Below, one piece after another: positions 1 to 64,000 of a stretch of 64,000 nt of DNA. The notes below the pieces were generated by a model, which was not told the origin of the DNA, did not search any database, and worked only from the letters and a program-made list of their open reading frames with translations. The position numbers and the translations under genes were made by a program. The first letter of the stretch is position 1. The number at the start of each line of letters is the position of its first letter. Source of the DNA: a virus (Duplodnaviria > Caudoviricetes); IMG/VR virus record IMGVR_UViG_3300005611_001698, positions 32,001 through 96,000 of that record; one strand, 5' to 3'.

Positions 1-1847
1 TCTTGTGCCCCAGACATGGCAGCAACGCTCAATCCAACAGAGTTTGTATTTCTACCCTCTGTGTGACCAGTTCTAGTATTATAAGCAGCATGTCTATAAA
101 CGCTACCATCACCCTGAATCGTTGAGTGATAAGGACCTCCACGATGACTGTATCCACCAGCAGTCCAATGTAAATACATTTTCTTGTTTTGTTTTGCACC
201 CATTTGACCACCACCGGCAGCATAAGTGATGCCATTCATTATTTTAGGTCTATTAGCATTAGATCCAACGTTAAAATCAAGAGGATCAACACCAGTTGCT
301 GCGATTTGTCTTTCTCTTGCACCAGGTTGAAGAACAGTTTCTCCTGGCGTTAACATCGCAGGAACGGTGTCTGTTCCCATTGCCTGTACAGGAAATATTG
401 GCTGGCCACCATTACTAAATCCTTGAATCCCCCTTTGAAGGATGGATTCTCTCATCAACTGTTGCGTTCCTGGTGTTAACATCGCAGGAACGGTGTCTGT
501 TCCCATTGCCTGTCCACCATTACTAAATCCTTGAATCCCCCTTTGAAGGATGGATTCTCTCATCAACTGTTGCGTTCCTGGTGTTTTACCAGTCTTCTTT
601 GTTTCCTCAGGAGTAACAGTTGCTTCTGGGGATTCTTTCTTTTCTTTTTTCCTTTGCTCCTCATTTTGCTGAGAAGCAGCATAGGCACCACCAGCAGCAA
701 GAGCACCGCCAACAACAAGTCCAGTGACCACTGGATTTTTTGCAGCAAATCTAAGTCCTTTTCCTAATCCCCTTCCAGCTAATCTTGCTGCGGCGATTCC
801 AAGTTTGGCAGTTAATCCAAGAAGTCTCAACACCAGTTTTGCAGTGACTCCCATGATTGAAGTCACCAATCCACCAAGTCCAGATCCAATGATTAAGAAT
901 CCAGCAATGATTGCAGGCCAAAAATCCTTAATAAATCTCACTATTGTATTAACTTTTTTTTGATTTGATGGATCCGTAAACCAATCAATCAGTTTGATCA
1001 ATGCCTTAGTAAATATTAACTTTAATATACCATCAAATATTTTTTGAAATATATTTCCAATGGGTTGCAGTGCCTTTGTGATAGGTGCAACTAAAAATTT
1101 CTTAGCAGATTCTAAACGATTTTCTTTTTTCTTTCTTCTTTCCCTTTCCTTTTCAACTCTCTTTTTCTCAGTAGACTTTTTCTCCTCTTTATTTTCCTCT
1201 CTAATTTCACTCAATAAAGTATCAAGTTTCTCATCAATATTATCAACGTCCTCTTTTACTTCTGCGGTTTTCTTTTCCTCTTCTTTATCTGGTTTCAAAT
1301 CAGGAACTAAATCAGCAGTTCCTGGTAAAAGTATTTGTTCTGGAACAACAGATTTTCTTGCACCAGGAGCAGCGGCGGTGTCACCATCTCCACCGATAGC
1401 AGCTGCCTCTGCTTTTTTTTCAAGAACTTTATCAACAAAATTCTTAAAATCTATTTTACTCTTTCTCTTTTTAAATGCTTCTTTTCTTTCAGACGGAGTA
1501 AGTAGTTGACCATCTATCGTGCCACTTTCAGTTATTTCTTGTACATACTTTTCATATCTCTCTTCACCAAAAAACTTTGATGGAACAATCGCGGTTACTT
1601 TTGGAGGAGGAGGTGGTGGTGCAACTTCCTCCTCCACTTCCTCCATCATACCTCTTGCCATTTCATGCAAGTCAGTATCAGTATGTCCTTTGAATATTTT
1701 ATTATCTAAATCGCTCTGTTCACTATCACTTAAAGAGTTATAATACTTTGAAAGTATTTTAAGTTGATCATCAGAAAGTTTAGACACAAAAGCTTTGCCG
1801 AGCTTGAACTCATATGCCTTTCTTAATCTTTCTGCTTTGTTAGACAT
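1..1847 (-). CDS. Baseplate hub / tail tape-measure-like protein with N-acetylmuramoyl-L-alanine amidase domain (3'-partial, runs off window)
   Basis: Translated by hand from ATG 1847 (MSNKAERLRKAYEF...); codon phase at 584 matches; absent from ORF track, consistent with no stop before the window edge. Charged coiled-coil, hydrophobic segment, GTDTVPAMLTPGE tape-measure motif, then MYLHWTAG..YHSTIQGDG..HTEGRNTNSVG (Amidase_2-like). Follows g26-g51. Confidence 0.8.
   Translation of the reverse strand, partial: MSNKAERLRKAYEFKLGKAFVSKLSDDQLKILSKYYNSLSDSEQSDLDNKIFKGHTDTDLHEMARGMMEEVEEEVAPPPPPPKVTAIVPSKFFGEERYEKYVQEITESGTIDGQLLTPSERKEAFKKRKSKIDFKNFVDKVLEKKAEAAAIGGDGDTAAAPGARKSVVPEQILLPGTADLVPDLKPDKEEEKKTAEVKEDVDNIDEKLDTLLSEIREENKEEKKSTEKKRVEKERERRKKKENRLESAKKFLVAPITKALQPIGNIFQKIFDGILKLIFTKALIKLIDWFTDPSNQKKVNTIVRFIKDFWPAIIAGFLIIGSGLGGLVTSIMGVTAKLVLRLLGLTAKLGIAAARLAGRGLGKGLRFAAKNPVVTGLVVGGALAAGGAYAASQQNEEQRKKEKKESPEATVTPEETKKTGKTPGTQQLMRESILQRGIQGFSNGGQAMGTDTVPAMLTPGTQQLMRESILQRGIQGFSNGGQPIFPVQAMGTDTVPAMLTPGETVLQPGARERQIAATGVDPLDFNVGSNANRPKIMNGITYAAGGGQMGAKQNKKMYLHWTAGGYSHRGGPYHSTIQGDGSVYRHAAYNTRTGHTEGRNTNSVGLSVAAMSGAQ
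352..585 (-). repeat. In-frame tandem duplication (108 bp + 126 bp copies) inside tape-measure gene
   Basis: 406-477 identical to 514-585, and 352-387 identical to 478-513; encodes TPGTQQLMRESILQRGIQGFSNGGQ(PIFPVQ)AMGTDTVPAML twice. Confidence 0.95.
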
Positions 1848-2019
1848 TCTGTTGACGTTGTTGTTCTAACTTTTGCTCCTCAATAAACTGTTTCAAAAGT
1901 TCTACATAAACGTCCCGTTCCCAGGGCATCATGTTTTCAATCTCAGTCAATGAATATTTATGGTGCTGCATGAGAGCGAAGTTAATCTTAAAGTATGCCT
2001 CCAAATTCATGTGGGACAT
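1840..2019 (-). CDS. g51: gp51-like baseplate hub assembly protein (59 aa; possible frameshift extension of gp26)
   Basis: Hand-translated MSHMNLEAYFKINFALMQHHKYSLTEIENMMPWERDVYVELLKQFIEEQK...; below ORF-track cutoff. Confidence 0.85.
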   Translation of the reverse strand: MSHMNLEAYFKINFALMQHHKYSLTEIENMMPWERDVYVELLKQFIEEQKLEQQRQQNV

Positions 2020-2021
2020 GC

Positions 2022-2741
2022 TTACGCGAAAAAACTTGACAGTCCCTCCAATACGACTTCACTCTTTTTCTTGGTCTTTGGATTGGTAACTTTAATCGTA
2101 TGAGAAAGTTTTGGCATTGTTGAAAAGAACTTTTCAATCTCCTGGAACTGTTTTGTGTTTAGTTGATCCAGGAACTCTTGCAGCTCTTTCTTGCTTACAT
2201 CAGCAGCAGACCATGCTTCCTCTTCATTAAAGATCGTATCAATGCATGATGCAATCAAATCAAATGTTTTTTCTACATTTGATGCATCATCATTGAAGTC
2301 AAAGTTCTCACTAATAAACTGTTCCAATGATGGATATTTCAGACGTAAAACTAAACTCTCATCAAGTTTAATGTCACGATTGTGGTCTTCATTTTTTACA
2401 ACTTTGATATCATCAATATCAATAACCACTGGAATTTCTGTCTCCTCATCATCAGGAGCAATGATTTTCAGTTCAATCTCTTCACCAACTGACTTACCAC
2501 GAATGTTGAGGAAGAGATATTCAATATCAAACGTAGGAAGATCTTCAACCTTAATATCAGTCTTTACGCAAGCTCTGATGACATCTTTGATTGTCTTCGT
2601 GATTTGTTTTTGATCCTGACTTTCCATTGCCAGGACTAAAAGTTTTTCTTCTTTTACAAGGAAAGGTCTAAACTCAATCTTCTCACTTGTTGATGGAAGT
2701 TCTAACACATAATATGGTGTTGCAATCTTTGGTAAAGGCAT
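2022..2741 (-). CDS. g26: Baseplate hub assembly protein gp26
   Basis: MPLPKIATP..FRPFLVKEEK..FDIEYLFLNIRGKSVGE..LEGLSSFF signature. Confidence 0.9.
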   Translation of the reverse strand: MPLPKIATPYYVLELPSTSEKIEFRPFLVKEEKLLVLAMESQDQKQITKTIKDVIRACVKTDIKVEDLPTFDIEYLFLNIRGKSVGEEIELKIIAPDDEETEIPVVIDIDDIKVVKNEDHNRDIKLDESLVLRLKYPSLEQFISENFDFNDDASNVEKTFDLIASCIDTIFNEEEAWSAADVSKKELQEFLDQLNTKQFQEIEKFFSTMPKLSHTIKVTNPKTKKKSEVVLEGLSSFFA

Positions 2742-2780
2742 AATCTCCTATACAATTCAGTGTCTTTATTTATGGGATTA

Positions 2781-3596
2781 TTAGAAATCTAGTTGACCAT
2801 CATTACCATCAAAAAATGTAACACTGGAACCAAATGGATCAGAAACAGTTGCATATCCTTGCTCTGATAATCCACTCAAAACAGCACTGTTTGGATCAAA
2901 TGTATTACCAGCAGCAGTTGCCTGATTAGTTGGTCCTTTTGGTTCTCCACCAGTTTGAATAGCATTGGATGATCTATTCATAAAGTATCTGTCATACTTA
3001 AAAGTAACACTTAACTTGATGATAGTTGAAGAATCATATGAAACTGGTATTGATGCAATACTTGTTGGATATGCGTTCACAAATGAATACAAAATATCTG
3101 CTCTGTTTATATCATAATCTTTATTGAACTTATGAACATCCAAATCACACTTATAGAATTTTGGATACTTAAATCTATAAAAACTATTTCTCATCTTTGG
3201 TCCACCAGTGCTCACCACAGAATAACTTTCATCTGGACTGGAAATATAATCCATCCAAGTTTCAAAAAACTTCAATGTTCTATATTGAGTGTCAACATAA
3301 AACTCCAAAGTTAAATCATCAAAATCTCTTCTGTATGCAAACGTTTGATTGACGCCATAATAGTCCTGCAAGTTCTCTGTTGTAGAAAAACTTGATCCAG
3401 GAAGAGATGCATTGCTACATAAAATACTCAAATCATCAATGTATCTTGTTTGTGGTGCGAAGTTTTTAGTGAAAGGCAAAGTGCCGATCTGTATCACAGC
3501 ACGAAACTGACTGGACTGAGCCAGATTTGAAAATCTTTTTATAAACTCACTTGTGCTTATAGTCCTGTAAGGAACGTTGCCGCCTCCAAGTGCCAT
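2781..3596 (-). CDS. g54: Baseplate tail tube initiator gp54-like
   Basis: Tail-tube-like motifs (LCSNASLPG, FYVD, FFETWMDYI, VTFKYD) and synteny. Confidence 0.65.
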   Translation of the reverse strand: MALGGGNVPYRTISTSEFIKRFSNLAQSSQFRAVIQIGTLPFTKNFAPQTRYIDDLSILCSNASLPGSSFSTTENLQDYYGVNQTFAYRRDFDDLTLEFYVDTQYRTLKFFETWMDYISSPDESYSVVSTGGPKMRNSFYRFKYPKFYKCDLDVHKFNKDYDINRADILYSFVNAYPTSIASIPVSYDSSTIIKLSVTFKYDRYFMNRSSNAIQTGGEPKGPTNQATAAGNTFDPNSAVLSGLSEQGYATVSDPFGSSVTFFDGNDGQLDF

Positions 3597-3627
3597 CTAA
3601 ATACCTATTAGTCCTGCTATACTATGT

Positions 3628-4062
3628 ATGAGTTATAAAGGTAGATTTCGCCCAAGTAACTATCTAAAATACAAAGGTGATCCTACTAACATTGTTTATC
3701 GCTCCCTTTGGGAGTTGAAGTTCATGAATTGGTGTGATAAGAATGAAAATATTCTGGAATGGGGTAGTGAAGAGATTGTTATCCCCTACATCAGCCCTGT
3801 TGATAATCGGATTCACCGCTATTTTCCAGACTTCTACGTCAGAACACGGACCAGGAGTGGAGGGACTCAGAGGTTCGTTGTCGAGGTTAAACCAGCTAAG
3901 CAAACTGTCCCGCCAAAGAAAAGAAAAAAAGTTTCAAGAATATATCTGAATGAAATGAAAACTTATGCTGTCAATGAAGCAAAGTGGAAGGCAGCAAGAG
4001 AATATTGTGCTGATCGTAAGATGGAGTTCAAGATCATCACAGAAAAAGAACTAGGGTTATGA
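3628..4062 (+). CDS. g4: Head completion protein gp4 (TnsA-like nuclease fold)
   Basis: YKGDPTNIVYRSLWE..WGSEE..HRYFPDF..EVKP..NEAKW. Confidence 0.92.
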   Translation: MSYKGRFRPSNYLKYKGDPTNIVYRSLWELKFMNWCDKNENILEWGSEEIVIPYISPVDNRIHRYFPDFYVRTRTRSGGTQRFVVEVKPAKQTVPPKKRKKVSRIYLNEMKTYAVNEAKWKAAREYCADRKMEFKIITEKELGL

Positions 4063-4412
4063 ATCGCCTACTATCATCTACAATCGATCTTTCTGGACTC
4101 AGAAATCCAGATGATTTAATGTTAAACATTATGGAGATTTTAAAGGATGATATTGAATATGCTCCCGATAATGTTGGAGCAATGTACACATTCATTTACC
4201 AACCAAAAACACCTAACATTTTATATGATGAGCATCCTCTTGTAGAGATCACTGAGATTACAAGGTGGGGATTTAGGGGATTCAACTACCACTGGAATGC
4301 AATCAGAAACTACACATTTCCAGAAATCGTTGGTCCCATGCACAGATTATATCCAGAAGAGTTGAAATATCTTCGTGCGATTCCATATAAAAAGATTCGC
4401 TCCACCCGATAA
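4059..4412 (+). CDS. DNA end protector gp2-like protein
   Basis: G.MYTFIYQPKT..YDEHPL..GFRGFNYHW resembles the gp2 core. Confidence 0.6.
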   Translation: MNRLLSSTIDLSGLRNPDDLMLNIMEILKDDIEYAPDNVGAMYTFIYQPKTPNILYDEHPLVEITEITRWGFRGFNYHWNAIRNYTFPEIVGPMHRLYPEELKYLRAIPYKKIRSTR

Positions 4413-4432
4413 ATAACTAAAAAAGTTTTAAA

Positions 4433-5881
4433 ATGCCTCGCGCAACATACCCTGGATGGAAAGATAATGACGGAAATCTTGAAGCGTCTTTCTCGCAAAA
4501 ATTAACTTCACCTACTGGGAGAACTACTACCGCAGAAGTAGTAGCTGTTGCTAATCCAACAAATGGAAATTATGATCTTTATTTGAATAACAAAAATGCT
4601 TTTGGAATTAGTCTTGGTAGGACACCCATTGCTAGTTACAATGCATCAACAGGAACGGAAGTTATACGAAATAAAACTCTATATAATCAATTTTATGCTC
4701 CTGGATCAAAAAGTGGTGGTCAAGCACAACTAAACAATATAAAATCTTCTGTAAAAAATGGAGTTGTTAATAATCTTAAACTCAACGCAACTGATCCGAT
4801 TGATCAAAGAAATCTAAAATCTATCAGAGACACCCCAGAATATTCTTCTTTCAAGCAAAACGCGCCGGCGCCAGAACAAACCAAAACTCCTACACCGCCA
4901 GCTGGCAATGGCGAAACACAACAACCTGCTGCCACTGCTGCTGACACGGATACTGCTGCTACTGGTGGGGCAGACCAATCACTGATTCAAGATGCAGCTG
5001 GCGGGGCAGATCAACTGGCAAAACTTTCTTTTGGAGATCTCCGTTATCCACTTGAAAGGCAAGAAACAAGAGATTATGATCATGTTCTTTTTTCCGCAGT
5101 GGAATATGTTCCAGCAGGAGCAGAAGGATTTGATGCAATTATATCAGAAGGTGGTGCTGCTACCGGGCGTCCCAGTAATAGAATGAAAAAAGAAAATCGA
5201 GTTGGATCTATAATGTTGCCAATGCCAAGAAACCATAATGATCAAAACTCTGTTGTCTGGGGACAAGATAAGTTAAATGCATTGCAAGCAGCAGGAAATA
5301 CTTTGATACAAGGTATTTTAGGTAGTGGTGATCAAGTAAATCAAGCAGTAGATAACGTAAGATCTGCTGTGGGTACGAATGCTGGACAGTTAAAGGATTA
5401 TCTTAAAGCAGGAGCAGCATCACAGATTCTTGGTGGTGCAAATATTCTTACGAGAACAACTGGTGCTGTGATGAACAGTAATCTTGAACTTCTTTTCACT
5501 GGTCCTGGTTTAAGAACTTTTAATTTCACATATAGAATGACTCCAAGAGAACGTGATGAAGCTATTGTATGCAAAAATATTATTAGATCATTTAAACAAG
5601 CTATGGCAGCAAGAATAAGAAGTGCTTCGTTATTCATGTATACTCCTCACGTATTCTTTATTGACTTCATTCACAAAGGACGACCTCATCCATTTTTTAA
5701 TCGTATCAAACCATGTGCTCTTTTGAATTTTGGTGTCAACTATACACCAGATGGAGCATACATGACTTATGACGATGGATCCCCAATCGCATATGAACTT
5801 ACTTTTAGCTTCCAAGAACTTGAACCTATATACGATGTAGATTATGAAGAGGGTGATGGTGTCAGCGGAATGGGATTCTAA
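4433..5881 (+). CDS. g48: Baseplate tail tube cap gp48
   Basis: LRYP, NSNLELLFTGPGLRTFNFTYRMTPR, FQELEP C-terminal motifs; late promoter just upstream. Confidence 0.85.
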   Translation: MPRATYPGWKDNDGNLEASFSQKLTSPTGRTTTAEVVAVANPTNGNYDLYLNNKNAFGISLGRTPIASYNASTGTEVIRNKTLYNQFYAPGSKSGGQAQLNNIKSSVKNGVVNNLKLNATDPIDQRNLKSIRDTPEYSSFKQNAPAPEQTKTPTPPAGNGETQQPAATAADTDTAATGGADQSLIQDAAGGADQLAKLSFGDLRYPLERQETRDYDHVLFSAVEYVPAGAEGFDAIISEGGAATGRPSNRMKKENRVGSIMLPMPRNHNDQNSVVWGQDKLNALQAAGNTLIQGILGSGDQVNQAVDNVRSAVGTNAGQLKDYLKAGAASQILGGANILTRTTGAVMNSNLELLFTGPGLRTFNFTYRMTPRERDEAIVCKNIIRSFKQAMAARIRSASLFMYTPHVFFIDFIHKGRPHPFFNRIKPCALLNFGVNYTPDGAYMTYDDGSPIAYELTFSFQELEPIYDVDYEEGDGVSGMGF

Positions 5882-6540
5882 TGGGATATTTCAGACAACT
5901 TCCCAACTTTAACTACGTTTCCAGACTAGACCAAAAAGTTTCTAGTTCGGATTATGTTGAAGTCAAAAATCTTTTCAAGAGAGCAAAAGTTAGAGAAGAT
6001 TTTTTCCAAAACTTTACTGCCTTTACAAGATACACAATCGTTGGTGATGAAAGACCTGATAATGTTGCAGATAAATTTTATGGTGATCCCCAACTAGATT
6101 GGGTCATTCTTTATATTAATAATATCATCAACGTAAGAGAAGAATGGCCTCTTACAAACATCTCTTTTAAAAATTATCTACTGGATAAGTATGGAAGTAT
6201 TGAAGGGTATAGTGCCATTCATCACTATGAGACCGAAGAAGTAAGAGATCAAGCAGATAATATCATTATTTCAGCAGGATTGCAGGTGGATGAAGATTTT
6301 TCTATTACTTATAGAGATGCTGCTCAGGGAACAGAGGTGATTGCATCTGGTATCACCAATGGTGTGACAAATGAAGAATATGAAACACGTCTTCAAAATG
6401 AAAAAAGGCAGATCTACATTTTGAGATCTGCCTATCTTAACGTTGTATTGGATGATGTTGAGAGAGTTATGACTTACTCTCCTTCCTCTCAATATGTCAA
6501 TGACAAATTAAAGAAAGGAGACAACATCAGGATCAAGTGA
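5881..6540 (+). CDS. g53: Baseplate wedge protein gp53
   Basis: YFRQLPNF..GDERPDNVA..YGDPQLDWVIL..NNI..EWP..IHHYET. Confidence 0.92.
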   Translation: MGYFRQLPNFNYVSRLDQKVSSSDYVEVKNLFKRAKVREDFFQNFTAFTRYTIVGDERPDNVADKFYGDPQLDWVILYINNIINVREEWPLTNISFKNYLLDKYGSIEGYSAIHHYETEEVRDQADNIIISAGLQVDEDFSITYRDAAQGTEVIASGITNGVTNEEYETRLQNEKRQIYILRSAYLNVVLDDVERVMTYSPSSQYVNDKLKKGDNIRIK

Positions 6541-7440
6541 TCATGCCTCAGCGAGTTTCTGGAAGTAACTCAGGGCATCATCTTCATCCTCATCACGTGA
6601 CTCTACAACTGATGCTTCCTTCATGGTAATGTCGGGTGCATTGAAGTCACCGCGATCATTGTCCTCATTATAAGTCTCTTCATCGAAACTACGCTTCGGT
6701 TGAGAAACGCGGAGCACCATGTTCAGACGCTTTTCAAGTTCTTCATAAGACTTGAAACTAGAAGGTGCAGTAAACTCTGTCAAAGAATACTCTCTCTTCC
6801 AGATTGCTTCAAGTGCATCATCGTCATCAAGGAGAGGTGCAGGAGAATCAAACTCTGACTTGTCATAATTCCAGTAGCCATCCACCTTGCGGATTTTGAG
6901 TTTGAAGTTTGCACCTTGCCAGAAATCAAAGGGGTTGATAGGAGTTTCATCTTCAAATTCTGGCTGCATAGCAGCAAGAATCTTGTCGTGAATTTTCTTA
7001 CCATATTTGAACAGGAATACTTTTCCTTCGTTTTCGGGATTGGTAGGGTCCTTTACAACATAAATGTTGCTGTAATAGGACAGTTTACGCTTTTGCTTGC
7101 GGACAGTATCTTTGTCAGCATCACTACCACTGTTCCACAGATCGCGGTTGTACTCAGAGACAGGATCTTTCTGACCAATAGTTGTCAGCGAGTTCTCAAT
7201 GTACCAACCACCAGGACCTTGGAAGGCATGGGAATATACTTTTGCCCAAGGAATATCCTCACTCTCAGGTTGAGGAAGAAAACGAATCACGGCATAACCA
7301 TTACCACTCTTGTCGAGGGATGGTTTCCACAGTCGCTCATCTGCACCACCGCTCTTGACGGCAGTTTTTTCTACCTCAGCAACCAGTTTGGAAGTGAGAG
7401 AACCCAGACGGGACTGTTTTTTAAGATCGGAAAAAGACAT
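6541..7440 (-). CDS. g32: Single-stranded DNA-binding protein gp32
   Basis: DERLWKP..GNGYAVIRFLP..HAFQGPGGWYIENSLTT; acidic C-terminus DDALSYFQKLA. Confidence 0.96.
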   Translation of the reverse strand: MSFSDLKKQSRLGSLTSKLVAEVEKTAVKSGGADERLWKPSLDKSGNGYAVIRFLPQPESEDIPWAKVYSHAFQGPGGWYIENSLTTIGQKDPVSEYNRDLWNSGSDADKDTVRKQKRKLSYYSNIYVVKDPTNPENEGKVFLFKYGKKIHDKILAAMQPEFEDETPINPFDFWQGANFKLKIRKVDGYWNYDKSEFDSPAPLLDDDDALEAIWKREYSLTEFTAPSSFKSYEELEKRLNMVLRVSQPKRSFDEETYNEDNDRGDFNAPDITMKEASVVESRDEDEDDALSYFQKLAEA

Positions 7441-7479
7441 TTGGATTTGGCTTGTAGTTTGGCTTGTGTGTACTTCGTT

Positions 7480-7509
7480 ATTATAGGACCTAGGTCAGGT
7501 CCCTGTCAA
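7480..7509 (-). promoter_or_regulatory. sigma70-like promoter for g32
   Basis: TTGACA-N18-TATAAT on minus strand. Confidence 0.65.
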
Positions 7510-7828
7510 CCTGTTGGCGCATCGTTTTGAGCATCTTGTCCATATTATTAAACACAACACTCATATCAACATCCGCAGGCATCCCCATCATCCTTGCGGA
7601 CTTGGAGATGTTCTCCTTCATCATCTTTGCCTCAGGATCATCAGAAAGAGATAATCTTGTGTAAAGAACTCTTTGTTTGTCCAGAAGACGTTCAAGAGTT
7701 TTTACATGTTCAATCTTTTCTTCCTTTGTCATCGTTGGAAATTCAAAGACCTTTGTATAAACTTCTTCTTGAAGTTCAGTGATCTCTGTCATTTCTGATC
7801 TAACCACTTCGGAGTCGAAGAAACTCAT
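7490..7828 (-). CDS. DUF1825-like conserved cyanophage protein
   Basis: MSFFDSEVV..RLSLSDDPEA motif. Confidence 0.75.
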   Translation of the reverse strand: MSFFDSEVVRSEMTEITELQEEVYTKVFEFPTMTKEEKIEHVKTLERLLDKQRVLYTRLSLSDDPEAKMMKENISKSARMMGMPADVDMSVVFNNMDKMLKTMRQQVDRDLT

Positions 7829-8415
7829 AAAATTATCTCCTTTAAAATTTTCTTATAACGAAATACATCAATATGTAGGAAGGGAGAATACTTGGTTATA
7901 CGTTTTGATATCAGTACCCAAACTGGATCTGTTAACTTCTTATCGAACTTAGATTTGTATCCAAGTATTCTGTCCAGGATCACCAGAGTTTCAAGTGAAA
8001 TGTTTTGCTTTAAGAATTCCTTGACAATTTGCGGATGTCGATTTTCTTCACTCTTGAAGAAACTATCAAAATCTTTTCCAGAAAAGACGGATCCAATCTC
8101 TCCCTTGAAGATGTATGAGAGTGATTGATTTCTTTTTTGCCAGGCGACATATGTTTTCTCCCCGTTCTTTACAATGTCTGCAATGTAAAGAGATTGTGGA
8201 TCATCACAACTGGCAAAGTTTGCAATAAAAAACTGTTCGATCTCTTCATCACTTTTTTGTCTGGACATTCTTTCAAAGAAATATCTGTCCTTTCTTTTAT
8301 TAAATGCATTGGCAGATGCTTTTACTCTGCCACAATATTTCAAGTAATCATAACTATCTTTCGTGAAGTGTTGCTTCATCGCAAGATAAGTCTTATAGCA
8401 CTCGATTGGCATCAT
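7825..8415 (-). CDS. g59: Helicase loader gp59
   Basis: YLAMKQHF..YDY.KY.G..F.KRKDRYFF. Confidence 0.9.
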   Translation of the reverse strand: MMPIECYKTYLAMKQHFTKDSYDYLKYCGRVKASANAFNKRKDRYFFERMSRQKSDEEIEQFFIANFASCDDPQSLYIADIVKNGEKTYVAWQKRNQSLSYIFKGEIGSVFSGKDFDSFFKSEENRHPQIVKEFLKQNISLETLVILDRILGYKSKFDKKLTDPVWVLISKRITKYSPFLHIDVFRYKKILKEIIL

Positions 8416-8469
8416 GAAAAAAGTAATAGGTCAAATTTTTACCGGAAAGTTTTTCAGGTAAAAATCAAA

Positions 8470-8727
8470 TCAAAGGGGCAATTTTGCTCTGGAACTTCTC
8501 TTCAAAAAGTTGAGTTCCATAGCATCATACTTCAACTTTTCTTTTAATGGTTTAGATAAAAGTTTAGGTACAGATTCAAGTTCTATTTTGTTTTTATCGC
8601 AGAACACAACGACAGCATCAATATAGTTTAGATCGTCATTTTCATGCACAAGTTTTTCAATTTCTTGTGCGAATTTAGCAGGACCCAAAAACTTTTTTTG
8701 AAAGGCTTCGTCTAGTTCATTTAGCAT
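8470..8727 (-). CDS. g33: Late transcription coactivator gp33
   Basis: FAQEIEKLV..YIDAVV..KLLSKPLKEKLKYDAMELNFLK. Confidence 0.9.
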   Translation of the reverse strand: MLNELDEAFQKKFLGPAKFAQEIEKLVHENDDLNYIDAVVVFCDKNKIELESVPKLLSKPLKEKLKYDAMELNFLKRSSRAKLPL

Positions 8728-9400
8728 TGGTGTAAGATAAATTGTTGGTGACAAATTCTTTAATATAGCGAACTAGTAACTTAATATACTCGTCTTTGTT
8801 TCTTTTGTCAAATACCTTGACCTCTCCACCAGGAGTAACCATTAAAGTAATAAGTTTGGTGACAGGAATGCCCGTCATCTCATAGTACATACATGCGTAT
8901 GCAGTTTCTTGAACAAAATAGTTCTCCAACCACTTCTCTGGTTTGATCTTCTCTGATGTTTTGAAGTCAATGATTGCTAGTTCACCTTCATACTCGCCAA
9001 TACAATCTACTCTACCTGCAAGTCCTAGGTATTCTGAGAAGAGAGTACGTTCAATGGCATGAATATTATTTATCTTATCCAAATATGGCTTGGCATGATG
9101 AAACATAAACTGAGTGGCAGGAAGAAACTCATCCCAATCCAACCGTAAGTTCATGAGATATGCCTGTGCCGCTTCATGAAAATCCGTACCACGTGTGGTT
9201 GCTTTCTTCGTAATTCGATTAGCTTCTTCTTCTCCAATTCTGTTTCGCCACTCAGTAAAAATCTGGCGATTATAAAAAGAAGTGACAGAAGTAATAGAAG
9301 GAACCCAATCACCATTTGGGACTTTATAAAGTCGGCATCCAGGAGTTTCTTTCTTTTCAAGTTCAATGTCACCGAGATAATTATGATGAATAAAATTCAT
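8717..9400 (-). CDS. PD-(D/E)XK exonuclease (Cas4/RecB-like)
   Basis: PSITSV..RGTDFH..AGRVDCI..IIDFKTS..YFVQ..AY. Confidence 0.88.
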   Translation of the reverse strand: MNFIHHNYLGDIELEKKETPGCRLYKVPNGDWVPSITSVTSFYNRQIFTEWRNRIGEEEANRITKKATTRGTDFHEAAQAYLMNLRLDWDEFLPATQFMFHHAKPYLDKINNIHAIERTLFSEYLGLAGRVDCIGEYEGELAIIDFKTSEKIKPEKWLENYFVQETAYACMYYEMTGIPVTKLITLMVTPGGEVKVFDKRNKDEYIKLLVRYIKEFVTNNLSYTNAK

Positions 9401-10152
9401 ACCATACCAATTGCGTTCTTTGCAAGAATGTATTCTTTAACAAGACCAGATCGAACAATATCTTCAATACCAAATTCAATCAGTGAGAATGATTCCATCT
9501 TTGTGAGAATGCGGGTGAAATCAGAGATTCCATTCCTTTCAAAGGTTTTTGTCAAATCTGATTGTACTCCATCACCACAGAATACGATGCGGCTATTTTC
9601 ACCAACACGGGTAATGATCGAATCAAGTTCGTGGAAGTTTAGATTCTGACATTCATCGACAATGATGATTGCATTGTCAAGTGTTGTGCCACGAATAAAA
9701 GATGTGGACCAGAAACTAATCGTGCCTTGTGTTTTTAGGTTGCCATACAGCATCTCAAAGTCAGATTCTGTCGGTAACTCAAACATATATTTTACCATAT
9801 TCTTATAAGGAATCTGGTAAAGAGATGACTTGTCCTCATGGTCACCAGGCAGGAAACCAATCTCTCTGGTTGCTACCAGAGATCTAACAATGTAAATCTT
9901 TTCATAGGGTGAGTTGTCAGAAAGAACATCCCTAAGTGCATTGTAAAGGGCAATGAAAGTCTTTCCAGTTCCAGCACACCCATAAGCAAACAAATGTTTT
10001 CCTTCCTTATAATCTTGAAAGAATTTTTCTTGATTATCAGTCAGTGGTTCAATGTCAACCAACAAATCCATGTTGATTGGTTTCTTACGACGCATTTGTT
10101 TTGCAGTGTATCCAACTCCAATCGGGTCGTCGCTCTTTCTCTTTCTAGGCAT
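9397..10152 (-). CDS. phoH: PhoH-like ATPase
   Basis: GCAGTGKT Walker A, IGFLPG, RGTT, DECQN, DIVRSGLV. Confidence 0.96.
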   Translation of the reverse strand: MPRKRKSDDPIGVGYTAKQMRRKKPINMDLLVDIEPLTDNQEKFFQDYKEGKHLFAYGCAGTGKTFIALYNALRDVLSDNSPYEKIYIVRSLVATREIGFLPGDHEDKSSLYQIPYKNMVKYMFELPTESDFEMLYGNLKTQGTISFWSTSFIRGTTLDNAIIIVDECQNLNFHELDSIITRVGENSRIVFCGDGVQSDLTKTFERNGISDFTRILTKMESFSLIEFGIEDIVRSGLVKEYILAKNAIGMV

Positions 10153-10155
10153 AAG

Positions 10156-10404
10156 TTAGATCTTAAACTTTTGTCGGGCTGATGGTGCGTTCTGTGCTTT
10201 TTCAAGCACTTCATTCCAACCTGGTTTTGATTTGACGAGTTTGTCTTTCCACTCGCCAACTTCACCAAAACCTGGTGCGTTATCAGGGGTATAGTATCTT
10301 TCCCAATCGGGATTATCTTTACGCCACTGATCCCATTCATGAACGCTCATCACAACATCCTTAGTTTCACCAGTCTCTTTGTGCTTTACGGGGTAAGTTG
10401 CCAT
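10156..10404 (-). CDS. Conserved cyanophage hypothetical protein
   Basis: MATYPVKHKETGETK..; sits between thyX and phoH. Confidence 0.8.
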   Translation of the reverse strand: MATYPVKHKETGETKDVVMSVHEWDQWRKDNPDWERYYTPDNAPGFGEVGEWKDKLVKSKPGWNEVLEKAQNAPSARQKFKI

Positions 10405-10427
10405 ATCAAAACATAATGTGTGTATAT

Positions 10428-11060
10428 TTATGCCCAATCAAGTGCTCTCGCAACTGTGGGATACTGATGTGCAAAGATAGTCTTACACTCCTCTGCAATC
10501 TCCATATGCTCCTTCTGAGTGCCGTTAGCAGACCTCAGAGAGATGTAATGAATCCAACTACGACAAGATCCTGTCATGTAGATTCTAGTGGGTGTAGCAA
10601 GCGGTAGAACAAACCTTGCACATTCCTTAGCAACTCCTGCTTCAAGCATATCTTCATACAGATCTACTGCATGATCAAACTGTAAACGAATACGTTTGCG
10701 GAAAGACTCTGATACATCACGGGGAAGATCATCAATAGAGTTCTGACGATTCTTTGTATCCTGACGACGAAGTTCGGGAATAGAAATCTTACCCAACTCT
10801 GTGCTATCAGCATATCGTTGAGAAAACTCTTGAAACGTAAATGAACGGTGCCGCAAAATTTGTGCCGCAATCGCTCTTGTAGTTTCAATTTGTAGAGTCA
10901 TGTATGCTTGTTCAAACACAGACCAATGCTGATGCTTGATGCAATATTTTAAAAGACCTTCAAAACTTTCATTGTCTTGATTCTTTGGATTGCTCACACG
11001 GGCAATATACGCCATGTTCTGTTCAGGACTTGGTGTTGCCTGAATTAGTTTTACTTTCAT
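10428..11060 (-). CDS. thyX: Flavin-dependent thymidylate synthase
   Basis: HQHWSVFE, QILRHRSFTFQEFSQRY, ARFVLP motifs. Confidence 0.96.
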   Translation of the reverse strand: MKVKLIQATPSPEQNMAYIARVSNPKNQDNESFEGLLKYCIKHQHWSVFEQAYMTLQIETTRAIAAQILRHRSFTFQEFSQRYADSTELGKISIPELRRQDTKNRQNSIDDLPRDVSESFRKRIRLQFDHAVDLYEDMLEAGVAKECARFVLPLATPTRIYMTGSCRSWIHYISLRSANGTQKEHMEIAEECKTIFAHQYPTVARALDWA

Positions 11061-11248
11061 CAGCAATCCTCGCAATCCTCTTCTTTATGTTTCTTTCTGA
11101 TCTTTTTAAGTTCTTTCATCTCTTCCTTGATCATTTTGTATGCATCTTCGGAAGAAATCTTTCGTGCCATTTCCATAGCAACGATAATCTCTACTCTCGT
11201 TCCATAATGAGATAGAGCTTTTTCAAAACAGTTTAGTTCTTCGTACAT
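11060..11248 (-). CDS. Hypothetical protein
   Basis: 62-aa ORF tightly packed with neighbours. Confidence 0.7.
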   Translation of the reverse strand: MYEELNCFEKALSHYGTRVEIIVAMEMARKISSEDAYKMIKEEMKELKKIRKKHKEEDCEDC

Positions 11249-11250
11249 AG

Positions 11251-11433
11251 TTAATCGGGGTAACCATCATCATCGTTAAAGATTTCATCATAACTATCGA
11301 TTGGGACAACTTGATAGTCATCATATTCATCTTTATGTAGATAACTTTCTTCGTCTGAATAAACCTCAGACTTTAAAGATTCGACAAGAAGTTCTAAATT
11401 TTTGACAATCAGTTTGAGCCTGTCTTTGTTCAT
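11251..11433 (-). CDS. Conserved cyanophage hypothetical protein
   Basis: MNKDRLKLIVKNLELLVESLKSEVYSD..DDDGYPD; AGAAAGG SD and promoter upstream. Confidence 0.8.
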   Translation of the reverse strand: MNKDRLKLIVKNLELLVESLKSEVYSDEESYLHKDEYDDYQVVPIDSYDEIFNDDDGYPD

Positions 11434-11459
11434 CCTTTCTTGTATGATTTGACAAATTT

Positions 11460-11500
11460 ATTATACACAAAAAAAGAGGGAGTGTCAATCTCCCTCTTTG
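11460..11500 (-). terminator. Rho-independent terminator overlapping a sigma70 promoter
   Basis: AAAGAGGGAG-ATTGACA-CTCCCTCTTTTTTT; TTGACA 11488-11483, N17, TATAAT 11465-11460. Confidence 0.85.
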
Positions 11501-11505
11501 ATTAT

Positions 11506-11640
11506 TCACTTTTTGATTTGAGCAAGTTGTGCTTGCTGACGACGCTGTTCTTTTTCAAGTTGATCTTTGATCAGTTGAAGAACATTGATTTTGTGATCTT
11601 CGACATTGTACTTAACACCACGATAAGTTGCGGTAGTCAT
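11506..11640 (-). CDS. DUF4278-family small protein (44 aa)
   Basis: Hand-translated MTTATYRGVKYNVEDHKINVLQLIKDQLEKEQRRQQAQLAQIKK; YRG motif; AGGAG SD. Confidence 0.85.
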   Translation of the reverse strand: MTTATYRGVKYNVEDHKINVLQLIKDQLEKEQRRQQAQLAQIKK

Positions 11641-11644
11641 TTGT

Positions 11645-11882
11645 TTACTCCTGAATGAATGGGGGGTTTAACCTTTTACCCTTTCGGGTGATCCGTTTCC
11701 CGTTCCTTCAATCGTTTGCGTCCCAGTTACAACCTCTTTCTGTTGCGTCTTTAATAGTATTGACAATTTCTACTTTGATTAAATCACTCATGTCTTGATT
11801 AGCCTTTGCCCTAGCAACAAGTTGCTTAGCATCAGCACAAACCAATTCAGCAGAAAGTAAAAATTCTAACATAGGATGAACG
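11645..11882 (-). ncRNA. Glutamine riboswitch aptamer 2 (Downstream-peptide / glutamine-II type) with greatly expanded P2 loop
   Basis: CGUUC-A-UCCUA...UGGGA-CGCAAACGAUUGAAG-GAACGG; P1 11882-11878/11705-11701; lies upstream of a DUF4278 ORF, the usual context. Confidence 0.75.
11708..11872 (-). CDS. 54-aa small protein nested inside riboswitch aptamer
   Basis: MLEFLLSAELVCADAKQLVARAKANQDMSDLIKVEIVNTIKDATERGCNWDAND; GGAG SD 10 nt upstream; two Cys. Confidence 0.75.
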   Translation of the reverse strand: MLEFLLSAELVCADAKQLVARAKANQDMSDLIKVEIVNTIKDATERGCNWDAND

Positions 11883-11884
11883 CT

Positions 11885-11925
11885 CCGTTCCGCGATTTAC
11901 TTGCGATCCCAAATGGGATTGAACG
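11885..11925 (-). ncRNA. Glutamine riboswitch aptamer 1 (glnA / Downstream-peptide family)
   Basis: CGUUC-A-AUCCC-AUUU-GGGAU-CGCAAGUAAAUCGCG-GAACGG. Confidence 0.75.
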
Positions 11926-11932
11926 TAAGGTC

Positions 11933-11984
11933 ATTATAGACCATATGCCTTATATATGCAAGTAGTTTTGTAAAATGTGATACA
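11933..11984 (-). promoter_or_regulatory. sigma70 promoter plus NtcA box
   Basis: TTGCAT(11961-11956)-N17-TATAAT(11938-11933); TGTA-N8-TACA at 11969-11984. Confidence 0.7.
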
Positions 11985-11986
11985 GT

Positions 11987-12145
11987 TTAATCTTCTTCTA
12001 ATAATTTCTTCACACGTGTCTCTGTGCCATCCATCTTTTTGATTTCGTACAGAGGTGACTTCATATATTTTTTGATCTTCTTATACTCTTTGGTCAGTTG
12101 ATTGATGGCATCAAGATCCAAAGTAACTTTATTAAATCCACTCAT
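11987..12145 (-). CDS. Hypothetical protein (52 aa)
   Basis: Hand-translated MSGFNKVTLDLDAINQLTKEYKKIKKYMKSPLYEIKKMDG..; ATGA overlap with upstream gene. Confidence 0.7.
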   Translation of the reverse strand: MSGFNKVTLDLDAINQLTKEYKKIKKYMKSPLYEIKKMDGTETRVKKLLEED

Positions 12146-12423
12146 TTCTTTTTCTTCTTATCTGGTTTCTTGTATCCCCACAGTTTGGGATTTGTTCTAC
12201 CCTCAGTTTGAGTAAACTGAATGAGGTTCTCTCTATACTTGTCCCAGTAATGATCAAAGATATCTACTTTTTTATTGCTCATAACAATATCAAAATGAGT
12301 TGTCTCTCCCTGAACATACTCTACGAGATATGTTGTGTATGGAAGAGACTTATCATCTGATAAAGATGGATCGCAATCTTGATGGATAATTTTGATTGAA
12401 CCCATCAAGAGCGTCCTCCCCAT
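12142..12423 (-). CDS. Conserved cyanophage hypothetical protein
   Basis: ORF track; IIHQDCDP..LPYTTYLVEY..FDHYWDKY. Confidence 0.75.
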   Translation of the reverse strand: MGRTLLMGSIKIIHQDCDPSLSDDKSLPYTTYLVEYVQGETTHFDIVMSNKKVDIFDHYWDKYRENLIQFTQTEGRTNPKLWGYKKPDKKKKK

Positions 12424-12899
12424 TGAATATCAGGGTAAGCTTCTTCAATGTGACCGCGACTGATATTGTACTTATCAATCAGTTGCTTATCCTTAACAAG
12501 AATCAGGAGATCTGCTTCTTCTGGGTGAAGACCTTCCAGCATCTGAATGAAGATGGTTTCACGACGAGTCTTGGAAAGTTTATCGTTACCACCTTTCACA
12601 AAGTTGTAGAAACTGCGCTGTTCGCTCCTCAGAGACGTGTGCTCAGTTCCTTTGGGGGCTTCATTGGGTTTGTATGGAACAGGACCCTGTGGAAGGGCAG
12701 AGATGACACTATCATCAAAGTTCCAAATCAAAAGAGAAACCAGAGCATCATTACGATACTCTTTCAAAATCTCGATTTTTTTTGCTCTGGTTCTTGCTTT
12801 TGATACCAATTCCAAAATTTCACTTTGAAATGGATTTGGAGGAAGTTCGACTCTTTTAGTCGTCGTCTTCGTAGTCGTCGTAGTCTTCGGCATTTTCAA
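12405..12899 (-). CDS. Conserved T4-like hypothetical protein
   Basis: LIWNFD..LPQGPVPY..RRETIFIQMLEGLHPEEA. Confidence 0.8.
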   Translation of the reverse strand: MKMPKTTTTTKTTTKRVELPPNPFQSEILELVSKARTRAKKIEILKEYRNDALVSLLIWNFDDSVISALPQGPVPYKPNEAPKGTEHTSLRSEQRSFYNFVKGGNDKLSKTRRETIFIQMLEGLHPEEADLLILVKDKQLIDKYNISRGHIEEAYPDIQWGGRS

Positions 12900-13092
12900 A
12901 TCTCACTGCGAGTACTGTATCGGGAATCACGTTGCCGTCTTCATCAAGGAATTCGGGATGTAGATTCACTGTGTCTGGATGATATGGTGTGGTCTTAATG
13001 ACATGTTCTTTTGCCAACCAACCTACCATACCTCCTACAAAAAAGAACATTATAGAAACTAATGTGCTAATTGTCAAGATCGTTGCGACCAT
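12856..13092 (-). CDS. Small membrane protein
   Basis: N-terminal TM helix; HPEFLDEDGNVIPD. Confidence 0.75.
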   Translation of the reverse strand: MVATILTISTLVSIMFFFVGGMVGWLAKEHVIKTTPYHPDTVNLHPEFLDEDGNVIPDTVLAVRFENAEDYDDYEDDD

Positions 13093-13110
13093 CTTCCTAC
13101 TCCTTGTTTT

Positions 13111-13326
13111 TTAGGGTTTCCTTATATCGAAGGAAAAGTTTAGGAAAATGTGAAACTCTCTTTTCAGGAAAGAAACCATCTTCCCAAACTTGATTTGGAA
13201 TGTTTTTGGTTCCTCCTGTTCTTTTTTTGTTTTCTTTCGGAGCATTAGCTCCACACCTTTATTTATCTGCAAATCAGGATTTTTTCTTTCGTCCTGGTCT
13301 CTTGTTTTTTTCATAACGTGTCGCAT
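13111..13326 (-). CDS. Hypothetical protein
   Basis: ORF track; INKGVELMLR motif. Confidence 0.65.
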   Translation of the reverse strand: MRHVMKKTRDQDERKNPDLQINKGVELMLRKKTKKEQEEPKTFQIKFGKMVSFLKREFHIFLNFSFDIRKP

Positions 13327-13618
13327 CCTCTAAAATACCACAAAGGTAGTTTCTAATCTTACGCGCACGTGGTTTAGGTATGTGTCCATAACCCTCACGT
13401 AGTTGTTTGTGAACATTGTCATTACCACCTTTTAAGTATTCATCCAGTTCAATAATAAGATCACCAAGTTCAGCAGCAACTGAACTCTTAATGAATAATG
13501 TCATATCTTTCTTAGTCATGTTCGATGACTTTGCATATTGATAAAGGTTGAGTACATACTTATCCTCACGGAATGCATAGTCAATAGCAGTTTCGACGAC
13601 GTAAAAAAGATCTTCCAT
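13274..13618 (-). CDS. Conserved cyanophage hypothetical protein
   Basis: QLREGYGHIPKPRARKIRNYL. Confidence 0.8.
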   Translation of the reverse strand: MEDLFYVVETAIDYAFREDKYVLNLYQYAKSSNMTKKDMTLFIKSSVAAELGDLIIELDEYLKGGNDNVHKQLREGYGHIPKPRARKIRNYLCGILEDATRYEKNKRPGRKKKS

Positions 13619-13860
13619 TAATCGGGCAAGTGTTTTTGTTCTCTTAGAAATCTAATAGTATCAGCACATCCACCAATCTTTTGTTCACCAAAAATTACTT
13701 GTGGAAAAGTGGCACCTTCACCATACTCATCATAGAAAGCTTCTTTGGTAAAGTCTCTATCTAACTTATAAACAACATGTTTTACCTCAGTAAATTGCAT
13801 CAACTGTTCAATCTTAGAGCAATAAGGACAGTTGTCTTTGGAATAAATCGTAAACGTCAT
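13618..13860 (-). CDS. nrdC: Glutaredoxin
   Basis: CPYC, TFPQV, IGG. Confidence 0.92.
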   Translation of the reverse strand: MTFTIYSKDNCPYCSKIEQLMQFTEVKHVVYKLDRDFTKEAFYDEYGEGATFPQVIFGEQKIGGCADTIRFLREQKHLPD

Positions 13861-13888
13861 AATCGATTACAAATTGATTTTATTTATT

Positions 13889-13914
13889 AAAAAAGAGGGT
13901 CACGTGACCCTCTT
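13889..13914 (-). terminator. psbA terminator
   Basis: AAGAGGGTCACGTGACCCTCTTTTTT. Confidence 0.85.
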
Positions 13915-13961
13915 AGTATATTAGGATTCTTAATAACTGTCAAGTATTGAGAATCTTAATA

Positions 13962-15041
13962 TCATCCAATCACTGGTGCTTTGAGTGCCACAGGAGTGGA
14001 TTCAACGGAGGCAAGATCCAAGGGGAAGTTGTGAGCATTTCTTTCATGCATAACTTCGAGTCCAAGGTTTGCTCTGTTGAGGATGTCAGCCCAAGTTGGG
14101 ATGACACGGTTCTGACTATCAATAAGAGACTGATTGAAGTTGAAACCATTAAGGTTAAAGGCCATAGTAGACACGCCAAGAGCAGTGAACCAGATGCCAA
14201 TAACAGGCCAAGCAGCCAGAAAAAAGTGAAGGCTACGGGAGTTATTAAACGATGCATATTGGAAGATCAGGCGACCGAAGTATCCATGAGCAGCCACGAT
14301 GTTGTAGGTCTCTTCTTCTTGACCGAACTTGTAACCATAATTCTGACTTACTTCTTCGGTGGTTTCACGGATGAGTGAAGACGTGACCAGACTTCCGTGC
14401 ATAGCACTAAACAGAGCGCCACCAAATACCCCAGCAACCCCAAGCATATGGAACGGATGCATAAGAATGTTGTGTTCTGCTTGGAAGACGAGCATGAAGT
14501 TAAACGTGCCCGAGATTCCAAGAGGCATTCCATCAGAGAAGGAACCTTGACCGAAAGGATAAACAAGGAACACCGCAGAAGCAGCAGCAACAGGAGCAGA
14601 GTAAGCAACAAAAATCCAGGGGCGCATCCCAAGACGATAACTAAGTTCCCATTCACGACCCATGTAGCAGAAAACACCAATCAGGAAGTGGAATACAACC
14701 AGTTGGTAAGGACCACCATTATATAGCCATTCGTCAAGTGATCCAGCTTCCCAGATGGGATAAAGGTGAAGTCCGATAGCGTTAGAAGAAGGAACAACAG
14801 CACCAGAGATGATGTTGTTTCCGTAGAGAAGTGAACCAGCAACAGGTTCACGGATGCCGTCGATGTCCACAGGAGGAGCAGCGACGAAGGCAACGATGAA
14901 ACAGATAGCAGCAGCGAGCAGCGTAGGAATCATCAGTGTGCCAAACCAACCAACATACAAACGGTTATTGGTTGAAGTCACCCAAGAACAAAACTGTTCC
15001 CAGTTAGAAGTAGAACGTTGTTGTGAAAGTGTAGCAGTCAT
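13962..15041 (-). CDS. psbA: Photosystem II D1 protein
   Basis: Full-length 359-aa D1, no intron. Confidence 0.99.
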
Positions 15042-15061
15042 TGTTTTAACTAGAAAGTAAA

Positions 15062-15150
15062 ACCATCAGGGAAATGGTGGTGTTACTATTCCTCAGGCAC
15101 CCTCATCCTGAGGTATGAGAGACGTGTTTATACTCCCCATAGGTCTCGGT
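15062..15150 (-). ncRNA. PhotoRC-II RNA motif (psbA leader)
   Basis: GAGAC..GUCUC, CCUCAGG..CCUGAGG and ACCAU..AUGGU stems in a phage psbA 5' UTR; recognised from memory of the family. Confidence 0.75.
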
Positions 15151-15202
15151 TAATGAGAGTTGCAACTGTTTAAGAAACGTTACATTCCTTAACGTGTTGA
15201 TG

Positions 15203-15246
15203 TATTTATAATAACACAAAAAAAACCACCCGTCAAGGGTGGTGGA
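15203..15246 (-). promoter_or_regulatory. psbA dual promoter (sigma70 + T4 late) overlapping hli terminator
   Basis: TTGACG 15236-15231, N17, TATTAT 15213-15208; TATAAATA 15210-15203; hairpin CCACC..GGTGG + U tract. Confidence 0.8.
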
Positions 15247-15262
15247 CAGATTTTTTACTAGT

Positions 15263-15481
15263 TCACCAAATTCCAGGAATGATCTGCCCAGTAACAGCAT
15301 AAGCACCAAGAGCAGCAATAATGCCCATCATTGCAAACCGTCCATTCATGCGTTCTGCTTTCTCGTTATGAGTTTCGTATACGTTGTTATCCATTTGTTT
15401 TTTTACCTCAGGGTCAATGTACATTTGGGGTTCGGTAGCGTACATATTAGTACGCCCACCATCTTCGGTTGTTACAGTCAT
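15263..15481 (-). CDS. hli: High-light inducible protein
   Basis: AERMNGRFAMMG..TGQIIPGIW. Confidence 0.96.
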   Translation of the reverse strand: MTVTTEDGGRTNMYATEPQMYIDPEVKKQMDNNVYETHNEKAERMNGRFAMMGIIAALGAYAVTGQIIPGIW

Positions 15482-15506
15482 TTATGATTGTTGTAAATCT
15501 TCACAT

Positions 15507-15544
15507 ATTATAAGACAAAAAAAGGGATGCGTCAAGCATCCCCA
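15507..15544 (-). terminator. Terminator overlapping the hli sigma70 promoter
   Basis: GGGGATGC-TTGAC-GCATCCCTTTTTTT; TTGACG-N17-TATAAT. Confidence 0.8.
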
Positions 15545-15564
15545 TTTTGATTTAGTAACTTATA

Positions 15565-15930
15565 TCAGAACGCGAACTTGGTTCCGATCTTAGCACCGTA
15601 ACCGTTGTCAGCACCGTCAACGCCAGTGGCGAGGGAAACTTCACCGTAGAAGGAGAGTTTCTCAGTAGCAGCAACGGAACCACCAGCCTTAGCAGTGAAG
15701 ATGGTCTCAGTGTCGCCACCATCGGGAGTCAGGATAGCAGGACCACCCTGGACATAGTAACCAACACGGCCAGTCGAACCCTCATAACCAATATGCAGAT
15801 CAGTTGCAGCACCAGCATAGTCACTGCCAGCCCAACCAGCGTTGGTTTCTACATTGACATAAGGACCTGCAAAAGCAGCACCAGCAGACATGGAGAGAGC
15901 AGCAGTAGCTGCGAATACAGATTTGATCAT
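15565..15930 (-). CDS. Small outer-membrane beta-barrel / porin-like protein
   Basis: Signal peptide, alternating beta-strand pattern, C-terminal Phe (KIGTKFAF). Confidence 0.75.
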   Translation of the reverse strand: MIKSVFAATAALSMSAGAAFAGPYVNVETNAGWAGSDYAGAATDLHIGYEGSTGRVGYYVQGGPAILTPDGGDTETIFTAKAGGSVAATEKLSFYGEVSLATGVDGADNGYGAKIGTKFAF

Positions 15931-16064
15931 TTTAGATACCTCGTAGTTTTTACTTGTGGAATGGATACCCACAGATGAAAGAAGACTCGACGTGTCTTCG
16001 TTGTTGTGAACCGTTACATTGTGTATCGGTTCAATATTTATACTAACTTGACATTTGAATTTTG

Positions 16065-16886
16065 TCAAGAGTTGTGAGCAGGATGACCTTCGATCTTCCC
16101 ATTCTCATCATACCCAGGCGGGAGTCTGCCCAGGTATGCATTCCAGTTAAACAGAGACTTCCAATCTTCGATCTTATTAGACTCTGCCCAGAAACTGGAA
16201 ATGCCATTATAACTGTTTCTATGAAAGATGTCAATATGTTCTGGGTGAATTGATGACCCTAGATCCAAACGGTAAAGGAACAGAGGAATGCAATACACTT
16301 TTCCACTTTCAAAGATTACATCTTCTGATGTAGCACGTGGTCTTACATCCTGATCAAGTTTAAACTTATTACCACGAACATGTAAGTTATAAATTTTCTG
16401 TGCGTGTGTGCGCTTCAACACATATACAGCAGCAGAAAAATCATTGATGAATCGATTATGCAACGTTACATAGACCACAGCAGGATTAATTGTAGTCAGT
16501 TGCATTGCATCATAGTTATATGGAAATAATGCTGCTGCTTCTTTATATGAGAAAGGCCAATACCTCACTGGATCAAAGCAAGCATCATCCTCCATAATCA
16601 TAACTTCATCACAATCCATCTCTTCGATGAAGTATTTGATTGCTTTGAGATGTGACATACAACATCCAATCTCATTTGGAATCATTGTGTGTGGAACTGT
16701 GCCACTTAGATGCACACTAGGATCATCTTGACGTGCATCGATACCAGCAATCCTAGTATGATTCTCAATCTCCCAATATTTGAATTGATTCTCCATATGC
16801 TGACGACGTTGCACATCAGAATCAAGATTGATCCAAAGAACAGGAGGAATTCCTTTCAGTTTATATGCAGACTTATTTTTGTCCAT
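16065..16886 (-). CDS. Glycosyltransferase family 25
   Basis: WINLD..RR..GIDA..EIGCCMSHLKA..IMEDD. Confidence 0.85.
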   Translation of the reverse strand: MDKNKSAYKLKGIPPVLWINLDSDVQRRQHMENQFKYWEIENHTRIAGIDARQDDPSVHLSGTVPHTMIPNEIGCCMSHLKAIKYFIEEMDCDEVMIMEDDACFDPVRYWPFSYKEAAALFPYNYDAMQLTTINPAVVYVTLHNRFINDFSAAVYVLKRTHAQKIYNLHVRGNKFKLDQDVRPRATSEDVIFESGKVYCIPLFLYRLDLGSSIHPEHIDIFHRNSYNGISSFWAESNKIEDWKSLFNWNAYLGRLPPGYDENGKIEGHPAHNS

Positions 16887-17733
16887 TTCTCCTCCTCACA
16901 TAATCAATTGTTTCATAATAGATTTTAAGTTCATCGGGAGTCATTCCTTTGAGAGTTTCATAAAGATTTTTGTTATTTTGAATGTGTGGATTAGTAAACC
17001 AAGAATTCATAGTTCTTACATGCTCCATGTGATAGATTGCTTGGTCAACTCTTCCAACTTTATATCCAAGTCTTTCAAATCTTTCAGGTCTTTCATTATC
17101 CTCATAACCGTATGAGATAAAGTTTTCGTTCTCCATTCCACCATCAATGTATGATTGTCGATTAAAGAACTGTGCCCAACCATAATCAGAGGTAGAGTTT
17201 TCTTTGTCGGGATGATTTGCAAATGAGTTTTCACAGAAGTCACTTTCAATCAGACTGTTAATGAGTTCTTGATTGACAGTAACTTTCTCTTGATAGTGAC
17301 CCTGACCATAAGGATAAACTAAATCATATCCTTCTTTCAGAATCATATCATATGCAATATTGTAGCTGCTAGTCGGAAAAATCACATCTGTGTCATAGTT
17401 AATCACAACATCAGTCTTGGATTCCATCAACATATCGTTGAGGATTCTGGTGCGATGAAAGATAGGATCTTTACTTTCTTCATAGATCAAAGTAACCGAA
17501 GACATATCTTCAATCAGGTTCTGCAACTGTGGTGCAGCATAACGTTGAAACTTTGATTCTTCATCTACCTCTTGAATAATAACATTAGTATCGAAATTTT
17601 TCAAGAGGTAAGTCAGACTGAGGACAATGTTACGCAAACGATCTTGACTCTCAATTCTGAGAGGCATAATAAACGTTGCATTTCTCAGATCAAACTTTGT
17701 AATCTCTGGTCTCTCTGTGTTTGTTTGTGACAT
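16873..17733 (-). CDS. Glycosyltransferase (GT2/GT7-like)
   Basis: DTD motif, GMENENFISYGYEDNE, YHMEH. Confidence 0.8.
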   Translation of the reverse strand: MSQTNTERPEITKFDLRNATFIMPLRIESQDRLRNIVLSLTYLLKNFDTNVIIQEVDEESKFQRYAAPQLQNLIEDMSSVTLIYEESKDPIFHRTRILNDMLMESKTDVVINYDTDVIFPTSSYNIAYDMILKEGYDLVYPYGQGHYQEKVTVNQELINSLIESDFCENSFANHPDKENSTSDYGWAQFFNRQSYIDGGMENENFISYGYEDNERPERFERLGYKVGRVDQAIYHMEHVRTMNSWFTNPHIQNNKNLYETLKGMTPDELKIYYETIDYVRRRNGQK

Positions 17734-18433
17734 ACTCTAACTCTTTGCTGTTTGCTTCCCATGATCCGTCTGGATGCTGGCACACAATATCAAAATCAAG
17801 ATTTGCAGAGATGCGATGGTCACCCTCCCTGCTGGCAACAAGAATATCTTCAATAATTTGTGGCATACCATGATGATACCTCATTCTATGATAGAACTCT
17901 GTGTCCATCAGCATCTTACACTCTGGATCAAAAAGTTCTACTGCTTCTTTTCTCATAGTGACAATAGAAGGACCGCCCATAAAGTTCTGTCCTTCTAGAA
18001 GACGTTCAGACCAACGTGGAACCATTGGTCTGTAAAAATCTTTTCCATTCTGAGTGTGGGAGAATCCAGTGACAACCCAAGATGCATTGGTATCTAAGAA
18101 CCTTTCTCTGATTCTCAGAAGAGCCAGTTCATCAGTAAAAACATCATCCTGAAACATGATCTTAATCAGATCGCCAGTACAGTGTTTGATGGCAACATTA
18201 GTATTGGCAGGACCATTTCCATGGTCATAGAAATTCCTTACATATATTAGGTTAAACCTATCAGAATATGTCTCGCAAAGATCAAGGATCTCGTTATTTT
18301 TTGAGTGATCGGATACAAGAACTTCAATATTTTTATATGACTGCTCTTGAATGCTCTCGAATAATTCTCTCAAATACTTTGAACCACATCCACGCATCTC
18401 ATAAGCAGGAATGACAATAGAAAATTTATTCAT
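17690..18433 (-). CDS. Glycosyltransferase family 2
   Basis: FSIVIPAY..EVLVSDHS..MFQDD. Confidence 0.88.
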   Translation of the reverse strand: MNKFSIVIPAYEMRGCGSKYLRELFESIQEQSYKNIEVLVSDHSKNNEILDLCETYSDRFNLIYVRNFYDHGNGPANTNVAIKHCTGDLIKIMFQDDVFTDELALLRIRERFLDTNASWVVTGFSHTQNGKDFYRPMVPRWSERLLEGQNFMGGPSIVTMRKEAVELFDPECKMLMDTEFYHRMRYHHGMPQIIEDILVASREGDHRISANLDFDIVCQHPDGSWEANSKELEYVTNKHRETRDYKV

Positions 18434-19314
18434 GTTCTAAAAGCTGCTCCAACACGTTTTGCCATTCTAAGGAAAGTGCTTTGCTTTCCAGTATCAAATG
18501 GTTGAGATAGAGCAAGTAAAAGAAAATCAATCACTGCTTCTTTAACATGTTCTGTTCCACGCTCAACGTTGAATACTGTGTGCCTTCCATCCTCATCAGT
18601 GTACGGATGGTGCCAATCTCCTTCTTCAATAAACTTTTCTGTTTTATATTCTTTTGGATAAGAGAAAGCATTGGGCAGTGTGCTAAATCGTGCCTCGGTT
18701 TCTGGATCATCAGAGCAAATAAAGAATTTGTTTTCCGTGTCTTCTTTGACTACATTGTACCAATGATCAACATCAAAAGACTCAATGCCCTTGAAGTCTG
18801 TCATGCGAAGATGAATACCGTAGTATCCACCTTGAAGATTTTGATCAAGATACTCAGAAACCTTTTTCATGATTTTATCATTAAACAAAAGGTTTCTAAT
18901 AGTATTTCTCACCTCTTGCTCAGGTAACCAATCGTAGATAAGTGGAGTATAGTAAAAAATATTCTTATCACTATTAGCAACGGCAATACATGCCTGTTCC
19001 AAAGTTAAAGAACCAGGATCAACCATCTTCATCGGACCATGTTCTCTAAACAATTGAACATGCTGATCGTTGACTGTCAAGAAATCATACTTATCCACAT
19101 GAGGATAAAACTCTTTGAGTCTCCAATCGACAACGTTCTCAACTGGTGCAAAGATATCATCCCATAAAGCACGACACATATTTGTGCTTGGCCAACTGAT
19201 GGTTGCAGGAAGTCCACACAGTCTTGCTAGTGTAAGACCTCCAATCAAACCACTATATCTGTTGCCAAAACTACCGTCACAACAGATATGAACATGTTTT
19301 ACATTTTCACTCAT
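18430..19314 (-). CDS. Fucosyltransferase-like protein (GT-B, NodZ/GT11-like)
   Basis: GSFGNR, GIHLRMTD, FFICSDD, DFLLLA. Confidence 0.7.
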   Translation of the reverse strand: MSENVKHVHICCDGSFGNRYSGLIGGLTLARLCGLPATISWPSTNMCRALWDDIFAPVENVVDWRLKEFYPHVDKYDFLTVNDQHVQLFREHGPMKMVDPGSLTLEQACIAVANSDKNIFYYTPLIYDWLPEQEVRNTIRNLLFNDKIMKKVSEYLDQNLQGGYYGIHLRMTDFKGIESFDVDHWYNVVKEDTENKFFICSDDPETEARFSTLPNAFSYPKEYKTEKFIEEGDWHHPYTDEDGRHTVFNVERGTEHVKEAVIDFLLLALSQPFDTGKQSTFLRMAKRVGAAFRT

Positions 19315-20137
19315 CGTTTCTGATGTCCTCGATTACAAATGCATCTGGTTCTTGTTTGAAGTATCCAACAACTGTATTACGATCTTGGAAAATCTGATCC
19401 CAATCATCAATGTTAGAAATGAAATCTTTCTTTTCTTTAACCTTAACCGTTGTCATACCCCATGATTCTGGGCGATGACGAACACGAATGTAATCATCTT
19501 CATATCTGAATCCTTGATTACCATACTTCTCAAACAGTTCTGTAATACCAAAGAAACGACCAACAGCAACCTCAGGACGATCCCATTTGAGACCTTTCTC
19601 TTGAACCTCAGGATGCCAAGTTAGATCATGCATTCCTTCTGGCCAGTTGGTATCATGGAAGACAATAAATCCACCCTCCTTCACATGAGGATACCAATGA
19701 TAAAGTTCACTTGCAACTTGACATGCAACATGAATAGAATCCACAAAAAGTAAACTCACTTCTCCATATTCATCGGTGTCCCAATACTTTCCAACACTAG
19801 AACTATCGCCTTGAATCAGATTATAGTTTGGAAACTCCCAAAGATCAAATCCTAGACGCCTAAACTGAGTATCTACACCGTAAACTTTATTGTCCCTCTC
19901 AATAGAATCATAGGTCATTGTAAGTGAAGAGACACCATAGTCAACTCCTAAGTCAACAAAGATATTTCCTTCACCACATTGATCTACAACTCTTGCGAGT
20001 TCATAGATGTTAGTTCCAAGATTACTAAATTGAAAGTTTTCTTCGGTGGAAAAGTTCCAACCACCATATTTTCCAGCACGAATACCAATACCAGGTACTA
20101 CTTGTGTATAATGATGTCCAGTCATATCAAAATCCAA
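19307..20137 (-). CDS. Class I SAM-dependent methyltransferase
   Basis: VDLGVDYGVS, LFVDSIH, GGFIVFHD. Confidence 0.82.
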   Translation of the reverse strand: MDFDMTGHHYTQVVPGIGIRAGKYGGWNFSTEENFQFSNLGTNIYELARVVDQCGEGNIFVDLGVDYGVSSLTMTYDSIERDNKVYGVDTQFRRLGFDLWEFPNYNLIQGDSSSVGKYWDTDEYGEVSLLFVDSIHVACQVASELYHWYPHVKEGGFIVFHDTNWPEGMHDLTWHPEVQEKGLKWDRPEVAVGRFFGITELFEKYGNQGFRYEDDYIRVRHRPESWGMTTVKVKEKKDFISNIDDWDQIFQDRNTVVGYFKQEPDAFVIEDIRNDE

Positions 20138-21458
20138 TTTTTTCGTTTTCGCAAAAGGGATAATTGTTTTCAGTCAAATAGTTATAGAGAACTGATTTGT
20201 ACTTTGAATTCTTTAATTCAGGAGTAAGTGAAAGAAACTCCTGTACGACATATTTATCAAGGTATGGGTATCGTGTTTCAATACCAAAAGACCCTGCGAC
20301 GTGTTCTTCTTTGGCGATGTAAGTTTCTTGTGAGCTTCCGTAGAATGATGCCCATGGGAAAATTGTTCTGAGATCATCAGGGAAAATACCACCAAAATTA
20401 CTATGTTGATATTTTTTTACTCCGCCGAATCCATAATCGGAGAAGATTTCGTCGGCACCTGATCCTGAAAGATAGACCTTGTTTCCGTCTCTGGTGGCAT
20501 GGTCACATATAAAAGCGAGAGAACCACCACCGTGATCATCGACAATATCCATTCCGTATTCATTGTAGTCGCTCGATGATGAGTGTATTGTATTTTTGAA
20601 AGGTTCAACGACAGACATAATGTATTGAACAATCATTCCACGATCTTGTTCGGGAAGAGTGTACACTTTATGTATAGAGTTATCATTAAAAATTTGATGG
20701 CGGCGATCAAGCACATCCATATTTTCTGTGCCAGTCAGAGTATATGCAGTATGTGGTACATTTTGTTTACGAAGTTCGCAAGCAATCGATCCACTATCAT
20801 ATCCACTGGACAATCCAATGAAGATTTTCTCTCGACAATTTTGAGTCCTCTTTCTGATTGCCTCAGAGAATGCAGCATTCCAATCATCAAAAGAATCCTT
20901 AGTTTGATTCAAATCAAAATCAAATAGAGTTCCCTGATCCTCGATACAATACTCTCTGGTGTGTGAATCAAATCCAATCAGTAGTCTGGTGTTTGCGGGA
21001 ACTTTCTTTGGATTTTTAAATCCAAGTCCCAAAAGTGCAGACTCGTATGAAGCCACACCAATCTCACCATCTTCAACACACCACCACAGTGGTTTGGTTG
21101 CAAAGACATCAGTTGAGAGAAGAATCTTTTGATTCCTGTAATCAACTAAACAAATAGCAAACTCACCATCTAAATGCCTTGGCATTCTAAATCCATACTG
21201 AAAATAACGAGGAATAATAATCTTCCCGTCACTATCATACCCATCTGCGTTATAAATCTCGCCGTTATATACAACTACAACTTCACGCTCTTCATCAACA
21301 AACGGTTGAGGTGTAAACTCACCAGTAATGCTGAGTAGATTATGCATAAAAAAATAATCTCCAACCTCAATGAGGTTGGTCTTATCAGGACCACGCCTCA
21401 CCATCAAACGGTTGGAGTCTGCATTTGGTTCTTTACTAGAAAAAAGAAAACTACACAT
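20127..21458 (-). CDS. Asparagine synthetase-like glutamine amidotransferase
   Basis: N-terminal Cys2, RRGPD, YNGEIYN, LSSGYDS, SGSGADE. Confidence 0.88.
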   Translation of the reverse strand: MCSFLFSSKEPNADSNRLMVRRGPDKTNLIEVGDYFFMHNLLSITGEFTPQPFVDEEREVVVVYNGEIYNADGYDSDGKIIIPRYFQYGFRMPRHLDGEFAICLVDYRNQKILLSTDVFATKPLWWCVEDGEIGVASYESALLGLGFKNPKKVPANTRLLIGFDSHTREYCIEDQGTLFDFDLNQTKDSFDDWNAAFSEAIRKRTQNCREKIFIGLSSGYDSGSIACELRKQNVPHTAYTLTGTENMDVLDRRHQIFNDNSIHKVYTLPEQDRGMIVQYIMSVVEPFKNTIHSSSSDYNEYGMDIVDDHGGGSLAFICDHATRDGNKVYLSGSGADEIFSDYGFGGVKKYQHSNFGGIFPDDLRTIFPWASFYGSSQETYIAKEEHVAGSFGIETRYPYLDKYVVQEFLSLTPELKNSKYKSVLYNYLTENNYPFCENEKIGF

Positions 21459-22176
21459 CTGGGGACAGAAAATTATGTACTCTACTGTGATTTGAGTTTC
21501 TTACCTGAGGAAGAATACTGTTTCTCATGATTCCATTTGCATTACCAGGCATAATAGCAGGTGTGATGCGATGTGCTGTCAAAGCAAAAGGAAGACTCAG
21601 TTGATCACGTGAAGAATACTTACAGATCAACTCCCACCATGTTAGCATAAGTGCTTGGATTTGTGGAGTATTTCTTTGAATTCTGCATGGAAGTTCATAT
21701 AATCCAATTTCCTCAGCATAACCACAAGACTTATAAAAGTTCATCTGAGACTGAACATTATATCCTTTATCAAACTTTGTTGCTAAAATAATATCTGCCT
21801 CTCGATACACACAGTTACGTTCAGGATGTTTGAATAGAGCAATATCAGCATCCTTCAAATACATTTCAATAATCTGTTTTGGATCCATCGCAACCATGTG
21901 AGTTGAATCAATCCAAATATAGTAATCGTATCCAGGAAGAAACAGATGAGGGAGGACTTTAAATATTTTTGCGTGTCTACGATTAGTATAAGTTCTATCA
22001 GTTGTCCATTGAGGAACTGGATGAAACTTCCACATTGATTCAGTGGGACGTTCTAACCCAGAGGTAAAGTCCACAAAGGCATGGTAATCCACACCCTCAA
22101 AAGGATTAGCAGATTCAACGGGAAGACCAGCACCAACAGATGCTGTTACGACTGCGATTTTCATAAACGAATCCAA
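21451..22176 (-). CDS. DUF616-family putative glycosyltransferase
   Basis: KVLPHLF..YIWID..HPERNCVY.E..SRDQLS. Confidence 0.8.
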   Translation of the reverse strand: MDSFMKIAVVTASVGAGLPVESANPFEGVDYHAFVDFTSGLERPTESMWKFHPVPQWTTDRTYTNRRHAKIFKVLPHLFLPGYDYYIWIDSTHMVAMDPKQIIEMYLKDADIALFKHPERNCVYREADIILATKFDKGYNVQSQMNFYKSCGYAEEIGLYELPCRIQRNTPQIQALMLTWWELICKYSSRDQLSLPFALTAHRITPAIMPGNANGIMRNSILPQVRNSNHSRVHNFLSPDV

Positions 22177-23021
22177 TTACGATTTTCAGGAATCAAATCT
22201 TTGGTATCATGGCTTGCATAAGCAGGACCAAACCACTTCACGGGAGATACCAGAGTACGAGTGCGGTTCTTTTGAAGGAATGCACCCCACCATGATAGCG
22301 AACTATTAGCAGTGATGCCACCATCACACAGAGACATCAGACATAGATCAACAAATGGAACCAAGGCACCATCTTCATGCTTATCAGTAGACTCAGAGAA
22401 GTTGAAACGATCATCAGAGAAGAACTCTTGCTCTTTACACCAATCAATTGAATCGGAAAATACGATTACAGGTACATCATCTGGGAACTGTTTCAGTGCT
22501 TCCTCATAGTATTCCAGAGTCTGTACAGGATGTTGATCTTGTAGATTTACATATGCCCACTTGAATCCACGCTTGTCAGCAAGATTAGGATCACCGCGAC
22601 GAACGTGCAACATGATGGGACGAGTTTCAAAACTCTTCATCATTTCTTGACATGGTTCAAGAATACCTTTCTTGAACTCAAAATCCTGACGGATATCGTT
22701 CTCAATATGTGCCCAATATTTAATGGTCTGATAGAAACCATAAAGGTTTACATTATCTGGACATTTTTCAAACAGCATTTCATTGAAATGAAACTGTCCT
22801 TCCTGCACATATTGCTCTGATGGATAAAATCCAATATTCCTGTCAGCAACATTAGTCAGTTTAAAACAGTCATGAAGACCATAGTTATCTACGCTGTCAT
22901 ACGGTGGTGGAAACATGAAGTCATATTCATGCCGTGCTGCAATGCCACGCAGAGCAGCATACTGGAACATCTGATTACCCAGACGCCCATTGTTTCCCAA
23001 ACCATTATATCCAATACTCAT
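22161..23021 (-). CDS. alpha-1,2-fucosyl/colitosyltransferase (GT11)
   Basis: GRLGNQMFQYA, HVRRGD, ANSSLSWWGA. Confidence 0.9.
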   Translation of the reverse strand: MSIGYNGLGNNGRLGNQMFQYAALRGIAARHEYDFMFPPPYDSVDNYGLHDCFKLTNVADRNIGFYPSEQYVQEGQFHFNEMLFEKCPDNVNLYGFYQTIKYWAHIENDIRQDFEFKKGILEPCQEMMKSFETRPIMLHVRRGDPNLADKRGFKWAYVNLQDQHPVQTLEYYEEALKQFPDDVPVIVFSDSIDWCKEQEFFSDDRFNFSESTDKHEDGALVPFVDLCLMSLCDGGITANSSLSWWGAFLQKNRTRTLVSPVKWFGPAYASHDTKDLIPENRNWIRL

Positions 23022-23878
23022 CCTCTTTCCTCCTTCATTTGATTGAATACTTTTGCAATACCATCTTGAATATTAGTTTTCGGCATCCACCAACCACTAA
23101 TATAAGTGTCTGCCTCATTCTTTTTATTCTGTTGTACTGTATCTTTTGCCTCTGCTGGCTTAAAGATAACTGTCTTATTGATCAGATTGAACTGTCCAGT
23201 AATTATCTGAGCAATCTCTTTGATCGTTGTTGTGTTAAAAGATGTGATGTGAAGAGGATCATCAATCTTGAAGTCAGTGAAAGAGTTCATCACTTCTTCA
23301 AGTGCCTCACAACAATCCTCAGCATACAAGAACTGACGTTCCTCAGTGCCATCAGTCAGCATCTCAACAGTGCCACCATCCTCAACTTCAAATCCTTTAC
23401 GGATGAAGTCAGTAATGACGTGAGACTTCTCTTCATCATGCTCAATACCATACACGTTCCAGAACTTAACGGTCAGTCCTTTGAGAGCACGGGTATAAAG
23501 TTCACCCACACGTTTCAGAACACCATACGGAGAGTAACTCATGTTGCTCATTTGAGATGATGCAAACACAAACGGTTTCTTATACTTTTCCAAGAACCCA
23601 AACGTTTGTGCCATCAGCCTGGTGTTGTTGTTGATGAAGTCAAACGTGTGTTGATACTTGGCCAGATAACGTGAACCACCAACATCAAATGCAAGGAAGA
23701 ATACAAAGTCACTGTCTTGAATCTTCCTTTCAAGAATCTGATTGGGAAAATAAGTTAGGTCTTCAAGAGGTGATCTAACAATATCAAACTCATAGACCTT
23801 GTAACCTTTGTCACGAAGGTAAGTTGTCAAGTAGGCACCAATCTGCCCACTCGACCCAAGAATAGTTACAGTCTTCAT
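23018..23878 (-). CDS. NAD-dependent nucleotide-sugar epimerase/dehydratase
   Basis: GSSGQIG, YGVLK. Confidence 0.88.
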   Translation of the reverse strand: MKTVTILGSSGQIGAYLTTYLRDKGYKVYEFDIVRSPLEDLTYFPNQILERKIQDSDFVFFLAFDVGGSRYLAKYQHTFDFINNNTRLMAQTFGFLEKYKKPFVFASSQMSNMSYSPYGVLKRVGELYTRALKGLTVKFWNVYGIEHDEEKSHVITDFIRKGFEVEDGGTVEMLTDGTEERQFLYAEDCCEALEEVMNSFTDFKIDDPLHITSFNTTTIKEIAQIITGQFNLINKTVIFKPAEAKDTVQQNKKNEADTYISGWWMPKTNIQDGIAKVFNQMKEERG

Positions 23879-24933
23879 TTCTTAGCAGCAATTTGTTCAG
23901 AGATCCATGCGTAAGTTTGTGCAATACCCTCTTCAAGAGTTGTGCTGTAATCCCATTGCAGTTTCTCGCGGATCAGATCATTGTTAGAGTTGCGACCACG
24001 AACACCCAGAGGACCATCAATGTGCTCAATATTGATGGTTTTGCCAGCAACCTTAGCAACAGTTTCCACAAGGCGATTGATCGTCACCATCTCCTCAGAA
24101 CCAATGTTTACAGGACCAAGGAAATCAGATTCCATCAGACGACGGGTGGCTTCAATACACTCATCAATGTAAAGGAATGAACGAGTCTGTTCTCCATCAC
24201 CCCATACTTCAATGGTGCCACCATCCTCAGCATATGCAACCTTACGACACATAGCAGCAGGAGACTTCTCCTTACCACCTTCCCAGGTGCTATCAGGACC
24301 GTAGATGTTATGGAAGCGAGCAATCCTAACAGGAATGCCATGATTACGATTGAACGTCAAATACAGACGCTCAGAGAACAGTTTCTCCCAACCATACTCA
24401 GAGTCAGGACCAGCAGGATATGCATCAGACTCTTTCAGTCCAGGATTGTCTACATCCATCTGAGCATACTCAGGATACATGCAAGCAGAGGATGAATAGA
24501 AGATCTTGGTTTTATTAATTTCTTTTTTCTTATTCAGTTCAAGTTGTGATTTGAGGATGTTAAGGTTGATAGAAGCAGAGTTATACATTACCTCCGAATC
24601 ATTTTCTCCACTGAAAATGTATCCAGCACCACCCATATCAGCAGCATACTGATAGATCTCATTAAAAGGTTGTTGAAATGATTCAGGAGTCTGATGATAA
24701 AAGTTACCTTGCTCACCAGAAAAGCGAATCACACGATCAACAAACTTTTGGTCTGTCAGATTTCCGATGATGAATTCGTCCGCAGCAGACTGCGAATATT
24801 CAGGAAGTTTAACGTCCACTCCACGAACCCAATATCCCTCTTCTTTTAGTCGGCGGACCATGTGACTGCCGATGAAACCACCAGCACCACATACAAGTGC
24901 AGTCTTAGTCATGATAGTTGATGTAATCCTCAA
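23875..24933 (-). CDS. GDP-mannose 3,5-epimerase-like protein
   Basis: GAGGFIG, AADMGG, SSSACMYP, YGWEK, RFHNIYGP, GVRGRNSNN. Confidence 0.88.
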   Translation of the reverse strand: MRITSTIMTKTALVCGAGGFIGSHMVRRLKEEGYWVRGVDVKLPEYSQSAADEFIIGNLTDQKFVDRVIRFSGEQGNFYHQTPESFQQPFNEIYQYAADMGGAGYIFSGENDSEVMYNSASINLNILKSQLELNKKKEINKTKIFYSSSACMYPEYAQMDVDNPGLKESDAYPAGPDSEYGWEKLFSERLYLTFNRNHGIPVRIARFHNIYGPDSTWEGGKEKSPAAMCRKVAYAEDGGTIEVWGDGEQTRSFLYIDECIEATRRLMESDFLGPVNIGSEEMVTINRLVETVAKVAGKTINIEHIDGPLGVRGRNSNNDLIREKLQWDYSTTLEEGIAQTYAWISEQIAAKK

Positions 24934-25672
24934 TAGTTGTTCTTACTCTTGCGTGAAAGTCCCAGTATTCTTTGGACCTTTCAAAGTTTTCATTGATAAT
25001 ATCTACACGATCATCATAAAACTTTTCGTCGAGATTGTCAAGAATATCTTTGAGCTCCTCGATAGTATTAAAGATAATCATGCCATCGGTATTAAAGTAT
25101 TCCCCGATGTTTGATGCACCCCAATAAATTGGAATAGTTCTAGTGGCAAGACAATCGATCAGTTTCTCCGTGATCCAATTGTTTCGTTGCTCATTCTCTA
25201 CAACTATGTGGTATTTAGTAACTTCAAACAGGAAGTCCTTTGTCGGTATTCGCGGTGGTGATTTATGTTTGATGATACCAAAACCGTTAAGATCTTCTGC
25301 ATCTTCAAGACCTTCCCAAATTTGCTGGCGAAGTTGGTGACCTGGTGCCCAACCTTTATTACTAGTGTTGAATGAGATATATTTTCCTTTGTTTGGTTCA
25401 AAAGTTTCTTGATCAATCCAACAAGATCCAAACACAAACTTTCTAGCATTAGGAAGATCAAGAAGATCCTCTCGCCAAGTAAGAATTAAATCCCACAGTT
25501 TCCAGTTAGATCTAACTTGTGGAGCAATATCTAAAATCGACGGTGGTTCAATAAGAACTAAAATATTTAAATCACACTCACTTTTATATGAAAGAGAGTC
25601 ATAGGAGATATGAACCTTTTTACTGTATTGTCCCTCAGATGAAAGAGTACCTGAACAAATTACGTCAAACAC
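24905..25672 (-). CDS. Glycosyltransferase family 10-like protein
   Basis: YHIVVENE..NWITEKLIDC..TIPIYWG. Confidence 0.8.
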   Translation of the reverse strand: MFDVICSGTLSSEGQYSKKVHISYDSLSYKSECDLNILVLIEPPSILDIAPQVRSNWKLWDLILTWREDLLDLPNARKFVFGSCWIDQETFEPNKGKYISFNTSNKGWAPGHQLRQQIWEGLEDAEDLNGFGIIKHKSPPRIPTKDFLFEVTKYHIVVENEQRNNWITEKLIDCLATRTIPIYWGASNIGEYFNTDGMIIFNTIEELKDILDNLDEKFYDDRVDIINENFERSKEYWDFHARVRTTIEDYINYHD

Positions 25673-26855
25673 TTGGATAAACCTCCTCCATGATTTCTAA
25701 AAGTCTATCTACTTTTTTCTTAGTTACAAACTGACTGTTACCAACATACAAACCATGTTTGTGCAAAGTTTCTACATTGGGATCACTCCTTTTGGTGCAA
25801 AGTTTATACTCTTTAAAAGCAGGATGACGAAGTAAGTTTCCACTGATGATGGGGCGATATTCAATTTCGTTTTCCTTCAAGGTATTTTTCAAAGTAGAAA
25901 CAACTTGTGAAGGAGAGTTTGGCATCATAATAGGGATGATTGGGAAAGAAAAACTGCTGTTGCCAACTCTATATTCTGGAATCATATAGTTTGGAAGATG
26001 AATGACTCCATCAAAATATCTCTTGTAGTTTTCTCTACGAATCTCAATATTCTTATCAAGTCTCTTGATTTGTGATAGTCCAAGCACGGCACAGATTTCA
26101 TGATTACGGAAGTTATATCCATCAGTCATGAACAAGAATGCAGGATCAATATCTGGATTCTCTTCACTATATTTTTTAAACATATGTGGAGATCCTTCAC
26201 GTGCCATGCCATGGCTACGCTTCATTCTCATTAGTTCATATAGTTCAGTGTTATTGGTGCAAACCATACCACCTTCAATGGTGGTCATGTGATGACCGAA
26301 ATAGAAACTAAAAGTAGATCCAATCGAATTACTGCCACGTTTTGTGCCATCTGGACCTTGAACTCCATGAGATTCACAAACATCTTCAAGAATCAATGCC
26401 TCAGGGAAGATCTCACGAATCCTTTCCACGCGAGCAGATAATCCAATCAAGTGAGTGATGAATACTGCTTTAATATCTGGATGCTGTTCCGCAACATATT
26501 TCAACTCATCAGTGTCAAAAGAAAAATTACGTAGATTAATATCACAAAAGATGGGTTGAAGTCCTGCCTGAATCACAGGAGCAACATTTGTCATCCATGT
26601 TGTGGCAGGAACAAGAACTTTATCACCATTCTCTAATCCATAATGTTCCTTTACAGCAGCAATCAATAAAGAGTTTGCAGTGCTACCACTAGAAACATAC
26701 AGAGAATGTTTAACACCTAACCACTCAGACCACTTTTTTTCAAACTCACGAACCTTAGGTCCATTAGTAAGTCTGCTACTGGTCAGCACAAATGCTGCCA
26801 TCTTCAAACGATCTTTAAATGAAATCGTGTCTTCCATCAAAGGCCAATACATCAC
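25665..26855 (-). CDS. PLP-dependent GDP-4-keto-6-deoxymannose 3-dehydratase (ColD-like, DegT family)
   Basis: SSGSTAN, EDVCES, FSFYFGHHMTTIEGG with His at the Schiff-base Lys position. Confidence 0.8.
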   Translation of the reverse strand: MMYWPLMEDTISFKDRLKMAAFVLTSSRLTNGPKVREFEKKWSEWLGVKHSLYVSSGSTANSLLIAAVKEHYGLENGDKVLVPATTWMTNVAPVIQAGLQPIFCDINLRNFSFDTDELKYVAEQHPDIKAVFITHLIGLSARVERIREIFPEALILEDVCESHGVQGPDGTKRGSNSIGSTFSFYFGHHMTTIEGGMVCTNNTELYELMRMKRSHGMAREGSPHMFKKYSEENPDIDPAFLFMTDGYNFRNHEICAVLGLSQIKRLDKNIEIRRENYKRYFDGVIHLPNYMIPEYRVGNSSFSFPIIPIMMPNSPSQVVSTLKNTLKENEIEYRPIISGNLLRHPAFKEYKLCTKRSDPNVETLHKHGLYVGNSQFVTKKKVDRLLEIMEEVYPSV

Positions 26856-27781
26856 TTTTCCTCCAATTTAAAGTATTCATAAGTTAGATGAAGACCAAGA
26901 TCAAGAGTTGTTTGAGGTTTCCATCCCAAATTTTTGAGTTTAGTTGTATCCAATAAACGCTGTTTCATACCCTCAGGTTTAGTTGTATCCCAACCAATTT
27001 CACCTTCATATCCTACCACATCAACAATGTGAGAAACAAGTTCTTTGATTGATACATCACGTCCAACACCAACATTAATGATTTCAGAGTCATCATAGTT
27101 GTTCATCAAGAAGATAAGTGCATCTGCAAGGTCTTCCACATAGATGAACTCACGTCTTGCTGATCCAGTTCCCCAACATTCAATTCTTTCCTTACCGCCA
27201 ACTTTTGCTTCATGAAATCTGCGAATCAATCCAGCAATCACATGACTTGTTTGTGGATTGAAGTTGTCTTTTGGACCATAAACATTTGATGGTTGAGCAC
27301 AAATAAAGTTGGTTCCATACTGTTTGTTATATGCCTGACATAGTTTGATGCCAGTAATCTTAGCAAGAGAGTATGCTTCATTTGTTGGTTCAAGATATCC
27401 AGAAAGAAGATGATCTTCACGAATAGGTTGCTCACATTCTTTTGGATAGATGCAAGCAGAACCAAGAAACAACAGTTTCTTCACACTAATTTTATGTGCA
27501 GCAGAGATAACACTATTTTGAATCTTCAAGTTATCTTCAAGAAACTGAACAGGATGATCGATATTATCTTTGATACCACCACACCTTGCAGCAGCTAGAA
27601 AAACATAATCTGGTTTGGTCTCTTTAAAAAAGTTCAGCGTTGTATCTTCATCACGAAGATCAAGATCTTTTTTAGATGCTAAAATTAGATTAGTATAACC
27701 TTGTTCCCTGAGAGTACGAACAATTGCTGATCCCACAAGACCTTTATGACCAGCAACGAAGATCTTATCATTCGTATGCAT
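26852..27781 (-). CDS. fcl: GDP-L-fucose synthase / GDP-colitose synthase
   Basis: [41 protein letters not shown]. Confidence 0.92.
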
Positions 27782-28838
27782 AACGACTAAATCCTCCCTC
27801 TGCTAGGTATTCATCACGTTGAGCAAACTCAATGTCTTTCTTGACCATCTCTTTGATCATTTCCTCTACTGTTACTTCTGGATACCAACCAAGTTCTTGA
27901 CGTGCCTTAGTGGAATCACCCAACAGAGTTTCTACTTCCGCATCACGGAAGTAGCGAGGACTGACCTCAATCACTTTCTTGCTTGTGATCGAATCAAATC
28001 CATACTCATCAACGCCTTCACCAGACCAAACGATGTTCATGCCCAGTTCTTGTGCTGTTAGTTCACAGAACTTACGGACGGTGATCTGTTGCATGGTAGA
28101 GATCACATAGTCATCAGGTTTATCCTGTTGCATCATCAACCACATAGCACGGACATAATCTTTTGCATGTCCCCAGTCACGTTTAGCATCAAGATTGCCA
28201 AGTTTCAAAGTCTTAGCAAGACCCATCTTGACACGGGTAAGATCACGGGTAATCTTACGGGTCACAAAGGTCTCACCACGACGAGGAGATTCATGATTGA
28301 AAAGGATACCAGAGCAAGTAAACATACCATAGGATTCACGATAGTTCTTTGTGATCCAATGAGCATAAAGTTTTGCCACACCGTAGGGTGAGCGTGGATA
28401 GAACGGTGTAGTTTCTGACTGAGGGTTCTCTTGCACCAAACCATACATCTCAGAGGTGGATGCCTGATAGAACTTCACCCTATCGGACATTCCAAGAATA
28501 CGAATAGCTTCAAGAATGCGAAGAGTTCCCAGAGCATCACTGTTTGCAGTGTACTCAGGAGTTTCAAATGACACCTTCACATGACTCTGTGCTCCAAGAT
28601 TGTAAATCTCATCAGGTTGAACCATCTGAATGATTCGAATGAGATTTGTGGAGTCAGTTAGATCACCATAATGCATGGTGAAGTTTTTATTGTTGTTGAA
28701 GATATGGTTGACTCGATCAGTATTGAAAGAAGAACTTCTCCTCTTGATACCATGAACTTCATATCCCATAGAAAGAAGGAGTTCGGCAAGATAGGAACCA
28801 TCTTGACCCGTAACTCCTGTAATCAATGCACGTTTCAT
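27768..28838 (-). CDS. gmd: GDP-mannose 4,6-dehydratase
   Basis: [38 protein letters not shown]. Confidence 0.97.
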
Positions 28839-29746
28839 ACAATTAGTCTTACGTCTTTGCTGTTGCCTAAACGATTATAGTTTGTTTTGTCTGGAATCAA
28901 ACCATCATCACCGATTCTAGCACAATATCCATGCACATAATCAGTGCCGTCATCTGCTGTTCCCATATTGCAATAGATATTTTCTTCATCAAAGAAAAGA
29001 TCATCGATGGTTTCGATAGTTCTTACACTTTGTCCTTTACCGTAACCAATTCCAGTGTTCAGGTTACTCTTTTCAAAGTGAGCAAATCCATCGTTCTTGT
29101 ATTTACCAGGATCTAAATCGAATACTTTGTAATGGAAGTATGTGGGAATCACACCAGATTTTGTGTTGTGAGAGACTGGTTCAATTCTACCGGCAACAGG
29201 ATTTTCACTTGGAATCTGATGAGTCCAATATTCATTTCCAGTATACTTAAACATGCGTGGTTCAAAACATGTCTTAGTATTATCCCTGAACCAGTAATGT
29301 TTGAATACTTCCGTAGGATTATATGTACCTTTCTCTATACTCTTCAAATACTCTTCCTTTTCGCTGGGATGTGGGAGAACATTGAGTTGATTCCATGAGA
29401 TAACATCTGCCCATGGTTCAACACCTTCAACAACTTTACGGGGATCATGATAGACCCACTCGTCTGCCATAAAACAACCTACCCAATCACCAATTTCAAT
29501 ATAAGGTTTCAAATTATTGAAAGCCGCCTCACGAAGATACTGTTCGTGAAACGGCTTGTCAGTAGGATCTTTTGTGTAAAGGAGTCCATACTCCTCACAC
29601 AGTTTTTTAGTGAAGTCACCATCTGATCCATCTACGACTGAGATCTTATCAAAGACATTGATGTGCTTTTTGACCCAATGTTCAATGATGAGATCATCAT
29701 TGCGAGTCATTACAATACAGTGAACCTTTTGCATTTTATATTTCAA
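28835..29746 (-). CDS. Glycosyltransferase family 2-like protein
   Basis: MTRNDD..VVDGSDG..ADE. Confidence 0.65.
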
Positions 29747-29756
29747 GGGTTAATAT

Positions 29757-29923
29757 GCTCGCCACCTGGTTTTTGAAAAGAACCAGGAAACTTTGCGGAT
29801 GTAGCGCACCACTTGCTCTTTATACGGAAGCAAGAAACCGTCGAGGGGTCCCGACCAGTGCTGTTATAGACCATCCGTGTCTTGGGTTTGACTCCACCAC
29901 CTAGTTTCAGGAACTAGGAAACT
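29757..29923 (-). ncRNA. manA RNA motif
   Basis: GACACGGAUGG..ACAGCACUGGUCGG core plus GUUUC-stem-UGGYG hairpin units; lies between tRNAs and GDP-mannose genes, the typical context. Confidence 0.75.
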
Positions 29924-30123
29924 CAGACTCTTGCTTTTACCGAAAGATACCAATCATAAAGTTCTTCGATTTTAGCAGCGAGATCATCAGAAACTTTACT
30001 ACCACCACCACATTTTTCATGTGCCTGTGCTTCAAGTTTTTTGAGTCTTGCCTCTACTTCAACATCATACTTTGACATTGCTGCTCCGCTTGCTGATTTT
30101 GCTGCCGTACCTTGTGTTGCCAT
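29923..30123 (-). CDS. Conserved cyanophage hypothetical protein
   Basis: SASGAAMSKYDVEVEARL. Confidence 0.75.
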   Translation of the reverse strand: MATQGTAAKSASGAAMSKYDVEVEARLKKLEAQAHEKCGGGSKVSDDLAAKIEELYDWYLSVKARV

Positions 30124-30146
30124 AATAGAACTGATTGTCTTTTTTT

Positions 30147-30404
30147 TTATTTAGTAACGCAATCTTTGACGTAAGCAGGAACTCTATCTGGATCCAACCA
30201 ACATGTATAATCATGATCTTCCATAGCAGTCATCAACTGCATTTCATTATCACATAGATACATGTCTTTGTATCGTCCCGTGTAAGAATCCATCTTTTGA
30301 ATTCTACAATCTGGTTGACCATTGATTTCCAAAGTGCCACATTGAATGTAGCGATAAGGAAATCTTTCAAGAAGAACAGTTGGTTTCTTGGTAACTTTCA
30401 TCAA
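30147..30404 (-). CDS. Conserved cyanophage hypothetical protein
   Basis: LLERFPYRY..RIQK..YLCDNEMQ..WLDP. Confidence 0.8.
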   Translation of the reverse strand: MMKVTKKPTVLLERFPYRYIQCGTLEINGQPDCRIQKMDSYTGRYKDMYLCDNEMQLMTAMEDHDYTCWLDPDRVPAYVKDCVTK

Positions 30405-30604
30405 ACTTTTTCCAAATCTTGTGCAAGACAGTTGATAAGTGTGCCATAATCATTGGCATCATTATTAAATTCTACACCCTCATTCGCATAATGTCGAATG
30501 ATTTTTTTGTAGAGTTTAGGATTCTTCAAGTCAAGAAAGATAGATCCTTCAACAGTTTCTTCCAACAGAGGAAGATACTTACGAAACTTTTCCGTGACAG
30601 ACAT
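30401..30604 (-). CDS. Hypothetical protein
   Basis: 67-aa ORF; TTGACA-N17-TACAAT promoter at 30655-30627. Confidence 0.7.
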   Translation of the reverse strand: MSVTEKFRKYLPLLEETVEGSIFLDLKNPKLYKKIIRHYANEGVEFNNDANDYGTLINCLAQDLEKV

Positions 30605-30661
30605 TGGACTTTTGATTTACCTTGTTATTGTAGGAGAAAATGGGATTGATGTCAACCCCAA

Positions 30662-30734
30662 TGCTGGTTGCGTGGATCGAACACGCCTTAGGCGAATTAT
30701 GAGTTCGCTGCATTCACCAGATTGCTAAACCAGC
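30662..30734 (-). tRNA. tRNA-Ile2 or Met (CAT)
   Basis: Cloverleaf; anticodon arm GCGAA-CTCATAA-TTCGC; G1-C72 paired, so not an initiator. Confidence 0.88.
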
Positions 30735-30752
30735 AATGCCGTTATTATAGCA

Positions 30753-30929
30753 TCAGAACTTGATTTTTTCTATATCAATCGGTATTCCCCTATTATCTTC
30801 CAATGGATCATAAAGTTTGTTTCTATTTTCTTCCATATCTGTAATGGAAAAGACTTCTCCTGCTGCCATCCTTTCCATATAATAATCATAGTTTGCACGA
30901 AACTCTGCAACTGTAATGTGATTTGACAT
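30753..30929 (-). CDS. Phd/YefM antitoxin-like small protein (58 aa)
   Basis: Hand-translated MSNHITVAEFRANYDYYMERMAAGEVFSITD... Confidence 0.6.
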   Translation of the reverse strand: MSNHITVAEFRANYDYYMERMAAGEVFSITDMEENRNKLYDPLEDNRGIPIDIEKIKF

Positions 30930-30952
30930 TGATAAAGTTTTCTTTTATATAG

Positions 30953-31023
30953 TCGGGGCGGCAAGAATCGAACTTGCACCTCCGCGTCCCAAACGCGGCA
31001 TTCTACCACTATACTACGCCCCG
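30953..31023 (-). tRNA. tRNA-Pro (TGG)
   Basis: CCGCG-TTTGGGA-CGCGG anticodon arm, GTTCGA T-loop. Confidence 0.93.
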
Positions 31024-31112
31024 TGGAGGAAGAAGCGAGATTCGAACTCGCGGAGGCTACTAACCCCATCAGTTTTCAAGGCTGACGCAATCAACCACTC
31101 TGCCATTCTTCC
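31024..31112 (-). tRNA. tRNA-Ser (TGA)
   Basis: Long variable arm, CTTGAAA loop, encoded CCA. Confidence 0.92.
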
Positions 31113-31297
31113 ATATGAACAAACTGTTCTTGCATATTATAAAACAGTTTATGGGTTTCTGTCAAGACATAATACCCAACAATACTTTTACCATCATCTG
31201 TCCAACCATATCCCTTAACCCTCTCACATTTACCATCAATTGTAAAACACTTATCAGTGTGAAGATAACTCTGGTAACGGTCGTCCAGATTAATCAT
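31091..31297 (-). CDS. Hypothetical protein
   Basis: 68-aa ORF coupled (TAATG) to upstream gene; 3' end overlaps tRNA-Ser. Confidence 0.7.
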   Translation of the reverse strand: MINLDDRYQSYLHTDKCFTIDGKCERVKGYGWTDDGKSIVGYYVLTETHKLFYNMQEQFVHMEEWQSG

Positions 31298-31545
31298 TAA
31301 CGTACCTCAAAATCAAGTTTACGAACCTTTCGTTTACGTCGGTTCTCCTGGTATTCTAAGTCCTGTTTTGTTAGAATACCCTGATTATTTACAATCTTTT
31401 CAGAATTCAGTAATACTACTTTACTTAGGTCCGAGGCTGAAACCTTGTCCTCCCTCACCATCATCTGGTTGGGACAACCGCAGCACTGAGTCTTGTTGTT
31501 GCTTGTCAACTCTACATTGCAACTCTTGCATCTGACTGATAACAT
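31297..31545 (-). CDS. Zn-ribbon-like hypothetical protein
   Basis: CKSC..CCGCPN; C-terminal RRKRKVRKLDFEVR. Confidence 0.75.
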   Translation of the reverse strand: MLSVRCKSCNVELTSNNKTQCCGCPNQMMVREDKVSASDLSKVVLLNSEKIVNNQGILTKQDLEYQENRRKRKVRKLDFEVR

Positions 31546-31645
31546 CTTTTAACATTCCTTTAATTTCTTCTAGTTCTTCATGAATATCTTGATGATGAAA
31601 CCGAAGAGGTTTCTGAATCATTTCTTTGAGTTTTTTCTTTTTCAT
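31421..31645 (-). CDS. Hypothetical protein
   Basis: MKKKKLKEMIQKPLRFHHQDIHEEL; long overlap with next gene. Confidence 0.5.
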   Translation of the reverse strand: MKKKKLKEMIQKPLRFHHQDIHEELEEIKGMLKDVISQMQELQCRVDKQQQDSVLRLSQPDDGEGGQGFSLGPK

Positions 31646-31661
31646 ATATGTATGTAATAAA

Positions 31662-31733
31662 TGGGAGATACTGGGATCGAACCAGTGACTCATTCCTTGT
31701 AAGGGAATTACTCTACCGCTGAGTTAATCTCCC
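31662..31733 (-). tRNA. tRNA-Val (TAC)
   Basis: ATTCC-CTTACAA-GGAAT anticodon arm. Confidence 0.93.
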
Positions 31734-31903
31734 TACTCTGGTGGGGAAATATTTAAAATATATTCCACAGTATTCGCAACATCATTCATAGCATCACGAA
31801 GAAAAGGTTGTTGACCAGCCTCCATTAACATTGGATCTTTATGATCCGTAAGAGTCCATCTCCATTGTTTCATTTCTTCCGAGTACCACAAATTAATTTT
31901 CAT
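31733..31903 (-). CDS. Hypothetical protein (56 aa)
   Basis: Hand-translated MKINLWYSEEMKQWRWTLTD..LRDAMNDVANTVEY. Confidence 0.7.
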   Translation of the reverse strand: MKINLWYSEEMKQWRWTLTDHKDPMLMEAGQQPFLRDAMNDVANTVEYILNISPPE

Positions 31904-31939
31904 AATATGTTTTTTTGGTATTTATGGGCATGTGCCCAG

Positions 31940-32010
31940 AGCGAATGACGGGGATCGAACCCGTGACACCAACTTGGAAGGATGGGATGTTACCGCTACA
32001 CCACATTCGC
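31940..32010 (-). tRNA. tRNA-Gly (TCC)
   Basis: CTTCCAA anticodon loop; GCGAATG/CATTCGC acceptor stem. Confidence 0.92.
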
Positions 32011-32034
32011 ACGAATGAAGAGGAAAAATGACAA

Positions 32035-32108
32035 CGGGCAAGGAGGGATTCGAACCCCCGACCTACGCATTAGAAGTGCGCTATTCTAATCCACTGAACT
32101 ACTTGCCC
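32035..32108 (-). tRNA. tRNA-Arg (TCT)
   Basis: GCGCA-CTTCTAA-TGCGT anticodon arm. Confidence 0.93.
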
Positions 32109-32554
32109 AAATTATCAAATTCCCAATGACAATTGGGACATAACGCCATTAGGTTTTCTTTTGAATTTATAACACTTATTAAGGTGTCTCCTTCAAAAGT
32201 TGAAATACCCTTGATGTGAGCAATTTCAACATGTTTATTATAACCGCATTTGAAGCAGGTGTCAAGACCCAGTTTTTTAGCAATGGACCTTGCTCTTGTT
32301 CTAATAAGAGCATATGCTGAAGACCTGTGATGCTTCTCATAAATTGCTTCATTAAGCGTCATATCTACAGTAAAACTACAACATTTTCTACATCTTGTGC
32401 TTCTACTATCGATAGATATACCACATATTTCGCAGTTTTTATCTATTCTAGTTTTTTTCTTTTTTGGATAATGTTTATTGGTCCATTTGGCAGCACAACT
32501 TCTACCACAAAACTTGGGATTAGTATGCTCTACACCGCAGGATAAACATTTCAT
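32099..32554 (-). CDS. HNH homing endonuclease with Cys-rich zinc fingers
   Basis: CxxC pairs; EIAHIKG..NSKENLMALCPNCHWEFD. Confidence 0.88.
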   Translation of the reverse strand: MKCLSCGVEHTNPKFCGRSCAAKWTNKHYPKKKKTRIDKNCEICGISIDSRSTRCRKCCSFTVDMTLNEAIYEKHHRSSAYALIRTRARSIAKKLGLDTCFKCGYNKHVEIAHIKGISTFEGDTLISVINSKENLMALCPNCHWEFDNLGK

Positions 32555-32560
32555 ACCATT

Positions 32561-32712
32561 AATAGATATTACAAAACTATTTATATTTTTTATTTGTAAT
32601 ATCTATTTATTATAATGTATTTTTACCAAATTGTCAAGATCTCTTAAAGACTTTAAAGATGTCCCATCAACCCTGACAGAGTTATCATACTCATATTTAA
32701 TCACCTTGTCAA
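32561..32712 (-). promoter_or_regulatory. Two sigma70 promoters plus a late promoter inside a 15-bp hairpin
   Basis: TTGACA-N17-TATGAT (32712-32684); TTGACA-N17-TATAAT (32637-32609); inverted repeat 32561-32575/32593-32607 with TATAAATA 32585-32578 in the loop. Confidence 0.8.
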
Positions 32713-32743
32713 GGGCCACATTCGATAAATAGCTGAGCACCCA

Positions 32744-33247
32744 ATGAGTGTAAAGATGAAAAGGTTTTTACCTTTCATTATGTTTCTGATGGCGGCACCT
32801 GCAAATGCCGATATGATTCATAAAATTTCATCTAGTGTCCAGTTGAATGTTGAGGGTCCAGCTGTTCAATCGACCAGAATCGGTTCATCCTACTCTGTGA
32901 GCGGTAGCAACATAACAGCAGGAACTCTTGGCGGTCTTACTGCTCCTGCAAGTGCTACTGCCGCTGCTACGATGAGTTCAGGTACATACACACAGACAAC
33001 TGCTGGTGATGCATTCACGTTCAGTGAATCGTTTAATCAGGGCGATGCAATCGTAACCACTCAAACTGCTCTCAGTGGTGGCCAGATTGATCAACCAAAC
33101 ATCTACGGAAACACCACCACACAACTCGGTGGGACCGCTGGAAGTCTTGCTGGTACTATTGGTAGCGATGGTTCCATGACGCTTACAGCAGGCGGTGCTG
33201 GAACGACTGCAACAGGGCAGTTTGTCACGGAGATTACTGTAAGATGA
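32744..33247 (+). CDS. Secreted G/S/T/A-rich hypothetical protein
   Basis: Signal peptide (..APANA), beta-rich body; late promoter ATAAATA upstream. Confidence 0.8.
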   Translation: MSVKMKRFLPFIMFLMAAPANADMIHKISSSVQLNVEGPAVQSTRIGSSYSVSGSNITAGTLGGLTAPASATAAATMSSGTYTQTTAGDAFTFSESFNQGDAIVTTQTALSGGQIDQPNIYGNTTTQLGGTAGSLAGTIGSDGSMTLTAGGAGTTATGQFVTEITVR

Positions 33248-33672
33248 AAAAGTTCCTAGCAGTTTTAGCACTGCTAGGAACTCCTTCTTATGCAGTTCCT
33301 GTGGTGCCTAACTTTACACAAGGAAGTATGACTTCCCATACAGAAACAACAAGTAAAGTCGTAGAGACTATTAATTCTATTGACTACAATACTGGATGGC
33401 AGTATTCAGTAACGGGAACAAATGTCCAGCATAGTGGATCATCAATGTCCCCAAGTGCGATAGATACTACAAACCAAACCATTAACGGCGTGACTTCAAA
33501 ATGGACAGGATTAGATGTCAAAAACAAACCAAACTGGACAATTGTAAATCCAGGAGGAGCGTTTCAGTTCACCGAAAGTTATTCGGGTCCTGGTTTGAGC
33601 AATCAAACAATCATTCAAAGAGAAACAACCATAGAATCCATTACGGACACAACCTCCGTATTCCAACAATAG
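33244..33672 (+). CDS. Secreted hypothetical protein
   Basis: Signal peptide (..PSYA) then VPVVPNFTQG. Confidence 0.8.
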   Translation: MKKFLAVLALLGTPSYAVPVVPNFTQGSMTSHTETTSKVVETINSIDYNTGWQYSVTGTNVQHSGSSMSPSAIDTTNQTINGVTSKWTGLDVKNKPNWTIVNPGGAFQFTESYSGPGLSNQTIIQRETTIESITDTTSVFQQ

Positions 33673-34397
33673 TATTATCATTATTTCTTTCATCTCCCTC
33701 TTATGCTGAAACTGTTGGTGGTGTCTCTGCTACTGCTGCTCCTGTTGCTAATTCCAGCGGCAGCGTTACAAACCAAGCTATACAAGTTCTTCAAGGACCA
33801 TACATTACAAACACATACGGTGCTGGTATTCAATGCCAAGGTCCCACTCTTAACATCACTCCATATGTAACTGGTGCTGCATCAGCAACAAAACCATATG
33901 AAGCATATTATGATAGTCCTGTTTATGATATGAGAGATCTATCTGGTGCTTTTGATGATGAAGGAAATATCATTCCAGATGGAGTTCCTGATAATCCTGG
34001 TGCCATTCTTTATAATGTTCCTACAAGAACGGGACAAAAAGATAACTACAACTTATCTGTGGGTGTATCTGCGACATGGAGTATTCCACAAGATAAGAAA
34101 CTACAAGATCAATGTAAAGAAGCAGCTGCTGCTAACATCGCTTTGATGCAACAGACAACTGCTAATAAGAGATTAGATTTTGAGATTGCAAGACTTAAAA
34201 ATTGTGGTCAGTTAATGAAGGAGGGTATTAGTTTCCACCCCAAATCCCCATACTATAAAGTGTGTGCTGATGTAATGGTTAATAATGTTACTTACATCAA
34301 ACCACACGTGCATTCTATTCCTTCCCCTTCAACTTCCTCAGGGCGTGTGAGTACAAACGCTGCTGATCTTGGCGGTCCTTTAAAGACAAAACCTTAG
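33501..34397 (+). CDS. Secreted/envelope hypothetical protein (start uncertain)
   Basis: Signal-like segment IPTIVLSLFLSSPSYA near 33660-33707, then ETVGGVSATAAPVANSSG; four Cys in the mature part. Confidence 0.75.
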   Translation: MDRIRCQKQTKLDNCKSRRSVSVHRKLFGSWFEQSNNHSKRNNHRIHYGHNLRIPTIVLSLFLSSPSYAETVGGVSATAAPVANSSGSVTNQAIQVLQGPYITNTYGAGIQCQGPTLNITPYVTGAASATKPYEAYYDSPVYDMRDLSGAFDDEGNIIPDGVPDNPGAILYNVPTRTGQKDNYNLSVGVSATWSIPQDKKLQDQCKEAAAANIALMQQTTANKRLDFEIARLKNCGQLMKEGISFHPKSPYYKVCADVMVNNVTYIKPHVHSIPSPSTSSGRVSTNAADLGGPLKTKP

Positions 34398-35118
34398 GTT
34401 TCTTCCCCCGTAGTTTAGAAATCTTCTTCATCACTTTCTTGACCGTTGGTTTGATGACCTTTAATAGGACATCTGCCAGCGGTTTTGCCATAAGTGCTGA
34501 TGCTGTTGCAACGACAGCAATACTAGCAGTTGTCATCACGACACCAGCACTGGGAGCACCAGCAATGATCTGTTCTGGGATTGGTACTTTCTCTGTGATC
34601 TGAATACATTCATTGTTGATAAGTTTATATTCAATAACTTTCTTTCGAAAACCTTCAATATATGTTCCAACAGGTTCTTTTGCCTGTTGTGATGCTGTTG
34701 GACAATCTATCTGAGCAGATGATGGTGCTGCAGCCTTTGGCAAATCTGGATTTACTTTTGGGTCAGGTTTATCACCCAATCCCCCAGTATTGATACCCTC
34801 AAATGGTTTTTGTTTTGGGGTTGGAATTACTTGTTCAGGTTCAAACTGAATAGGATTAAAACTAGGAAGACCAGAATCGCAATACGTCTGTACTCCTCTT
34901 TCGTCATCTGACTTTACTTGATTGTTTTTTGCATTGTTTGTCTCATGTGCCTCAACACACCCAGGCATATCAACAATAGGAACTCCAATCTGCTGTGTTA
35001 CAGGAACAACAGGAGGAATTGCCTGAGGTGGTGTCATTAACCAATCAGGAATATTTGGTATTTCTAACTTTCTAATATTAATGTTATCAGTAGAAACATC
35101 AGGTATTTCCATTAGCAA
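34315..35118 (-). CDS. Pro-rich membrane protein
   Basis: Four Cys, C-terminal TM helix and basic tail. Confidence 0.75.
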   Translation of the reverse strand: MLMEIPDVSTDNINIRKLEIPNIPDWLMTPPQAIPPVVPVTQQIGVPIVDMPGCVEAHETNNAKNNQVKSDDERGVQTYCDSGLPSFNPIQFEPEQVIPTPKQKPFEGINTGGLGDKPDPKVNPDLPKAAAPSSAQIDCPTASQQAKEPVGTYIEGFRKKVIEYKLINNECIQITEKVPIPEQIIAGAPSAGVVMTTASIAVVATASALMAKPLADVLLKVIKPTVKKVMKKISKLRGKKPKVLSLKDRQDQQRLYSHALRKLKGKE

Positions 35119-35759
35119 TCATTGAATATTGATCCAACTTCTGATCCAACTTCACTACCAACTTTATTTCCCAACAAAGTTGCCCATCCTGCGGCTAACC
35201 ATCCGACATATGGAATATTCATTACAGCAGGAACAAGAACCCCAGCACTAATTGCTGTCCCTGCCATTGCACCTTGACTCCGTGCGCCAGCGTCCGCCAC
35301 TATGCACTCTACGTCTTTCGCAGACTTTCCCTCACCGTCTGTTGCGGCACCTCCTGCACCAATATTACGAGTGCCGTTAATAGTGTACTCATCACGGCGA
35401 TACTCACTACGCTTTTCGCTACCACCACCAAACCATCCATTTTTCTTTTTATCAACATCTAATGATCTTTCCGAGGACATCACCTTCGGATCATTTGCTT
35501 TATACTTAATAGAGTATCCATCCTTTCCGACATTAACATCGTAGGATGAATAATCTCCACCAGTTGGTAAGTTGATCGATGGAAACTGAGGACGATCTGC
35601 ATACTTTCCAGTAAGATTAATCAGATGACCCAGAACTCCAATATGAGCAATTCCTATCGTTGCTCCAACAATGCCAATAAACCATTTCATTGGTGATTTC
35701 CTCCTCGTTGGTGTTTTATAAGGGCAGTGTTCTGCTGGATAGTAATCACCAGTTTCCAT
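35112..35759 (-). CDS. Membrane protein with C-terminal glycine-zipper-like segment
   Basis: N-terminal TM helix; GAMAG..IPYVGWLAAG..GSEVGSEVG. Confidence 0.75.
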   Translation of the reverse strand: METGDYYPAEHCPYKTPTRRKSPMKWFIGIVGATIGIAHIGVLGHLINLTGKYADRPQFPSINLPTGGDYSSYDVNVGKDGYSIKYKANDPKVMSSERSLDVDKKKNGWFGGGSEKRSEYRRDEYTINGTRNIGAGGAATDGEGKSAKDVECIVADAGARSQGAMAGTAISAGVLVPAVMNIPYVGWLAAGWATLLGNKVGSEVGSEVGSIFNDC

Positions 35760-35761
35760 GA

Positions 35762-35983
35762 TCAGAATGGAATAGCAGGACCAGTTGTTTTAGGAAACTC
35801 TGAAACGTTTGGCATCAATGGTTCAATGATTTTTGGAAGTGCTTCTGAAATTTCTCTCACAATCTCCTCTCTTGCACTTTCAATCATTGTATCTGCATTT
35901 TTATAAAGATACACTGTTCCAGCAACAGTGGTGAGAGAAACTAAACCAGATAGAAGTGCTACGACATTAATCAGTTTTTGCAT
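35762..35983 (-). CDS. Small single-TM protein
   Basis: MQKLINVVALLSGLVSL..PKTTGPAIPF. Confidence 0.75.
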   Translation of the reverse strand: MQKLINVVALLSGLVSLTTVAGTVYLYKNADTMIESAREEIVREISEALPKIIEPLMPNVSEFPKTTGPAIPF

Positions 35984-36296
35984 CTTTTTTAGGCTCGATA
36001 GCGGAAACAACTTCTGGTTCTTTCTTTTGTGCTTGCTTTTGTTGACCATTTCCATTTCCACCATTTTTGGCAGGAGAAAGACCAAAAGCAGCTAATGAAC
36101 CAGAGAATACTGAGGCAATGAAGGTAGGGTCAAAGTCAAGAATCTTTTGACCGTTTGGAAGTCTAACGTAACTAAATGTGAGAAGAGAAGCAGACCATAT
36201 AAGTACAACTACTTTCACCAGATTAGCCAAAACTTCACCTTTATCTTCATGATCGGTGTGCTTTTCTTCTACAACTGCTGTCTTTTTATCAGACAT
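35967..36296 (-). CDS. Two-TM membrane protein (holin-like topology)
   Basis: Two hydrophobic helices, DFDPTFIASVF, charged C-terminal tail. Confidence 0.7.
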   Translation of the reverse strand: MSDKKTAVVEEKHTDHEDKGEVLANLVKVVVLIWSASLLTFSYVRLPNGQKILDFDPTFIASVFSGSLAAFGLSPAKNGGNGNGQQKQAQKKEPEVVSAIEPKKDAKTD

Positions 36297-36321
36297 TTGT
36301 AGAGAGATCAGGCATTCCTAT

Positions 36322-36987
36322 TTATCTAATGAAGTCGTTCTGGCGCAACCACTTTTCAGTTAATGGTGTTGGGGGATACACTTCCCACATATTTCCAGCA
36401 GCACAAGCATGAAGTGCTTCCTGTGTCATGCCAGCAGTATGTCCTGCCCACATAGCTTCACGTTCCCATGGAAGTGATTGTGCTGGATATGTGTCTTTTG
36501 CGATTGCTGCCCAATATGCAGGAACATCTTCTTCTGGTTTAATGATAGCAATCATTGAATTATTAATACTGCCTGCCATACAATCTTGTGCAGCGTGCCA
36601 ACCTTCGTGACGCATGACACTCATCAAAGTGCTTTGGCGATGCATAAAAGCATCATTAAGATAGAAATTATTACTTACGGTATGATAAACGCCACGGTGA
36701 CCAGGTGGGAAATATTTTTGATCTGCTAGAAAAACCACAACTCCGATCTGATTAAGGGATACCAGCATCTGGTTAAACTCATCAGCAACAGCGTTATAAT
36801 CAGACTCGGGATACCTATTTTTAAGATCGTTGATACTAAAAATTTGGTGGACATTATCTTTACATTCTTGGAGCAACATACATCCCATTGCATCCATAGT
36901 AAAGTATCCTTTGGTTGGTTCAGCAAGGACGGGTGATGCTATTAAAAGCAGAGCACTAAGAATAAATTTTTGCATAGTAAGCCTCAA
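36322..36987 (-). CDS. Secreted zincin-like metallopeptidase
   Basis: Signal peptide; HEGWH (HExxH) with downstream WEREA. Confidence 0.65.
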   Translation of the reverse strand: MRLTMQKFILSALLLIASPVLAEPTKGYFTMDAMGCMLLQECKDNVHQIFSINDLKNRYPESDYNAVADEFNQMLVSLNQIGVVVFLADQKYFPPGHRGVYHTVSNNFYLNDAFMHRQSTLMSVMRHEGWHAAQDCMAGSINNSMIAIIKPEEDVPAYWAAIAKDTYPAQSLPWEREAMWAGHTAGMTQEALHACAAGNMWEVYPPTPLTEKWLRQNDFIR

Positions 36988-37177
36988 AATATTTCACAAT
37001 CCCAAAATGAGTTTTGTGTCCTTGTGATACCCAGTCATGAGCACACTCATAAATGGACTGTGTTGAATATTTAGGCTTTCCGCTATCTATTTGCCCACCA
37101 AACTTCGTGAGAAGAATATTTAATACTTTCTCACGAAGTTTTAAACGATCATTGTCGTAGCGCCAATCTTGATTCAT
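36956..37177 (-). CDS. Hypothetical protein
   Basis: 73-aa ORF; IYECAHDWVSQG. Confidence 0.75.
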   Translation of the reverse strand: MNQDWRYDNDRLKLREKVLNILLTKFGGQIDSGKPKYSTQSIYECAHDWVSQGHKTHFGIVKYFEAYYAKIYS

Positions 37178-37791
37178 TAGAATACAAACTTTTTAACATA
37201 GTCATATGCATATAACTCACGGTTCCCTTTAATACCCCAACCTAACCAGTAATATGCAGCAACCATATATTGCCTTACAGGACGCCCCGTTCCCTCAAAC
37301 TCTGGCAGATACTTTTGAAAGATGGGTTCATTAATCATATAACGTGTCTGACATTTCAATTCTGAGGGATCACAATCATACTTTCTAGCAAACTTACCTA
37401 GCCCCAGATAACGACCCGTAGAGGTCCACTGAATGAGTCCGTAACCACCGCGATGGCAATTATGATAAGAAACCCTAGCACCTCCCTCACAAATATTGGC
37501 ATGGAAGTTACTTTCTGATTTAATATTTCCAAGAATTGTTGCGAGTGCATTACGATCAACGATATTTGTCTTTTCTTGGAGTTGTTCTAAAACGTATTGT
37601 TCAGCAGGAGAACATGTGGGACACTTCCATTTTTTCTCTTCCACTTCGATTTTTACAACCTTTTCTGGATTTACTTCTCCAACAACTGGTTCATTTACTG
37701 CTGGTGGTGCTTTGATATCACTTAAAGTTGGATAAGCACAAGCAGCAGGAATAGAGGTTGCCAAAACAAGTGGCAGGATTTTTTTGAACAT
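37177..37791 (-). CDS. Phage tail lysozyme-like muramidase with signal peptide
   Basis: ILGNIKSES..GYGLIQWT..R (Phage_lysozyme2-like). Confidence 0.8.
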   Translation of the reverse strand: MFKKILPLVLATSIPAACAYPTLSDIKAPPAVNEPVVGEVNPEKVVKIEVEEKKWKCPTCSPAEQYVLEQLQEKTNIVDRNALATILGNIKSESNFHANICEGGARVSYHNCHRGGYGLIQWTSTGRYLGLGKFARKYDCDPSELKCQTRYMINEPIFQKYLPEFEGTGRPVRQYMVAAYYWLGWGIKGNRELYAYDYVKKFVF

Positions 37792-37865
37792 TTGAATGGT
37801 AAACTCAACATCCGTCTAGGCAAGGGAGAGGTTCCCCTTCTCGGGGGCAGTGCCCACGGCTCATG

Positions 37866-38321
37866 TTATTTAGAAAAGTAATCCTTTCGGTAGTACCTTC
37901 CTAAGATGTTGCTATTATAGTATGCAGGGGTCCCGTCTGTCAAGGATTCCGTTAAGACATTGTTAAGAAAAAGTTGACGGGTCTCCTCAAAATTAGTTTT
38001 TCCTACCGTGGAATGTAAAGATAGGATTTCTCGTTTGAAGGAAGAATGTCCATATTTTGCAATATCTTCTTTAAGCTCTGGACAACTTCCGTAGTATTTT
38101 TTCCAGTTACTTTCAGTTGTAACTCTTCTCCTCCGTGCATTACTAGAACAAGTTCTAGGTTTTCGTTTTTGCCAGAAATATTTTCTTCCGATGTATTTTT
38201 TACCATTAGCGATGTTAGTGATGCGGTACACAAAACCGTAGCAATCACCAATGTCATCGGATGTGAAAGGGCGTCCTTCAAAAATCCAGGGGTTTTCATA
38301 ATCACACTCTATATTCTTCAA
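37866..38321 (-). CDS. GIY-YIG endonuclease
   Basis: GFVYRITNIANGKKYIGRK..YYGS..FKREIL..YYNSNI. Confidence 0.85.
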   Translation of the reverse strand: MKNIECDYENPWIFEGRPFTSDDIGDCYGFVYRITNIANGKKYIGRKYFWQKRKPRTCSSNARRRRVTTESNWKKYYGSCPELKEDIAKYGHSSFKREILSLHSTVGKTNFEETRQLFLNNVLTESLTDGTPAYYNSNILGRYYRKDYFSK

Positions 38322-38460
38322 TGATATTCAATACCTCGTCCAAATATTTATGGGCAAGGTTCAGTTCATAATCGCCACCATGAGGTTCACGATACAACTT
38401 GTCTTTGAGTTTTAGAACGCGCATTTTCATTTCATCGCGTTTAAGTTCGTTTCTAGACAT
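38302..38460 (-). CDS. Hypothetical protein (52 aa)
   Basis: Hand-translated MSRNELKRDEMKMRVLKLK..AHKYLDEVLNIIEEYRV. Confidence 0.65.
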   Translation of the reverse strand: MSRNELKRDEMKMRVLKLKDKLYREPHGGDYELNLAHKYLDEVLNIIEEYRV

Positions 38461-38687
38461 TACCATCTGTTTCTACCAAAATGTTTTGTGTAATCATATT
38501 TCATTGCACCAAGAGCCCAAGAGTCAGTAAGACTTTTAGGACCCTCAGTAAGAAGCTGACGTTGCTTCTCAGAAAGTGTAGCACCTTTCCATGCCAAATA
38601 GGTTTCGGTCCAGGTTTGAGGTGCTTCTATGTTTTGATTCTCTAACTCATCAGAGTTGGAATCCAGCAAATGTTTTCTTTGTGACAT
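38460..38687 (-). CDS. Hypothetical protein
   Basis: LTEGPKSLTDSWALGAMKYDY; start uncertain. Confidence 0.65.
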   Translation of the reverse strand: MSQRKHLLDSNSDELENQNIEAPQTWTETYLAWKGATLSEKQRQLLTEGPKSLTDSWALGAMKYDYTKHFGRNRW

Positions 38688-39837
38688 CTTGTTTGATACC
38701 TCCGACAATATAAGACTCAACCTCAGTTTCCTGAGGAGCAACTTGAAGACCCTTAGAGGAAATCCAATGCTGAGTCCATGGTAGTGGATTGTTCTTGGCA
38801 GCAATATCATAGCACGGTTTCATGCCAATGGCTTTAAGTCTACGATTGGCAATCCACTCAACATACTGATGAAGCAGTTTGTCATTGAGTCCAATCATAC
38901 TACCGTCTTTGAAGAGATATTGTGCCCAACGTTTCTCTTCGTTAACAGCACGGTCAAAAAGTGCATACAACCACTCTTTCTCTTCCTCAAAAATCTTTTT
39001 CATTTCAGGATCATCACCCTCTGCCCATTTGTTCAGAATATTCTGAGTCAAAACTAAGTGTTGGTTTTCGTCCCGTGCGATGAGGGAAATAATTTTAGCA
39101 GATCCTTCCATGAGTTTGAGCTCACCGAAGGCAAATGAACAGGCGAAAGACACATAGAATCGTATGCCTTCCAGAACGTTGACATTTGCGATTGCGCGGA
39201 AGAGTTTCCGTTTGAGTTCATACCTTGTTTCTTTGAAAGTACCAGCACCTTCAATCGCATGTTCCCATGCGTTAGATGAACCATACTGCTGTGCCTCACG
39301 AATGAAGTCGTTATACGCTCCTGTAACGCTCTCAGCGCGTTCTAGAATACGATCATCCGTGAGAATAGTATCAAACACCTCACTGGGGTTTGAATACACG
39401 TTTTTGATGATGTAAGTATAGGAGCGACTATGGATCATCTCCATAAACTCCCATACGGTCATTGCTGCTTCCAACTCAGGCAAAGAGCAATATGGGATAA
39501 AAGCCATCCCAGGACCACGACCCTGAACAGAGTCAAGCATAATCTGATACTTCAAGTTAGAAGTGTAGATATGCTTTTGCTCTGGACGCAGTGTTTGATA
39601 ATCTCCACGATCTTTTTGAAGAGAGACCTCCTCAGGTCTCCAAAAATATCCTAACTGTTGAGTTGTAAGTTTATCAAAGACAGGATACTTATATGAATCA
39701 TATCTTTGAACTCCCAGTGGAGCACCAAAGAACATTGGTTGTTTTTTGGTGTCTACTTGGTTGGCGTTGAAAACTGTCATGCCTTCAACTCTCCTAGATT
39801 CTGGATTGTCGTTGAGTTTAAACTGCACAGGACTCAC
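38650..39837 (-). CDS. nrdB: Ribonucleotide reductase class Ia beta subunit
   Basis: FWRPEE, EMIHSRSY, LEGIRFYVSFA, ARDENQH, VAPQETE. Confidence 0.97.
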   Translation of the reverse strand: MSPVQFKLNDNPESRRVEGMTVFNANQVDTKKQPMFFGAPLGVQRYDSYKYPVFDKLTTQQLGYFWRPEEVSLQKDRGDYQTLRPEQKHIYTSNLKYQIMLDSVQGRGPGMAFIPYCSLPELEAAMTVWEFMEMIHSRSYTYIIKNVYSNPSEVFDTILTDDRILERAESVTGAYNDFIREAQQYGSSNAWEHAIEGAGTFKETRYELKRKLFRAIANVNVLEGIRFYVSFACSFAFGELKLMEGSAKIISLIARDENQHLVLTQNILNKWAEGDDPEMKKIFEEEKEWLYALFDRAVNEEKRWAQYLFKDGSMIGLNDKLLHQYVEWIANRRLKAIGMKPCYDIAAKNNPLPWTQHWISSKGLQVAPQETEVESYIVGGIKQDVTKKTFAGFQL

Positions 39838-42115
39838 ATTCCCCTTCGTTAGCGTTTTCTAATTCTACCATCAAAGCTTCCAGTTTGGAAGACTTATCTT
39901 CTACCTCATCAGTCTTTTGATCGTGAGTGTTCTGATAGTAGGATGTCTTCCATCCATACTTGTATGTAGTTAAAAGATCATTTGCCATGACTGATGTAGG
40001 AACTTCACCATCAGGATAGTGCTCTGGATTATAAGACCAATTACCACTGATAGCTTGGTCAAAGAATTTTTGCATCATAGCAACAACATTGATATAACCA
40101 GTGTTATTAGGCATATCCCAAAGAAGAGTATAGTTGTTTTTGAGATGCGAATACCCAGGAACAATCTGTTTAAGAGGTCCTTTCTTGGATTTCTTAATGG
40201 ACAAATAATCTCTGGGTGGTTCGATTCCATTGGTTGCATTTGACACAACGGAACTGCTCTCCGATGGCATCTGTGCGGACAATGTACTGTGTCGCAGTCC
40301 GAACTCTTTGATAGAATCTCGTAAACTATCCCAATCATGCTGCAACTCTGGATTAGCAATATCGTCTACATCTTTTTTGTAAGTGTCGATTGGAAGAATA
40401 CCATCAGCATACTTAGTACGACCAAAGTATTCACAATGACCTTTCTCCCTTGCAAGTTGATTTGATGCTTTCAGGAGATAATACTGGAAGGATTCTGCTA
40501 GTTTATGAACTGCATCCCATGCCCCTAAGGAATCGTAATTAAATCCAAGTTTGGCAAGATAATGTGCAAGACCAATAAATCCAATACCAAGTGATCTACG
40601 TGCCTTAGTACAGATCTCTGCTGCTTTAATTGGGTATTCTTGATAGTCAATCAACTCATCAAGACCACGAACAGAAAGATCACATAAGTTTTCAAGTTCT
40701 TCATCAGACTTCACTTTACCAACATTAATCGCAGAGAGAATACAGAGAGCAATCTCACCCATTTCATCATCAATATGTTGAAGAGGAACCGTTGGCAGAG
40801 TGATTTCTTGACAAAGATTACTCATCTCAACCTTATCTTTAAAAGAAGAGTGTGAGTTGCAGTGATCGATGTTCATGATATAGATTCGACCCGTCTCTGC
40901 TCTCTCTTTCAGGAGGTCCAGAATGAGTTCCTGAGCTTTGACAGTCTTTCTTGGAACAGAGTTATCTGATTCATAACCCACATAAAGGTCGTCAAATCGA
41001 TCAGTACCAAAAGCATCATACAAACCAGGAACATCGTGGGGAGAGAAGAGTGAGATCTCTCCATCTTGGATGAATCGTTCATAGAAGATTTTGCTGATCT
41101 GGATACTGTAATCTAGTTTACGAACACGATTGTCCTCAGTTCCTTTGTTGTTTTTGAGAACAATGATATCCTCTATTTCTTGGTGCCAGATTGGAAAGTG
41201 GACAGTTGCGCTTCCACCTCGGATGCCATTTTGAGTGCAGCATCGGACAGTTGCTTCAAACTTTTTAAGGAAAGGGACAACGCCTGTATGCTGAACTTCG
41301 CCACCTCTGATTTTACTGTTGATGCCCCTGATGCGACCTGCGTTGATACCGATGCCCGCCCTTTGTGCAACATATCTGCCGATAGCCATATCACTAGTAA
41401 AGATACTATCGAGGGTGTCATCAACATCAACAAGAACACAGCTAGCAAATTGTCGAAGTGGAGTTCGCACTCCCGCCATGATAGGTGTGGGAATGTTGAT
41501 TTTGTGTTTTGAGATTGCGTTGTAGTAGCGTCGGACATAATCGAGACGTGTTTCCTTAGGGTAGTCTTGGAAGATCGTCAGGGCAATCATGATGTACATA
41601 AACTGTGGCGTTTCATATACTGCGCCACTGCTTCTGTCCTGCACAAGATACTTGTCAACGACCTGACGTAAACCCGCATAAGTGAAAAGATAGTCACGAT
41701 GATGATCGATAAACGAATCAATTTTATCAATCTCTTCCTGAGAGTATTTAACAAAAACCTCTTTGTCATAAAGACCTTGATATGCAAGTTTTGTAATATG
41801 TTCGCTTAGTGAAGGAATATCATCAATACAGTTATACAGGGATTTTCTAAGAGAAAACAGCAGTAACCTTGCAGCAACATATTGATAGTTGGGATGATCC
41901 AAATCGATCAAATCTGATGCAGCACGAATCAAGATTTTTTGAATCTCTGCCGTAGTAATACCATCATAGAACTGAATACCAGACTTCATCTCAACTTGAC
42001 TTGCAGAGACGCCTGCAAGACCCTCACATGCCTTGCCAACCATCAAGTGCATCTTATCTAAGTCGAGTGGTTCAATTCTACCATCTCTCTTTTTTACTTC
42101 GATACCGTTGCTCAT
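39818..42115 (-). CDS. nrdA: Ribonucleotide reductase class Ia alpha subunit
   Basis: ATP cone, QFASC, SNLCQEI, C-terminal CESC. Confidence 0.98.
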   Translation of the reverse strand: MSNGIEVKKRDGRIEPLDLDKMHLMVGKACEGLAGVSASQVEMKSGIQFYDGITTAEIQKILIRAASDLIDLDHPNYQYVAARLLLFSLRKSLYNCIDDIPSLSEHITKLAYQGLYDKEVFVKYSQEEIDKIDSFIDHHRDYLFTYAGLRQVVDKYLVQDRSSGAVYETPQFMYIMIALTIFQDYPKETRLDYVRRYYNAISKHKINIPTPIMAGVRTPLRQFASCVLVDVDDTLDSIFTSDMAIGRYVAQRAGIGINAGRIRGINSKIRGGEVQHTGVVPFLKKFEATVRCCTQNGIRGGSATVHFPIWHQEIEDIIVLKNNKGTEDNRVRKLDYSIQISKIFYERFIQDGEISLFSPHDVPGLYDAFGTDRFDDLYVGYESDNSVPRKTVKAQELILDLLKERAETGRIYIMNIDHCNSHSSFKDKVEMSNLCQEITLPTVPLQHIDDEMGEIALCILSAINVGKVKSDEELENLCDLSVRGLDELIDYQEYPIKAAEICTKARRSLGIGFIGLAHYLAKLGFNYDSLGAWDAVHKLAESFQYYLLKASNQLAREKGHCEYFGRTKYADGILPIDTYKKDVDDIANPELQHDWDSLRDSIKEFGLRHSTLSAQMPSESSSVVSNATNGIEPPRDYLSIKKSKKGPLKQIVPGYSHLKNNYTLLWDMPNNTGYINVVAMMQKFFDQAISGNWSYNPEHYPDGEVPTSVMANDLLTTYKYGWKTSYYQNTHDQKTDEVEDKSSKLEALMVELENANEGECESCAV

Positions 42116-43080
42116 ATTTTTTTCCAAAGATTAAATTTGAGTTGTGCTTCTAAACCAGAATAGGTGTTTGATTCTATCATTTTCCGAACATCATGTCCAG
42201 CCATAACCATATCATTAATATCCTTTTCTTCAATTGAAGAAGGCCAAATGACTATCTTATCTCCTCGCTGTATAGTCTTAGCGATACGTTGTAAGATTTC
42301 TCGATTGCGTGGTTCGTTATCATAGATCCAAACAGGATCGCTAATCCCCCACTTACTAATATCAGCATCAGCTCCACACATAGCAATCGCATTGCAAAGG
42401 AACGTGCTATCAAATGGTCCTTCTGTAATATAGATTGGTTTTGATCGATCAATTTCATCAAGTCCATAAATTTTTGGCGCATCATCATCAAGCATGATAG
42501 TGATATATTTAACCTTGCTAGGACCTAAGGATCTCCCTTGGAATCCAACTAAGTTATTCTCATAAAACAGAGGAATTATAATGCGAGGTTCATCATGTCT
42601 CACATCTTCAAATGTTTCTTTGTGTGAATTGACAAATGCCTTGAAGTTCTCAGCAAAATAAAACTTGGAGGGATCGATCATCCTAGCAGTGAGATAACCA
42701 CTTGCACTAGAATTCTCTGATGCCCTAGGTAAATTTATCTTCTTTTTAAAGATTGGTTTTTCAAAGTTGAACTGTGGATTTTCTATGATGGTTGCTTTAC
42801 CAGTCTTCCCATCTTTAAACTTCTCAAAGACATATTGTTTCTGGATCATTGGATCCAGTTGCTTTAAAAAGTTATTGAATGTCATAGATACGCCACAGTT
42901 ATGACATTTGAAGTTAGTATCTCTCTTCATTGAATAGAGATACCCTCTGGTCTTTGATTTACTTTTTTTAGAGTCTCCGCAGAGAGGGCAACGAAAATTA
43001 AATAAATCTGCTTTGACTCTTTTAAACTTTTCTAATCTACAAGATATAATTCCAATGTATTTTGAATCAATGTGATCCAT
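42112..43080 (-). CDS. g61: DNA primase gp61
   Basis: CPLCGDS..CHNCG zinc finger; EGPFDS TOPRIM; DNEPRN. Confidence 0.95.
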   Translation of the reverse strand: MDHIDSKYIGIISCRLEKFKRVKADLFNFRCPLCGDSKKSKSKTRGYLYSMKRDTNFKCHNCGVSMTFNNFLKQLDPMIQKQYVFEKFKDGKTGKATIIENPQFNFEKPIFKKKINLPRASENSSASGYLTARMIDPSKFYFAENFKAFVNSHKETFEDVRHDEPRIIIPLFYENNLVGFQGRSLGPSKVKYITIMLDDDAPKIYGLDEIDRSKPIYITEGPFDSTFLCNAIAMCGADADISKWGISDPVWIYDNEPRNREILQRIAKTIQRGDKIVIWPSSIEEKDINDMVMAGHDVRKMIESNTYSGLEAQLKFNLWKKI

Positions 43081-43468
43081 TCACAACGGTTGCCACTGGG
43101 GATATCATAGCACTTTCAGCACTGGAAATCAAGGGTTTTAGAGTTTTGATTGCCTGTGGATTTGTTGTTGCTATAATTGCTCCCAATACTCCGATAGCAA
43201 TCCAAAGTTTCCGTTCCAGTTTTGATAATCTTGCAACGACGCCGTTATGATCGCTGTCCATTTTATCACGGAGTTTGTCGATTTTATCAAATAATACTGA
43301 GTCCATTTCTTCTTGTTTTGATATTCTTTCTTCATGGACGGCAAGCATCCGCGACACATTATTATTTACCTCAGCAATCTTTTCAATGGCAGCATCTAAC
43401 TTGGAAACAACAGACTCAAAGTTTTGCAGTTTTTCTTCTAAAATAGCAACCTTTACTTGTTCTGCCAT
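43067..43468 (-). CDS. Coiled-coil protein with C-terminal TM
   Basis: KLDAAIEKI..MLAVHEERI. Confidence 0.75.
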   Translation of the reverse strand: MAEQVKVAILEEKLQNFESVVSKLDAAIEKIAEVNNNVSRMLAVHEERISKQEEMDSVLFDKIDKLRDKMDSDHNGVVARLSKLERKLWIAIGVLGAIIATTNPQAIKTLKPLISSAESAMISPVATVVNGSH

Positions 43469-43644
43469 CTTTTACGGCTCCCGATTCCTAGTGAAAGATA
43501 AGTTTTTTTCTTTAATCTTTTTCTCACCGGAGGATCATCGCCAGCTTCAACAGTTCCCGCAATATTTCCACTGCCCACATTTACTGTTGGTGCCTCTTCC
43601 CTGAAATATTCAAGTATTTTATTCAGTATCTTGTCCTTGTCCAT
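43453..43644 (-). CDS. Small hypothetical protein (possible head-internal peptide)
   Basis: FREEAPTVNVGSGNIAG..DDPPV. Confidence 0.7.
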   Translation of the reverse strand: MDKDKILNKILEYFREEAPTVNVGSGNIAGTVEAGDDPPVRKRLKKKTYLSLGIGSRKRWQNK

Positions 43645-44017
43645 TGTATTCCAGTTGAAGGAGTCTAAAACATTCTAGATCAACTTTAATATCATGAATA
43701 TAACTTTTTGGAGTTTGAGGAAAACGGTTCAAGAATAATAAAAAAGATTTCATCGTTGGCCAAAGATCTCTATCAATCTTGTAAAATAAAAGAGGAATAG
43801 TAGCATCCCCAAAAATATTAAACAAAATAATAAAGTGATTAACCAGAAGATGAGATTTAAGTTCTCCTGTTTTTTTGAAACGTTTCAATAATCTTTTGAT
43901 ATATTTGAAACGTTTCAAATCATCCAAAAAGTCTTCTTTGGTTACAGAATGTGGATTCTCATAATGACGAATTGCAAAAAGCATGTAATTGTCATCATTT
44001 AATTCACGAAATATCAT
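43619..44017 (-). CDS. Conserved T4-like hypothetical protein
   Basis: FAIRHYENP..DDLKRFKYIKRL..LLVNHFIILFNIFG. Confidence 0.82.
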   Translation of the reverse strand: MIFRELNDDNYMLFAIRHYENPHSVTKEDFLDDLKRFKYIKRLLKRFKKTGELKSHLLVNHFIILFNIFGDATIPLLFYKIDRDLWPTMKSFLLFLNRFPQTPKSYIHDIKVDLECFRLLQLEYNGQGQDTE

Positions 44018-44023
44018 TCTTCA

Positions 44024-44572
44024 TCAGACGTAGTTAGGATATGGTTCGTTACCAGTCTGAATACCAGACATAGCAACAAGAACCTCAGTCTTGACTCTTA
44101 GGTTGCCGTGATTATCAGTATAGGTCTGAACACCAACCCAACCAGAGTGGGCAGGACGATATCCAGTAGCAGTTGCAAGACCTTGATATCCAATGGTCAT
44201 GGCAGTTGAACCAACGCCAAAGTATCTTGCAGTTGCAATACCAGATGTTCTTGCCTCAGCAACGGCAAGGGGATCCTCATCCAGAGACTTAGGCATTGTG
44301 GTGAGCGAGTAAGCAACACCAGCAATGGCACCGGTGGCATCAGGAATCAGAGCAGCAGTCGTTCCAATCGCAACAACTGTGGTGCTTGATACACTAACGA
44401 TCTGAGCAAAACCACAAGTGGCACCAAGACCAAGTTTAATCATTGGTGAATCAGTTCCGATTCCTGCCTCAAAGGGACCAGGTTCAATAGTAATAGTATT
44501 AGCAGCGAGATCAACAGTGGCGATACCTACGGCAACCGACTGAAAATTGTCTCTATCTCCCCAAAGAGCCAT
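44024..44572 (-). CDS. Putative virion structural protein
   Basis: MALWG N-terminus; HSGWV..RVKTEVLVAM C-terminus; TATAAATA late promoter 44607-44600. Confidence 0.65.
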   Translation of the reverse strand: MALWGDRDNFQSVAVGIATVDLAANTITIEPGPFEAGIGTDSPMIKLGLGATCGFAQIVSVSSTTVVAIGTTAALIPDATGAIAGVAYSLTTMPKSLDEDPLAVAEARTSGIATARYFGVGSTAMTIGYQGLATATGYRPAHSGWVGVQTYTDNHGNLRVKTEVLVAMSGIQTGNEPYPNYV

Positions 44573-44605
44573 TTCTTTACCTAAAAGATTTCCTAAACAT
44601 ATTTA

Positions 44606-44640
44606 TAAAAATAGGAGACCTTAAAGTTTAGGTCTCCTAT
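44606..44640 (-). terminator. Rho-independent terminator
   Basis: ATAGGAGACCT..AGGTCTCCTATTTTT. Confidence 0.8.
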
Positions 44641-44668
44641 GATTGTACCAGTTTAAAAATTCAACCTT

Positions 44669-44875
44669 TCAGTTGATCTCTTCTCTGGATTTAATTGACT
44701 TGGTTACAACTTCTAAAAGTTGATCATCCATTTCTGTTTTGGTCAGTTTAACTGCCTTGCCGAGAATAACTAAACAAATCTCGATGAGTTTTTCGCCAAG
44801 TTCCTCATTATCAGGAATCTTAGCAACTGCATCTGCAACAATCTTAGATGCTAATGGAAGTAAAAAAGATAACAT
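44669..44875 (-). CDS. Hypothetical protein
   Basis: 68-aa ORF; KIPDNEELGEKL. Confidence 0.75.
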   Translation of the reverse strand: MLSFLLPLASKIVADAVAKIPDNEELGEKLIEICLVILGKAVKLTKTEMDDQLLEVVTKSIKSREEIN

Positions 44876-44923
44876 GATTCTAAAAAATACACCTCATCTT
44901 ATATAGCAAAAAGACTGATTAAA

Positions 44924-45034
44924 TCACTCCTTTGTTTCCAGGTATGCAATCCTCATGATATATCCAATAGATAGTCCAGTAAGAATAAGGAGAATCAATA
45001 CTAAAATATTAACAGACCAAACAACATTAGACAT
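44924..45034 (-). CDS. Small membrane peptide (36 aa)
   Basis: Hand-translated MSNVVWSVNILVLILLILTGLSIGYIMRIAYLETKE; TGATG coupling. Confidence 0.6.
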   Translation of the reverse strand: MSNVVWSVNILVLILLILTGLSIGYIMRIAYLETKE

Positions 45035-46629
45035 CAGTCAAATCTTGAAGACATACTATTTTGTGATCTTTTAGCAGCAGCACGTTTTGCAGCAAGTTTT
45101 TGAGCAGGAGATCTAGGTGCTCCAAACTCACCAGCAACTGGTGGTTTCTTACCTGGTTCCTTCTTTACTCCTCTTGGTTGAACGCCAAATCTAGATGATC
45201 CCATCATTTTAGATACTGCTTTAAATGCAGCACTTGGTTCGGCAGGTCTTGGTTTGCCCTTGTCCTCTCTTCTTCTCTCATCAATCTGCTCAACTTCTTC
45301 CTTTGCAACTTTCTTTTCAGGAAGACCTTTGTGCTTGGTTCCAGCAAAATCCTTTGCTTGTTTTTTAGTCATGCCGGCAGCAGCTTTGGCAATCTCAGGT
45401 GATGCTGGCGTTTCGCCTTTCTTCGCCGCATAAACTGCTCCCATAAATCTTTGCTGCGCCTTAGAAAGTGCCTTTTCATCAAGTTGCTCCGATTCTTCTC
45501 CAACCATTTTGTATCTCTTATCTCCTGCTTTATACTTTTGATAAGCAGGAGTGTTTGCTTTCTTATCAGCATTGGTGACAGTCATGCGCTTATCAGTAGC
45601 AGCACCAGATCTTTCTGCTTGTTTACGCTTAGCATATTGCATGTAGGACTCACCAGGTCTCAAAGAACCTTCATCAAGTTCAATGAATTCAACAATCTCA
45701 GCACCTAACTCATGAGCGATTGCTTCCAGTTTCAGTTCTGGATCAATGACAACTTTATTCTTGACTTTTTTTTCCTTGATCTGTTTATCTTGTTCTTCTG
45801 TATCAACGATTTCACGAAGATCATCTCTCCAATTAGAAAAAGATTCTTTCTTTACACCAGTATAAAGTCTTTTTTTACCATCAGGAGTAGGTACAAACTC
45901 TCCCATAGGACCAGCCTTAGGATCATTTTTATCTACATCCCCATCAACATCAGCATCAATTCTCTTGGTTGCTTTTGATGCCATGCCCTTCAAAGATTTG
46001 CCACCGATCTTTTCTTCTTGTTCAGACATTCCTTTCTTCTTGGCAATTGCTTTACCGATTGCCTTACGACGCTTGTGCAGATACTTATCAGACTTATCTA
46101 CATCACCATCGTTATCGATGTCCTTATCTTCCTTACCAACAGGATCCAGTGTTTCTTTTACATTCTCAACTTCTTCATTAGTTGGAGGGGGAGGAAGTTT
46201 CTTTCCCTTTAATTTTCCTTGTGCTTGAAGTTTTCTATCATAAGCAAAGACATCAACCTTGTTCTTTTTCTTCGCAGCATCTATACGAGCAGCACCCTTA
46301 GGGTCAATCATCTCATCAACGTTCTCAACTTCTTCTTTATAGTTATCACGTGCCTTGATATCTGCCATCTTGGAGAAACGCTCTTTTTCCTTTTGGCGAG
46401 TGATTGCAGAAACAATCTTACCAGACTTATTCATCGCATCTTCTTTCTTCTTACCCCTAGAAGAAAGTGCAGTACGTGCCAAGTTACCAGCACGGCGATA
46501 CATCTTATTCTCTTTCTCGCGGTCAATCTCCTTATAACCCTCTTCTACCTCATGAGACTGAGGATTATTCATTTCAGCATAAAGCGCGTTCAGTTCTTGA
46601 ACTGCCTTGCGACTTGCGTGGATATCCAT
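45034..46629 (-). CDS. Modular K/E-rich putative head-internal protein (DUF3008-like module, DxDxDG motifs)
   Basis: Basic modules separated by EEVExxxE linkers; SKAQQRFMG..FAGTKHKGLPEKK. Confidence 0.7.
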   Translation of the reverse strand: MDIHASRKAVQELNALYAEMNNPQSHEVEEGYKEIDREKENKMYRRAGNLARTALSSRGKKKEDAMNKSGKIVSAITRQKEKERFSKMADIKARDNYKEEVENVDEMIDPKGAARIDAAKKKNKVDVFAYDRKLQAQGKLKGKKLPPPPTNEEVENVKETLDPVGKEDKDIDNDGDVDKSDKYLHKRRKAIGKAIAKKKGMSEQEEKIGGKSLKGMASKATKRIDADVDGDVDKNDPKAGPMGEFVPTPDGKKRLYTGVKKESFSNWRDDLREIVDTEEQDKQIKEKKVKNKVVIDPELKLEAIAHELGAEIVEFIELDEGSLRPGESYMQYAKRKQAERSGAATDKRMTVTNADKKANTPAYQKYKAGDKRYKMVGEESEQLDEKALSKAQQRFMGAVYAAKKGETPASPEIAKAAAGMTKKQAKDFAGTKHKGLPEKKVAKEEVEQIDERRREDKGKPRPAEPSAAFKAVSKMMGSSRFGVQPRGVKKEPGKKPPVAGEFGAPRSPAQKLAAKRAAAKRSQNSMSSRFD

Positions 46630-46636
46630 GAATTGA

Positions 46637-47848
46637 TTAAGATTTCTTCTTATACTTATTTATGAAATTCTTGATTGCCTTAGTATCAGTCATTCTCATT
46701 GCATACTTTCTAAAAGCATCTGTTCCAACCAATCTCTGATCCGAAGGAACCCCAGATTGTTCTGTATATTCATTGAGATCACGAATCCAAGATTTAAACA
46801 TTAAGTTATCTTCGGTCACACAGATCAAATGATTTGTTCCTCTACGAATAATCTTACCAATCAATCCAGTATTAAGATTCTCTACAAAATCACCGACTTT
46901 GAAGATTAGTTCATTAACATAATTTTCTCTGAGACCTTTCCAATCAAGTTTAGGTGCAAACTGCCATGTTTCCATAGCAACCTTTGACTTGATTTCCATC
47001 TTCTTGCGGATGGTGTTAAAAAGTTTCATTGCATCTTCATCATCTAAGGCTTTGGGAACTCCCGTTTTGAACGCCTTGAAATCTCCATCAGCAGCTGCTT
47101 TTCTAAGTTTAGAGGCAGACATGCCTTCGACACCCTCAGCATCGGGATCGCGTTCCCCTGCTGACACAACGTTAATCTCATCAAAGTCGTAGAGTTCGCC
47201 GTTATACTTAGTTGCGAGTTTCTCAAACTCTGCCTGTCTATCAGCACCAACCATGATGTTGATGCTACCGTATCCGTCCTCATCTGCTTGCTTTAATACG
47301 TCGAATATGCTTTTCATATCCTCATCGTTAATGATCCTTTCACCATGATCTGGATACATTCTCCTCATGTAAGAAATCTTTTCATCAGGAGAAAGAGGAT
47401 TCTTTTTAGGATCTTCTGAACGTGATGGATATATCTTGTATGCCCCACCTGCTGCTTGTCTTTTTGCAGCATTTAACAGTTTTTCGTGACCGACCGTAGG
47501 AGGGTTGAACCTTCCAAATACAACAGTGAGAGTCTCTCCCTCTCTTTCTTCTGAACCCTCAGATTCTCCGTCACCAGAAGGACGACGTGGTTCAGGTCTT
47601 TCTTGTGCTGCTGGTTCTGCATCTTTTTGTGGAGCGGCAGCAGCACGTTGTTGTTGAGGTTGTGGTTCTTCTTCTTTCGGTCCTCTCTCTTTACTCAGAA
47701 GAAGATCACCTTTATAAGTTCTACCTCTGTATTTTCCTTGACGATCATACCAGTTTCCATGTCCATCCGAAACTAATCCCAGACGCTTTGCTTTTTCAAC
47801 AGCGCGTGAGATTACTGCTTCTTGAATGAATGCCGAAAACGTTTTCAT
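46637..47848 (-). CDS. Cytidylyltransferase-like (HIGH-superfamily) nucleotidyltransferase
   Basis: FGRFNPPTVGHEKL, VGADR, MSASKLR. Confidence 0.85.
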   Translation of the reverse strand: MKTFSAFIQEAVISRAVEKAKRLGLVSDGHGNWYDRQGKYRGRTYKGDLLLSKERGPKEEEPQPQQQRAAAAPQKDAEPAAQERPEPRRPSGDGESEGSEEREGETLTVVFGRFNPPTVGHEKLLNAAKRQAAGGAYKIYPSRSEDPKKNPLSPDEKISYMRRMYPDHGERIINDEDMKSIFDVLKQADEDGYGSINIMVGADRQAEFEKLATKYNGELYDFDEINVVSAGERDPDAEGVEGMSASKLRKAAADGDFKAFKTGVPKALDDEDAMKLFNTIRKKMEIKSKVAMETWQFAPKLDWKGLRENYVNELIFKVGDFVENLNTGLIGKIIRRGTNHLICVTEDNLMFKSWIRDLNEYTEQSGVPSDQRLVGTDAFRKYAMRMTDTKAIKNFINKYKKKS

Positions 47849-47877
47849 TTATTAGTATCCTTCTTAACTATTATTTA

Positions 47878-49053
47878 TCAATATATTTTTAGGAAAGGAC
47901 CATTTGATGATCCAAACTCTTTTTTTGCTCCGTAATAAAGAACACGGCACCAGTCTTTCATTTTTTTCTTTTTAGCAATCTGAACCCAACAGTTTGCCCA
48001 TTCCATAGCGATTAATTTTGAAGAGAATCTACCACCAGAACTTCTATCAGCTCCCGCAGTTTCATATATGATAGCACTCTCTAAAACATCAGAGAATTCA
48101 TCTCCCACTTTCTGTCCATTTTGGTAAACTGCAACTTCACCAAAGTCAATCATTCTGTTGTTCTTTAATTTATTATACAAATCAACCCAATATTTTTTGT
48201 CAACATCAGTCCATTTACCAACAGGAGGGATATGTGGATGTTTTGTGGCAGAAGATGGTCTTGTCATGTTCATGCCCTTAAAAAATTTATCCAGGGCAAC
48301 ACTTGACACCTTTCCAAGTTTAGCACCAGCATCCTTTCCCTTGGGAGTCAAGTCTGTTTGTACCAGATTTCTTGCTTTTGAATACTGAAAGTTTCTAGAC
48401 TGTCCATGAATCTTACCACCAGTTTCTGATTGAATGTCAAATCCAAGTTCACCAGTATCAAACAAATAATCTTTCTTTTTTCCAAGAGTAAGAGTACACT
48501 TTAAAGAACCAGGAACGAGATCAAGTCTAACTCTTGCACTTTTATCACCACCAAGATTAGCAAGTTCAACACTTGCTGTCTTTTTTGTTTTTGAAATAGC
48601 TTTGAGAGAAACCCCAATCAATACTTTTTCTTTCAGAGTTTCTTTCATATATGCATTTAAAAGAGACAGTTTTGCCTCTTTACTCATACCCTCAATATTA
48701 GTGAGTTCTTTTATTGTTCCTTCTACTGTCTTCTTCAAGGTCTTTTTGACCATCACGATATCCATTGGATTCCATCTATCTTTTACACTAACTCCACACT
48801 CAGATTTAGCGATATCTTCAATGTAAGGCATGATTCCATTGTCTCTGGAATACTCATAACCTTTTGATGATCCAAGAAACTTCTTTAATGCAGTTGCTTG
48901 CTTTTCATATGTTGATTTCCATTCTGCGTTATATCCATCATACACTCTTAACATCTCAGAGTCGGATGGAAGTTTTCCTCTCTCTATGTAAGATTCAAAG
49001 AAAACTCTGGATCCGTTCTCTTGCTTTGCAGTTTCTATCGCGTTGGTCGCCAT
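47878..49053 (-). CDS. Putative PD-(D/E)XK nuclease-like protein
   Basis: TAKQE..WNPMDIVMV..IGVSLK. Confidence 0.6.
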   Translation of the reverse strand: MATNAIETAKQENGSRVFFESYIERGKLPSDSEMLRVYDGYNAEWKSTYEKQATALKKFLGSSKGYEYSRDNGIMPYIEDIAKSECGVSVKDRWNPMDIVMVKKTLKKTVEGTIKELTNIEGMSKEAKLSLLNAYMKETLKEKVLIGVSLKAISKTKKTASVELANLGGDKSARVRLDLVPGSLKCTLTLGKKKDYLFDTGELGFDIQSETGGKIHGQSRNFQYSKARNLVQTDLTPKGKDAGAKLGKVSSVALDKFFKGMNMTRPSSATKHPHIPPVGKWTDVDKKYWVDLYNKLKNNRMIDFGEVAVYQNGQKVGDEFSDVLESAIIYETAGADRSSGGRFSSKLIAMEWANCWVQIAKKKKMKDWCRVLYYGAKKEFGSSNGPFLKIY

Positions 49054-49080
49054 AGTTCTTTTTAGAACTATTTAGAATCA

Positions 49081-49647
49081 TCAACGACCCATTTGCTTGG
49101 CATACCACTTCTCAAAGTCCTCTCTACGCTTATCACCTCTTGGTGGCATAGGAGTTTTTTCTCCACGAACAGGAGCATACTTTTTATCTTCCTTCTCACC
49201 TTTCTCAGGATTGCGTTGATAACCTTCGGAGAAAGTGAATTGAGCAACAAGAGCATATGCTTCTTGCTCTGTGTGTCCTCTCTCAACCAATGACTCAATA
49301 ATTTGATCGAGTTCAAACTCCTCTTTCTTTAAGTTTGCTTTACGATATTGAAGATCAGCACGGGTGCCACGGTCCATCCTACCCTGAGACTTGGGTTTGG
49401 TCTTGCCACCTACATCAGGTTGCATACCTGGGTTTGCTGCCTTGACTCTGCGACCATGAGTATATTCGGCACCACTCATCTTGGAGTCACCAGAGACCAT
49501 CTTACCACCTTGGGAGCGAGAGTCAGCATACTCTTTATCAGATTGGCCATGCTTACCCTTATAAACTTCCTCTACTTCTTGGGGAGCATAAACATCACCA
49601 TATGCTTCCATCAATGCCTTTACTTCTTTAAGATTCATTGTTAGCAA
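49081..49647 (-). CDS. Hypothetical (putative head-internal) protein
   Basis: LMEAYGDVY, EEVYKGKHGQS, basic modules. Confidence 0.65.
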   Translation of the reverse strand: MLTMNLKEVKALMEAYGDVYAPQEVEEVYKGKHGQSDKEYADSRSQGGKMVSGDSKMSGAEYTHGRRVKAANPGMQPDVGGKTKPKSQGRMDRGTRADLQYRKANLKKEEFELDQIIESLVERGHTEQEAYALVAQFTFSEGYQRNPEKGEKEDKKYAPVRGEKTPMPPRGDKRREDFEKWYAKQMGR

Positions 49648-49658
49648 AAGTATTCTTC

Positions 49659-49853
49659 CTATTCTTTATTTAGTAAATACTCTTTTTCTTTTTGATAAAT
49701 CGAAGAGGGGTTAAAATAAATCTCAACTCCCTCTTGGATTCCAGGAACTAACCATTGATCAACACGATAACAATACTTCCAGTTTACTGGTTGGGCACAG
49801 TTCAAAACAACCACAGACCAGAAAGCAGTAACATAGTTGATCAGAGTTTGCAT
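49659..49853 (-). CDS. Hypothetical protein
   Basis: NCAQPVNWKYC..QWL. Confidence 0.7.
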   Translation of the reverse strand: MQTLINYVTAFWSVVVLNCAQPVNWKYCYRVDQWLVPGIQEGVEIYFNPSSIYQKEKEYLLNKE

Positions 49854-50257
49854 TAGAGATCGCCTTCCACACGATTTTCAGAACGCTCAATACTAAATGC
49901 ACCCTCAGGATAACGAGCACTCAGTTTGTCGAAGTTCATCTGAATTACCTCTTCGATACTAATATCAAGTGCCATACATGCTTGGGCAATATACCACATG
50001 ATGTCTCCAAGTTCGCGCTTCATATGAAAGATATTATCTTCATTATATGGTTTACCTTGGAAGATAATCTTCTTTACAACCTCAGTAAACTCACCAGCTT
50101 CGGCAGTCATTCCAAGAGCAGCAGTCAGAAGTTGAGTGACATTACAATCATTTTCAAGTTCCAGAGTATTCAGACGAGTTAGAAATGCAGCATAATCCAG
50201 AGACGGATCGCTAGTGGTTTCACGAACAAATTCAACGTATTTTTGAGTGTCAATCAT
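49853..50257 (-). CDS. mazG: MazG nucleotide pyrophosphohydrolase
   Basis: AEAGEFTEVVKK..RELGDIMWY..KL.ARYP. Confidence 0.94.
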   Translation of the reverse strand: MIDTQKYVEFVRETTSDPSLDYAAFLTRLNTLELENDCNVTQLLTAALGMTAEAGEFTEVVKKIIFQGKPYNEDNIFHMKRELGDIMWYIAQACMALDISIEEVIQMNFDKLSARYPEGAFSIERSENRVEGDL

Positions 50258-51636
50258 TAGAATTTCAGTGTAGAGAACTTTTTCTTTAAATCAGTGGTTT
50301 CTTTGTAATCATACTCCTCTTCCTTGCCGTTGTCAAGGATATCATTCTGTGCCGACTGCTCACAATCGTAGAGTCGCATCTTGGCACGATCAATACCAAC
50401 TACAAATCGTTTGTTGATGGTGGGATCATTATATCGGTTCTTCAACTGCTTCACCATAATCTGTCCCAGTTCTTCCAGTTCCTCAGTTGAAATAAGGGCA
50501 AGCATAAGATCAGCAGTAGCAGGGAGACCAAAGGATTCACTAGTGTCAGTAATGTCAACGTCAGAGCTACCATAACCAGAACGAGTGGTCTGGGTGGCAG
50601 ATACGATAGGGACGTTTGCTTCGACAGCGAGCCCTCTAAGTTCCTCAGCAATCGACTTAACAAGTGTATAGGAATTGATATTGGCAGACCCTTTGTAACG
50701 CGAAGAGGCACAAATATTGAGATAGTCCACAAAAATAATATCAGGTCTAAAAGACTTTTTAAGTGCAAGTTCGTTAAGGAGTGACCTAAAATGTCCAGCA
50801 TGTGCAGATGCCGTAGGGTACTCTTTAATAATTAGGTTGCCTTGTGTCTTTTTAGAAAGATTATTAACCTTCGAATCAAATATTTGTTTTGGTAAGTCAA
50901 CAATATCTTGTATATTTACATTCAGGAGGTTTGCATCAATTCGCTCAGCAATTTTTTCCTCTGCCATTTCACATGTAATGTAGAGTACGTTCCTACCCTG
51001 CATGAGCGCGGCACTAGCAACATGGCACATGAATAGACTTTTGCCGACACCTGTACCAGCAAGAGCGATATTGAGAGTTTTATTAGGGAGACCACCTTTG
51101 GTGATTTTGTTAAGATATTCCAGATCAAAGGGGATTTTGTCTTCCTTACGGTGGTAGATAGCATAGCGTTCTTCGTAGTCTTCTAGGTAGTTGTGTCCAA
51201 CATGATTATCAAATGATACTGCCAAAGCATCAGAAAGAATAGATGGAATGGCATCTCGTCCCTTCTTCTCGTCCTTGCCGTCTGCCAGGGCAATAGACTC
51301 CATCAGTGCCAGATAAATGGCACGATCACGACACCACTTTTCTGTGGTGTCACATAACCAATCAAAATCAGCAGGTTCTTTATCAAGATAAGAAATAATC
51401 TTGCTAAGTTCTTTAAAGAGTGATTCGTTTAGATCCTCTCTGTTTTCAACCTCAATCGATACTGCTTCTTTCGTAGGAAGCTCATCATACTTAATAATAA
51501 ACGAAGAAATCTCCTCATAAAGAATTTTATGACTAGGATCCTCAAAGTATTCTTTCTTGATAAAAGGAATAACTTTTCTAGAATACTTTTCATCATAGAG
51601 GAGATTTTTGAGAACAAGATTCTCAACTTTCTCCAT
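50257..51636 (-). CDS. g41: Replicative helicase gp41
   Basis: AGTGVGKS, DYLNIC, SATQTTR, SESFGLPATAD. Confidence 0.96.
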   Translation of the reverse strand: MEKVENLVLKNLLYDEKYSRKVIPFIKKEYFEDPSHKILYEEISSFIIKYDELPTKEAVSIEVENREDLNESLFKELSKIISYLDKEPADFDWLCDTTEKWCRDRAIYLALMESIALADGKDEKKGRDAIPSILSDALAVSFDNHVGHNYLEDYEERYAIYHRKEDKIPFDLEYLNKITKGGLPNKTLNIALAGTGVGKSLFMCHVASAALMQGRNVLYITCEMAEEKIAERIDANLLNVNIQDIVDLPKQIFDSKVNNLSKKTQGNLIIKEYPTASAHAGHFRSLLNELALKKSFRPDIIFVDYLNICASSRYKGSANINSYTLVKSIAEELRGLAVEANVPIVSATQTTRSGYGSSDVDITDTSESFGLPATADLMLALISTEELEELGQIMVKQLKNRYNDPTINKRFVVGIDRAKMRLYDCEQSAQNDILDNGKEEEYDYKETTDLKKKFSTLKF

Positions 51637-52639
51637 AACTAAACTCCTTCTTTGCGATTTCGTCCAACTGTTCCATCACCTCTGGCGTGAAATATTTTTC
51701 AGGTTCTTTGTAGATTGCCTTGGCATATACTTTCTTTCCGTCAATTTCATATCTACCTGCGACATTCTTCCAAAGTCCACCGAGTTCACCGAGTTCAAGA
51801 AGACCATAATATCGATCAAGACCACGCTCATCATAATACAAACGTATTTCCACATCTTTATTCTCTTTACTTAGACGCGACTTAGCAGTCTTTGCCTTGA
51901 TAATGTTTCCAACAACTTCCGTTCCATCCTTTTCCTTCTTCTTGCTAAGATAAATGATACTAGAAGCGGCATATTTAAGGCCACTACCACCACCCATCTC
52001 CTTAGTAGGAACGTAAGCACCGATGACATCGTAGGTATGATTAGTAACAATCATTGGTATGTTAGCTTGACCAAGTTTCAATGTCAACATTCTGAATGCA
52101 CCTTTAACAAGTTGTGATTTTGTCATGTCACGAACTTGTTTATCATTTAAAGCATCAGTTATTTCTTTTTCAGTTGAGAGCATACCCAAAGAATCAAGCA
52201 CAAACATGCAAGGTTTGCGTTCTTCTACGGGTGCTTTTAAGTATATATCAACTGCACGAAGTGCTTTACTGCGAAACTCTTCGATTGTTACGACATTCAC
52301 AACAACTGTTCGATCAAGATCAACACCACGACTTGCTAAAAGAGACTTGTTAACTGCTGCTTCTGTATCAAAATAAAGACAGTACCCATCGGGATTGCTA
52401 TCAAGAAAATTTTTAACAACAGCCAACGAGAAGAATGTTTTTCCAGTGCTAGACTCCCCAGCAATAGCAGTAATCTTATTCCCAGATACACCGCCAAATA
52501 TGCTACCTGAAACCAGTGCATTAAAAATGTACGAACCCGTATCAACATATGTCTCAGTTTCATCAATGTCTGATGCAAGTTTGGTGTAATCATCACCAAT
52601 CTCTTTTACGATGTCTTTCAAAAAATCCATCAATGCCAC
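51623..52639 (-). CDS. uvsX: RecA-like recombinase UvsX
   Basis: GESSTGKT, DSLG, MGGGSGLKY. Confidence 0.95.
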   Translation of the reverse strand: MALMDFLKDIVKEIGDDYTKLASDIDETETYVDTGSYIFNALVSGSIFGGVSGNKITAIAGESSTGKTFFSLAVVKNFLDSNPDGYCLYFDTEAAVNKSLLASRGVDLDRTVVVNVVTIEEFRSKALRAVDIYLKAPVEERKPCMFVLDSLGMLSTEKEITDALNDKQVRDMTKSQLVKGAFRMLTLKLGQANIPMIVTNHTYDVIGAYVPTKEMGGGSGLKYAASSIIYLSKKKEKDGTEVVGNIIKAKTAKSRLSKENKDVEIRLYYDERGLDRYYGLLELGELGGLWKNVAGRYEIDGKKVYAKAIYKEPEKYFTPEVMEQLDEIAKKEFSYGES

Positions 52640-52827
52640 CTAAGAGTGTGCAGATATTCTAGCACATTTTTACGCACATCCATCAGTTCATGATAACACT
52701 TTTGGTTGTGAGCACACTGTCTTAATGCACTGTCTGGTTTGTGAACTGATTCGATAAAGATGTCAAGTCCACGATTCCATTTCTCCTTTTTCGATTCGCC
52801 GTCATCGATTACGTATTGATCTTTCAT
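52630..52827 (-). CDS. Conserved cyanophage hypothetical protein
   Basis: KWNRGLDIFIESV..LRQCAHNQKCYHELM. Confidence 0.8.
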   Translation of the reverse strand: MKDQYVIDDGESKKEKWNRGLDIFIESVHKPDSALRQCAHNQKCYHELMDVRKNVLEYLHTLRWH

Positions 52828-55319
52828 GAGAAGAATGCCTCCAAGTTTGTAGTTTTTTCAACAGACCAACCAATGGAATCAAGAATGATCTTCAATGGTT
52901 CCAAGAATGCCTTATCAAATTGAAGATCGTAGTCAATATATTTGTTGAGATCCAGTTCTTTTGGCCATTCTTGAATGAATGATAACACATTTTCATGAAT
53001 TGGATTTGGTTTTTTCAAATACAGAAACCTAATCTTTTCCCCGTTCTGAATAAGAGAATACTTGTTGGTGAGTTTTTTCTGTTTTATGTAGTGGTTGAAC
53101 AAAAGTGCTCCGCGACAATGAATCGGAGTTCCCTTATCATAAATTGAGTTGACTGACTTATACTTTTCGACATCAGATACCGAACGAGGAAAAGAAATCT
53201 GCTCTGGATCCATCTTCTTGAAGTCTGATCGGCACCTTTCAATGTATTCAATCACATCATTTTCAGTGCCAGTCATCATGAGTTTGAAGGAATCCTTCAA
53301 CATCTTGCGACAAGGTGCAGGTGTAGAGGACTTAACTGCCTCAATACCCATGACTTTCAGTTTAGGTTCTGCATACTGAACACCCTCACTGTTCCATACG
53401 TTGAGAATGTATCGCTTCTTCGCAGTCCAAATACCACGATCAGCAATGTTCTCACGCTTCATGAACATCTTCTGCTCATATGCCGACATGTAGTCCGCAA
53501 GTTCCTGATAAGACTGTTCGATGAATGGTTCCAACTTGTCTTGACAGATCTGATCAAGTATGGAAACAATCGCTGCTTTGTCGCTAGACTTATTAGCAAA
53601 AAATTTACTAACAAGAGGTCCAAGATTAAGATAGATTGAGTCAGTGTCGGATGCAATGACGTAATCCTCTCCTTCTGTTTTAAGAAGATTATTTAGATAG
53701 TCATTCATCTTGTTCTCAATCCATCGAATTGATGCCTGACCAGAAAGAGTAATAGCTTCTGCATTCTCCAACTTATAATATCGGAAATACTGATTACCAA
53801 TAGCACCATAAGCAGAGTTCAGTTGGATCTTACGTGCCATTTGGATGTTATTACACCGCGCAATCTCCTTTTCAAGTGTCTTGGAGGGTGACTTTTCGTT
53901 CTCTTGCTTAGCAGCAAGCATCTTTTTCTTGTAAATGGTGCGTTCTTTGTAGATTTTATCCATCAGTTCTGGCAAAAATCCACGCACATCTTTGCGATAC
54001 ATTGCACCATTTGCTGCTGTTGCATAACGACCATCTGCCATAAATGTTCCAGACAAGATTTTATCCACAGAACATCTTGGATGAGGTTCATCCACCAGAG
54101 TTTCTGGTGAAATGTTATATTGCATAATTAAATGTGGATATAGACTGTTCAAGTCAAAGGAAACAACCCAATCATAACTACCAGGAATCGGTTCTTTAAC
54201 ATATGCACCAGCATATTTGTCATCCTTTTTGGCACCAACCTTTGGCGGAATAACAATATTTCTCTTTTTAAGATAGTTGTAGATGATTGCATCCCACATT
54301 CTGACCTGATAAAACACGTCGGTGAAGTTTACTTTGGCATCATATGCCATTGTCAGTGCCAACTCAATCAATTTCATCTTGTCTTCCAAACGGTCAACAA
54401 GTTCCACGTCTTTGATGTTGTATTCAACGAACTTTTGCCAGTTACCAGTATAGAAATCTTTGAAAGTGTCAAACTCAGAGTGATCTAGTTTTTGTTGACC
54501 GAGTTCAACCAGTGCAATATGATCCAGACGATAAGATTCTTGGTTGGTATAAGTAAATTTCTTATACAAATCAAGGTAATCTAGCTGGGTAACACCACCA
54601 ATATCCATTGATTTGTTCTTTCTGCCTTGAATAAAGACCTCATGTTCACTTACAAGACCCCATGGCGAAAGACGCTTCATACGTTTTTCGCCAAGAACTT
54701 TTTTAAGGCGTCCAGCAATATATGGGATATCGAATAGTTGGATATTCCAACCAGTGATAACCTCAGGCGGTTCATTTTCCCAATAAGTTATGAACTTATT
54801 AAGAAGATCTACTTCATCCAAGCAACGAATATACTCAACATTCTTTTGTTTAACCACAAAAGGTTTGACACCCCACGTGATAATCTGTTTAGTTGCATAA
54901 TCTTGTATCGTGATTGTGAGCAATTCTTCCTCACAAGTTTGCACATCGGGGAATCCTTGCTCAGCAGTTGTCTCAATATCCAGAGTAATCAACTTGATCT
55001 TTAAAATATCAAAGTCGATGTGCTCATCAGGATAGTTATCCGAAATGTACTGATAAATGTACCTTTCATTACCGTAGATATTGAATCCTTCAACTCCATC
55101 ATACTTTGAAAAAAACTCACGACAGTCTTTTACATAACCAGGGTGAATGGGTTCAACAAGTTTACCATTCAAAGTTTTATATTTCGAATCTTTTTTCTTG
55201 CTGTCAACAAAAAGAGTTGGTTTGTACTCTTCACGGAGAGCAAAATGTTCTCCATTATCATAACCACGGACCAGGAATTGGTTACCGACAAGTTGTACGT
55301 TGGTGTAAAATCTCATCAA
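52824..55319 (-). CDS. g43: Family B DNA polymerase gp43
   Basis: DIET exonuclease motif, SFDLNSLYP, KIQLNSAYG, DTDS. Confidence 0.98.
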   Translation of the reverse strand: MMRFYTNVQLVGNQFLVRGYDNGEHFALREEYKPTLFVDSKKKDSKYKTLNGKLVEPIHPGYVKDCREFFSKYDGVEGFNIYGNERYIYQYISDNYPDEHIDFDILKIKLITLDIETTAEQGFPDVQTCEEELLTITIQDYATKQIITWGVKPFVVKQKNVEYIRCLDEVDLLNKFITYWENEPPEVITGWNIQLFDIPYIAGRLKKVLGEKRMKRLSPWGLVSEHEVFIQGRKNKSMDIGGVTQLDYLDLYKKFTYTNQESYRLDHIALVELGQQKLDHSEFDTFKDFYTGNWQKFVEYNIKDVELVDRLEDKMKLIELALTMAYDAKVNFTDVFYQVRMWDAIIYNYLKKRNIVIPPKVGAKKDDKYAGAYVKEPIPGSYDWVVSFDLNSLYPHLIMQYNISPETLVDEPHPRCSVDKILSGTFMADGRYATAANGAMYRKDVRGFLPELMDKIYKERTIYKKKMLAAKQENEKSPSKTLEKEIARCNNIQMARKIQLNSAYGAIGNQYFRYYKLENAEAITLSGQASIRWIENKMNDYLNNLLKTEGEDYVIASDTDSIYLNLGPLVSKFFANKSSDKAAIVSILDQICQDKLEPFIEQSYQELADYMSAYEQKMFMKRENIADRGIWTAKKRYILNVWNSEGVQYAEPKLKVMGIEAVKSSTPAPCRKMLKDSFKLMMTGTENDVIEYIERCRSDFKKMDPEQISFPRSVSDVEKYKSVNSIYDKGTPIHCRGALLFNHYIKQKKLTNKYSLIQNGEKIRFLYLKKPNPIHENVLSFIQEWPKELDLNKYIDYDLQFDKAFLEPLKIILDSIGWSVEKTTNLEAFFS

Positions 55320-55567
55320 GAAATCAAGGATTTGTATTTTTCAAGTAGTTTATTGTTTGGTTCAACAATGGTTAAGATTTTATCTGAACTGATCATAAAC
55401 TCATTTTGTGATGTAAAATCAATACACCATGGCATCAATTCTCCTGTTGTTTGAACAACAATAAATGGTTCGATCAGTTTACAATCGGGTTCTCCGAGTT
55501 CAGATCCAACCTCTTCAATCTGCGAAACCAAGATCGAGTTGTTCATTAGAACTAGAACTTTGACCAT
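55316..55567 (-). CDS. Hypothetical protein (Sm-like fold possible)
   Basis: ELGEPDCKLIEP..PW..SDKILTIVEP. Confidence 0.75.
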   Translation of the reverse strand: MVKVLVLMNNSILVSQIEEVGSELGEPDCKLIEPFIVVQTTGELMPWCIDFTSQNEFMISSDKILTIVEPNNKLLEKYKSLIS

Positions 55568-55853
55568 CTTTAATACCTTCCTTATACTTTTGTGTTACTT
55601 GTGGAATAGGTTCAACCAATGTAATAATCCAATCAGGAGCAACTGGAATTTCTTTCTGTGATGTCAACGGAATCCAAGGAGCAAAAACAATATCAATGTC
55701 TCTACCTTTCTCATAAAGAGCTTGTGGATCTAAGAATCGAACAGTTGCTGGATTAACAAACGTATATCCAATTACACGTTCTCCCATCACAAGTTCTTTT
55801 ACATCAGCGATAACATCCTCGCCCGATTTCAAAACTGCCAGTTTGATTGCCAT
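55515..55853 (-). CDS. Hypothetical protein (Sm-like fold possible)
   Basis: LKSGEDVIAD..PWIPL..DWIITLVEP. Confidence 0.8.
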   Translation of the reverse strand: MAIKLAVLKSGEDVIADVKELVMGERVIGYTFVNPATVRFLDPQALYEKGRDIDIVFAPWIPLTSQKEIPVAPDWIITLVEPIPQVTQKYKEGIKDGQSSSSNEQLDLGFAD

Positions 55854-55874
55854 AAGTCACATTACCTCCATCTA

Positions 55875-55927
55875 ATTATACCAAGAAAAAAGAGGGGCGT
55901 CAACTGGTTTGTGCCAGTTGCCCCTCT
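55875..55927 (-). terminator. Terminator overlapping a sigma70 promoter
   Basis: AGAGGGGCAACTGG..CCAGTTGACGCCCCTCTTTTTT; TTGACG 55903-55898, N17, TATAAT 55880-55875. Confidence 0.8.
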
Positions 55928-55950
55928 GCGGCGACGATATTCAATACTAT

Positions 55951-56217
55951 TTAGTCTCTAATAATCACTTTAATTTTTGTTTTTGAATTATCAGTATGCT
56001 TAAAGCAAGATTTTAATGGAAGAACCTTGCGTTCAGTATACCATCCCCAATTATCATACTTAGTTACATATTTAATTTTCTTACATCGTCTCCAATCTTT
56101 TCTCACCATAACATCCTTTTCAGGATGATAGTATACAGAACTATTATAATTCCTTGGGTGAGCAAATGCTGGAGACGCAATTAATAATGAAGTTAATCCA
56201 ATAATAAGTTTGTTCAT
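55951..56217 (-). CDS. Secreted basic hypothetical protein
   Basis: Signal peptide ..SPAFA. Confidence 0.7.
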   Translation of the reverse strand: MNKLIIGLTSLLIASPAFAHPRNYNSSVYYHPEKDVMVRKDWRRCKKIKYVTKYDNWGWYTERKVLPLKSCFKHTDNSKTKIKVIIRD

Positions 56218-56645
56218 AGATAATCCTTTCGTTTGTGTGCCTCTGGAACAATTTTTCCAAGCACAATATTTAGAAGCCCATCTTCAAAAGTAACTGATCT
56301 AACTTCCGTGTCCTCACTGAGTGTCCAGGAACGTGTAAAACTCCGTTGAGCCACACCCTTGTGGACGTAGTTAGTTTCCGTTTCTTTATCTTCCTTCTGA
56401 CCCTCCACAAAGAGTTTACCATCTTGTGTGTAGACATGAACTTCCTTCTTTTTGAATCCGGCAAGAGCAATCTCTAAACGAGACTCCACATTGTTTAACG
56501 AAACCAAATTGTATGGAGGATAATTTGATGTTGTCTCATGAATTGTAAATAGACGATCGAAATATTCGTCCATTCCAATAGAGTTTCTAGTAATGCGATC
56601 CAACAGTTGATTTAAGTTGGCAGCATTATACTTCGTTAGTTCCAT
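56214..56645 (-). CDS. hsp20: Small heat shock protein
   Basis: NYPPYN..LEIALAGF..RSFTRSWTL..FEDGLL; AGGAG SD. Confidence 0.95.
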   Translation of the reverse strand: MELTKYNAANLNQLLDRITRNSIGMDEYFDRLFTIHETTSNYPPYNLVSLNNVESRLEIALAGFKKKEVHVYTQDGKLFVEGQKEDKETETNYVHKGVAQRSFTRSWTLSEDTEVRSVTFEDGLLNIVLGKIVPEAHKRKDYL

Positions 56646-56719
56646 TTGTACTTCTCCTGTTAAAGCGAGATTTGATTGTGTGGACCCCGAAGGCATCCAT
56701 AATTATATATTAGCACAAG

Positions 56720-58248
56720 GCATAAAAAAGGGGGGTGTTGTAACCCGCCCTCATAATAAATACTTTTAAAATATTTTCAAATGACCAGTAGATTTTTGAC
56801 AGATGTTCTTTTTTACTTATCAAGTCTTGAAAATACTGATCTAAAAGACTCTGTAATTGATGAGGTTGATGATTTTGCTACAATTAACAGAGGAGTTATT
56901 CAATTAGAATATATTTCTTCTAAGAAAAAATCTGGCAAACCTGTGATTGCTGATGAAGTAAAAAAATTATTAGTTAAAAAGTATCAAAAAGGTAAGAGAT
57001 TAGTTTTATCTCTAAGAGATGGTGGATTGCGAATAGTCCCAGACGATGTTTACGTATCCTTTAAACAAAAACCAAAGACAGGTAAAAGCAGTAGTAGTGG
57101 GAAAAGTGTCAAAACTGCGATTCAGGAAGAGGGGAGTGCTTTTATTCTGACGCAAGTTTTGAAAAAGAATAAGAAATTTGAAAGTGCAAAAGATATTTTA
57201 AATGACACAGAAACCTTCAAAGGTTTAGAAAAAATATTTGGGTCTGCTTATAAGGATAAAATAAATGCGTGGGTGCATAGTTATTACGAACATCAAAAAG
57301 CATTCTTCAAAAAATTTCAACCATCTCAATGGGATGTTTTTGAACATGGTGGACAAGACTTCATGACTTTCATAAAAGATGAACTAAAAAAAGTTAGTGT
57401 CATGACAGTCCGTGGTAAAGTCCCTGTTGGCAAATATGAAACTTGGAATCCTGCTGATATATGGGCAGTAAAAGATAAAACAACTGTAAAAAATATGATT
57501 GATAAAGCAATAGATGGTGATCATCAAACGTTGACTGAGTTTAATAATGTTCTTTATAAATTAATTAATCAAGAAAAACTTATTGGACTATCACTTAAAA
57601 AAATTGATGACAGGCAAACAGCAAAATTCAAATATGTCAATGTGAGTCCAAAGGATATTGAATTTGCAGACGTGGAACAAATAAAGATGAAGGATATCAA
57701 AATAGAAATAGACACATCCCCATCAAAAGATGGGATGATTCAAGGTGCGTATGTTACTTTTGCTGATTATACGACTTACATCATAAGAACACCTGGGGAT
57801 AAATTTTCTAACCTAAAATATGAAAGTGTAATCAAGGGAAGTGGAGGTAAGGGTGGTGCTGCTCCTGTCAATTTAGTTGAAGATTTGATTCAATCGACAA
57901 CAAGCGAGAAAACTTTTACCAATAAACATCAAGAGTATCCTCAAACTATTGAGGAATTTAATGATGACAAACGTGATTATAAAACGATGTATAATAACTT
58001 GAAAAAATATATTAAAGGAACTAGCACTTATGATCAATTTGAATCTATGATAAAAGAAATGTTTGAATCCAACAGTGCTAAAAGCAGAGCCATAGCACAA
58101 TCAAAATTAATGCAACTTAATTTTTTCAATGATGTATTAAATGCAGAATCTGAATTCTGGACAGATTTGCTCTACATGTCTCTTAAAGTTGGAAAGAGAT
58201 TTGCACCTCACGGAAAACTCGCATAAAAAAGGAGGGTGTTGGTAACCC
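56720..58248. repeat. Imperfect 27-28 bp direct repeats flanking a plus-strand gene
   Basis: gcataaaaaaggggggtgttg-taaccc (56720-56746) vs gcataaaaaaggagggtgttggtaaccc (58221-58248). Confidence 0.8.
56781..58226 (+). CDS. Putative PD-(D/E)XK nuclease-like protein (related to 47878-49053)
   Basis: TAIQE..WNPADIWAV..IGLSLKK; TAATAAATA late promoter upstream. Confidence 0.6.
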   Translation: MTSRFLTDVLFYLSSLENTDLKDSVIDEVDDFATINRGVIQLEYISSKKKSGKPVIADEVKKLLVKKYQKGKRLVLSLRDGGLRIVPDDVYVSFKQKPKTGKSSSSGKSVKTAIQEEGSAFILTQVLKKNKKFESAKDILNDTETFKGLEKIFGSAYKDKINAWVHSYYEHQKAFFKKFQPSQWDVFEHGGQDFMTFIKDELKKVSVMTVRGKVPVGKYETWNPADIWAVKDKTTVKNMIDKAIDGDHQTLTEFNNVLYKLINQEKLIGLSLKKIDDRQTAKFKYVNVSPKDIEFADVEQIKMKDIKIEIDTSPSKDGMIQGAYVTFADYTTYIIRTPGDKFSNLKYESVIKGSGGKGGAAPVNLVEDLIQSTTSEKTFTNKHQEYPQTIEEFNDDKRDYKTMYNNLKKYIKGTSTYDQFESMIKEMFESNSAKSRAIAQSKLMQLNFFNDVLNAESEFWTDLLYMSLKVGKRFAPHGKLA

Positions 58249-58303
58249 TCCTTGTAGCGTATATTCCTTTTGTAGCGTGTCGCGCACGAAAGCGACGTTC
58301 TAT

Positions 58304-58735
58304 TTAGGACTCTTGTGTCTTCTTTTTACCAATGTTATATTTTGTTTCAAGGGTCCACTCATTCTTTTCTTTGAAAGAGAGAACCTTGATTTGATTCAGA
58401 GGAGCAATCTCAGTGATAGTCTCAGCGTTGACTACCTCAATGAGTCCCCAATCAGAAAGAAGTTGAGTAATACGATTACGACGTTGAACATCATTAGGAG
58501 TAAGATTGGCATGTTTGCCATCCAGAGCAAACAACTCCTTAAAGTGAACGATAAAGTATCTTCCTTGCTTATGAAGAATGTGGCAAGACTGATACAGTTT
58601 CTTTTCTTTGCGTGATGCTACTCCAATACGAGTCAGTGTCTCACGCACTTTGAGAAAGTCATCAGGTTCTCTCAGTCTTACTTCAATCATCTGGTCCTGG
58701 GACCACTGTACCTCAGGTTCTTTCACCGTGCTCAT
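58304..58735 (-). CDS. regA: Translational repressor RegA
   Basis: DFLKVRETLTRIG..QSCHILHKQGRYFIVHFKELF. Confidence 0.97.
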   Translation of the reverse strand: MSTVKEPEVQWSQDQMIEVRLREPDDFLKVRETLTRIGVASRKEKKLYQSCHILHKQGRYFIVHFKELFALDGKHANLTPNDVQRRNRITQLLSDWGLIEVVNAETITEIAPLNQIKVLSFKEKNEWTLETKYNIGKKKTQES

Positions 58736-59100
58736 TTTGCGCCTCCAATGTCAAGCCGTTGCTTAATAAATTCGATTTGTTGTTTAGATAAAATCCTCAG
58801 TGCCTGAGATGCTTTCTCATTGCTGTAACCATAATATTGTTTTACAATATCGAGGTCTTGTACTTTATCTTTTTTGATCCAAGGAGAGAATCTCTTCCTT
58901 TTCCTCAGACTATTTAGATAAAATTGATATTGCATATCTTTATCCAACTGATGATTCATGTTCATCTCATTAGCAAACATAATACAATCAATGTGACCAG
59001 ACAAACAACGATTGACAATATATGGGGGATAAGACTTAATCTCCCCAGACAGATCCTCTTTGTTATAATTGATAGAGTTAAGCCAGTCCTTTAATTCCAT
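58732..59100 (-). CDS. g62: Clamp loader small subunit gp62
   Basis: YPPYIVNRCLS..RKRKRFSPW..YYGYSNEKA. Confidence 0.93.
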   Translation of the reverse strand: MELKDWLNSINYNKEDLSGEIKSYPPYIVNRCLSGHIDCIMFANEMNMNHQLDKDMQYQFYLNSLRKRKRFSPWIKKDKVQDLDIVKQYYGYSNEKASQALRILSKQQIEFIKQRLDIGGAK

Positions 59101-59968
59101 AATTCATCAACACAAGTTCTTTACGATCTTTTTGTTCACGCATGTATTCTCCAACAGAACGCATCGTATAAGTCAGATCAAACTCACCTGCTTTCCAACC
59201 TTGAAAACGATCCTTTACAAGTTGATCCGAATTGTAACTCACCATGCAGTGGGCATCAGTGAAGTCCATGCGTTTGGCAAATAGATCATGATCAAATCTC
59301 TTATGCATATCTCCCTTACGACCATAGAGATTGTCTTTAATGTCGTATGGTGGATCGAGATAGATGAAGGTCTTAGGAGATGTTTCCATCATCATCTCGT
59401 AAGAGTAATTTGTAATAGTCCAGTTCTGGATTAGTTTAGAATATTCAGGAAGTTTCAGGATGCCTCGCATCGAGAAGTTTGAATCAGATGCTTGGGCAGA
59501 AAAGGATGAGGACTCAGTGAGACCAGAAAAAGAGCACTTGTTAACAACATAAAAAGCAACGGCAGAATATACGGGTTCACGGTCCCCGTGGAGGGATGCT
59601 CGGATTTCTGGGGCGTCACCAGTGTTGTCAAGAAAGTCCTTAGCCTCGAAAAATAACCCACGGGCAGATCCTCTATCTGGGTATCGTGATTTAAGTTCTT
59701 GGAGTTGTCTCGTAATTTCATCAGCGTTGTCCCTCAATTGAATCCAAAAATTATAAAGAGGACCATAAAGATCATTCACCCAAACCTTAATGTTTGGATA
59801 CTTCTTGGTTATGTGTAAAGCAACACTACCGCCACCAAGAAACGGTTCACGATATTCATCGTAGTTTCTAAGATCAGGGAAATACTGATCCATTTTGGTG
59901 CAAGCACGGGACTTGCCACCAGGGTAGCGAATCGGCGTCTTAAGAGATTTCAACGACTTCATAATCAA
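59078..59968 (-). CDS. dam: DNA adenine methyltransferase (Dam/D12 class)
   Basis: RYPGGKS, EPFLGGGS, YLDPPY. Confidence 0.92.
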   Translation of the reverse strand: MIMKSLKSLKTPIRYPGGKSRACTKMDQYFPDLRNYDEYREPFLGGGSVALHITKKYPNIKVWVNDLYGPLYNFWIQLRDNADEITRQLQELKSRYPDRGSARGLFFEAKDFLDNTGDAPEIRASLHGDREPVYSAVAFYVVNKCSFSGLTESSSFSAQASDSNFSMRGILKLPEYSKLIQNWTITNYSYEMMMETSPKTFIYLDPPYDIKDNLYGRKGDMHKRFDHDLFAKRMDFTDAHCMVSYNSDQLVKDRFQGWKAGEFDLTYTMRSVGEYMREQKDRKELVLMNYGIKGLA

Positions 59969-60258
59969 AAATAATATTTACCAGGTGTTGTATAAACAGG
60001 ATGTCTCTGATCTTCTCCATGATGACTGTAACCGTTTCCATGGCAGTGCCTGTGTTCATGAATGATGCCAGATCCCTGATGAAAGTGAAAATGTTTATGG
60101 CATACACTAGGACGATGATGTCCTCCATCATAATGATGGTAATGATAATTATGGGAATGATGACCGTCAAACGGTTCCCAGAATTCCTTCCAAGTAATTG
60201 CGTTAGCAGGTGTGGAGAGTAGAGTCAGACCACCAAGAAGAAACAGATACTTTTTCAT
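59965..60258 (-). CDS. His-rich secreted protein
   Basis: Signal peptide ..TPANA; dense His clusters. Confidence 0.7.
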   Translation of the reverse strand: MKKYLFLLGGLTLLSTPANAITWKEFWEPFDGHHSHNYHYHHYDGGHHRPSVCHKHFHFHQGSGIIHEHRHCHGNGYSHHGEDQRHPVYTTPGKYYF

Positions 60259-61211
60259 TTGAATTCACACTCACACATAATCTCAGTCAACGCCGCGATC
60301 AGGTTGATTTCCTGATCGGCTACAAACGCGATCTGATACTGATACTTAGCAATAATGAGCACAGCAGCAGGAATGCTAGGGTTTTCAAGGGCATCAACCA
60401 GAGCATCGTAAACACGACGCAACAATACCCCAGGATCATTGTCCAGATTAGCCACCACCCATTTCCGAACTTCCGTGAAGTTCTTCTCTTTGAGACATTT
60501 AATGAGATCATTGATTTTTACGTCACTAAATTGGGCAAGAATTGCAGAATCAATCTTTCCACCAACACTATAACGTTGGCACTCATTCAGAACACGACGC
60601 CAATCAGGGAAGTGTTTGTTGATGAGTTCTACCAGGACCTTGTTATCAGATTCAACACCTTCTGTAACCAAGATTTCTTGGAGGCGCTTGAAGAACTGTG
60701 CTGCGATTGCTGGTTTTTGTTTGTTTGTAATTGTAAACTCCACGACGGCACATCGGGAGTGGAGGGGTTCAATGATCTTGTTCTTGTAGTTGCAGGTGAA
60801 GATGAATCGACAGTTGTTATAAAACGCCTCAATATTTGCCCGTAAGAGGAGTTGTACATCATGGGTTGTGTTATCAGCCTCATCAATGATGATGACTTTG
60901 TGTTTACCAGTTGCTTGAAGTGATACGGTCGAAGCAAAGTTCTTTGCTTGGTTCCGTACCGTGTCCAGAAATCGTCCTTCGTCAGATCCATTGATAATAA
61001 TGTAGTCACAACCAAGTTGTTCACAAAGGGCACGGGCAATGGTTGTCTTGCCGCACCCCGCTGGTCCTGCTAACAGGAGATTGGAGATTTCTCCCCTCTC
61101 AACAAAATCCTGAAATGTGGACTTGATTGATTCGGGAAGAATACACTCTTCAACCGTGCGTGGTCTGTAAGATTCCACCCACAAAAATGGTTTATTTCCA
61201 GAATGATTCAT
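60255..61211 (-). CDS. g44: Clamp loader large subunit gp44
   Basis: WVESYRP, GPAGCGKT, DEAD, SRC. Confidence 0.96.
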   Translation of the reverse strand: MNHSGNKPFLWVESYRPRTVEECILPESIKSTFQDFVERGEISNLLLAGPAGCGKTTIARALCEQLGCDYIIINGSDEGRFLDTVRNQAKNFASTVSLQATGKHKVIIIDEADNTTHDVQLLLRANIEAFYNNCRFIFTCNYKNKIIEPLHSRCAVVEFTITNKQKPAIAAQFFKRLQEILVTEGVESDNKVLVELINKHFPDWRRVLNECQRYSVGGKIDSAILAQFSDVKINDLIKCLKEKNFTEVRKWVVANLDNDPGVLLRRVYDALVDALENPSIPAAVLIIAKYQYQIAFVADQEINLIAALTEIMCECEFK

Positions 61212-61213
61212 AC

Positions 61214-61882
61214 TTACGAGCCATACTTAAAGTCGGGTTCCAGAGCAATATAATAAGTCAGATTACGATCTTTGCTCTTAAAACGAGAAAGACCAGATTT
61301 AGAAACTACAACTTCATAAGAACCAGGAATCACCTTGATATTCTCAACCTTGAAGTTGAATTCAAATACCTCATCAGTCTCTCCAACTACAATTTCATGA
61401 GTATTGGAAGTCTCATTCTTCTTGTCGCGGACAACAAGTTTAACCACACCGTTCTCTCCAACAGCAGATAGATCAGGCACCTGATACACTGCTGCTGCTT
61501 TCAGCAGGCGATCAAGGTCTTGTGTGGTAAGAATGAAGCAAACGTCCTCAGAGGGCAGCGTGAGCGTCTTTTCAGGAGGAGAAATGATGACGTTGGGATC
61601 TGCAAAGAAGTACTTAGATCGTGATTTATCTTCACGAACAACAACATAGTTGTCATTATCAAAATCAAGATCAGGACTGCGATGCAGTGACATCCCGTTC
61701 AAGAACTGATTTAGATCATAGATACCAAAGTCCTTAGGGAACTCTTCATCAATCGTTGCCTCTGCAAGGATATTTTTCATCACACTGATAGTGCGAAGAG
61801 AGTTACCCTCTTTGAATAGCAGCGACTGATTGATGTTGCTGAAATTTTTGAGCAGAGTCAGAGTGGAATCAGAAAGTTTCAT
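61214..61882 (-). CDS. g45: Sliding clamp gp45
   Basis: LKNFSNINQS..FGIYDLNQFL..YYIALE. Confidence 0.95.
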   Translation of the reverse strand: MKLSDSTLTLLKNFSNINQSLLFKEGNSLRTISVMKNILAEATIDEEFPKDFGIYDLNQFLNGMSLHRSPDLDFDNDNYVVVREDKSRSKYFFADPNVIISPPEKTLTLPSEDVCFILTTQDLDRLLKAAAVYQVPDLSAVGENGVVKLVVRDKKNETSNTHEIVVGETDEVFEFNFKVENIKVIPGSYEVVVSKSGLSRFKSKDRNLTYYIALEPDFKYGS

Positions 61883-62354
61883 ATGGTTGGGGGTTTTCAT
61901 TACAAAGGCCAGCAAAGTGATAGAGAAGAATGCAATAATGGATTGCTTTCAGAATGTCCTGTTTGGACTTACCGTTCTTCTTACCGAAACGTGAGAGGTA
62001 TTTGATAGCATTAGATCGACAGAAAGGTTCTGCATCACCAATACCCTCAATCAAATCAAGAGTTTGAGTCTTAGATCCCTCAAAAGCATAATGGGAATGA
62101 TAAGTTCCACCAAGATACTCACGAATCTCTTTGAGGATTACATCCTCATTATACTTCCAAAAACCGTTAGTGTTACTAGGAGCATCTGGAAGATCGGGAA
62201 TATTCAGATCAAAGGAGATGCAATCTTCATCCTCGCCAAGATAGTTCATATAAACTTCCGCAGCAGCGAGTGGACCATTTTCATCATAGTTGTATTCAAA
62301 AATGTTTGTTGCAGTGTCAGTCATGGCATAATAAAAAGAAGAAGAGTTTATCAT
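61869..62354 (-). CDS. DUF3310-like protein
   Basis: HY..FCRSNAIKYLSRFGKK..DILKAIHY. Confidence 0.7.
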   Translation of the reverse strand: MINSSSFYYAMTDTATNIFEYNYDENGPLAAAEVYMNYLGEDEDCISFDLNIPDLPDAPSNTNGFWKYNEDVILKEIREYLGGTYHSHYAFEGSKTQTLDLIEGIGDAEPFCRSNAIKYLSRFGKKNGKSKQDILKAIHYCILLYHFAGLCNENPQPYETF

Positions 62355-63406
62355 CAGGATTCTACATCAAACTGTACGTCAGTGTCAACCTTATCATAAA
62401 GATCCATGAAAGCTTGTTTGGTCTCATCGTCGAAACGATTCAGGCAGACTTGAATTGCCTTTGCTTTGTCGCCAAAGATCTTGTATGCCTGAATAATGTG
62501 AACCAGACGACGAGTAGAGATCACCTCATCAATACCACCATCATAGAAAGTCTTACGGATAATGTCTGCCCAATCAGCAAGACGCTGACAGAACTGTTGA
62601 TCATCACACAGTTTATTCAGGATCTTAGTTTCAGTAGCAGCAGTAGGATACTCCTGCTCAAAGGTCACACAGAAACGTTCAAGGAATGCCTCATTCAGAA
62701 CATTAGTTCCAATAAAACGACCATCATCAGATCCCTTACCCTTAGTATTGGCAGTGGCAATCACATTGAAACCAGCAGTTGGTTGAATGTACTTACCAAT
62801 CTTTTTCAGAAAGACTCCCTTTCCTTCTAGGATCGATTGAAGGCAAAGAATCTTGTTGGAAGCCAAGTCAATCTCGTCAAGCAGTAGAATCGCACCGCGT
62901 TCCAGGGCTTCGATGACTGGGCCATTGTGCCAAACGGTTTCACCACCGACAAGACGGAATCCACCAATGAGATCATCTTCATCAGTCTCAATCGTAATGT
63001 TTACACGAATCAGTTCTCGATTCAGTTGAGCACACGCTTGTTCGACACCGAACGTTTTACCATTACCCGAAAGACCCGTAATGAACGTAGGATAAAAAAG
63101 GCGGGACTCAATAATTTTTTTAAGATCACCAAAGTTACCAAACTTGACGAAGGAATCATCTTTCTCAGGAATAAGATTTTGTTCGATTGCAGGCTGAGCA
63201 GCAGGTGCCTGATAAGTTTTTTCTAGTTTTTCTTGCACAGTCAGATTCCACTTACCACGACCAATTTTGTATTGTTCCAGACGCTTAGTGACAGTTTGAT
63301 AGCTAGTGCCGTTCATTGCACACCAAGCACGAACGTCACCAGTGGTTACAGATTCTCCGTAGAGATTTTGAAGTGAGGTGACGACGTATTGAGTGGAGAG
63401 AGACAT
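62354..63406 (-). CDS. cobS: CobS/MoxR-like AAA+ ATPase
   Basis: GLSGNGKT, LLDEID, TANTKGKG, NEAFLERF. Confidence 0.9.
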   Translation of the reverse strand: MSLSTQYVVTSLQNLYGESVTTGDVRAWCAMNGTSYQTVTKRLEQYKIGRGKWNLTVQEKLEKTYQAPAAQPAIEQNLIPEKDDSFVKFGNFGDLKKIIESRLFYPTFITGLSGNGKTFGVEQACAQLNRELIRVNITIETDEDDLIGGFRLVGGETVWHNGPVIEALERGAILLLDEIDLASNKILCLQSILEGKGVFLKKIGKYIQPTAGFNVIATANTKGKGSDDGRFIGTNVLNEAFLERFCVTFEQEYPTAATETKILNKLCDDQQFCQRLADWADIIRKTFYDGGIDEVISTRRLVHIIQAYKIFGDKAKAIQVCLNRFDDETKQAFMDLYDKVDTDVQFDVES

Positions 63407-63419
63407 GAGTTTGTTTTGT

Positions 63420-63830
63420 TCACTCCGTTATTATAACGGAGGAATCGGTCCTAGTGACGGGTGGGTAGACAGGTTTCCGAAGTGTCACAGTCGGTTCATC
63501 GTCAAATGGTCTGGTGTACTCATGGTGAACAGTCTTGCCAGCATGAAGTCTACTCGTCATGCAATCAAATCCTGGCATTGGATTACAATCACCACAAGTA
63601 AAGATATCACACACAGCCATCTTTTTTTCTGGCCATGTGTGAATGCTAATGTGAGATTCCGCAAGAAGTGTTACTGCCGTAACTCCCTGAGGTTCAAACT
63701 GATGAGATACTGTATTTAAAAACGTAGCACCACACTGTCGTGATGTTTCGTATAACATATTCTCAATATAAATTCTATCATTTAAAAAATTTGGATCACA
63801 GTCGTAAAGTGTGAAAAGAACATGTTTCAT
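63420..63830 (-). CDS. speD: S-adenosylmethionine decarboxylase proenzyme
   Basis: HQFEPQGVT..LAESHISIHTWPE..DIFTCG. Confidence 0.93.
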   Translation of the reverse strand: MKHVLFTLYDCDPNFLNDRIYIENMLYETSRQCGATFLNTVSHQFEPQGVTAVTLLAESHISIHTWPEKKMAVCDIFTCGDCNPMPGFDCMTSRLHAGKTVHHEYTRPFDDEPTVTLRKPVYPPVTRTDSSVIITE

Positions 63831-63833
63831 TAG

Positions 63834-64000
63834 TTACACCCAATCTGGTTTTCTGGATTTGTCACGAAGATAATTAGATGCAACCCAAGGTTTGCTGCTA
63901 ATGTAATTTTTGTAAGCAGTAAAAGTGTCAATGCTTGCGTCATATTTAAACTCATCAGGCATTGCCCTCACAAATGGCGTTGTATCTTTACCACTACGAC
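63834..64000 (-). CDS. C-terminus of a conserved protein (pyrimidine-dimer glycosylase-like), 5'-partial
   Basis: ..TPFVRAMPDEFK..AYKNYISSKPWV..RKPDWV*. Confidence 0.55.
   Translation of the reverse strand, partial: RSGKDTTPFVRAMPDEFKYDASIDTFTAYKNYISSKPWVASNYLRDKSRKPDWV

Follow-up and report, generated by a model that had tools for sequence, protein, structure and literature searches.

Control of the small gene gifB by both NtcA and a glutamine riboswitch, the host parallel on which a preliminary description of this DNA drew, is documented: NtcA represses the gene and the riboswitch switches it on (PMC6212724, PMC6316151). The combination of an NtcA site, a type-2 glutamine riboswitch and a DUF4278 gene is likewise already known in hosts, as in Prochlorococcus MED4, where the NtcA site lies over the start site (PMC6212724, PMC6316151). 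The NtcA consensus is GTA-N8-TAC, and a site that overlaps the start site is read as repressive (PMC6212724). Yfr6, the RNA of the host cassette, has a mapped start ∼20 nt upstream of the motif, and its level drops when nitrogen is depleted (PMC1242208, PMC2864571). Those glutamine riboswitches that have been tested act as translational ON switches, with glutamine stabilising a CGUUC/GAACG helix (PMC6212724, PMC6698751). Cyanophages are already known to carry glutamine riboswitches (PMC2864571, PMC9964418) and, in cyanomyoviruses, NtcA-type sites (PMC3037559); the latter study lists the sites of T4-like cyanophages genome-wide by motif and proposes activation.

The window analysed here, a stretch of 64,000 nucleotides, belongs to a complete viral record of 194 kb and bears the hallmarks of a T4-like cyanomyovirus: psbA, a ThyX-like gene and, all on the minus strand, a PhotoRC-II RNA upstream of psbA (15078-15172), a wcaG RNA (29751-29842) and a cluster of five tRNA genes (30953-32108). 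Its minus strand contains a self-contained unit of NtcA-type box, promoter, leader, small ORFs and terminator, in which every element named by the preliminary description was found in place. We consider it reasonably likely that this cassette is the phage version of the picocyanobacterial NtcA box, glutamine riboswitch and small DUF4278 gene, acting in the manner proposed below.

The cassette recurs widely. Matches to its region were found in 370 records of phages, almost all of Synechococcus or Prochlorococcus, and a DNA pattern scan with the conserved 3′ part of aptamer 1 located it in at least 120 IMG/VR contigs. This was far more than the four loci yielded by a protein-pattern scan of IMG/VR; a word-based protein search with ORF1 recovered its own cluster alone. 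The 120 contigs and the loci of cultured phages gave 118 distinct upstream regions, and in 98 of these a sigma-70-type promoter reached a score of 9 or more out of 12. The gene upstream of the cassette varies by phage (nrdC, thioredoxin, HNH endonuclease, 2OG-Fe(II) oxygenase or small hypotheticals). In two of the nine cultured phages, S-SSM4 and S-SCSM1, a single small gene separates the cassette from the upstream 2OG-Fe(II) oxygenase gene, which is on the same strand. Nitrogen is limiting for picocyanobacteria across much of the ocean, and a sizeable share of these cells is killed by cyanomyoviruses. A cassette that is present in hundreds of cyanophage genomes and would carry both known cyanobacterial nitrogen sensors (NtcA for 2-oxoglutarate and the riboswitch for glutamine) offers a direct and testable handle on how phages read the nutrient status of the host.

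The box, the perfect TGTA-N8-TACA previously described, occupies positions 11984-11969 of the minus strand (core GTA-N8-TAC, 11983-11970) and lies 8 nt upstream of the -35 hexamer of a TTGCAT-N17-TATAAT promoter. It fits the NtcA palindrome GTA-N8-TAC (minimal core GT-N10-AC) and has the flanking T and A. The box alone is not significant, because 10 copies of GTA-N8-TAC occur in the window where 7.4 are expected, and 26 of 100 shuffles give at least that many. The cassette box is the sole copy among these ten outside an ORF; in the whole genome, 6 of the 45 copies lie outside ORFs of at least 80 aa. A second NtcA-type box of the same genome, outside the window (G000:C1:116831-116844, minus strand), abuts TTGACG-N17-TATCAT and has its centre near -42.5.

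Conservation of the box was evident in the homologous loci. A perfect GTA-N8-TAC is present in 71 of the 98 distinct sigma-70-type promoters and absent from the other 27, and its offset from the -35 hexamer is nearly two-valued, at 8-9 nt in 55 of the 98 (the class of the window) and 2-4 nt in 15. The 76 boxes found across all 118 regions have 54 distinct N8 sequences with GTA and TAC invariant (consensus TGTATCAYATKWTACA), and the position of the box is constant despite the differing upstream genes. Retention in 71 of 98 promoters, the many N8 variants and the near-fixed offsets identify the box, at the level of sequence, as a selected protein-binding site of the NtcA type.

The sigma-70-type promoter (11961-11933, minus strand) consists of TTGCAT (11961-11956) and TATAAT (11938-11933), which predicts a start at ∼11927-11925. 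The first of the conserved blocks in aptamer 1, CGTTCA at 11925, lies 7 nt past the -10 hexamer; a start 6-8 nt past that hexamer would fall on the first bases of the aptamer, in agreement with the earlier proposal that the two coincide. The homologous promoters mostly read TTGACT-N17-TATAAT and lie 7-9 nt before CGTTCA (98 loci). The TTGCAT of the window matches TTGACA at three of six positions only, and a consensus promoter scan omitted the cassette promoter for this reason. With a -35 hexamer of this quality, the window promoter may depend on an activator to some degree. A conserved TAAATA or TATATA follows the -35 hexamer in the window (11945-11961) and in homologues, and TTGACTAAATA or TTGACTATATA is found in most loci. 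This element resembles the core of a T4 late promoter, lies a few nucleotides upstream of the palindrome described below, and may be a second, late start.

For a start 7 nt past the -10 hexamer, the box centre falls at ∼-50.5 in the class of the window and at ∼-44.5 in the other, a difference of ∼6 bp or roughly half a helical turn. The earlier placement of the box near -50 instead of the canonical -41.5 was thus reproduced. In NtcA-activated class II promoters the box is centred at -41.5, a TAN3T -10 element follows ∼22 nt downstream and there is no -35 hexamer; the cassette departs from this layout both in its centre and in having a -35 hexamer. TAN3T occurs at N20-24 from the box in the window (TATGGT) and in 18 of 58 homologues. 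A class II reading with TATGGT (11945-11940, N24 from the box) for its -10 sequence was rejected, as the element is not conserved. The repressed layout of the gifA/gifB type differs as well, since 8 nt separate the window box from the -35 hexamer downstream. A centre of -50.5 therefore coincides neither with -41.5, where NtcA is known to activate, nor with the -10 element or the start site, which its known repressing sites overlap. Core promoters score 10.5 of 12 with a box and 10.7 of 12 without one. We read the box as an optional modulator, given the 27 boxless promoters, of a promoter that would not need an activator, given the non-class-II position, the equal core scores and the ∼6 bp gap between the spacing classes. 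The literature examined held nothing usable on mapped cyanophage start sites or on NtcA-relevant infection under nitrogen limitation.

The -10 hexamer is itself flanked by an inverted repeat, GGTC/GACC (11929-11942), of which TATAAT is the loop. An inverted repeat ending at most 9 nt before CGTTCA is found in 113 of the 118 related loci, with 62 distinct arm pairs whose arms covary. This palindrome points to a hairpin in RNA started further upstream, or to another structural role; we count it against our best explanation, as it suggests that transcripts from further upstream also matter.

To compare the phage layout with that of hosts, 81 genomes of the Cyanobium/Synechococcus/Prochlorococcus family, reached via psbA loci and a family-wide Rfam search, were surveyed with Rfam. 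The first two reached via psbA (Cyanobium and Vulcanococcus) gave no Glutamine-II match; matches were obtained in 44 genomes, and 30 loci were compared. Each of the 30 is followed by a peptide of 33 or 55 aa with YRG repeats. In 29 of them, GTAGC-N4-GCTAC, at once a perfect NtcA box and a hairpin, lies 4-9 nt before CGUUCA; the single exception keeps the hairpin as GCAGC/GCTGC and has lost the box. A weaker element, GTATC-N5-GAAC (GTA-N8-AAC), is found exactly 34-35 nt further upstream in 20 of the 30. In the ∼100 nt upstream of the Glutamine-II matches, host loci thus have a pair of NtcA-type elements, always 34-35 nt apart; no mention of the distal one was found in the literature consulted. 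With the Yfr6 start ∼20 nt before the motif, the proximal host box overlaps the start site and the distal one is at -41.5. Seven of the 118 phage regions, including those of S-SSM5 and Syn30, keep the host layout exactly. The -10 element of such host-like phage loci reads TATAAATA. The window type keeps the host distal box, perfected after an apparent shortening of 3 nt.

These layouts bear on what the box and the promoter would do. If NtcA activated the cassette, the box would recruit RNA polymerase under nitrogen stress, transcription would increase at high 2-oxoglutarate, and the riboswitch would delay translation until glutamine is available. Activation of this kind has been proposed for cyanomyovirus NtcA sites in general (PMC3037559), and it would suit a phage box that is homologous in position and flanks to the host distal GTATC-N5-GAAC at -41.5 and has been perfected to GTA-N8-TAC, as well as the weak -35 hexamer of the window and the second box of the genome, which abuts its -35 hexamer with a centre near -42.5. 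However, the cassette box is 9 bp off the class II position, the ∼6 bp between spacing classes means that no single helix face is kept, the core promoters are equally strong with and without a box, no -10 element is conserved at N20-24, and host cassettes drop on nitrogen depletion (PMC1242208). We regard activation as possible but doubtful. That the box has no regulatory role here, and is a relic of host-derived DNA or the site of another factor, appears quite improbable. The 27 of 98 loci without a box, the lack of enrichment of the motif alone in the window and the non-canonical position would be expected of such a relic, but an invariant GTA and TAC around 54 N8 versions at fixed offsets would not, nor would a box that travels with the cassette beside differing upstream genes.

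A further alternative concerns the transcript and not the box. The main transcripts may start upstream of TATAAT, by read-through from a 52-aa gene or from the TAAATA/TATATA element near the -35 hexamer; the inverted repeat would then be a 5′ RNA hairpin as in hosts, with TATAAT merely lying in its loop. The covariation of the arms in 62 distinct pairs is consistent with such a hairpin, hosts and host-like phage loci have a hairpin there downstream of their -10 element, and no terminator separates the upstream ORF from the box. We still think this unlikely as the main route, because TTGACT-N17-TATAAT scores 10-12 of 12 and keeps a constant distance of 7-9 nt from CGUUCA across 98 loci. It is also compatible with the promoter, and both kinds of transcript may coexist. 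The reading preferred here remains that of a promoter firing from TATAAT and modulated through the box.

The leader downstream of this promoter begins with aptamer 1 (11928-11880, minus strand), a glutamine-riboswitch-like element composed of CGUUCA, the hairpin AUCCC-AUUU-GGGAU, a CGCA block and GGAACGG. An Rfam search of the window at gathering thresholds gave no riboswitch. In a relaxed search, 11880-11928 matched RF01704 (Glutamine-II) with 30.1 bits (E = 2.4e-5 in 801 bases) and RF01739 (Glutamine) with 28.5 bits, both under the respective gathering cut-offs of 33 and 35 bits; it is the only such relaxed match in the 194-kb genome. Aptamer 1 has the conserved blocks of Glutamine-II (CGUUCA, CGCA and GGAACGG), and the hairpin that separates CGUUCA from CGCA covaries. 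Pairs 1-3 of this hairpin are 96-100% paired among 96 distinct homologues, with C-G, U-A and A-U exchanges. The minimum free energy of the ORF1 leader computed with RNAfold was no better than that of shuffled sequences (z = -0.77), a value that is uninformative for a pseudoknotted aptamer. GGAG at the 3′ end of aptamer 1 is a possible Shine-Dalgarno sequence for ORF1.

In 39 of the 96 distinct homologues, the aptamer 1 hairpin encloses a conserved ORF of 65-68 codons (MLSILLALTLAHH...SCERF...; for example L003:765-1000, L020 and L022), in place of which the window has a plain 14-nt hairpin. The enclosed ORF mirrors the design of ORF1, with CGTTCATCCnATG at its start and TAGGA-CGCA at its end. 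Three aquatic metatranscriptome runs contain short contigs over 11867-11905, where word depth is hundreds of times that of the flanks; this may reflect many phage strains collapsed on a conserved stretch and is no measure of expression. The public RNA runs were sampled as small shares and are stored as contigs, which are blind to start site, strand and level.

The preliminary description had listed more than one glutamine riboswitch. The first stands as aptamer 1, below the Rfam cut-offs; the second is not side by side with it but is split around ORF1, and the two share bases. The 5′ half of aptamer 2, CGUUCA-UCCUA (11882-11872, minus strand), contains the second CGUUCA (11882-11877) and ends in the A of the ORF1 start codon. 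The 3′ half, UGGGA-CGCAAACGAUUGAAGGAACGG (11725-11700, minus strand), covers the final five codons of ORF1 along with its stop codon, so that it encodes the C-terminal WDAND and the stop. ORF1 itself (11872-11708, minus strand; 54 aa, phrog_504) thus lies inside the hairpin loop of aptamer 2, the halves of which are ∼150 nt apart. The relaxed Rfam search of the window gave no match for aptamer 2 as a contiguous RF01739 aptamer.

In 122 of 131 loci, the second CGTTCA is followed at a distance of 150-195 nt by a 3′ half. Pair 4 of the helix joining the halves is C-G in 68, U-A in 16, U-G in 4, G-C in 1 and mismatched in 1 of 90 sequences, and 80% of cells in the helix are paired as against 28-63% when the partner is slid. 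Such compensatory changes indicate from the alignment that the closing helix of aptamer 2 is maintained across ∼160 nt. In phage Bellamy, ORF1 is absent and the halves are joined by a UUCG loop, giving a match of 34.5 bits to RF01739 (cut-off 35). The 5′ half of the window is identical to the 5′ part of this unsplit second aptamer of Bellamy. Contigs from RNA libraries that join 11731 to 11865 represent further forms that lack ORF1.

Downstream of aptamer 2, the leader of ORF2 (11699-11641, minus strand) contains an insert, AAACGGAUC-hairpin (ACCC GAAA GGGU)-AAAAGGUU, followed by the Shine-Dalgarno sequence AGGAG (11652-11648). Homologues have either this long form of the leader or a short one, and RNAalifold found no consensus fold for the ORF2 leader with the two forms mixed. 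The insert of the long form, AAACGGAUC-hairpin-AGAAGGUU, loosely resembles a third, degenerate aptamer.

ORF2 (11640-11506, minus strand) encodes 44 aa with one YRG repeat. Its residues 1-26, which carry the repeat, match a DUF4278 type of 47 aa (phrog_5049), and its residues 17-41 are matched by phrog_545 and, at 56% identity, by the small gene that comes next in a close relative; by these matches, the ORF2 of the window is a chimera. Against DUF4278 (PF14105) it reaches 14.6 bits, below the Pfam cut-off of 25.3. The peptides encoded at this position in related loci are 38-55 aa long and have two YRG repeats; ORFs there in other loci reach 26.6 and 31.5 bits, above the cut-off. The designation as a DUF4278 peptide thus holds for the DUF4278-like N-terminal part and its YRG repeat, but not for the whole of this chimeric, single-repeat peptide. 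The suggestion that the peptide modulates glutamine synthetase fared worse. DUF4278 is the N-terminal part of IF17 and is dispensable for inactivation of glutamine synthetase (PMC6316151), which leaves a weak link and no support for a role of ORF2 in control of the enzyme. A Pfam search gave no match of the 44-aa ORF2 to the C-terminal IF7-like part.

The unit is closed by its own intrinsic terminator (11499-11466, minus strand), as had been recognised, with a 10-bp stem (11499-11473), a 7-nt loop and the T run TTTTTTTGTG. The loop holds a perfect TTGACA, with TATAAT 17 nt on (11460-11499, minus strand), before a 60-aa gene (phrog_878); the terminator and the next promoter therefore overlap.

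Together, these elements suggest how the cassette may work. Host RNA polymerase with the primary sigma factor would start at ∼11926 from TTGCAT-N17-TATAAT, and the transcript would therefore begin at aptamer 1. At high 2-oxoglutarate, that is under nitrogen limitation, NtcA would occupy the box and modulate the promoter; this is the least certain step of the scheme. Dampening under nitrogen limitation is tentatively favoured over activation, since it agrees with a riboswitch that is on at high glutamine and with the fall of the host RNA on nitrogen depletion (PMC1242208). By analogy with the tested host riboswitches, glutamine would stabilise the CGUUC/GAACG helices of the leader. The 3′ bases of aptamer 1 are shared with the 5′ strand of aptamer 2, and aptamer 2 could close only if UCCUA at the start codon of ORF1 paired with UGGGA at its end. 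As this pairing spans the start and the end of ORF1, translation of ORF1 and folding of aptamer 2 should exclude each other, and glutamine should shift expression to ORF2, the Shine-Dalgarno sequence of which lies downstream of aptamer 2. The terminator (11499-11473) would end the transcript unit.

A bolder interpretation, which we hold to be speculative, is that the phage has rewired the host nitrogen circuit: the start-site operator would have been dropped, the upstream NtcA site perfected in front of a strong early promoter, and the tandem aptamers turned into a translational toggle whose helices enclose whole small genes (ORF1, and the 65-68-codon gene in ∼40% of relatives). If this were true, glutamine and ongoing translation would jointly decide which of several peptides is made, and the cassette would be a two-input viral logic device, reading 2-oxoglutarate and glutamine, of a kind not described for any riboswitch.

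In the papers searched, no account was found of a phage cassette that links the three elements, of a displaced box in two spacing classes, of the difference from the two-box arrangement of hosts or of genes placed inside aptamers. Cyanophage glutamine riboswitches (PMC2864571, PMC9964418) belong to the same RNA family and the same phage group, and in the literature on them no split aptamer, shared bases or attached NtcA box was found described. The sites of Sullivan et al. 2010 (PMC3037559) and the box of the window are both GTA-N8-TAC in cyanomyovirus intergenic regions; in the part of that study considered here, no link from a site to a riboswitch cassette and no spacing analysis were found.

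The same two signals, 2-oxoglutarate through NtcA and glutamine through RNA, act on one small gene in Synechocystis gifB, which encodes IF17 (PMC6212724). The gifB riboswitch is of type 1, as is the unsplit phage aptamer 2, which in Bellamy matches RF01739 with 34.5 bits. For gifA and gifB, the core promoter itself contains the NtcA sites (-30.5 and -7.5), whereas the phage box lies at -50.5, and IF17 has a C-terminal IF7-like part that binds glutamine synthetase, whereas the phage ORF2, at 44 aa, is far shorter. The closest likeness is to the picocyanobacterial DUF4278/Glutamine-II genes (RF01704, Downstream-peptide), such as MED4 Yfr6/WP_071812974/PMM1846, which have the same order of parts: a box, a promoter, a hairpin or palindrome 5′ of CGUUCA, an aptamer and a peptide with YRG repeats. 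Within this common order, the window has the upstream box only, perfect and 8 nt before a true -35 hexamer, and its GGTC/GACC repeat occupies the place of the host start-site box and hairpin, GTAGC-N4-GCTAC. The two aptamers of the phage leader have bases in common, and a gene splits one of them; the phage aptamers score below the Rfam cut-offs, whereas host copies reach 33-75 bits. The phage layout therefore differs from that of the host in a definable way, in that the box has moved from the start site to a position upstream of a strong promoter.

Follow-up and report, generated by a model that had tools for sequence, protein, structure and literature searches.

The window analyzed here, a stretch of 64,000 nucleotides of viral DNA, is a piece of a 194-kb genome of a T4-like marine cyanophage in which PhotoRC-II, a wcaG RNA and a tRNA cluster lie near the locus of interest. 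On the minus strand, positions 11961-11465 make up a compact operon of ~460 nt that consists of a promoter, a leader with a nested open reading frame (ORF), a 60-nt spacer, a 44-codon ORF and a terminator. The structured leader occupies 11925-11701 and has two cores that resemble glutamine aptamers. The nested ORF, 54 codons and a UGA stop (11872-11708), lies entirely within it.

The probable promoter (11961-11933) has the -35 box TTGCAT at 11961-11956, a 17-nt spacer and a perfect -10 box, TATAAT, at 11938-11933. A transcript from it would begin 2 to 5 nt ahead of the sensor. A consensus scan did not list this promoter because its -35 box matches the consensus at just 3 of 6 positions; relatives have TTGACT-17-TATAAT in its place. 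The second gene of the operon (44 codons, 11640-11506) starts MTTATYRGVKY and is preceded by the ribosome binding site (RBS) region CAUUCAUUCAGGAG (11661-11648), of which 11651-11648 is the Shine-Dalgarno (SD) sequence GGAG. An intrinsic terminator with a 10-bp stem and a T run (11499-11465) closes the operon. The 44-aa product matched Pfam DUF4278 (PF14105) over residues 3-20 only, with an E value of 0.043 and 14.6 bits, below the cut-off of 25.3. Relatives of this protein carry two YRG motifs, and the S-SSM5 homologue is annotated DUF4278 in RefSeq. Given the weak Pfam match and the annotated homologue, the protein is best named DUF4278-like (or IF17-like).

A preliminary description of this DNA had recognized two aptamer-like units in the leader, and all of the features that it named are present on the minus strand where it placed them. 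Unit 1 (11925-11886) is compact, and its 3' end reads CGGAACGG. Unit 2 was said to have the same ends as unit 1 and an ORF in place of its P2 loop, and the sequence is as claimed: the ends read CGUUCA-UCCUA (11882-11872) and UGGGA-CGCAAACGAUUGAAG-GAACG (11725-11701), and the ORF lies between them. Below, the P2 hairpin of unit 1 is called P2a and that of unit 2 P2b. Between the leader and the second gene is an optional hairpin, ACCC-GAAA-GGGU (11689-11678), which is predicted in the window fold and sits inside the sequestrator helix. It defines a long-leader class of 16 loci, in which the stem varies yet stays paired. The module around it (11695-11670) was rejected as a degenerate third aptamer because the sequences on either side of it differ from the core motifs.

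Distribution of the layout among phages

We scanned IMG/VR with an 18-nt probe, the inter-unit junction, which is blind to ORFs, and found at least 120 loci. Among the 120 matches listed, 95 share with the window an ORF in the P2b loop. In these loci the loop measures 136 to 190 nt and the ORF 49 to 66 codons; the remaining 25 of the 120 listed are ORF-free, with P2b loops of 6 to 22 nt. Both ends of the nested ORF are placed with precision. For 86 of the 95 ORF-bearing loci the ATG is found 10 nt beyond the C in CGUUCA. The stop codon, UGA or UAA, belongs to the conserved CU(G/A)AAGGAACG in 88 of the 95, the protein ending in DAND or DAKAD. The unit 1 loop can be occupied too: P2a holds an ORF of 61 to 75 codons in 36 of 124 loci, with its ATG 10 to 13 nt from CGUUCA. 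Phages S-CAM9 and Sf-FS3 have a different small ORF in the P2b loop, and Sf-FS3 has the unit 1 loop ORF as well.

Searches of GenBank phages recovered the locus in 370 records (blastn) and a full-length nested protein in ~247 (tblastn). Among cultured phages, S-H9-2, S-SSM5 and S-CAM22 have the layout. A second IMG/VR sample was drawn with the 3' half as its sole anchor and gave at least 120 contigs; here the inner linker, which is the loop of a hairpin described below, ranges from 3 to 6 nt, and deletion and fusion variants of the locus are present. A structure-anchored pattern run over ~186,000 species genomes returned three matches, all in marine MAGs. The one MAG match examined proved to be cyanophage DNA, so these genomes give no evidence of the layout in cells. 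We conclude from these searches that the layout is general among cyanophages, that hundreds of them share it and that it goes well past anything chance would produce.

Glutamine-I aptamer segments in the leader

An example of the glutamine-I riboswitch (glnA RNA, RF01739) is the Synechocystis gifB leader, which has been modeled as an ON switch whose 3' strand pairs with the RBS region (PMC6212724). The crystallized 61-nt glutamine-I aptamer runs CGUUG-A-P2-CGGAAGUAA-P3-UGAAG-CAACG, and its E-loop is formed by GAAGUAA and UGAAGC (PMC5393176). Like the riboswitch, the phage sensor has the segments CGUUN, A, P2, CG(G/C)AAGUAA, P3, UGAAG and NAACG in this order. In what we call the outer core they read CGUUC, A, P2a, CGCAAGUAA, P3, UGAAG and GAACG, and all segments of the crystallized aptamer are thereby present.

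The P1 motif CGUUN/NAACG is represented by CGUUC (11925-11921), an invariant strand, and GAACG (11705-11701); their pairing is indicated by RNAalifold and by two variant loci, L138 and L164 (see below). There follow an unpaired A (A11920) and the P2a hairpin AUCCC-AUUU-GGGAU (11919-11906), which is compact in the window; among the ORF-free loci, compensatory changes affect all five of its pairs. The junction CGCAAGUA (11905-11898), followed by A11897, would make up the 5' half of the E-loop; it matches CGGAAGUAA of the crystallized aptamer and is invariant in alignment A2. The shared helix P3 has the 5' strand AAUCG (11897-11893), which pairs across the ORF with the 3' strand CGAUU (11714-11710), a pairing supported by covariation. 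Judged by sequence, CAAGUAA (11903-11897) and UGAAG (11710-11706) are the putative E-loop halves that flank P3. The same UGAAG, which also matches the crystallized aptamer, contains the nested stop UGA (11710-11708) and forms part of the strand that could mask the downstream RBS. The setting is likewise that of glutamine-I riboswitches: the phage sensor precedes a DUF4278/IF17-like gene, and its 3' strand is able to mask the RBS region of that gene by pairing with it.

Rfam models recovered this anatomy in part only. Unit 1 scored 30.1 bits with Glutamine-II (gathering threshold [GA], 33; local E value, 1.8e-5) and 28.5 bits with Glutamine (RF01739; GA, 35; local E value, 4.7e-4). Unit 2 as it stands was detected by none of the Rfam models, even in a permissive scan, in which unit 1 was the sole match; in the window, no match at the locus reached a gathering threshold. 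Natural ORF-free relatives served as loop-deletion controls for Infernal. In phage Bellamy both units are present, but a UUCG tetraloop takes the place of the nested ORF, so that this phage provides a natural loop-deleted version, a compact composite of ~85 nt. Its compact unit 2 scored 34.5 bits with RF01739, 0.5 bits short of GA. Neither unit attains the 35 bits of RF01739. The RF01739 model has no room for an interlaced layout or for a 150-nt loop. Standard covariance-model scans miss the locus because its units are interlaced, split by a gene and below threshold.

The glutamine-II riboswitch (Downstream-peptide, RF01704; PMC6698751) resembles the phage sensor in its CGUUCA-hairpin-CGCA core and in its link to DUF4278-type peptides of marine picocyanobacteria. 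However, no pseudoknot of the glutamine-II kind is evident in the phage RNA: the 30.1 bits of unit 1 fall below 33, several pairs of the pseudoknot stem would be noncanonical, and an E-loop and P3 are present as in type I.

Perhaps the leader is the relic of a riboswitch, a structured leader or recombination module that no longer senses glutamine and has kept a fixed structure and translational coupling? The Rfam scores below threshold would fit such a history, as would the inner core, which is without an E-loop. However, all segments of the crystallized aptamer are near-unchanged in more than 100 divergent loci, although the adjacent coding sequence is near synonymous saturation. Moreover, a YRG-type DUF4278/IF17-like ORF still follows the sensor in 113 of the 120 loci among the matches listed. 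We regard a relic as highly improbable.

Two interlaced cores

The preliminary description took the units for aptamers in tandem. There are indeed two cores, but they do not appear to be independent. RNAalifold, run unguided on 16 ORF-free loci, joined the two outermost strands, CGUUC at the 5' end and GAACG at the 3' end, and folded the middle GAACG-NNN-CGUUC into a hairpin. Compared with the crystallized aptamer, AAGUAA sits in unit 1 and UGAAG in unit 2, the two flanking P3 in the same way. Since the E-loop halves are split between the units, the outer reading alone yields a complete aptamer.

The inner core is circularly permuted and opens from P3. It runs through a GAACG-GAG-CGUUC hairpin, an A, P2b and CGCAAA. 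The hairpin (11890-11878), predicted without constraint, is the equivalent of P1 in this core, and the SD of the nested gene (GGAG, 11886-11883) lies within it. P2b has the 5' strand UCCUA (11876-11872), whose final A is also the first base of the nested AUG, and the 3' strand UGGGA (11725-11721), which encodes W50-D51 and is supported by covariation. The inner-core junction CGCAAA (11720-11715) corresponds to codons A52-N53, with fixed synonymous sites.

A CAACG...CGUUG variant of the middle strands occurs in three loci of the second IMG/VR sample. In L138 and L164 it is combined with an outermost CGUUC...GAACG. Interlaced pairing then gives two perfect helices, whereas tandem pairing gives C-C and G-G mismatches, so this compensatory change fits solely the pairing of the unit 1 3' strand with the unit 2 5' strand. 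Hence, the CGUUC just 5' of the nested AUG pairs with the GAACG that precedes it, and the ORF is spanned by P2b, P3 and the outer P1. Covariation had been anticipated for P1 and P2 alike; P2a and P2b do covary, whereas P1 is near-invariant and its few variants fit the swapped pairing. With P1 strands almost invariant, the interlaced P1 rests on the three variant loci together with P3 and the E-loop argument.

We weighed these observations against two independent tandem aptamers, each closing its own P1, with the P1 and P2 of unit 2 spanning the ORF. Rfam aligns the units separately, and glnA RNAs are reported to occur in tandem (PMC2864571). Predicted nearest-neighbor energies for the window (-65.0 for the interlaced form and -64.7 for the tandem form) do not separate the topologies, and the tandem form may therefore exist as a minor or alternative conformer. 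However, independent units would show no conserved pairing with each other, and here the unit 1 tail and the unit 2 tail form a covarying helix. Unit 1 would be left without the UGAAG half of an E-loop and unit 2 without AAGUAA, both P1 helices of L138 and L164 would carry the C-C and G-G mismatches, and both units score under the gathering threshold. Independent tandem aptamers are thus very unlikely. We conclude from the comparative evidence that the cores are interlaced and share a covarying helix.

Coding status of the nested frame

The nested ORF has GGAG 10 nt upstream of its AUG and ends W-D-A-N-D-UGA inside the conserved 3' half of the sensor. Its AUG was correctly assigned to the 5' strand of P2, and the GGAG of the linker to its SD. 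The linker is GGAG in 84 of the 94 loci that bear an ORF and in 0 of the 23 that do not; tracking of the ORF by GGAG is as expected for the SD of the nested gene.

The claim that this intact frame is coding has also held up. Among 56 distinct members of the window's family, the median dN/dS is ~0.32 and the diversity at codon positions 1, 2 and 3 is 0.42, 0.21 and 0.565. P2b loops differ in length by whole numbers of codons. In 94 of 95 loci the conserved GACGCA falls in frame 0, and solely in loci with an ORF are the tails kept at multiples of three.

The protein belongs to the phage family phrog_504 (E value, 1.8e-18; residues 1-54 aligned to positions 1-53 of the 53-position profile). Residues C12 and C48 are invariant. 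AlphaFold2 predicted a helix-loop-helix fold with a pLDDT of 81.5, from an alignment that left out one row from a GenBank record. A search of Pfam with the protein gave no match; a Foldseek search of the PDB with the predicted fold gave nothing below an E value of 1, and the Atlas gave its own viral clusters alone. A TDPxCF-type protein is encoded in loop a of some phages and in loop b of others (hhalign probability, 99), and the nested family of the window is related to it (profile comparison; probability, 92).

The end of the gene behaves differently from its body. Third-position diversity is 0.02 in the last five codons versus 0.565 in the gene body, in agreement with the earlier identification of the W-D-A-N-D-stop codons with the conserved 3' half of the aptamer. 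Of 97 ORF-bearing loci, 95 have GAC GCA with no synonymous change, and the sequence is fixed in ORF-free loci too. Judging by these patterns, the last five codons are shaped by RNA constraint, not by protein constraint.

Could the whole 54-codon frame be untranslated and its conservation reflect RNA structure only? The two ends of the ORF do pair together in the window. However, RNA structure alone does not explain a dN/dS of 0.32, a third-position diversity of 0.565 in the body, indels that are in-frame only or an SD that is present only alongside the ORF. Nor does it explain a PHROG family with a confident predicted fold and two invariant cysteines. We consider an untranslated frame extremely improbable and conclude from its pattern of substitutions and indels that the frame is a real, conserved protein-coding gene.

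Helices closed around the gene

P2b spans ~150 nt, and across this distance its position 4 is C-G in 68 loci, U-A in 20, U-G in 6, mismatched in 1 and C-A in 0 (counts of loci, uncorrected for phylogeny). In the window, P2b extends by ~16 more pairs into the first and last codons: the first 8 codons (11872-11849) pair with codons 42-49 (11748-11725) in duplex and fold predictions, at -13.5 kcal/mol, a value reached by 0.4% of shuffles. Across loci, the extended P2b is a modest tendency only. In the window it is kept in every predicted conformer of the RNA, and burial of the AUG may thus not depend on glutamine.

The pairing of P3 is also conserved. All 27 of 27 distinct combinations of tails can pair, with 5 to 8 pairs, and 0 of 5000 shuffles reached the observed pairing. 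Tail lengths covary, 6 with 9, 7 with 10 and 9 with 12. In the 16 ORF-free loci (alignment A1), 5 of 8 P3 pairs have changed in both partners; taken as a whole, the structure exceeds all 500 shuffles on every measure. In 94 ORF-bearing loci, P3 is paired in 96% of cells and compensatory changes are present (phylogeny uncorrected). The window itself has a double change, AAUCG/CGAUU for the common AGUCG/CGACU. Because helices that span the ORF covary, the RNA appears to fold around the gene. On this comparative evidence, we conclude that P2b and P3 are kept paired around the nested gene.

Masking of the downstream RBS

Beside the downstream SD stands CUU(C/U)AGGAG, the complement of which is found in the sensor as CU(G/A)AAG; in the window, 11659-11652 can pair with 11703-11710. 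A pairing of UUGAA with UUCAG at the DUF4278 SD had been proposed, and the complementarity is indeed present; covariation supports the pairing of the UUGAAG segment. The middle base of the nested stop and the base adjacent to the RBS are G-C in 50 loci, G-U in 22 and A-U in 29, whereas A-C occurs in 0 of 101 (phylogeny uncorrected). The masking helix is predicted once the leader is included. For the window, the conformer that contains it is calculated, with ligand and tertiary contacts left out of account, to be more stable than the closed sensor by ~8 kcal/mol. A masked conformer that is the more stable one without ligand fits the ON-switch model proposed for gifB (PMC6212724). We conclude from the complementarity that the nested stop lies in a strand that is able to mask the downstream RBS.

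A model for two-gene control

We are highly confident of the anatomy as described above. Its best explanation, toward which we lean, is a composite riboswitch of the glutamine-I type with two interlaced cores, a gene in the P2b loop and control of two genes. Glutamine would close the sensor, taking the nested SD into the triloop hairpin and the AUG into P2b, and the nested protein would not be made. Closure would at the same time pull the UGAAG-GAACG strand off the downstream RBS, and the IF17-like peptide would be made. Without glutamine, the 3' strand would mask the downstream RBS and the nested gene would be translatable.

Ribosomes would load on the nested gene mainly before or while the long-range helices form, and, once loaded, would cover the 3' strands of P2b, P3 and P1 and keep the sensor open. 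With helices that enclose the gene and ribosomes that hold the sensor open, sensor folding and nested translation would be mutually exclusive on any one RNA. The reciprocal response to glutamine, which we read from the arrangement of these sequences, is a tentative proposal to which we give a little less than even chances. Ribosomes terminating at the nested UGA would pass through the masking strand, and may in this way turn the downstream gene on at low glutamine, blurring reciprocity.

Alternatively, the nested gene might be a passenger. The riboswitch would then control the DUF4278-like gene only, and the nested gene would be roughly constitutive, its interference with the sensor being a cost and not a function. 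The loops would tolerate insertions, and the conserved aptamer halves would act as homology arms for cassette exchange between co-infecting phages. Several observations fit such an account. P2a, P2b and possibly the inner hairpin loop are each empty or filled, and the same protein family is found in loop a or loop b, depending on the phage (hhalign probability, 99). ORF-free versions are common (25 of 120 among the loci listed), deletion and fusion variants exist, and every predicted conformer of the window RNA keeps P2b closed. A passenger, however, need not have its ATG within 1 to 2 nt of a fixed helix position and its SD in the inner hairpin in nearly all loci, nor its stop in the masking strand in 88 of 95 and tail lengths that are multiples of three only when the ORF is there. 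The precision with which start and stop are placed suggests that the overlap has been selected rather than merely tolerated. We consider a passenger gene rather unlikely.

The composite riboswitch also invites a bolder and, we think, unlikely elaboration. The interlaced sensor would have two glutamine sites, and translation would gate a toggle between two products: at low glutamine the nested protein, a helix-hairpin with two cysteines, and at high glutamine the IF17-like peptide. These two would have opposed effects on host nitrogen assimilation during infection. A sensor held open by ribosomes would then make a memory-like, bistable choice, and the aptamer halves would serve as recombination arms for swaps of the nested cassette.

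Relation to known RNAs and significance

The phage sensor departs from the glutamine-I riboswitch at P3, which leads into a second, permuted core where the riboswitch has a short hairpin. Complete genes occupy one or two loops of the phage sensor, and its helices therefore span 150 to 420 nt. The nested SD, AUG and stop are themselves parts of the sensor, and each unit scores below GA.

Tandem glycine aptamers are cooperative, and we know of no protein-coding gene reported inside tandem glnA or tandem glycine riboswitches. Like tandem riboswitches (glnA; PMC2864571), the phage leader has two sensor-like cores, possibly with a sharper response. In contrast to them, its cores do not stand side by side: they are nested, with swapped P1 strands and a shared helix.

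Group I and group II introns carry ORFs in their peripheral loops, free-standing genes that come and go among relatives. The phage sensor is likewise a conserved structured RNA with loop-borne protein genes. However, it is a putative metabolite sensor in an mRNA leader and not self-splicing; its nested proteins are tiny and nonenzymatic, and their translation signals overlap sensor helices. In RNA coliphage MS2 and in erm leader peptides, ribosomes unmask downstream starts that are hidden by long-range pairing. The proposed phage mechanism is similar, as ribosomes on the upstream frame would open the helix that covers the RBS of the following gene. It differs in that the masking strand doubles as the closing strand of a ligand sensor and in that the upstream frame encodes a conserved protein and not a leader peptide.

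In the literature we found no published account of a gene-in-aptamer architecture for any riboswitch class, which agrees with the preliminary description. The locus is thus a widespread and apparently undescribed variant of the glutamine riboswitch.

Riboswitches are described as a compact aptamer followed by an expression platform. With complete genes inside the aptamer, ligand sensing, long-range folding and translation would be physically coupled on one molecule, and, where helices close around a gene, sensor and ribosome must compete for the same RNA. A 2017 survey of riboswitch distribution counted no more than two glutamine aptamers in cyanophage genomes and took riboswitch use by phages to be rare (PMC5473149); this contrasts with the 370 deposited records and at least 120 IMG/VR contigs per scan reported here. 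The natural ORF-free and ORF-bearing variants among them are ready-made controls. Nitrogen is among the chief factors that limit marine cyanobacteria and phage yield, and the two small phage proteins of this operon are probably tied to the nitrogen status of the host.

Genome type and hits in cellular genomes

The window contains a PhotoRC-II RNA (15078-15172, minus strand; 73 bits) and a wcaG RNA (29751-29842, minus strand; 64 bits), together with five tRNA genes (30953-32108, minus strand), all scoring above the Rfam gathering scores. Because these structured RNAs and tRNA genes are present, we assign the window to T4-like cyanophage DNA.

Among the GTDB species genomes, the nested layout, in which a small gene lies inside a hairpin loop of the glutamine-aptamer-like sensor, was found only in L126, L127 and L128. 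All three are marine MAG contigs, labeled Verrucomicrobiales, uncultured bacterium and Euryarchaeota. L128 shares about 80% identity with Synechococcus phage S-SM2 and carries td and phoH; judged by its sequence, it is a mis-binned cyanophage contig.

Promoters and leader of the operon

An inverted repeat, GGTC-TATAAT-GACC (11929-11942, minus strand), encloses the -10 box of the promoter that precedes the sensor, and in many relatives GGTCTATAATAGACC occupies its position. A DNA-binding protein may use the repeat as its operator. At the other end of the operon lies a sigma-70-type promoter (11460-11488, minus strand) with a perfect match to TTGACA-17 nt-TATAAT (12/12). It begins within the hairpin loop of the terminator, so that the site where transcription of the operon ends overlaps the site where the next transcription starts.

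Between the sensor and the ribosome binding site we observed an optional leader module (11670-11695, minus strand), composed of ACGGAUC, a GNRA-type hairpin and AAAAGGUUAA. Such a module occurs in 16 of the 113 loci that have a downstream YRG-type ORF, and the leader measures 56 to 63 nt with it versus 29 to 40 nt without it. Across the loci that carry the module, pairing in its stem is kept while the sequence varies.

Downstream genes

The window's DUF4278-like peptide (11506-11640, minus strand) contains only the first YRG motif. Past about residue 20 it continues as a Q/K-rich helical tail that has diverged from its relatives and whose best Pfam match is an unrelated helical domain. Downstream of the operon, a 215-aa ORF (10428-11075, minus strand) includes the stretch RHRSFTFQEFSQR, which by eye looks like a ThyX thymidylate synthase motif. 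Thymidylate synthase genes are found in the same neighborhood in Bellamy and S-SM2.

Nested genes, deletion variants and the linker

In some loci an ORF is nested in unit 1, the first of the sensor's two cores. These ORFs (for example, L002:665-880) begin about 10 nt past CGUUCA, and the promoter -10 box lies only about 15 nt upstream of that motif. Their 5' leader would be very short and lacks a Shine-Dalgarno sequence, which suggests that unit-1 and unit-2 genes differ in their mode of initiation.

Two loci are deletion variants of the sensor locus. In L137 the unit-1 nested ORF appears to be fused to the unit-2 nested ORF, with loss of the middle of the sensor; in L187, GGAAC of unit 1 is joined directly to the 3' part of a nested ORF.

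The linker between the two units forms the loop of an inner hairpin, GAACG-GAG-CGUUC. L131 (3-569) contains an open frame that spans at least 188 codons, is cut by the contig end, has no Pfam match and stops 1 nt upstream of unit 2's CGUUCA. In L134, GGAACGGAG and CGTTCATCC lie about 61 nt apart, and the inner hairpin loop retains just the last 13 codons of this frame. From these arrangements, the linker may be a third site of gene insertion.
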